The notes beneath the pieces are model-generated. The model saw only the letters and a list, made by a program, of their open reading frames with translations, made no database searches and was not told where the DNA came from. Both the position numbers and the translations under genes were made by a program. From IMG/VR virus record IMGVR_UViG_3300030329_003852, positions 1 to 24,377 of that record: 24,377 nucleotides of DNA. The stretch is one strand, 5' to 3'. Below are positions 1 through 24,377 of the stretch, in pieces. This DNA comes from a virus. Taxonomy: Duplodnaviria; Caudoviricetes. The stretch's first letter is position 1. Each line of letters begins with the position of its first letter.

Positions 1-430
1 TTTTTTTAAGATAGTTAGCAAGTAGTATTGCATCAGCATTGTATAGAGTAACCTTATGATCAGGATATAGCTGCTGTGCTAATTGCTTTAGATAATGTTT
101 CCTATCCTTCTTCTCCATCTTTGGAACAGAGAAAAACTTCATCCAAGTTATAGGTGTAACTAACTTATACTGGATATGTAATGCACTTAATATGCCTAAC
201 CACACTCCATAATTATAACCAAAATTGAAACAAGAAGTAACCCCTTGTCCTGGAAAAGCATGGACTTTCTCTACAATAGCAGTACACTTTCTAATATTCT
301 TAGAGAGGATTAACTCCTCTGCCATGTCATGAGTAGTCTTAGGACACTTAAATGTTTTAATATCATCATCCATTAGAAAGCATATACCACCTGCTTTACC
401 AGGATCTATTCCAATATATATCTTATCCAT
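1..430 (-). CDS. RuvC-like Holliday junction resolvase (3' end runs off the window; absent from ORF track)
   Basis: Manual translation from ATG 430: MDKIYIGIDPGKAGGICF...AIVEKVHAFPGQGVTSCFNFGYNYGVWLGIL...VTPITWMK...NADAILLANYLKK. Shows the IGIDPG, VE, FGxxxG, PxxW and ADAxLLA RuvC-family motifs. ATG overlaps the upstream stop (TAATG). Confidence 0.88.
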   Translation of the reverse strand, partial: MDKIYIGIDPGKAGGICFLMDDDIKTFKCPKTTHDMAEELILSKNIRKCTAIVEKVHAFPGQGVTSCFNFGYNYGVWLGILSALHIQYKLVTPITWMKFFSVPKMEKKDRKHYLKQLAQQLYPDHKVTLYNADAILLANYLKK

Positions 431-1308
431 TATTGATACTTCTCCGTTATATCTGTTAGTGATAAAGTTCCATTAGCTTTCTTCTCTGGTAGTAAAGCAG
501 CATTACAACAGTAACTATCAGTATTCTGGACTTTATAAGGATCATAGAAATCAGATGTATTACACTTAGCACAATATCCTAATACAGCATTACCTGTAGC
601 ATCTAACTTATATTCCACCTTCGCAGGTTTATCTTTTACCTCAGTATCTAATATATCTGTCCAGGATTCACCATTAATATAAGTCGTTGGTAATTTAATC
701 ATATTTCTCTCTATAGAGTTTAATTCAATCCATTTATTATAATTCTTAACTCCCTCTATGCATAGTAGTTGATTCTTTCTAGTTAGATTCTTAAATGCTG
801 TATATGCTCTTTTCTTATCTTGCTTTCTTTTATATAATTCATAAAATTCATTAAATAGTTCAAGTGCTTTATCTTGAACAGTTTCTTTCTTTTCTTTTGT
901 CTTCCTTTGTCTTCCTTTCCTTTCCTTTGGTGTATACTCATCTGGGAATATTCTTGTATCATTCCCATAGTTCTCCAAGATTGCCTTCTTGAACTTATGT
1001 CTGCTCGGTGTTGGCTTATCAATTCTTTGGTGATTTTTCCAATTTGTTATTCTAATTAAAGTTCTTTCATTATTTAGCTCTATCAAACCTACTCCAAGAA
1101 GGTTCTTGATGTAATCTTCTACCATTGAAATTGTTATATTTTCATCACATGCATAGCATACTGACTTCATTGTTAAAGCACTATTTTTCAAGATACCATC
1201 ATCATCAGCTACATTAAACATAGCAATAAACATAAGTCGTTCATATGGACTTATGCTTAATATTCTATGGCTGTGCCAGAACTCCTTTTTAATCATTCTA
1301 TTTCTCAT
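430..1308 (-). CDS. Phage replication initiator / replisome organizer
   Basis: N-terminus MRNRMIKKEFW...RLMFIAMFNVADDDG...ITNWKNHQRIDKPTPS, basic linker, FNEFYELYKRKQDKKRA...PTTYINGESW domain, C-terminal CxxC...CC. Start moved from 1365 (TTG) to ATG 1308, which follows purine-rich GGGAAGGGAA. Confidence 0.8.
   Translation of the reverse strand: MRNRMIKKEFWHSHRILSISPYERLMFIAMFNVADDDGILKNSALTMKSVCYACDENITISMVEDYIKNLLGVGLIELNNERTLIRITNWKNHQRIDKPTPSRHKFKKAILENYGNDTRIFPDEYTPKERKGRQRKTKEKKETVQDKALELFNEFYELYKRKQDKKRAYTAFKNLTRKNQLLCIEGVKNYNKWIELNSIERNMIKLPTTYINGESWTDILDTEVKDKPAKVEYKLDATGNAVLGYCAKCNTSDFYDPYKVQNTDSYCCNAALLPEKKANGTLSLTDITEKYQ
881..930. repeat. Imperfect 10-bp tandem repeats inside the rep gene (candidate origin/iteron region)
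   Basis: gtttctttct tttcttttgt cttcctttgt cttcctttcc tttcctttgg. Lies in the interdomain linker of the initiator, where lambdoid-type origins are usually found. Confidence 0.35.
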
Positions 1309-1385
1309 CTTTGTTCCCTTCCCATTAAGTAACCTAAAATAAATCCCACTAGCCAAGCTAGACAATATAGTATTATTAATTGTAT
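1305..1385 (-). CDS. Putative 26-aa membrane peptide with non-canonical ATA start, or a start-less remnant
   Basis: IQLIILYCLAWLVGFILGYLMGREQR*. Fills the gap exactly: begins inside the MTase stop (TAATA) and ends in an ATGA overlap with the rep start. Single hydrophobic helix. Confidence 0.45.
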   Translation of the reverse strand: MQLIILYCLAWLVGFILGYLMGREQR

Positions 1386-1990
1386 TAAAATAAAGTTTCC
1401 TGCCTAGTTAATTGATTAATTCTTTTCTTTGCTTCTTTATAATAGTCTTTATCAATTTCTATTCCTAATAATTCCACCCCATAGTAATGACAAGCAATCG
1501 CTATACTTCCACTACCTAAATGTGTATCTAAAATCTTTTGACCTTCTTTTGCATATTTACTTAACAGCCACTTATATAATTCTATTGGTTTTTGAGTAGG
1601 ATGTATCTTTCCACCTCTCCTATTATCATATTTAAACATTCTTGCTACACAATCAAAAGATGTCCATGCCATCTCCCAAGCACTAAAATTTGGAAATGGC
1701 TGCACTTTATCCCAGCATATAATTCCTCTTGTAGGTGGTAAATCAAAATAGTTCCCCCCCCAAATAATCTGATTTTTACTAACTCTAAATAATTCATCAA
1801 AATATTCTTTTGTAGGTGCAATATCCCAACTTGTATCTGATTGATTTAAAACCCTACTTTTTAATTTTCCTGACCCTTGCATACTTGATTTATCTAAATT
1901 GTAAGGTGGATCTACAATAGCCAAATCAAAATGGTTATTATCATAATCTTTCATAACATTCATGCAATCGTCATTTATTAATTTAATCAA
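1385..1990 (-). CDS. DNA N6-adenine/N4-cytosine methyltransferase (beta class)
   Basis: N-terminal DLAIVDPPY catalytic motif, HPTQKP, and C-terminal SAM-binding ILDTHLGSGSIAIA...GIEID. Confidence 0.92.
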   Translation of the reverse strand: MIKLINDDCMNVMKDYDNNHFDLAIVDPPYNLDKSSMQGSGKLKSRVLNQSDTSWDIAPTKEYFDELFRVSKNQIIWGGNYFDLPPTRGIICWDKVQPFPNFSAWEMAWTSFDCVARMFKYDNRRGGKIHPTQKPIELYKWLLSKYAKEGQKILDTHLGSGSIAIACHYYGVELLGIEIDKDYYKEAKKRINQLTRQETLF

Positions 1991-2604
1991 AATAATATTC
2001 CTTCAAGTATTTCTTCACATAATTGTCTAGGTACTACTGACCTCTCATAATTTCCTTTTAACCCTTGAGTTCCAGTTTGTGAACCTCTTGGTGCAGCTTC
2101 ATGATGGCAGTTTTTATTACCATTATGACACATTGATCTAGGAATCCAAAACATATCATTTGTCCATATATCTGTAGGTTTCATTCTATTTTCCCCATAT
2201 TGGCAATAGCATATAGTCCTTCTATATGGAACACTTTGTATAACAGGTAATTTTCTCAACTTACCTCTTGGATTCTCTATATAAAATCTTCCTGGATTTA
2301 ATTCTTTTATAATATCTAATGTTTTTTGAACAATTTTAACTCCCAAAATAGCTTCTTTAGTTTTAGGAGTATGGTCTTTATTCCAATGATGTCCAATAGA
2401 AGCTACAGAAAAATATGTACAAGGAGGAGATGCCCATATAATATCAGGCTCAAATGGTATTTTACTTATATCGAAATCAAATATATCACAAACTTGGTCT
2501 ATTTTTTTAAATGGTTTAAAATCAGTAGTATATGTTTCATGACCTAATTCTTCTGCAACCTTTGAAAATGACCTAGATCCTGCAAATAGTTCTAATACTT
2601 TCAT
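1987..2604 (-). CDS. Short C5-cytosine DNA methyltransferase-like protein
   Basis: Motif I VLELFAGSRS, motif IV WASPPC, motif VI IENP, YCQYG...KPT, C-terminal ERSVVP. Only 205 aa. Confidence 0.85.
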   Translation of the reverse strand: MKVLELFAGSRSFSKVAEELGHETYTTDFKPFKKIDQVCDIFDFDISKIPFEPDIIWASPPCTYFSVASIGHHWNKDHTPKTKEAILGVKIVQKTLDIIKELNPGRFYIENPRGKLRKLPVIQSVPYRRTICYCQYGENRMKPTDIWTNDMFWIPRSMCHNGNKNCHHEAAPRGSQTGTQGLKGNYERSVVPRQLCEEILEGILF

Positions 2605-2631
2605 TATATCATCCAGATATACATATTAATC

Positions 2632-2811
2632 TCAACAATCATCATATAAGAACTCTCCAAGAGTATCTGATACTATAAAATTACAACTTGGATTACTACA
2701 AGCTAATGCAGGTTCTGTTACATCACATCCTCTAAACACATCTGTTTCAAACAATGTTGCAGTACATTTTGGACAGTTAGGCATTATATTTTCTCCCTTA
2801 TAAGGCATCAT
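2632..2811 (-). CDS. Small Cys-rich zinc-ribbon-like protein (59 aa; absent from ORF track)
   Basis: GGAGAGAG RBS then MMPYKGENIMPNCPKCTATLFETDVFRGCDVTEPALACSNPSCNFIVSDTLGEFLYDDC*. CxxC...CxxxxC pattern. Alternative start at 2784. Confidence 0.7.
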   Translation of the reverse strand: MMPYKGENIMPNCPKCTATLFETDVFRGCDVTEPALACSNPSCNFIVSDTLGEFLYDDC

Positions 2812-2831
2812 ACTCTCTCCATTTTAATTAT

Positions 2832-3167
2832 TTAAATATTTTGTTTTTGAAATAAAGGATTGATAATTGTAAAATTATAATCTTCTTCAAGGTTTAAAAC
2901 ATCATTCCAATCAACTCCCCTTACTCCATAAAGTCCACCTATTAAAAACTCAAGCATATGCTCACTACCATAAAGCTCTCCACCTTTTCCCCCTTTTGAA
3001 AATAGAGCAGGGTTACTTCTTTGTTCATTCTTTAAATTTTCTATATGAAATAATAAATAATAGTATTTAGAAACAAGCCTTTCTAATATATTGTAAACAT
3101 CATTCTCTATATTAGCATCATAGTAAACTTTGTCAGACCTTTCTATAGCAAATATACTAGTTCCCAT
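2832..3167 (-). CDS. Hypothetical protein
   Basis: 111-aa ORF with AAGGAG RBS, co-oriented with neighbours. No motif recognised. Confidence 0.7.
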   Translation of the reverse strand: MGTSIFAIERSDKVYYDANIENDVYNILERLVSKYYYLLFHIENLKNEQRSNPALFSKGGKGGELYGSEHMLEFLIGGLYGVRGVDWNDVLNLEEDYNFTIINPLFQKQNI

Positions 3168-3176
3168 GTTAGCTCC

Positions 3177-3371
3177 TTATAACCTAAATTTTTCTATCAT
3201 TTGATCTAAATACTTCTTACCTACATACAAGACTGCAATAACAAATATAATTGATAATACATCTATATAATGATTCCCTGAATCTGATTCTAATGTTCCC
3301 ATAGGTGTTTCAATAGACATCTTTTTAGATTGTAATGTTGTATCTAATGTATTAATTGGTTTTGGTTTCAT
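3177..3371 (-). CDS. Small membrane protein
   Basis: 64 aa with one hydrophobic segment (VLSIIFVIAVLYVG). ATGA overlap with the upstream gene and GAGGAG RBS. Confidence 0.7.
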   Translation of the reverse strand: MKPKPINTLDTTLQSKKMSIETPMGTLESDSGNHYIDVLSIIFVIAVLYVGKKYLDQMIEKFRL

Positions 3372-3997
3372 TTGTTCTCCTCATAAAATGCTTGTGCGAA
3401 TCCAGGTGGTGTCATTGACCTTAATCTTGCTCTTTCGTTTGGTGGTAACTTGAAACTATCATAGAAGGTTCTTGACATTCTTTTAGTTTCTCCTTTTTTT
3501 GATATAAACTCTACCATATCAGGCTCTACTATGTTTGTAGGCTTTGGCATATTGAAATCTCCCCATAAACAAGTTCTTTTACTATAAGCATCACCATATT
3601 GATATGGCTGAAATGTGGATTTGGCATCTCCTATATAATGCTTTAATCTACCTACTGGATTTTCTAATACCCAAAAAGTTGGTTTGGTAATAAATACAAT
3701 TCTCAAACAAGCATCAACGACTGATAATCCCTCTAACAATGGCTTTGCACCTTTTTTCTTCCAATGCCTTGCTCCTGAACCACTAAAATGAGTACATGGT
3801 GGTGCTGACAATATTCCATATATTTTTTCTTTTGGTTTTTTAAATAATCTAACATCTCCTGTACCAAAATCATCTTCTAGCCATTCTTGTGGATCTATAA
3901 CCCTAACATCATAACCTGCTTCTTTATATGGTTTACTCCAAGAGCCTGTACCACCACATAAGTCCAGTATTATTTTATCTTGAGCAAATAAGCTCAC
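3368..3997 (-). CDS. Second short C5-cytosine DNA methyltransferase-like protein
   Basis: ILDLCGGTGSWS (motif I), SAPPC (IV), LENP (VI), QYGD..SKRT, RSMTPPGFA. GTG start overlaps the upstream TGA. Confidence 0.85.
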   Translation of the reverse strand: MSLFAQDKIILDLCGGTGSWSKPYKEAGYDVRVIDPQEWLEDDFGTGDVRLFKKPKEKIYGILSAPPCTHFSGSGARHWKKKGAKPLLEGLSVVDACLRIVFITKPTFWVLENPVGRLKHYIGDAKSTFQPYQYGDAYSKRTCLWGDFNMPKPTNIVEPDMVEFISKKGETKRMSRTFYDSFKLPPNERARLRSMTPPGFAQAFYEENK

Positions 3998-4104
3998 CTA
4001 GACCTTCTAATCCAAACACAACAAGTAATACATAAAAAGATATATAAAACACATTGTGTTAATGTTTCTATCATATACAATAAATTATACATTTCGTCTG
4101 TCAT
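3994..4104 (-). CDS. 36-aa membrane peptide (absent from ORF track)
   Basis: MTDEMYNLLYMIETLTQCVLYIFLCITCCVWIRRSR*. TAATG overlap at the start and GTGA overlap at the end. Confidence 0.65.
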   Translation of the reverse strand: MTDEMYNLLYMIETLTQCVLYIFLCITCCVWIRRSR

Positions 4105-4268
4105 TATTCTACCACCTTTACATAAAGAGGATTCCATTCATAATCACCTCTTGTTGAAGATATACTGCTTTGATCTGCATTTAATGGACTACTACAGCTC
4201 CATAATGCTATCATAATAGCTATTCCAGTAATCATTCCTAATATGTAGTCAGTTGTTTTATTTTTCAT
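4104..4268 (-). CDS. Putative 54-aa lipoprotein (absent from ORF track)
   Basis: MKNKTTDYILGMITGIAIMIALWSC-SSPLNADQSSISSTRGDYEWNPLYVKVVE*. Basic N-terminus, hydrophobic core and a lipobox-like LWSC. Confidence 0.7.
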   Translation of the reverse strand: MKNKTTDYILGMITGIAIMIALWSCSSPLNADQSSISSTRGDYEWNPLYVKVVE

Positions 4269-4482
4269 GTCCTGGCATCCTTTTTGTTTTTTTACCTATA
4301 GTTGGAAAATCTTTATAGACATCTATCTCACCATACCATGCTGTTTGCCATACAGAATTACAACAATCACAAACAAACATTTTATCATCTTGGTAATACC
4401 TATTATTATCAACAGAATTTAATTCTTTCTGCTTGGTCATATGTTGTCTTATAAAGACATCTATGATCCATTCTGTACTCAT
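4258..4482 (-). CDS. Hypothetical protein with CxxC (possible Zn-binding)
   Basis: 74 aa containing FVCDCCNSVWQ. TAATG-coupled to the upstream gene. Confidence 0.7.
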   Translation of the reverse strand: MSTEWIIDVFIRQHMTKQKELNSVDNNRYYQDDKMFVCDCCNSVWQTAWYGEIDVYKDFPTIGKKTKRMPGHEK

Positions 4483-4817
4483 TAAAATAGATTACCTTGA
4501 TTTTCAGGAGCATCCCAAGTGCGAATCTCCCCCACAACATTCTTAGAATGCTCCTGCCTAACCTTCCATTTTTCTCCCCTTAAAGATTCATTTTCTTCTT
4601 GAACCTTTTGCCTACATCTCCAAAGAGATACTGGATTGCTAAGTTCTTTCCTAGATAATAAACATAATAGTTCAAAAGCTGACATAGTATCTGTTATATC
4701 CTTGCCACCTAATTCCTCGTTCCATATAATAGCAAGTAATGACATATCATTATCTCTTGATTGAGGGTATTTCTCTAATACTTCAGTAACTTTTTTCTTT
4801 ACGTTTTTTATCTTCAT
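4482..4817 (-). CDS. Hypothetical protein
   Basis: 111 aa, GGAG RBS, helical. No confident family. Confidence 0.75.
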   Translation of the reverse strand: MKIKNVKKKVTEVLEKYPQSRDNDMSLLAIIWNEELGGKDITDTMSAFELLCLLSRKELSNPVSLWRCRQKVQEENESLRGEKWKVRQEHSKNVVGEIRTWDAPENQGNLF

Positions 4818-4833
4818 TTATTCTCCAAAATGG

Positions 4834-4914
4834 TGGGGAGAGTTGTCAATTAAACCAAAGGAGTTCGGCAGCGAAGGGAATCTGCTGCTGGACTTTTGAG
4901 GTTATCTCTCCCCA
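4834..4914 (-). ncRNA. Structured intergenic RNA downstream of ssb; candidate antisense regulator
   Basis: 9-bp perfect outer stem (tggggagag 4834-4842 / ctctcccca 4906-4914) and inner stem (gcagc 4868-4872 / gctgc 4884-4888, extendable). Locally GC-rich. Contains sequence complementary to the mRNA at 6567-6585. Confidence 0.6.
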
Positions 4915-4919
4915 TTTAA

Positions 4920-5378
4920 TTAAAATGGCAAATCATCCTCAGTAACTGTAGATTTTTTACCTTTTTTCTTATTAAATGCATCCCACATTATATTGACTTT
5001 TTCATCTGTAGAAAGCTCTTTTACTTCACTAGGTTTATTAGCATCCATAGAATTTGCAACATTACTTATAACATCAGTAATAGATTTTTTCTCAACAGGA
5101 CTTGCCTCACCATTAGGCTTAACATCCCAAGTAGTTTTATTATCAGTTACAACTTTAGTAATAACAAGTTTAGATCCTGCTTTAACACCTAATCCTTGCA
5201 ATAACTCATGTAATATCTGAGTAGCAAAGAATCCAGACTCACCTTTTATATTTTCTTTAGTACCATATAGATACCAAGTTCCATACTGTCCATCACCTGT
5301 TTTAGGTTCATCAAAACTCAACTCAACATCTACAGGCATATTTGGGTTAAACTTCATAGCTTTATTTTCCATCTTCAT
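4920..5378 (-). CDS. ssb: Single-stranded DNA-binding protein (putative)
   Basis: Beta-rich OB-like N-terminus (KTGDGQYGTWYLY), flexible tail ending in the acidic SSB tip EDDLPF. Lies next to an exonuclease. AAGGAG RBS. Confidence 0.7.
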   Translation of the reverse strand: MKMENKAMKFNPNMPVDVELSFDEPKTGDGQYGTWYLYGTKENIKGESGFFATQILHELLQGLGVKAGSKLVITKVVTDNKTTWDVKPNGEASPVEKKSITDVISNVANSMDANKPSEVKELSTDEKVNIMWDAFNKKKGKKSTVTEDDLPF

Positions 5379-6213
5379 TATTCTCCTTTAATGTAATTAT
5401 TTCATCCATTTGAAATTCTTCTTTTATTTTAGGCATCTTACCATATGCATTACTATTCATATAATGAAATAAATGCACAGTAGATAACCACTCTTGCTCA
5501 TTAAATCTATATTTTTTTAACTTGTAATTACCATTATCTTTAAGGTATAAACAATACATCTCATCTATAGTACCATGTTCTTCACCATGTATAGAATCGA
5601 ACAAGATTTTATAACTGCAAAGCTGCAACTCATGATTTTTGCTATACTCCTTGCCTGTTTTAATATCTACTATGGCTAATTTAGGCTGACCATTTTTATC
5701 AGGCATTACTAGGATGTAATCTGCTGTTCCTGCAAAAGGTATATCTCTGGAGTATAAACTTAGCTCTATTGCTTTAATTACAGGTCTATGTTCGTTATAA
5801 AACTTCTTAAATGCAAGTATATTATGATAAATATCTTCAGTAATTTCATATGTATTACCTTTATCATATAATTTAGTATCAGTTCGCAAATCATCACCAC
5901 CTGCTATAACAGAACAACATACATGGATGATAGTTCCTTTAGTGGCAGCTTCATTCATTAACCTATCACAATCGTTGCCATGAGCCTTTAGCCAAGAGGA
6001 GAAAAATACTCCTTTTGATAATACATTTAATATAGTAGTGCTAGAATATATGCATTTTCTATCTTCATCATCAGGGTTATAATAAGTCCTACCTATACTC
6101 GTATCTTTACGTCTTATAGAGCATTTAGGTTCTATTTGATTAAAACCTTCTTTAACAGTAAAATCTAAGTCTATCTTCTTCGGAAGAACTTGACTGGTTT
6201 CTTTTGTCGGCAT
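5362..6213 (-). CDS. PD-(D/E)XK exonuclease (RecB/Cas4-like phage nuclease)
   Basis: YSSTTIL...AATKGTIIH...IELSL...FAGTADYI...IVDIKTGK...LQLCSY motif order. Confidence 0.85.
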   Translation of the reverse strand: MPTKETSQVLPKKIDLDFTVKEGFNQIEPKCSIRRKDTSIGRTYYNPDDEDRKCIYSSTTILNVLSKGVFFSSWLKAHGNDCDRLMNEAATKGTIIHVCCSVIAGGDDLRTDTKLYDKGNTYEITEDIYHNILAFKKFYNEHRPVIKAIELSLYSRDIPFAGTADYILVMPDKNGQPKLAIVDIKTGKEYSKNHELQLCSYKILFDSIHGEEHGTIDEMYCLYLKDNGNYKLKKYRFNEQEWLSTVHLFHYMNSNAYGKMPKIKEEFQMDEIITLKENNEDGK

Positions 6214-6368
6214 ATTCTTGCTCCTTCAATTAATAGATCTAATATTAAATCTTGTTTTCTATGAGTTTTCTCAGGTTCTTCTATTCTTTTATTAATCAAT
6301 ATCTTATCTATCTCAAGATTTAATTCTTGAGGTATCTTCAGATTAATAGAATGTTTAATCTTTCTCAT
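6171..6368 (-). CDS. Ribbon-helix-helix (Arc/CopG-like) DNA-binding protein
   Basis: Alternating strand HSINLKIP, then helix QELNLEIDKIL and second helix KQDLILDLLIEG. AAAGGA RBS. Confidence 0.6.
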   Translation of the reverse strand: MRKIKHSINLKIPQELNLEIDKILINKRIEEPEKTHRKQDLILDLLIEGARICRQKKPVKFFRRR

Positions 6369-6561
6369 CTAATATTCCTTTAAGCTGTTTTGAAGTTATA
6401 GTTCTTTTTTTCCAAGTATATCCATTACCATCACAATTTGTACACATATAAGTAATGAACCTTCTATCACTTTTACTGAAGTCTGCATCTTTCAAGATTT
6501 CCCCAGTTCCATTACACTTTTTACACTTGTTTTTAATTTTAATATCTAAATGAACTATCAA
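6355..6561 (-). CDS. Small DnaJ-type zinc-finger protein; first gene of the early operon
   Basis: Two CxxCxGxG repeats (CKKCNGTG, CTNCDGNG). Start re-assigned to TTG 6561, 5 nt after AAAGGAG; the track's start at 6648 lies in terminator/promoter DNA. Confidence 0.75.
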   Translation of the reverse strand: MIVHLDIKIKNKCKKCNGTGEILKDADFSKSDRRFITYMCTNCDGNGYTWKKRTITSKQLKGILDEKD

Positions 6562-6585
6562 GTTATCTCCTTTGCTTAATTGACA

Positions 6586-6622
6586 TATATATAATATATT
6601 ACAAAAATAACAAATATAACAA
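6586..6622 (-). promoter_or_regulatory. Putative sigma70-type early promoter
   Basis: TTGTTA (6622-6617), 18-nt spacer, TATATT (6598-6593); predicted +1 near 6586. Very AT-rich gap between the terminator and the first early gene. Confidence 0.5.
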
Positions 6623-6641
6623 TAATTATTTTCTTCTCTAT

Positions 6642-6677
6642 AAAACAATAAACCCCACTAAAAAGTGAGGTCTATTG
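6642..6677 (-). terminator. Intrinsic terminator of the structural operon
   Basis: Minus strand CAATAGACCTCACT-TTTT-AGTGGGGTTTATTG-TTTT: 14-bp stem with 2 G-U pairs followed by a U-tract, downstream of the last tail gene. Confidence 0.8.
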
Positions 6678-6692
6678 CTGTACTGGAACACA

Positions 6693-6718
6693 TCTAGGAT
6701 ACTGTGGGATACCCTAGA
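6693..6718 (-). other. Additional 3'-UTR hairpin
   Basis: Minus strand TCTAGGGTAT-CCCACA-GTATCCTAGA: 10-bp stem including 2 G-U pairs. Confidence 0.5.
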
Positions 6719-6724
6719 ATTTTT

Positions 6725-7867
6725 CTACCAAGTTTCGTTTATACGCATGTTTACGTTGAACTTCTTGTATGTTTTTTGTTGCACTTGGAATCCTGGTTTA
6801 TCAAATCTACATATTGCAAAATTTCCAGGAGAATTATCTTGTGATGGAGAAAATAAGAATGGTAATGTTCCCCCTAAAGTATTATGATATACTGTGCTAT
6901 ATAGTGAATTATCATTATTTATATTATAGTTAAAATCTCCAGTAGCTGGGGTAGTTCCATCAGCATTTTCAGTAACAGTTACATCTTCTCCATCTGTATA
7001 TCCCCCATTAAGTAAATCTGCTTCATGTGTACCTACTAGCTCATTAGCTGGAAATACACCATTAGGCACACCATCTGTATAAAACCTATCTTGTAGTTGG
7101 CTAAATCTTACATCCCAGCTTCTACGACCTAATCTTGAGCTTCTATGCTTAAATGAAGAATCAGTATATAACTCAAATGGTGTACTATTCCACCAATTAG
7201 GAGGTTTAATATGATTTATAACAGAATAGGTCGAACCACCTTTAGTTTGTTTTTGCTTAACACCATCCATAATTCTTCTTTGTGTTACAGAAAGGTCTGC
7301 ATGAAATTCAGGCTCATAAACATATCCTATTGCTATTGAACCTACATTAGAGTAGATAGGATTACTAGTAATATTAACGTTTTGTGTAATAAAATGAAAA
7401 GTCATAATATTTTCATTAAGACTTGGTGTAAATGTTGATAAAGACCATCCATTATAATCGCATTGATTATAATGATCATTAGTATGACCATTAACTATAC
7501 TTTCAAAATCTTGATCTTCATGTTCATAATCTGAATTATCCCCACTAAAACCTTGTTGTGATGTTCCAAGATTCAATCTCCAATAAAGATTTTTGAAATT
7601 AAATTCATGACCTAAAATAGCTACAAACATTTTTGCATTGGAAGGAACACTTATTGGGGTTTTTAAAGCTACTTTAAAATAAGCTGGTCCTGAAGATGTA
7701 TTAATAAGATAGGGATTTACTGGACTGAAATCAAATGCATGTGGACTAACAACCAAAGGATCTGTTTGCCAATTTGTATGTGCAACTTCAACATTACCTA
7801 TATGATAATTATAATTTAATAAATCTATAAAAAAACGAGGTTTCTCAGCTTGATTCCCTACTGCCAT
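6725..7867 (-). CDS. Virion tail protein, possibly distal-tail (Dit-like) with an extra N-terminal beta domain
   Basis: Position in the tail module. C-terminal half (DGVKQKQTKGG...GRRSWDVRF...PFLFSP...CRF...FNVNMRINETW) resembles the Dit/gpM pattern. AGGAG RBS. Confidence 0.5.
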   Translation of the reverse strand: MAVGNQAEKPRFFIDLLNYNYHIGNVEVAHTNWQTDPLVVSPHAFDFSPVNPYLINTSSGPAYFKVALKTPISVPSNAKMFVAILGHEFNFKNLYWRLNLGTSQQGFSGDNSDYEHEDQDFESIVNGHTNDHYNQCDYNGWSLSTFTPSLNENIMTFHFITQNVNITSNPIYSNVGSIAIGYVYEPEFHADLSVTQRRIMDGVKQKQTKGGSTYSVINHIKPPNWWNSTPFELYTDSSFKHRSSRLGRRSWDVRFSQLQDRFYTDGVPNGVFPANELVGTHEADLLNGGYTDGEDVTVTENADGTTPATGDFNYNINNDNSLYSTVYHNTLGGTLPFLFSPSQDNSPGNFAICRFDKPGFQVQQKTYKKFNVNMRINETW

Positions 7868-7879
7868 AATAAATTTCTC

Positions 7880-8614
7880 CTAATATCCACCACTACCACC
7901 TGAGCCACCTGAGCCACCTCCACCTCCAGCTCCACCACTCTCACTCTGCATTATTGTTTTACTAGATTGACCTTTGAATACTTTTATTTTTGCATCCTTA
8001 TCCCTAGAAATATTCATCATATCATCATCTGTAACAACAGCTAATCTTTTAGCTTTTGGTCGTAGTAGTTTGTTGTTTTGATCTTTTCTATATATATTTA
8101 CAGAATCAGCATTATGTATTGATTCTGTCATAGCTTGTCCATTCGAATGTTGGTGATATTCTCCAAAATAATTATCACCATTGTCATAATAAAATTCATT
8201 TTGTTCTGTAAAGAGGTTATTTTTGTATATATCGGTATCTTCTATTGTATCAATAGGTAAATGTCTTGAATTATAGTCTGAGAAGTAAGAACCACCATTT
8301 TCAAAAGTTTCTTCTGATACAGAGAACAGGTCTATATCTAATATTTTATAATTAGGAGTAATTTCTTCTAATTCTTGTGTTATAATTCTTGCACCTATTA
8401 TTGCAAAAGAACCTGCAAATTCAAACAATTCAGTTACTTCTGAATCTCCTGTAAGAGAAATACATAGTATTTTATTTCTTCCTGTTCCTACATACCAATT
8501 ATCGGCTAACTTAGATTCCCCTATAAACTTTCCTTTATACTTTATCTCTATAGCAGAACAAGTAACTGGCTCTGAAAGTATTATTGAATCTCTGTAATGT
8601 AATAATTCTATCAT
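7880..8614 (-). CDS. Tail-associated protein: cohesin-like N-terminal beta domain, His-rich motif, Gly/Ser tail
   Basis: TAATG-coupled to the dockerin-bearing gene. Beta-strand-rich first ~90 aa, YFGEYHQHSNGQAMTESIH motif, C-terminus GGAGGGGGSGGSGGSGGY. The CDS is secure; the domain call is tentative. Confidence 0.55.
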   Translation of the reverse strand: MIELLHYRDSIILSEPVTCSAIEIKYKGKFIGESKLADNWYVGTGRNKILCISLTGDSEVTELFEFAGSFAIIGARIITQELEEITPNYKILDIDLFSVSEETFENGGSYFSDYNSRHLPIDTIEDTDIYKNNLFTEQNEFYYDNGDNYFGEYHQHSNGQAMTESIHNADSVNIYRKDQNNKLLRPKAKRLAVVTDDDMMNISRDKDAKIKVFKGQSSKTIMQSESGGAGGGGGSGGSGGSGGY

Positions 8615-11600
8615 TATAAATTCCCTAATATGTGCTGAACACCAGTAACAACGTCTGTAATAGCTAAACTACCATCTTGGTTAAAGTCTGCTGCATACTC
8701 TGCTAACTCATTTTGCAATTCAGCATGACCAAGTATAACAGATACCATTATAACAATATCAAGAGCATTAAATGTTCCATCCAAATTTACATCACCTAAA
8801 AGAACTCCAGGATCTTCTTCTTCAGGGGTAAATTGCACACTATCACTATGAACCACCTGATGCTCAGTTGAATATTTTAATGCATGAGTTGTATGGTTAA
8901 GCATATTCATGTGATACCAATTAGTCCAATTATTTGGATTTATCGGATCATGAAATTCAGGTTCAGGCAAATCACCTATAGCAATTTGATATATACTATT
9001 ACCTGTAACTAAAGCCTCTACTTCCCATTCAAACTGAAATTCTCCTCCAAGCTGACTATTAACATTCCTAAGAACTGCAATATGAGTTGGATCAGATGCA
9101 GAATTATCTGCAATTATGAATTGAATCTCTAATAATTTTAAATTTACATTATCTACTGTTATTTCTGTGTGTTCAGGTGGAACTAAATCTTGCCAACTTG
9201 TTACAGAGATTAAATCATCACCTTCTACAATCTTAAAATTTGATGGTGGAAATACATGAGCTGCTCCTGCATTATCATCATTAAAGTTTAGAGCATTACC
9301 TCCATTTGCAGTATGAGCAGAACTACCTTCCTGTGCTTGAAAAAATATCCAATACTGAGGGTTTATTTGATTCTCAAAATCCCACATACCTCCAAAGAAG
9401 GGTAGATCCCATTCAGAATCGGAGCTTACTACTGATTCGAAACCCCAAAAAGCAAAAGCTGTTTGATTTAAAGAACCAATTTCAAATCCTTCTTCAGGAA
9501 CAAGAGGTTCGAATACTTCTTCTTCTTCTGGTGGATCTTCTTCTTCTTCATCTCCTGGCTCAAACTCATATTCTTCATCAATATTACTTCCCCAAGTACC
9601 AGTTGTTGGAGATATATCGGCAGCAAAACCTCTTAAATCATGCAGCTGCATACACTCTATTTCTACATATTCAATAGTTTTTTTAACATTTGTGCAAATA
9701 AATAATGGGAATAAATATTGGTCATTAACTAAATCCATTCCATTTGCATAATTAATTCCATATGCTCTAACTCCACCTAATAGTTCAGAAAATCTTACAT
9801 TTTCACCTACATCTATATTTAGATATTTTAATGGAAGTTGGCATTTTATAATTAAATGTCTATTCCTATAGTGATGAGTAGACCTTTTTTGAAATTCTCT
9901 TATCGCCCTAACTTTATGACTTGAATTAAGAGAATTATTAACAGGCTCATCAGACCTCATGTACTTTGATTCAAAATCTTTGATATGAGTATCAACATCT
10001 TCTAGTCCATAATAATCTAAATGTTCTTCTGTAGCTAAAGTTTGTTCGAATAAATCTTCTCCTGTATAATATTTAGTGTCAGTATCGCCAAAATATTTCT
10101 CAGTATGATGGTCATAATTGAATTTAACATTAGTACCTGTTCTCAAATCCTGTTTTTTTGTTAATTTATAACTGTATTTAATTACATCTTCAGAATTAAT
10201 ATAATTAGCAGCAAGTTTGTCATCAATACCATAAGATCGTTTAATATGTTCTAATCTTAATTTTCCATCAAAACCTATTCTTGGGAATAAAAATGTTGAT
10301 TTAGCAATATCTTCAATTAAATCTTTACTATTAATTTCTTCTTTTTGAGTAAATGAAAACATCCAATTTTGATGTGAATTAATCGAGTCTAAAGCATTAT
10401 TTACACTATTTTGATCTACTTTATCAGCAGGATAGCCTAAGTCATTTACAAAAATATCAACAATTATATCTACAGGATTTCTTATTTGAGAACCAACAGA
10501 ATCTATTCTACCTTCCACACTTGCATACATATCTTTATAATTGATTTTTGTATCACAAACAGACATACAAGTAACTTCAGGCAACCATCCTTTCATTGTT
10601 GCTTGATAATCAAAATTATATGATGTATTATCATCAGATGGAGGGGTTTTAAAATTATTAGTGTTTTCTGCTGTAAGAGTTAAATCACTCATAAACCCAA
10701 ACACCCCTAAATGAACATGATATTTACCATTTGCAGCATCATTATCAAATTTTGCATATGGATTAGAATATTGTTTATCCCATGCAGTATTACCTGTTTC
10801 ATTAATCAGATTTACATCATAAAGCTCTAATGGAGATTTTCCATCAACCTCATGTGATGTCCAGTTATTCTGTATTGGATTATATTCTCCATAAGTTTCA
10901 TGATCATGATAATCAGAAAATCTTACGACATCTCCCATCTTGATATTATTCCCCCATGTATCAACCCAATGTTCATTTGGCATTTGAAACCGATAAGCTA
11001 TGCCATGAATAGATCCACCTTCACTCTGCCAAAACCTTTCTCTAATTGGGATAATAGAATCTTCACTATCACTATTTCTAGCTGCTGTATATATAATTCT
11101 ACTTTCATCTAATCTATTAATACTTTGCTCTGGCATTACCCAATGACCAAATGCAATCCAATGTGCATATGTACCCTGAGCAGCTTGACTACAAACACCA
11201 CCTCTATTTATAAAGTCTATAGGAGGTTCTGTTTCTATAACAAACCTAAACAGGCTATGTTTAAACCTATTTTTTTCAAGTTGCTCTATATTGCCTTGCT
11301 CTGCAATCATAGCATCACTTCTATTCCCTAAAGCTAAATCAGCAGATGCTAATGTATGAGTAGATTCAAAACTACCATCAGTCATATATTCAAATTCTTC
11401 TTCAAGTAATTGATCTCCACCCATAGGCACTCCATTCGAATCTGTCTGAACACTAGCACCAAAACCTGTATCTCCATCACCTAAACTAACAGTAGCTTCT
11501 TCTTCATCCCATGCAACATTAGAATCTCGTCTTTCTAAAGTTATTTTACTAGGTTTATAAACAACCATTAATTGTGCTACAGACCTTGTGGATAATGGAG

Positions 11601-12672
11601 TTGTAGCAAATTGAGCTATTTTAGTTGTATATACATCATCATCAATATATTTGATTTGAGTTGGATTGTCAGGGTAATCAGCAAAATTAAAAAATGAAGT
11701 TGTTTGATTAGGATTATTATTATCTCCTAATTTGTAATCTATTGTATTTGCTATACAGCAATAATGGTCATCTACTACTATAAATAAAGCTCCAAAATCA
11801 CCACTACCACTAGAAGGAGTTGCTAATCCTCTATTAAAAGGATACCCATACCTTCCAGGTCTATCTAAATAATTCCTAAAAAATCTATATATAGGTCTTG
11901 AATCAGCATAAACTTTTTTATTAGTACCAACTACTACTGGAGATTTAGGCATATAACCATAAACCATAGGTATTCTAGCACCCCTATAAGCATCCATAAC
12001 ACTATCATTATTTGGTAATGTGTTTTTTGGAAGCTGTTGGTGAAAACGAGAAGCACCTAATTCTTCAGCAGTTATAGTTACAACATTGTCATCATGTGTA
12101 ATTTCTCTTATTTCGCCAATATAAAATGTCGGACTAACTTTTGGATACTCATCATAAACATCTCCAAATGAATCATTAATTTGATTATCAAAAGATGCTT
12201 GTTCAAAATAAACTGAGGATATAGGAGCTAAACTATTTATAGACTTATAACAAAAACTTATTCTTCTTCCTATAAGAGATTCTTTCCCTAATATATCAGA
12301 AAATCTTTTACCACTATAAGGTGCATTAGATATTTTAAACGTACATTGAGAAATAGTATATTTTCTATTTTCAACATCTATTTTATCTGTTATTACAGGA
12401 TTATCTAATAATAATGGCTCAAAATATAAACCATCTGGAAATCCATTATCACCATATGGATTAGGAGAACTTTCTATACATTCATCATGAGATAGGTATA
12501 GAGGATGTGTAGATAATAACTTGTCCGACCTTTCTCCAGAACCTCCTGACGAGCCACCCTCCCAATAAGGATCAAACCATGTAATCCAATCATCCCTTTC
12601 AATAATCAACAATGGGATTAATTGAACATCCTTACCTGATATATCTTGCTCGAATACTTGTGGTAATTTCAT
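8614..12672 (-). CDS. Large tail-tip/hub (host-specificity) protein with C-terminal dockerin domain
   Basis: Directly after the tape measure gene. Hub-type motifs (FYIGEIREI, IPMVYG, NPVDIIVDI, LNIDVGENVRF), acidic Pro-rich linker, terminal duplicated GDVNLDG..NALD / ADFNQDG..AITD. Confidence 0.8.
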   Translation of the reverse strand: MKLPQVFEQDISGKDVQLIPLLIIERDDWITWFDPYWEGGSSGGSGERSDKLLSTHPLYLSHDECIESSPNPYGDNGFPDGLYFEPLLLDNPVITDKIDVENRKYTISQCTFKISNAPYSGKRFSDILGKESLIGRRISFCYKSINSLAPISSVYFEQASFDNQINDSFGDVYDEYPKVSPTFYIGEIREITHDDNVVTITAEELGASRFHQQLPKNTLPNNDSVMDAYRGARIPMVYGYMPKSPVVVGTNKKVYADSRPIYRFFRNYLDRPGRYGYPFNRGLATPSSGSGDFGALFIVVDDHYCCIANTIDYKLGDNNNPNQTTSFFNFADYPDNPTQIKYIDDDVYTTKIAQFATTPLSTRSVAQLMVVYKPSKITLERRDSNVAWDEEEATVSLGDGDTGFGASVQTDSNGVPMGGDQLLEEEFEYMTDGSFESTHTLASADLALGNRSDAMIAEQGNIEQLEKNRFKHSLFRFVIETEPPIDFINRGGVCSQAAQGTYAHWIAFGHWVMPEQSINRLDESRIIYTAARNSDSEDSIIPIRERFWQSEGGSIHGIAYRFQMPNEHWVDTWGNNIKMGDVVRFSDYHDHETYGEYNPIQNNWTSHEVDGKSPLELYDVNLINETGNTAWDKQYSNPYAKFDNDAANGKYHVHLGVFGFMSDLTLTAENTNNFKTPPSDDNTSYNFDYQATMKGWLPEVTCMSVCDTKINYKDMYASVEGRIDSVGSQIRNPVDIIVDIFVNDLGYPADKVDQNSVNNALDSINSHQNWMFSFTQKEEINSKDLIEDIAKSTFLFPRIGFDGKLRLEHIKRSYGIDDKLAANYINSEDVIKYSYKLTKKQDLRTGTNVKFNYDHHTEKYFGDTDTKYYTGEDLFEQTLATEEHLDYYGLEDVDTHIKDFESKYMRSDEPVNNSLNSSHKVRAIREFQKRSTHHYRNRHLIIKCQLPLKYLNIDVGENVRFSELLGGVRAYGINYANGMDLVNDQYLFPLFICTNVKKTIEYVEIECMQLHDLRGFAADISPTTGTWGSNIDEEYEFEPGDEEEEDPPEEEEVFEPLVPEEGFEIGSLNQTAFAFWGFESVVSSDSEWDLPFFGGMWDFENQINPQYWIFFQAQEGSSAHTANGGNALNFNDDNAGAAHVFPPSNFKIVEGDDLISVTSWQDLVPPEHTEITVDNVNLKLLEIQFIIADNSASDPTHIAVLRNVNSQLGGEFQFEWEVEALVTGNSIYQIAIGDLPEPEFHDPINPNNWTNWYHMNMLNHTTHALKYSTEHQVVHSDSVQFTPEEEDPGVLLGDVNLDGTFNALDIVIMVSVILGHAELQNELAEYAADFNQDGSLAITDVVTGVQHILGNL

Positions 12673-14673
12673 TTATCCAATTCCAAAATCTGTTCCTCTA
12701 CGAACTGCTTCTCTAATATTTTCTGCTAATTCACCTTCAACAAAATCTGACGTTAATACATTCCCTGATACATTTACTACTACTGAAGCACCTCCACCTT
12801 GAACACCATCAATATTAGGACTTTCAAGAGGAGTAATAGATACTTGCTCTGCCCCTGCTTCACCTGCTAGAATCATAGTTGGTTCATCTACAACTTCGTT
12901 CATACCATATTGAGCTTTTTTACTTTTTAAAGGAGCTGATAATGCTTGTATCCCTAGACCGATAGCAGCTCCAGCAGTAGCAGCCATAATAGCATTAATA
13001 GGGAATGGATACTGTTTAATTATTTTTGTCATTTGAGATGCAGCAGCTTCAGCAGCATATCCAGTTATAGTGTCAATAGCTGCATCTCTTGCTTTATCTG
13101 CATCTTCTCCATAAAGTTTCCCAAGTTTAATAAAATCTTTGGTAACTGATTTTGTACTTTTTTCATGAGCTTTTGCTGCTTGGTCGGCTGCCTTCTTTTT
13201 CTCAACTGCTGCTTTTTCGCTTTCTATCCTATTTTTTCTCTGAGCATCTGTTTCCAAACCAAGTGATTCTGCCAAATCAGAATGTTTTTCTACCAACATA
13301 GATATTAGTGCTTGTTCATGCTCATACTTCTCTAATTGCTCATCTTTTTCCTTTTTAAATTCGTCAAATTGTGCAAGGAATATTTGTTCTGGAGTTAGTT
13401 TATCTGCTGTAGGAGCATCTTTTCCAATATCAGCTATTGTTTGTTCAGCTACTTCTCTTTGAGCTAACAAATCTAAAAGCTCATACATAAACTTAATCTC
13501 ATTCCTAAGAGTTTTAAATTTCTTCTCATCTTCCTCATTTAAATCCTTGCCTTTAGCAATTAGGTCTTTAACAGCATCAGTTCTAGGCTTCAGCATAGCA
13601 ACAACTTTTTCAGATGTAGCTAACTCAGTATTAACTGACTGAATCATTCTCATTTGCAACTTATCATTTCTAGTATTTTGATCAATAACAACACCAAGTG
13701 TTTCCAATTCGTCAGTTGTTAAATCTTTACGACCAGAAGCCCAAAATTCCTGTTTTTTAAGTAACTTTTCAATCTTCTCATTCTTGCCTACTAAGCTATC
13801 TGTAGCATTTTCTAAATCAATCATTTGCTGCAATACTTTAAGTTCAGGCTCTGGTATTTTCAATTCTCTTAATTGTCTTATAAAGGTTTCTGCATCAGTT
13901 TCTTTTAATTTTGTAAAGAAATTTGAAAATGCCTTAGATGCCTTTGTTATCATGTTTGAAATAGATATTGTAGCAGGTTCTAATAATGCACCCATGCTTT
14001 CGGCAGTATCTCCAACAGCATTTTTCATTTGTTCAATAGAACCTGTCATTGTATCTGCTTGTGCTGCTGCTTGTCCACCAAATAAATCAGCAACATTACC
14101 TGTAAGGCTTTCTAATCTTTCTGTAGATCCAACTGCACCTTCAACTTGTATTCCATATCTTGATAATGCATTAGTAGAAGAACCAAATGATTTAGATACT
14201 AAGTCGGCAGCAGCAGTTAAGTCCATACCTTTAGCAGCAGCTAAATCAAGAGTAGTTTTTGTTAATTCTTTAATCTGTTCTTCATCTTTAGTAAATGCAC
14301 CAATTAATGCTTGGACACCTATAATAGCTTCATCACCAAATGATGTTTGTTGTTGTAGTGCAGATGCTTGTGTTAATAATGCTTGAGAAGTAAATCCTAA
14401 TGCCTGTTCTAGTTTTCTTTCTGCTAATTCTTGTTCTCCATAAGCTCTTATTAATGAACTTACAGCTTTAGCAGTTCCACCAAAAGCAAATGAAACAAGT
14501 AACATATTGTTTCTTAAAGCACCTATAGACCTTCTTAAACCAGCAGTAGAGATTCTCATCCTGTTAGTTTGATCATCTACCCCTTTTATAGATTTTTTTG
14601 CCTTTTTAAGCTCTGCTACTAACTTCTTAGTTTTAGCTTCTAATTCTAATACTATCTTTTGTTGATCAGCCAT
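12673..14673 (-). CDS. Tape measure protein
   Basis: 666 aa, Ala/Lys/Glu-rich helical, typical core (DLAAAKGMDLTAAADLVSK...LSRYGI) and C-terminal PTMILAGEAGAE. Follows the chaperone pair. Confidence 0.92.
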   Translation of the reverse strand: MADQQKIVLELEAKTKKLVAELKKAKKSIKGVDDQTNRMRISTAGLRRSIGALRNNMLLVSFAFGGTAKAVSSLIRAYGEQELAERKLEQALGFTSQALLTQASALQQQTSFGDEAIIGVQALIGAFTKDEEQIKELTKTTLDLAAAKGMDLTAAADLVSKSFGSSTNALSRYGIQVEGAVGSTERLESLTGNVADLFGGQAAAQADTMTGSIEQMKNAVGDTAESMGALLEPATISISNMITKASKAFSNFFTKLKETDAETFIRQLRELKIPEPELKVLQQMIDLENATDSLVGKNEKIEKLLKKQEFWASGRKDLTTDELETLGVVIDQNTRNDKLQMRMIQSVNTELATSEKVVAMLKPRTDAVKDLIAKGKDLNEEDEKKFKTLRNEIKFMYELLDLLAQREVAEQTIADIGKDAPTADKLTPEQIFLAQFDEFKKEKDEQLEKYEHEQALISMLVEKHSDLAESLGLETDAQRKNRIESEKAAVEKKKAADQAAKAHEKSTKSVTKDFIKLGKLYGEDADKARDAAIDTITGYAAEAAASQMTKIIKQYPFPINAIMAATAGAAIGLGIQALSAPLKSKKAQYGMNEVVDEPTMILAGEAGAEQVSITPLESPNIDGVQGGGASVVVNVSGNVLTSDFVEGELAENIREAVRRGTDFGIG

Positions 14674-15112
14674 TTAATTCTTCTTTCAATTTTTTATCTC
14701 TTAAAATCATAGCACTCTTAATAGTATAATACTTATGTATCCATAAACTAGGAGTATCTTGGTATGATCCTGAATATGGAGGTGTGCTTGTATCTTTGCA
14801 ATAAACATATTTTTCTATATCTTTCTGACAATTCATGTCTAATATTTTGTTATTACATGCAAAAAAAGGTAATTGTTCGTATATATTGTTTAATATATCA
14901 AACGAACTACTTGATTTTGAAACAAACTCTGCTTCTTCTTTTAGTTTTGAAATATAATCCCACAATTCATCATTATTATTAATGGTTATTGCAGGTTCAT
15001 CTGAATGAATTAATATATTTTGAAACGTATAGGGGTACTCATGATAATTACACCCCTCACAACTACTGTCCAATAAGACATTTAATCCTAGTTGGAGGGA
15101 GCTTCTTCCCCC
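14666..15112 (-). CDS. Tail assembly chaperone, frameshift extension (gpT-like)
   Basis: The track ORF 14666-15073 has a TTG start and no clear RBS. Its frame stays open up to 15112 and is -1 relative to the upstream gene at GGGGGAA. Confidence 0.7.
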   Translation of the reverse strand, partial: GGRSSLQLGLNVLLDSSCEGCNYHEYPYTFQNILIHSDEPAITINNNDELWDYISKLKEEAEFVSKSSSSFDILNNIYEQLPFFACNNKILDMNCQKDIEKYVYCKDTSTPPYSGSYQDTPSLWIHKYYTIKSAMILRDKKLKEELNG

Positions 15113-15402
15113 ATTATTTGCGAAGATTGAACTAAATCAAATAATTCTTCTCTTTCAACATCAGATAACTGCTTTAATACAGAATCAGGAGGATATGCAC
15201 CATTAGGTTTCCAGTTTTTAAACTCTCCACCACCTAATCCAGCTCTAATCCAAGCTGTTCTTGCAACATTAAGATTTTCCACAACAGTAGAACCATCTTT
15301 GTGATATTTCATTTTGATAATGTCTTTCAACTCATCAATCTTATCCACAGATAATTCTCTAATCTTAACTTTCCTTCCTGATTTTAACTTCTTTTCTATC
15401 AT
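15088..15402 (-). CDS. Tail assembly chaperone (gpG-like)
   Basis: 104 aa between tail tube and tape measure genes, AAGGAG RBS, slippery G GGG GAA near the 3' end. Confidence 0.75.
   Translation of the reverse strand: MIEKKLKSGRKVKIRELSVDKIDELKDIIKMKYHKDGSTVVENLNVARTAWIRAGLGGGEFKNWKPNGAYPPDSVLKQLSDVEREELFDLVQSSQIMGEEAPSN
15106..15112 (-). promoter_or_regulatory. Candidate -1 programmed ribosomal frameshift site GGGGGAA
   Basis: ATG GGG GAA; a -1 shift reads GGG GGA AGA AGC TCC CTC CAA CTA GGA TTA AAT GTC TTA TTG, with no stop before the downstream ORF. Confidence 0.7.
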
Positions 15403-15424
15403 GTTCCAATACTCCTTATTTTAA

Positions 15425-16513
15425 TTACATAGCTGCTATCGCTGTACCACTAAACAGAGATATTTTTAATGCTTCAGTAGAACCACTTTGAACACACTCA
15501 AAAGGTATTGTCCAGAATATTCCATTTTCACTAATATCTTGTGTAGGATCACCAGTAAATTGAACTTCAGCTAATATATTCATTTCACCATCAGCATTAA
15601 TTGAACCATCACCGAAATTAAGTGACAATGTACCAGTATTTCCATCTAAGAAACTTTGAACTACATTGTCTGCTGCACTTAAACTAAACTCAGTATCATA
15701 CTTCAATGTAATATCTCCAGTTACTGTGTACTCTGGGAAAGAATAACCTTCTGCATCTCCATTGGTATTTGAACCAACTCTATTAACACCATTAGCAATA
15801 TTTAAATTAAATGATTTTAGTATCATATCCTGATCAGCACCTTCAACTGCAAGTTGTTTTGTACTTAAAGAACCCATATTAAAGAAAACTCCTGCATCAG
15901 GCTCAACCCAAGTACCATTAAATGTTTGCTCTAAACAAGTGCCTGTACTTATTGGATTAGCAAAACCACTAAAATAGTTACCACTCATATTTAAGTTTCC
16001 ACCATTAGTACCTAAATCACCTGAAATAGCCATATCAGATACTACACAACCAGTAACCTTAATTCCTTCTGCTGCTTTAGGGTAATATGCTAAATTAACA
16101 CAATGAGGTAACCCACTAGACACATCTTGTCCAATAGATGTATTATTGTTAGTACCATCTACTTCTACTGTATATACATCTGAACCATCTGCATTATATG
16201 TTTGTGTAACCATTACTAAATGTTGCAATAACAATTCAGGTGTAGCAACGAAATCAAATGGACAAGTAACTGTTCCACCTTTAGCAGTTATTATAGTATC
16301 TGCTGCATTTTTCACAGTACCTCTGCCTGATAATAATCTTGATTCCCTAGTAATATTAAATGTTGGTTTTGTTGCTTGAACAACAGGTAATTGTCTGTAG
16401 GCAGTTCCGTCTGCACCAGAAGTGTCTATTCCTGCACCAAATGCACCATCTGCTGCACCTTTTATACCCATTTTAACATCACTAATAGGGATTACTGTTG
16501 TACTTATAGCCAT
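15425..16513 (-). CDS. Major tail (tube) protein
   Basis: 362 aa, acidic and beta-rich (GCVVSDMAISG...SFNLNIANG...VTGDITLKYD...WTIPFEC). Canonical position before chaperones and tape measure. Confidence 0.82.
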   Translation of the reverse strand: MAISTTVIPISDVKMGIKGAADGAFGAGIDTSGADGTAYRQLPVVQATKPTFNITRESRLLSGRGTVKNAADTIITAKGGTVTCPFDFVATPELLLQHLVMVTQTYNADGSDVYTVEVDGTNNNTSIGQDVSSGLPHCVNLAYYPKAAEGIKVTGCVVSDMAISGDLGTNGGNLNMSGNYFSGFANPISTGTCLEQTFNGTWVEPDAGVFFNMGSLSTKQLAVEGADQDMILKSFNLNIANGVNRVGSNTNGDAEGYSFPEYTVTGDITLKYDTEFSLSAADNVVQSFLDGNTGTLSLNFGDGSINADGEMNILAEVQFTGDPTQDISENGIFWTIPFECVQSGSTEALKISLFSGTAIAAM

Positions 16514-16516
16514 AAT

Positions 16517-16711
16517 CTAATCTCCTTTTTTAGCTTTTTTTGTTTTTTTATTTACTTTATCTACTATCCCCATAGCCAACATTTTATCAGCTACTTCATC
16601 ATCAACTTCAACAGATGCTCCATCTCTTAATTGTCCAAACTCTAAATTTGAACATGGAACATTCATAGCATTGAAATTACCAATTTTGTCTAGCTTTGCT
16701 TTTATCTTCAT
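16517..16711 (-). CDS. Small hypothetical protein with Lys-rich tail
   Basis: Start re-assigned to ATG 16711 (MKIKAKLDK) after AAGGAG; 64 aa. Small ORF just before the tail tube gene. Confidence 0.7.
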   Translation of the reverse strand: MKIKAKLDKIGNFNAMNVPCSNLEFGQLRDGASVEVDDEVADKMLAMGIVDKVNKKTKKAKKGD

Positions 16712-16719
16712 AATACTCC

Positions 16720-17157
16720 TTATGCTGTATTTCCTAGATGAGAACATAAATATTCCCATTGTACTGTATATGGATCTTCATCTTCTCCAACATCTAAATC
16801 ACAACTATTCATTCTGCAATCAAACAATGTAGTAGAATCTGATAATGTCAATGTAATATTATCATGCATTAATGCTTCAGCTCTTGAAACAAATCTTAAT
16901 ATATGATCATATTCCTTTTTACCAATTTCTTTACTATCAAAATAAAAGAAAATATTTATTGTAAATTCTCTTTGCTCTCCACCAGCATATAACTCAGTTA
17001 GCTCAGAAGAAGCAGGTTCTAGCCTAAAATACTGATTTCCTGCACTCTCATCAGCTCTGCCTATAAAAACAGGTGCAGTACCACCAAATTCAGTCCTTAA
17101 AGTAGATTGAACTTTGTCTAATATATTCTTCCAATTATTTGTGAAAGTTACAGGCAT
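16720..17157 (-). CDS. Tail terminator / tail completion-like protein
   Basis: 145 aa, acidic, alpha/beta pattern and position matching gpU/gp17-type proteins. Call rests mainly on synteny. Confidence 0.55.
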   Translation of the reverse strand: MPVTFTNNWKNILDKVQSTLRTEFGGTAPVFIGRADESAGNQYFRLEPASSELTELYAGGEQREFTINIFFYFDSKEIGKKEYDHILRFVSRAEALMHDNITLTLSDSTTLFDCRMNSCDLDVGEDEDPYTVQWEYLCSHLGNTA

Positions 17158-17519
17158 TATTTATTCATCTTTCTAGCCAATTCTTTATTCCCACCATGAT
17201 ATTTATATGCATGACCATGTTTTACTAATTCTTCGTTCATATTTACACCATCTAAGACAACTTCTCCTAAACAGCGACCATACTTGCCAACTCCATGAGA
17301 TATAAGGTTAAATGAGCCTTCTTCAAGAAAGTCAACAACAAACTGTTTTGCTGCTAGTCCTTTTTTCTTTTCTTCTAAATCTCTAGTTCTACTTTCCCAA
17401 GTATCTACACCATATAATCTAACTCTGATTTTAATATGACAGTTAAATCCTAAATCAGCCAAACAATCAAGTGTATCACCATCTACTACTCTAAGTAATT
17501 TTGCTTTATATTCAAACAT
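17157..17519 (-). CDS. Thermonuclease (SNase-family) nuclease
   Basis: RVVDGDT...RVRLYGVDTWE...GKYGRCLG...NEELVKHGHA. No signal peptide. Confidence 0.9.
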   Translation of the reverse strand: MFEYKAKLLRVVDGDTLDCLADLGFNCHIKIRVRLYGVDTWESRTRDLEEKKKGLAAKQFVVDFLEEGSFNLISHGVGKYGRCLGEVVLDGVNMNEELVKHGHAYKYHGGNKELARKMNK

Positions 17520-18502
17520 TATCTTCTCGTCATCTTAATATTACCAACTTGTCCAGGAGTTGATGAATCTAAATTGTGTCCAAATAACTCTATCTCATAT
17601 TCATCATTAGCAGTAGTTATAGCAGAATCATTATCTCCACTCCAACGTATTTTCATACCAGAAATACCTAAACTCTGATAATCTCCTGTAATAATTTCAG
17701 AATCTATCAATACATTATTCTTTAATTTTGTTGAATCTTTACCTTTAACTGTCATTCTAGTAGTTCCTATAACACCATTTTCACCACTATCTATATAAAC
17801 TTTTAATAATTCATAAGCAGAACCAGTATAATGACCTGTTAATTCTACAGGTCTTAAATCTGAAGAAGCATTTACTGAAACCTCTCTAATAATGCCCTTA
17901 GCAGCATCCATAGTCCTCTGATTGCCTAATATAACAATAGTACCTGAGTTGATACCATCTACTATTTCAGCTAGTTCCTCTTTAAACGGCTCTATAATGG
18001 GATTTGTAGGATCTTCGGAAGTGAGGAGAAGTATAACAGATTGTAAGGCTGCTGCTCGGACAATAATATCTGGATAATTACCTTCTCTGTCTTTAATTTG
18101 TGTATCTGTAACTCTATAACCAATCTTACTATCAATCATTCTTGAAGCTCTTTTAGCTACTCTTGTTATTAATGTTTCAAAATCATCCCCTGATTCTACA
18201 AGTATATCATTAGGGCTAAGAGTTGCACCTGCACTTGTTGTAAGAAATACTTGAACAGAATCTGTACTTGCTGAGTAATTAAATTCATAATTAGCATTAG
18301 GACTATCACCTACAGAAGTTCCTTCTATTCCATCAAAATATAATTGAGTAATTAATCCTGTACTGTTTGCTTGATACTGATTTGTTGTATCTGTAGTTGT
18401 CCATCCATATATAGGTCTTTTAGAATCACCACTATCGTTTATAGCAGGATATGTATCTTTAATATCTCTATGAGTACAATATTGTATATTACTTGTTGCC
18501 AT
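17519..18502 (-). CDS. Head-tail adaptor-like protein with extra domains
   Basis: N-terminal YCTxxDI, helical core (RASRMIDSKIG...YPDIIVRAAA) as in gp15/Mu gp36-type adaptors, plus a beta-rich insertion and C-terminal extension. Confidence 0.55.
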   Translation of the reverse strand: MATSNIQYCTHRDIKDTYPAINDSGDSKRPIYGWTTTDTTNQYQANSTGLITQLYFDGIEGTSVGDSPNANYEFNYSASTDSVQVFLTTSAGATLSPNDILVESGDDFETLITRVAKRASRMIDSKIGYRVTDTQIKDREGNYPDIIVRAAALQSVILLLTSEDPTNPIIEPFKEELAEIVDGINSGTIVILGNQRTMDAAKGIIREVSVNASSDLRPVELTGHYTGSAYELLKVYIDSGENGVIGTTRMTVKGKDSTKLKNNVLIDSEIITGDYQSLGISGMKIRWSGDNDSAITTANDEYEIELFGHNLDSSTPGQVGNIKMTRR

Positions 18503-18588
18503 TATTTTTTCCTTTTACCATATTTAGCTTTTCTGCTTTTTTTAGGTTTTAAATTCTTACTACCATATTTACCTTTACCAGATGGCAT
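18502..18588 (-). CDS. 28-aa highly basic peptide (absent from ORF track)
   Basis: AAGGAG RBS then MPSGKGKYGSKNLKPKKSRKAKYGKRKK*. TAATG-coupled to the next gene. 13 K/R and no acidic residues. Confidence 0.75.
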   Translation of the reverse strand: MPSGKGKYGSKNLKPKKSRKAKYGKRKK

Positions 18589-18598
18589 AATTTACTCC

Positions 18599-20200
18599 TT
18601 AATCAAATGCTACTATTTCAACAGTAGAATTAATTTTACTATTACATGACCTAGCAGATATTTCTATAATCATATTTTGTGCATTAGTTGTAGAATTATT
18701 ACCACCACCATGTGCTGAATCATAATTTGCAGTTATAGCAAACTGTGCATTAGCTTCTCCAACAAAGTCTATAGCTCCTGTTTGATAATTAATAGTTCCA
18801 GTCGCAGTTCCTTTGATATTTCCATGACCATCATCATAAAAGAATACACCAGTATTAGGAACTGTTACACCATCTCTATTAATAATTGTATCATCTGGTA
18901 ATCTAGCAGAAACAGCACCTGCTGGACTTACAGGTATTCTACCAATAATATTAGATCCATCAAATAACTCATCAGTTCCTGCTGTTCCATCAGTATTAGT
19001 TGTTATTGCTACTGCTGAAGTAGATAGTCTTGAATGAGATGTTATTCTAATATCTCCATTAACTATTCCAACTGAAGCTCCATCTTGGAATCCATTTTTA
19101 GCTGGATTATAATACAATTCATTTATAGCATTTTGTAATTTTTGAACTACTCCATTAGTACCACCAAAGTTAGTATTATTCGCATCAGTTGTAAATGTAA
19201 TCTTATCTGTTGTACCACCATTAAGAGCTACAGACAGATAATAAGTTGTTGAAGCAGATAAACCTGAATTTGTAGAAGCAGTAATGCCTTTTAACCCAAA
19301 TGATTGATAACCTGGCTCATAAAACTTACCTGCAACAGAGCCTGGAACTATACCATCTGCTGTTCCATCTGCCACCCTACCATATCCAAAAAAGTTGGTA
19401 GCCCCAAATCTTCCTGAAGCATCAGTTTGCACTACACTAAAATCATTATAATCTCCATAAGTGTTAAATATAGGAAGATATACTTTAGCTCCATTAACAG
19501 CACCACTTGTAGCATTTGTTTGAGAATCTTTATCTGCTGCTGATGTCCCATGTAAAGCTCTTTCTACAGTTAATGTATGTGTTGATATAGCTGTAACTCT
19601 CATAACTTCTATTCTAGTAGCAGTTGTATCATTTATACCGACTTGAATTAAATCGCCTATTCTAAAATAGTCTGAATCAGCTACTGTTAATTCTGTATCT
19701 GCTGCCTCAAAACCTGAGTCATTAATTGTTGTTCCACTATCAACTTCTAAATCTGAGGTTAATGTTAAATAAGCACCATTTGTAGTAGGTTTAGCATTAG
19801 CAGCAGAAGCATCATCCTCATAAGAAACCCATCTTGCATTAGGCAAAAACATATATTCACCAGCACCTAATAATGTTGTTATATATCTAGTTGTACTTGC
19901 ACCATCACCACTAATATCTATTGAATTAGCATCATCTACATTTGAGTTATTAGCATAATCAGTTACTTTAAACTGAACTTCTGTGCCAACTTCACCATCA
20001 TTCCTTATAACTATAGATTTTGCATTTCTAATAGATGATTGCCCTATAGTAGTAGAAGGACTTAATAAAGTAATAAAAGAATTACTATTATCTACTTTTT
20101 GCCTTAGATTAAATACTTCAGTATAATCTTCAGCAAAGTTGAAATTAAACGACTCCCCTGTTCCTGTCTGTATTGTTAAACTTTCTGTTAATTTTGCCAT
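18599..20200 (-). CDS. Virion structural protein (multi-domain, beta-rich)
   Basis: 533 aa, T/G/S/N/D-rich. Contains TELTVADSDYFRIGDLIQV...LTVERALHGT and DDGHGNI..GTINYQTGAI segments typical of virion proteins. Confidence 0.65.
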   Translation of the reverse strand: MAKLTESLTIQTGTGESFNFNFAEDYTEVFNLRQKVDNSNSFITLLSPSTTIGQSSIRNAKSIVIRNDGEVGTEVQFKVTDYANNSNVDDANSIDISGDGASTTRYITTLLGAGEYMFLPNARWVSYEDDASAANAKPTTNGAYLTLTSDLEVDSGTTINDSGFEAADTELTVADSDYFRIGDLIQVGINDTTATRIEVMRVTAISTHTLTVERALHGTSAADKDSQTNATSGAVNGAKVYLPIFNTYGDYNDFSVVQTDASGRFGATNFFGYGRVADGTADGIVPGSVAGKFYEPGYQSFGLKGITASTNSGLSASTTYYLSVALNGGTTDKITFTTDANNTNFGGTNGVVQKLQNAINELYYNPAKNGFQDGASVGIVNGDIRITSHSRLSTSAVAITTNTDGTAGTDELFDGSNIIGRIPVSPAGAVSARLPDDTIINRDGVTVPNTGVFFYDDGHGNIKGTATGTINYQTGAIDFVGEANAQFAITANYDSAHGGGNNSTTNAQNMIIEISARSCNSKINSTVEIVAFD

Positions 20201-20207
20201 AATTCTC

Positions 20208-20996
20208 CTATCTCAAATGGTACTTGACTGTTATATTTATTGAATAATCTGAGTTAACACTATCTGATCTAAAAAATGCTAATATTACTTTACCTGCATC
20301 TATATCTGTTACATCCTTAGTTAGTGTAGTCTTATAAATTTGCTCATTACCTGCATTGGTAGTATCTGCTGTACTATGTGCTACAACTGAACCAGATGAT
20401 AATGCACTTGTACTTCCTGAAGTAAATGTATATTGGAACAAATGAATCCTTGTTGTATCTCCAGTCGCATCATCAGCTCCTACAAAAGCATATACATTAT
20501 CTATCGTTATATCATCTGGAACAAACCACATCACAGGAACTAACTGAGCAGCATACTGACTATCTGTGTTGGCAGTAGTAAATGTTGTGTCTGGATCTGT
20601 ACCTGTTCCAAAATCTACATCATTACTTGCACTTGCACCACCACCTCCTGAACTAAATGGAATTGCATAATGAGTATTCGCACTAGGATGAGAAAAATCA
20701 TTAAAATTAACACCAAAATAAGCATATTGAGTATTTACATAATGATGTAATGCCCTTACATAAGGAACAGTTGTATTAACTCTAAACTTTTCATTACCAC
20801 TTGCATCATCTACCTCCAATGCATTTCCATTAGATGAAGGATAAACTATTAATTCACTATTAGATACTTTTATAGAAGAAGAAACTCCATCACCATCTGT
20901 GCATCTTACTGCTGTTCCAGTAACTCCACTATTATCATCAACTCTTAAAAGGCTTTTATATCCACCTGATATTGTAGTATTTTTTAACCCTGCCAT
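20208..20996 (-). CDS. Fibre/decoration-like structural protein
   Basis: 262 aa with short beta repeats (LEVDDASGNEKFRVNT) then a jelly-roll-like C-terminal domain. GGAG RBS. Confidence 0.55.
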   Translation of the reverse strand: MAGLKNTTISGGYKSLLRVDDNSGVTGTAVRCTDGDGVSSSIKVSNSELIVYPSSNGNALEVDDASGNEKFRVNTTVPYVRALHHYVNTQYAYFGVNFNDFSHPSANTHYAIPFSSGGGGASASNDVDFGTGTDPDTTFTTANTDSQYAAQLVPVMWFVPDDITIDNVYAFVGADDATGDTTRIHLFQYTFTSGSTSALSSGSVVAHSTADTTNAGNEQIYKTTLTKDVTDIDAGKVILAFFRSDSVNSDYSINITVKYHLR

Positions 20997-21005
20997 CTAC
21001 TCTCC

Positions 21006-21623
21006 TTACGTTCCAACATGAATTCCTATTGGTAATGCTGTTGCTTTCATAATAAAAGGAGCATACTCTCCTGTTGCATCCCCACCCCAATGTAAAGTTA
21101 CCCTACTTGCTTGTTCTGCTTTTGCTCCAAAATAATATGTATAAGATGTTCCAGCTGTTAAACCTGTTATTACCCATCTATGATTTATTTGCATTTCATC
21201 AGTTTCATCCCCTTCTCCAATAAAATGTTCATGAGTAACATCTATTGTATTGTAAGTTGAATTATCTGACAATCCAAATTGTAACCATCTATTTGTAGTC
21301 CATTTACAAAACACACTCGCAAATATCTCAACATTACCACTTGGAGGTGCTACAAATGTTATTATAGCATTATTTATGGTAACAAAAGATGTGGTTACAG
21401 AATAACTACTATCAGCAGTATCATTTGACAAGCAAGTATATCCAAGAATCTGTCCTGCATATACAGTAGAAGAATCAATAGTTCCTGTAACCTCTAAATT
21501 GCCAGACACCCTAGCTCCATTACCCTCACTAGCAATACTTAAAGAAGATAGTGAATCATCTTCTGACCTTAAAACCTGAAGATGTGAATCTAATATCTGA
21601 TCTGTCTTGAAACTATCTTTCAT
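21006..21623 (-). CDS. Fibre-like structural protein
   Basis: RVSGNLEVTGTI shaft-like motif followed by a beta-rich head (GQILGYT...TFVAPPSGNVEI...GLTAGTSYTY). Confidence 0.55.
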   Translation of the reverse strand: MKDSFKTDQILDSHLQVLRSEDDSLSSLSIASEGNGARVSGNLEVTGTIDSSTVYAGQILGYTCLSNDTADSSYSVTTSFVTINNAIITFVAPPSGNVEIFASVFCKWTTNRWLQFGLSDNSTYNTIDVTHEHFIGEGDETDEMQINHRWVITGLTAGTSYTYYFGAKAEQASRVTLHWGGDATGEYAPFIMKATALPIGIHVGT

Positions 21624-21877
21624 TTTTTAATCTTATCTACCTTCTTTGCCAATTCTAGTAACTGATTTTCATAATTATCAACTCTCATCTCTAACTCATG
21701 AATTTTCAAATCCTTAGCAACTAATAATTGTCTTATTTCTTTAACACCCTTATCTGCTTCATTAGGCTTTTCCATATAATCAACTAAGCTCTTAATCTTC
21801 TCAATGCCCTTAAATTGCTTTAAAACCATATCAAGCACTTTAGGTACTACTGCTTTAATAATCATAGCAGGAAGCAT
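21620..21877 (-). CDS. Hypothetical coiled-coil protein in the lysis region
   Basis: 85 aa with an amphipathic N-terminus and heptad-like C-terminus. Abuts both neighbours. Confidence 0.7.
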   Translation of the reverse strand: MLPAMIIKAVVPKVLDMVLKQFKGIEKIKSLVDYMEKPNEADKGVKEIRQLLVAKDLKIHELEMRVDNYENQLLELAKKVDKIKK

Positions 21878-22072
21878 CTATTTTATGCCTTTAACTACTG
21901 TTAATGTGCTGTCATAGATGGCATCTAATAATTCTTTCTCTTGTTTTTCATTTAAGATAGGAACATTTATCTCTTTATTTAATTTTGCAACTACTTCATC
22001 TTTGTTATCAGTTAAGTATTTAATAACATAATCAATAGCAAAGTTCTTTAAAAAATCAGTTAGTTTTTTCAT
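21878..22072 (-). CDS. Hypothetical protein in the lysis region
   Basis: 64 aa, helical. ATGA overlap with the holin-like gene. Confidence 0.7.
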   Translation of the reverse strand: MKKLTDFLKNFAIDYVIKYLTDNKDEVVAKLNKEINVPILNEKQEKELLDAIYDSTLTVVKGIK

Positions 22073-22359
22073 TTTTCTTTATCCCTTAATATTAGTTTAT
22101 TTATTATTTCTACCAATGCTTCGTATTTACTCTTAATCCCTCTTAACTCTATCTGCATCTTTTTCTGCTGATTAATAAGAGCAATTATAATATTTCTTAA
22201 ATCTTCATTTATAATCTTCTCTAATAAGTGAAACTTATGGTGAAGATCCTTTGTTAAATCATCCTGTATATACTTGTTTTGCTTGTAAATAAACCAAGCT
22301 AAACCAAGACAAAATGCTACTGGTACTCCAAATTCCTGTAATATCTCTATAGGATTCAT
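22069..22359 (-). CDS. Holin-like single-TM protein
   Basis: N-terminal TM segment (FGVPVAFCLGLAWFIY) plus coiled coil. Overlaps the lysozyme stop (ATGA). Confidence 0.55.
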   Translation of the reverse strand: MNPIEILQEFGVPVAFCLGLAWFIYKQNKYIQDDLTKDLHHKFHLLEKIINEDLRNIIIALINQQKKMQIELRGIKSKYEALVEIINKLILRDKEK

Positions 22360-22766
22360 TCATTACTCTGTGCTTTGACTATATTAGATAGCTCTATAGC
22401 TCTATTAGGTGTCTGCCTAGCCCACCTACTATCAAGCATTTCTTTAGATGCTTTATCATAGTTTTTATCTGCTAAATATTGAATTGTTTTTTTGAACTTG
22501 GAGAATCCAGAAACACCCATTTGGTAGCACATATTATATACTACATCTTGTATTTCATAAGGTGCATCATTAACCCAAGAGAATCTATTCTTAACTCTCT
22601 TGATTAAATGTTCCAGTTTTCTTACGAGTATTTCTTCTGCTAAATCAAGGTCTAATTCTAAATCTGCTACCTTAAATCCAAACCCTATAGTGTCATGACC
22701 TTCTGTGCATTGATAAACCCTAGACCTGAAACCTTCATGTTCCTTGATCTGGTCAATTAAGGACAT
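22356..22766 (-). CDS. Endolysin, T4-like lysozyme (GH24)
   Basis: IKEHEGFRSRVYQCTEGHDTIGFG with catalytic E and T (C in place of the usual D), NMCYQMGVSG, MLDSRWARQTPNRA. Confidence 0.92.
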   Translation of the reverse strand: MSLIDQIKEHEGFRSRVYQCTEGHDTIGFGFKVADLELDLDLAEEILVRKLEHLIKRVKNRFSWVNDAPYEIQDVVYNMCYQMGVSGFSKFKKTIQYLADKNYDKASKEMLDSRWARQTPNRAIELSNIVKAQSNE

Positions 22767-22767
22767 T

Positions 22768-22962
22768 CTAGTTAGTTTCTATAATTACAACTGTAAAAAT
22801 TTTAGATCCAAATTTTGCACAACTATGTGAAACTTTAGCAGGAGTAGTATCTAAACCATCTATCCAATCCTGTATATCTTCTGCAAGAGTTCCATCTGCA
22901 TCTCCATCTGCACTAACTATTTTATCATCATTATGTAAAAAACTTTTTACTTTGATAGCCAT
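22768..22962 (-). CDS. Hypothetical protein
   Basis: 64 aa, AAGGAG RBS, TAATG-coupled. Confidence 0.7.
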   Translation of the reverse strand: MAIKVKSFLHNDDKIVSADGDADGTLAEDIQDWIDGLDTTPAKVSHSCAKFGSKIFTVVIIETN

Positions 22963-23129
22963 TATTTACTCTCCTTCTTTTTAGAAGGCTTTTTAGTGGC
23001 TTTCTTTTCAGCTTTGATTGGTTTACCATTAGCATCACATTCTTCAAATCTTTCCATTAAAGAATCCATGTCATGATTAGGTGTAGCTTCAATAACTAAA
23101 CCATTTGGTTTTTTGAAATATTTTGACAT
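22962..23129 (-). CDS. Small protein after the capsid gene with Lys-rich tail (55 aa; absent from ORF track)
   Basis: AGGAG RBS then MSKYFKKPNGLVIEATPNHDMDSLMERFEECDANGKPIKAEKKATKKPSKKKESK*. Confidence 0.8.
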   Translation of the reverse strand: MSKYFKKPNGLVIEATPNHDMDSLMERFEECDANGKPIKAEKKATKKPSKKKESK

Positions 23130-23147
23130 ATTAAACTCCTGTTTGTG

Positions 23148-23223
23148 TAGGCAAGGATTAATGTTATTTAAGGATTTTGCGAATCAATAATGAAAAAGAT
23201 AGATTGGCATTAACCCTTGCCTA
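23148..23223 (-). ncRNA. Long-stem, large-loop RNA element downstream of the capsid gene
   Basis: taggcaagg-a-ttaatg (23148-23163) pairs with cattaa-c-ccttgccta (23208-23223). On the minus strand this is 16 bp including one G-U, around a 44-nt loop. Confidence 0.55.
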
Positions 23224-23238
23224 TATTATGATTAGTTA

Positions 23239-24183
23239 TTAAGAAACGTCAGTTAAGATATAAACACCAAATGCATCTTTTATCTCTACTTCACCCCAGA
23301 AACCACAAGCGATATACTCTGTAGTTCTAAATGAAGCATTTCTTTCAGTTTCTATTCTAAATAAACCATCAACACCAACAGCTAGTCCAATAGCACCTTT
23401 AGAAAATGCAAATCCAGCAGCATCACCACCAGAACCAACATCTTCATTGATTTGATCAGACCAATAAACATTAAAACCAGCAATACTACCAACAAAACCA
23501 GTAGCCATAGCTTCTTCACCTTTATTACCCATTAAAGACATAGGTTTAGCATTTGAACCTGTAACAGCATCATCATGCAATAAAGATATAAGACCTTTAG
23601 CACCCCAAACTTGTTTTGGAGATAATACTAGATTATAAGGCATTGGAGCTCCAGCAGCTCTTAATTGTCGCATTGAACCAAAAACATGAGATAAAGCTAA
23701 AGCAGTACCTGCTGAAGATTCAGTTTGAGAAAAGCCTGTACCTAATGCAGTTAAGTCAGCATCAAGTTTAGCAGCAACTGCATCACCTAATATATTTCCT
23801 ACATTACCAGTTAAATCTTCTGCATTACCCATAACTGCTAAATCAGAAACATCTGCTCTAATAACATGCTCACTAATAGTAGCAGTTCTTGCAGCAGTTG
23901 TTACTGATGTAACTGTTGTATAATCAGAACCATCTGTTGCTGCTCCAACACTACTAGAAGCTATTTTTGTATAATCTGCGAATTGAACATGAGATGATCC
24001 AGGAGTTGCTTGTTTAGAAGTAACAAGTGGAAACATAACATTAGAATGGTTAAATGCTATAACAGCATCACCAATAGTTCTGCCTAAACCACCAGCTGCA
24101 ACACCAGTATCTGTTTCTGCACATGGCATATTAGCCATAGCACCATGTAAAGCATAGTTTTGTAATCTTTCTAAATTCGTCAT
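23239..24183 (-). CDS. Major capsid protein (HK97-fold, putative)
   Basis: 314 aa, Ala/Gly-rich, with DAVAAKLDADL, YNLVLSPKQ, VGSIAGFNVYWSD and RIETERNASFRTTEYIA motifs. GAGGT RBS. Heads the structural gene order. Confidence 0.88.
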   Translation of the reverse strand: MTNLERLQNYALHGAMANMPCAETDTGVAAGGLGRTIGDAVIAFNHSNVMFPLVTSKQATPGSSHVQFADYTKIASSSVGAATDGSDYTTVTSVTTAARTATISEHVIRADVSDLAVMGNAEDLTGNVGNILGDAVAAKLDADLTALGTGFSQTESSAGTALALSHVFGSMRQLRAAGAPMPYNLVLSPKQVWGAKGLISLLHDDAVTGSNAKPMSLMGNKGEEAMATGFVGSIAGFNVYWSDQINEDVGSGGDAAGFAFSKGAIGLAVGVDGLFRIETERNASFRTTEYIACGFWGEVEIKDAFGVYILTDVS

Positions 24184-24251
24184 TGAATTTACCTCTTAAT
24201 TTTACCCTCTATCAACTGCTTTCGCCTTCAAGTAGGATTTATTTTTTTAAT

Positions 24252-24377
24252 TTATGAGGTCTTAACAATGTTTCCTTCTTCATCAAAATCTAATCCACTA
24301 AACATTCCAATAGAAGAAGTGGTTATGGATTTACCTTGCTGATGCCTATTAGCTCTTTCTTCTAATTCATCAACATA
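24252..24377 (-). CDS. C-terminal fragment of a gene upstream of the capsid gene (5' end outside the window)
   Basis: Open frame ...YVDELEERANRHQQGKSITTSSIGMFSGLDFDEEGNIVKTS*. Confidence 0.65.
   Translation of the reverse strand, partial: YVDELEERANRHQQGKSITTSSIGMFSGLDFDEEGNIVKTS

Follow-up and report, generated by a model that had tools for sequence, protein, structure and literature searches.

The question raised by this locus is whether an RNA hairpin encoded inside a phage operon acts back on the start of that operon. The window, i.e. the whole stretch of DNA analysed, is the entire 24.4-kb record (24,377 nucleotides) of an uncultured tailed phage, its genome estimated to be 75% complete, with all its genes on the minus strand (capsid, tape-measure, lysin, exonuclease, methylase and initiator). 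A reading made from the sequence alone had proposed that the minus-strand RNA of positions 4834–4914, behind an ssb-like gene, is antisense to the 5′ end and ribosome binding site (RBS) of its own early operon, 1.7 kb upstream, and could form a feedback or immunity switch. This idea gains support from our analysis: shuffled sequences fall short of the observed pairing, the complementarity is conserved and covaries among relatives, and the reading of the sites as DNA operators is disfavoured. A second target operon and an apical-loop module, both overlooked before, are added to it. We estimate at roughly 70% the probability that this conserved hairpin in the predicted early transcript, complementary to both early leaders, is an antisense RNA that covers RBSs and causes a delayed down-turn of early expression.

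The operon that holds the element

The near relative G001 (32.4 kb, 95% complete) is 93–96% identical to the window over the longest shared blocks and holds, beyond the window content, a Holliday resolvase gene, an array of repeats and a second operon whose genes are small and variable, as well as terminase and portal-like genes. Its large terminase, portal-like and Mu F-like genes are opposite in strand to nearly all others (L150:14059–16381 (−), L149:360–1736 (−)). Three to four imperfect direct repeats of ~25 bp, with ~32-bp spacing, separate the resolvase gene from the second early leader in the 4/4 loci checked (L150:10920–11041; L012:10280–10413; L022:10890–11017; L028:8346–8466); they are iteron-like and make a candidate replication origin just past the left end of the window. 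No CI-like repressor had been seen in the window, and a search for HTH_3 repressors likewise found none in the window record (G000) or in G001; the same two genomes gave no tyrosine integrase and no serine resolvase-type recombinase, and the ORF list of G001 showed nothing recognisable as a partition gene.

The first operon, which its gene content and position suggest to be early, comprises zinc-ribbon, RHH-like, exonuclease, ssb-like, methylase and initiator genes, and stop-to-start overlaps link the first four, from the first ORF to ssb. The first gene encodes a 68-aa zinc-ribbon protein (6355–6561, minus strand like all features of the operon) with weak matches to PHROG Q-like and Pfam DnaJ_CXXCXGXG; its start was placed at TTG 6561 because homologous relatives begin MIVHLD. 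This gene is replaced in L001, L012, L018 and L019, in which the leader is retained. It is followed by a 65-aa protein (6171–6368), for which neither Pfam nor PHROG gave a match and whose RHH-like label, taken from the Atlas neighbours TraM, DUF3950 and RHH_1 (0.90–0.91), is a lead only, and by a PD-(D/E)XK exonuclease (5362–6213; phrog_298, E 8e-29). The fourth product (4920–5378), which ends in an acidic DDLPF tail, has no family match in Pfam or PHROG either; the name ssb-like appears fair because its structural model (mean pLDDT 60.7) is a predicted OB fold with SSBs as the top, weak Foldseek rows (E 0.014 or weaker; VIA Z 5–7.5 to OB folds). Directly downstream of the element, a conserved 111-aa gene (4482–4817), again without a family match in Pfam or PHROG, follows the hairpin in the window and in 17 translated relatives. 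Three DNA methyltransferase genes lie within the operon at 1385–3997, and the methylase set at those positions varies among relatives. At the other end, a hairpin with a U-tract after the last structural gene (6645–6672), read from the sequence and absent from the terminator scan list, is likely a terminator separating the early operon from upstream transcription.

A conserved structured element with a predicted exposed seed

The element (4834–4914, minus strand) occupies 81 of the 102 nt that separate the ssb-like gene from its downstream neighbour and folds at −29.4 kcal/mol (z −4.8) into three stacked helices: P1, which closes the element, the short and invariant P2, and P3, an apical hairpin. 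A covariance model finds it after the ssb-like gene in 21 sequences, 13 of them distinct (19 metagenome loci, the window and G001). Among the 22 metagenome loci with an ssb relative, 19 carry it directly after the stop codon, the other three being cut off (L027), a diverged form missed by the model (L025) and another hairpin (L023). Changes to both partners are seen at 10 of its 15 pairs, against at most 4 in slid controls, and all 195 cells pair, as counted on a model-fitted alignment that leans towards its own structure.

The 9-bp closing stem noticed earlier was confirmed, 4914–4906 pairing with 4842–4834: compensatory changes affect 7 of the 8 modelled pairs and 100% of cells are paired, three of them as G-U on the minus strand where the plus strand would have A-C. 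The 3′ strand of P1 runs into ACCA, a tRNA-like end (4831–4842). The base of P1 resembles that of an RNase P substrate in its G-rich stem start, which is general, and in the ACCA end, found in 5 of the 13 distinct sequences only; on this ACCA count, conservation of such a substrate across the relatives was rejected. The hairpin has no conserved U-tract.

Within the stem, a 5′ arm reading AACCUCAAAAGUC (4891–4903) is near-invariant, with one change only across the 13 distinct sequences, and is predicted to pair partly with the anti-leader arm as a shield. Its conservation exceeds what shielding requires; no trans target stood out for it in G001, L012, L019, L022 and L028, and its invariance may mark a protein contact. 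The arm is also retained in the divergent L025 (698–800), whose element keeps part of the anti-Shine-Dalgarno (anti-SD) segment as well and has a different seed region, on a contig without leader. P3 (4868–4888) shows compensatory changes at 3 of its 4 pairs, and its apical loop is unpaired with probability 0.83. The anti-leader arm (4844–4863) consists of the anti-SD (4863–4857), a shielded GGUU (4856–4853) and an exposed seed (4852–4844), with unpaired probabilities of 0.67, 0.24 and 0.94, respectively. Across 15 sequences the 9-nt seed is predicted to be single-stranded (0.71–0.94), the middle of the arm being held by the 5′ arm.

Rfam gave no match at E ≤ 1 in the window, nor at E ≤ 5 over the element in eight relatives; the sole overlap in the latter search was an 18.8-bit TeloSII hit on the opposite strand of L011, for a gathering score of 298. 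A tight DNA pattern returned five chance matches plus G001, and a loose one 120 loci in viral contigs, all of which were folded and the best 45 inspected; the covariance model matched none of the 100 of these 120 loci that it searched. Apart from G001, protein scans of viral contigs yielded three distant ssb relatives and nothing else; two loci from genome contigs were weak and unrelated, and blastn against 50,697 GenBank phages gave no match. The distant ssb relatives (L004–L006, 6524–6570) have a different GC-closed hairpin after ssb, with a pyrimidine-rich loop for which no leader match was found within their genomes. No paper on the element was found in a literature search: the accessible portions of the c4-motif lists of PMC2864571 and PMC5737381 hold nothing resembling it, those of the phage sRNA review PMC12197685 no comparable case, and the 5′ arm motif is absent from six supplementary files of PMC10690425, so that it may still be among the candidates given elsewhere in that study.

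Predicted pairing with two early leaders

In the window, the best trans duplex of the element is formed with the leader of the first early gene, including its SD (6567–6585; SD at 6573–6567). The sequences and coordinates of both partners are those reported by the sequence-only reading, and the pairing it described was reproduced: with 4863–4844 set against 6585–6567, all 19 target bases pair, with one G-U and one bulged G. This duplex amounts to −23.8 kcal/mol, and the next best trans site in the window to −16.3, a gap of 7.5. None of 40 block-wise dinucleotide shuffles of the window reaches this value (mean −18.0, sd 1.5, best −21.9), nor does any of 40 shuffled queries (best −20.1), and the 10-nt perfect core is equalled by 53 of 20,000 element shuffles. 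Note that the 20-mer in these shuffle tests was picked after the fact; it is the comparative data, rather than the shuffles, that carry the case for pairing.

Two details of the earlier description fared less well. The motif GAGAUAAC, pointed out at both sites, is indeed present in both, and is incidental because it is conserved at neither in relatives; it was rejected as a functional repeat. The +1 predicted at the leader is putative, promoter-like matches occurring at chance level (47 found for 46.1 expected) and no conserved −35 being found upstream of leaders. TTGACA as a −35 box at the element or leader was also rejected, being lost in ATT-type relatives.

The complementarity itself is conserved. 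Each of the 14 related loci whose length takes in element and leader alike has an early leader as its strongest trans site, both strands considered, and the motif of leader 1 is present in 15/15 element-bearing sequences that reach that far. A second target, the leader of the second early operon, lies outside the window, ~4.8 kb downstream of the element and beyond the repeat region; it is seen in 5/5 loci reaching past the resolvase and covaries as leader 1 does. The top two sites in G001 are the two leaders (−23.8 and −21.2 kcal/mol), followed by one at −18.9. Net binding after opening both RNAs ranges from −9.1 to −17.1 kcal/mol for 10 pairs.

Changes in the element are matched by changes in the leaders. 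When elements were cross-paired with leaders identified by their place before the first gene, the duplicates L007, L008, L014, L015 and L017 being omitted, the best partner was an element of the leader's own class in 16/16 cases (10 AAT-type, 5 ATT-type and L023); for three of these 16, all ATT-type, a sister ATT-type element pairs 0.3–1.6 kcal/mol better than their own. Elements reading UUAAAUGAC go with leaders reading GTCATTTAA or a G-U variant (L022, L026, L028), and this holds for both operons wherever a locus includes both. Three lineage events tie the element to its leaders. The A/T seed change is present in the element and in both operon leaders of L022 and L028; the trees allow a single origin and it may be one event, which leaves about three independent covariation events. 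The second is a matched 1-nt insertion in L026, where the element has gained an A and the leader a T. The third is L023, which branches beside L028, nested in the tree (98/99), and has an unrelated hairpin and an unrelated leader; the apical region of this hairpin complements the leader RBS over 11/11 positions (19 of 20,000 shuffles). The L023 locus (2972–3040 and 840–903) also has a more canonical sigma70-like promoter with its different hairpin and leader, the flanking genes being unchanged, which suggests that promoter-leader and hairpin were swapped as a matched set.

Within the leaders, leaving aside changes interpreted as indels, seed positions 2–12 show A>G and C>T substitutions only, both of which preserve a G-U pair, and no reverse transition occurs in 20 leader rows. 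Position 13 shows C>T, C>A or gaps in several leaders, and two lineages have a 2-nt deletion. The leader list was gathered with a motif pattern; a check by position in five long loci revealed no missed leader. Overall, this is a real, conserved structured element, and the comparative evidence for its base-pairing with two early leaders is good.

A further module may reside in the apical loop, where UCCCUU (4879–4874) is complementary to the AAGGGA RBS of second-operon genes in relatives. At −11 kcal/mol or better, 11 of 17 hand-picked downstream second-operon starts pair with their own apical loop, and an automated count finds AAGGG RBSs on 11/21 second-operon versus 4/79 first-operon genes (Fisher p 2e-6), for starts that are noisy or hand-picked and genomes that are related. 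Many downstream second-operon genes were unmatched in the other loci inspected. The apical-loop module is the less certain of the two, because a shared, recombination-friendly cassette boundary could also yield the AAGGGA bias. In the window, the initiator gene and a small zinc-ribbon gene likewise have RBSs of AAGGGA type (1315–1322 and 2794–2799, minus strand), potential partners of the apical loop, that of the initiator being retained in L150 and L019 and not in L012, L022 and L028. Most second-operon genes without AAGGGA have GGAGGT as RBS (L150:12139, 12494; L012:11519; L019 end); it is speculative that ACCUC of a released 5′ arm covers it over 5 nt.

Other readings of the same sites

The main alternative keeps the RNA–RNA pairing and gives it another purpose, immunity or dormancy in a plasmid-like or carrier state instead of lytic timing. 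The replication-initiator-like gene and the four conserved ~25-bp repeats at ~32-bp spacing could support extrachromosomal maintenance, and the seed change would define specificity groups, in the way that small changes set the specificity of C4 RNA, of which 4-nt changes between P1 and P7 are an example in the available part of PMC5320573. We nevertheless hold it to be unlikely: the RNA sits 1.7 kb into the operon, behind lytic recombination genes, the integrase, resolvase and HTH_3 repressor searches described above came back empty, and no partition gene was recognised among the listed ORFs of G001. Since even G001, complete to 95%, revealed none of the first three, the immunity of a classical lysogen becomes less probable.

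It is less probable again that the pairing with leader 1 is a purely intramolecular, long-range lock in cis, with the hairpin serving mainly as a processing or stability boundary. One predicted transcript does hold both element and leader 1, and the scarcity of the RNase P-like ACCA end and the missing U-tract are in keeping with such a lock. It leaves aside the second leader, ~4.8 kb downstream past the repeats, which covaries equally, and the apical-loop targets, which also lie within the second operon.

A DNA-level explanation, very unlikely in our estimate, takes the three sites as the operators or promoter elements of a single protein, the RHH-like ORF for example, and regards the inversion in the hairpin as incidental. 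The motif stands at the predicted starts of both early operons, where a canonical −35 is not conserved, and both window copies contain TTGACA and score as −35 boxes; this hexamer is lost in ATT-type relatives and in L020. An RHH operator is disfavoured because the predicted recognition strand, HSINLKIP, is invariant in 13/13 relatives while the motif changes or, in L023, is replaced altogether. Nor would a DNA site explain the SD complement, the direction of the G-U substitutions, the covarying stems or the L023 exchange.

The functional RNA could also be the plus strand, which, by imitating the leader and the AAGGGA RBS, would serve as a decoy to titrate a protein or the minus-strand RNA; for this we see slightly less room still. 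The plus strand folds to lower energy in 13/15 sequences, with a near-continuous G-U helix, the z-scores of the two strands in the window being similar (−5.15 for plus versus −4.80 for minus), and the best promoter-like match on this strand lies ~100 nt before the element. Against this, the three P1 wobble cells are G-U on the minus and A-C on the plus strand, and target changes track the minus-strand wobble; although few, these wobbles, in P1 and targets alike, speak for the minus strand. An automatic stem-extension comparison of the strands ran into unpaired flanks (7 G-U versus 20 A-C cells) and is uninformative. The promoter-like site (4702–4730, plus strand; 11/12, the best in 1–8000) points into the element from within the codons of the conserved downstream gene and is similar, by eye, in L023, which has no such element; it could make an anti-sRNA or merely reflect codon constraint. 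Finally, a chance match, conceivable in a genome of 32% GC, where SD complements are common and the segment was chosen after the fact, is contradicted by the shuffles and by the covariation across relatives and is practically negligible.

Proposed action and relation to known phage RNAs

From the computed structure, accessibility, complementarity and covariation, we infer that the element is expressed from the minus strand, released from the transcript and acts in trans as a timed repressor. The exposed 9-nt seed would first contact the AU-rich 5′ end of the early transcript; pairing would then displace the weak 5′ shield arm and extend across the SD of the first gene, the layout of a toehold switch. 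Because stop-to-start overlaps join the genes from the first ORF through ssb, occlusion of the first RBS would probably be polar and silence the series of genes leading up to the element, which would complete a negative feedback loop. This feedback would be delayed, since the element RNA is made only after 1.7 kb of the targeted operon. Separately, the apical loop would cover the AAGGGA RBS of downstream second-operon genes. Early shut-off in the lytic cycle is our preferred role, because no repressor or integrase is in view. The polarity in the P1 icd-ant operon parallels the polar block proposed here.

C4 and CI, the known self-regulating phage RNAs of such build, maintain lysogeny; by analogy, the element would act like P1 C4 or P4 CI, and it belongs to neither family. 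Like C4 (P1/P7, RF01695; c4-2), as far as the available part of PMC5320573 describes it, the element is a structured RNA of ~80 nt inside the transcript to be regulated, with more than one target and two pairing regions, one over the RBS and the other giving specificity. As in C4, complementarity and covariation point to pairing with sites of its own operon over an RBS. The element differs in having no Rfam covariance-model match and in its architecture: C4 has three stem-loops with a′ and b′ loops, whereas the element model has 0 branch points and places its pairing regions in a 3′ bulge with internal loop and in the apical loop. Its targets are early operon leaders instead of an antirepressor operon, with no repressor or integrase found.

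P4 CI RNA resembles the action proposed for the element in being processed from the leader of the operon that it silences and in pairing with complementary sites (in the portion of PMC4825925 available), and it is a hairpin-like RNase P substrate according to the accessible part of PMC5499578. CI pairs with the flanking seqA and seqC and terminates within the same leader, whereas here the targets take in SD sequences and are found 1.7 kb upstream and ~4.8 kb downstream of the element; the element matches no Rfam model for CI or any other RNA. P22 sar, which blocks translation initiation, lambda OOP and aQ also pair with mRNA of their own phage, in the sections available of PMC12197685; they are transcribed opposite their target and fully complementary to it, whereas the element is distant, imperfectly complementary and has several targets. 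With its predicted exposed seed, imperfect pairing to distant targets and compensatory conservation, it resembles a trans-encoded base-pairing phage sRNA.

The full combination, a repressor-free lytic phage with RNA-only early timing, two anti-RBS modules, an RBS address code and matched swaps, is in our view somewhat short of an even bet. If true, a single hairpin ending the exonuclease–ssb block would shut both early operons, second-operon RBSs would have been shaped by the phage into an address code for the hairpin RNA, and hairpin and leaders, 2 kb apart, would be exchanged as a pair between relatives. The natural allele pairs (AAT, ATT and L023 types) suit cross-specificity tests without culturing the phage. 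The model would account for the odd leader and RBS sequences common to some phage operons, and a covarying two-module RNA in a phage where neither integrase nor CI-type repressor is detectable would amount to protein-free shut-off of early genes. The element could then be one example of an undescribed kind of ssb-linked antisense switch that is widespread among uncultured phages.
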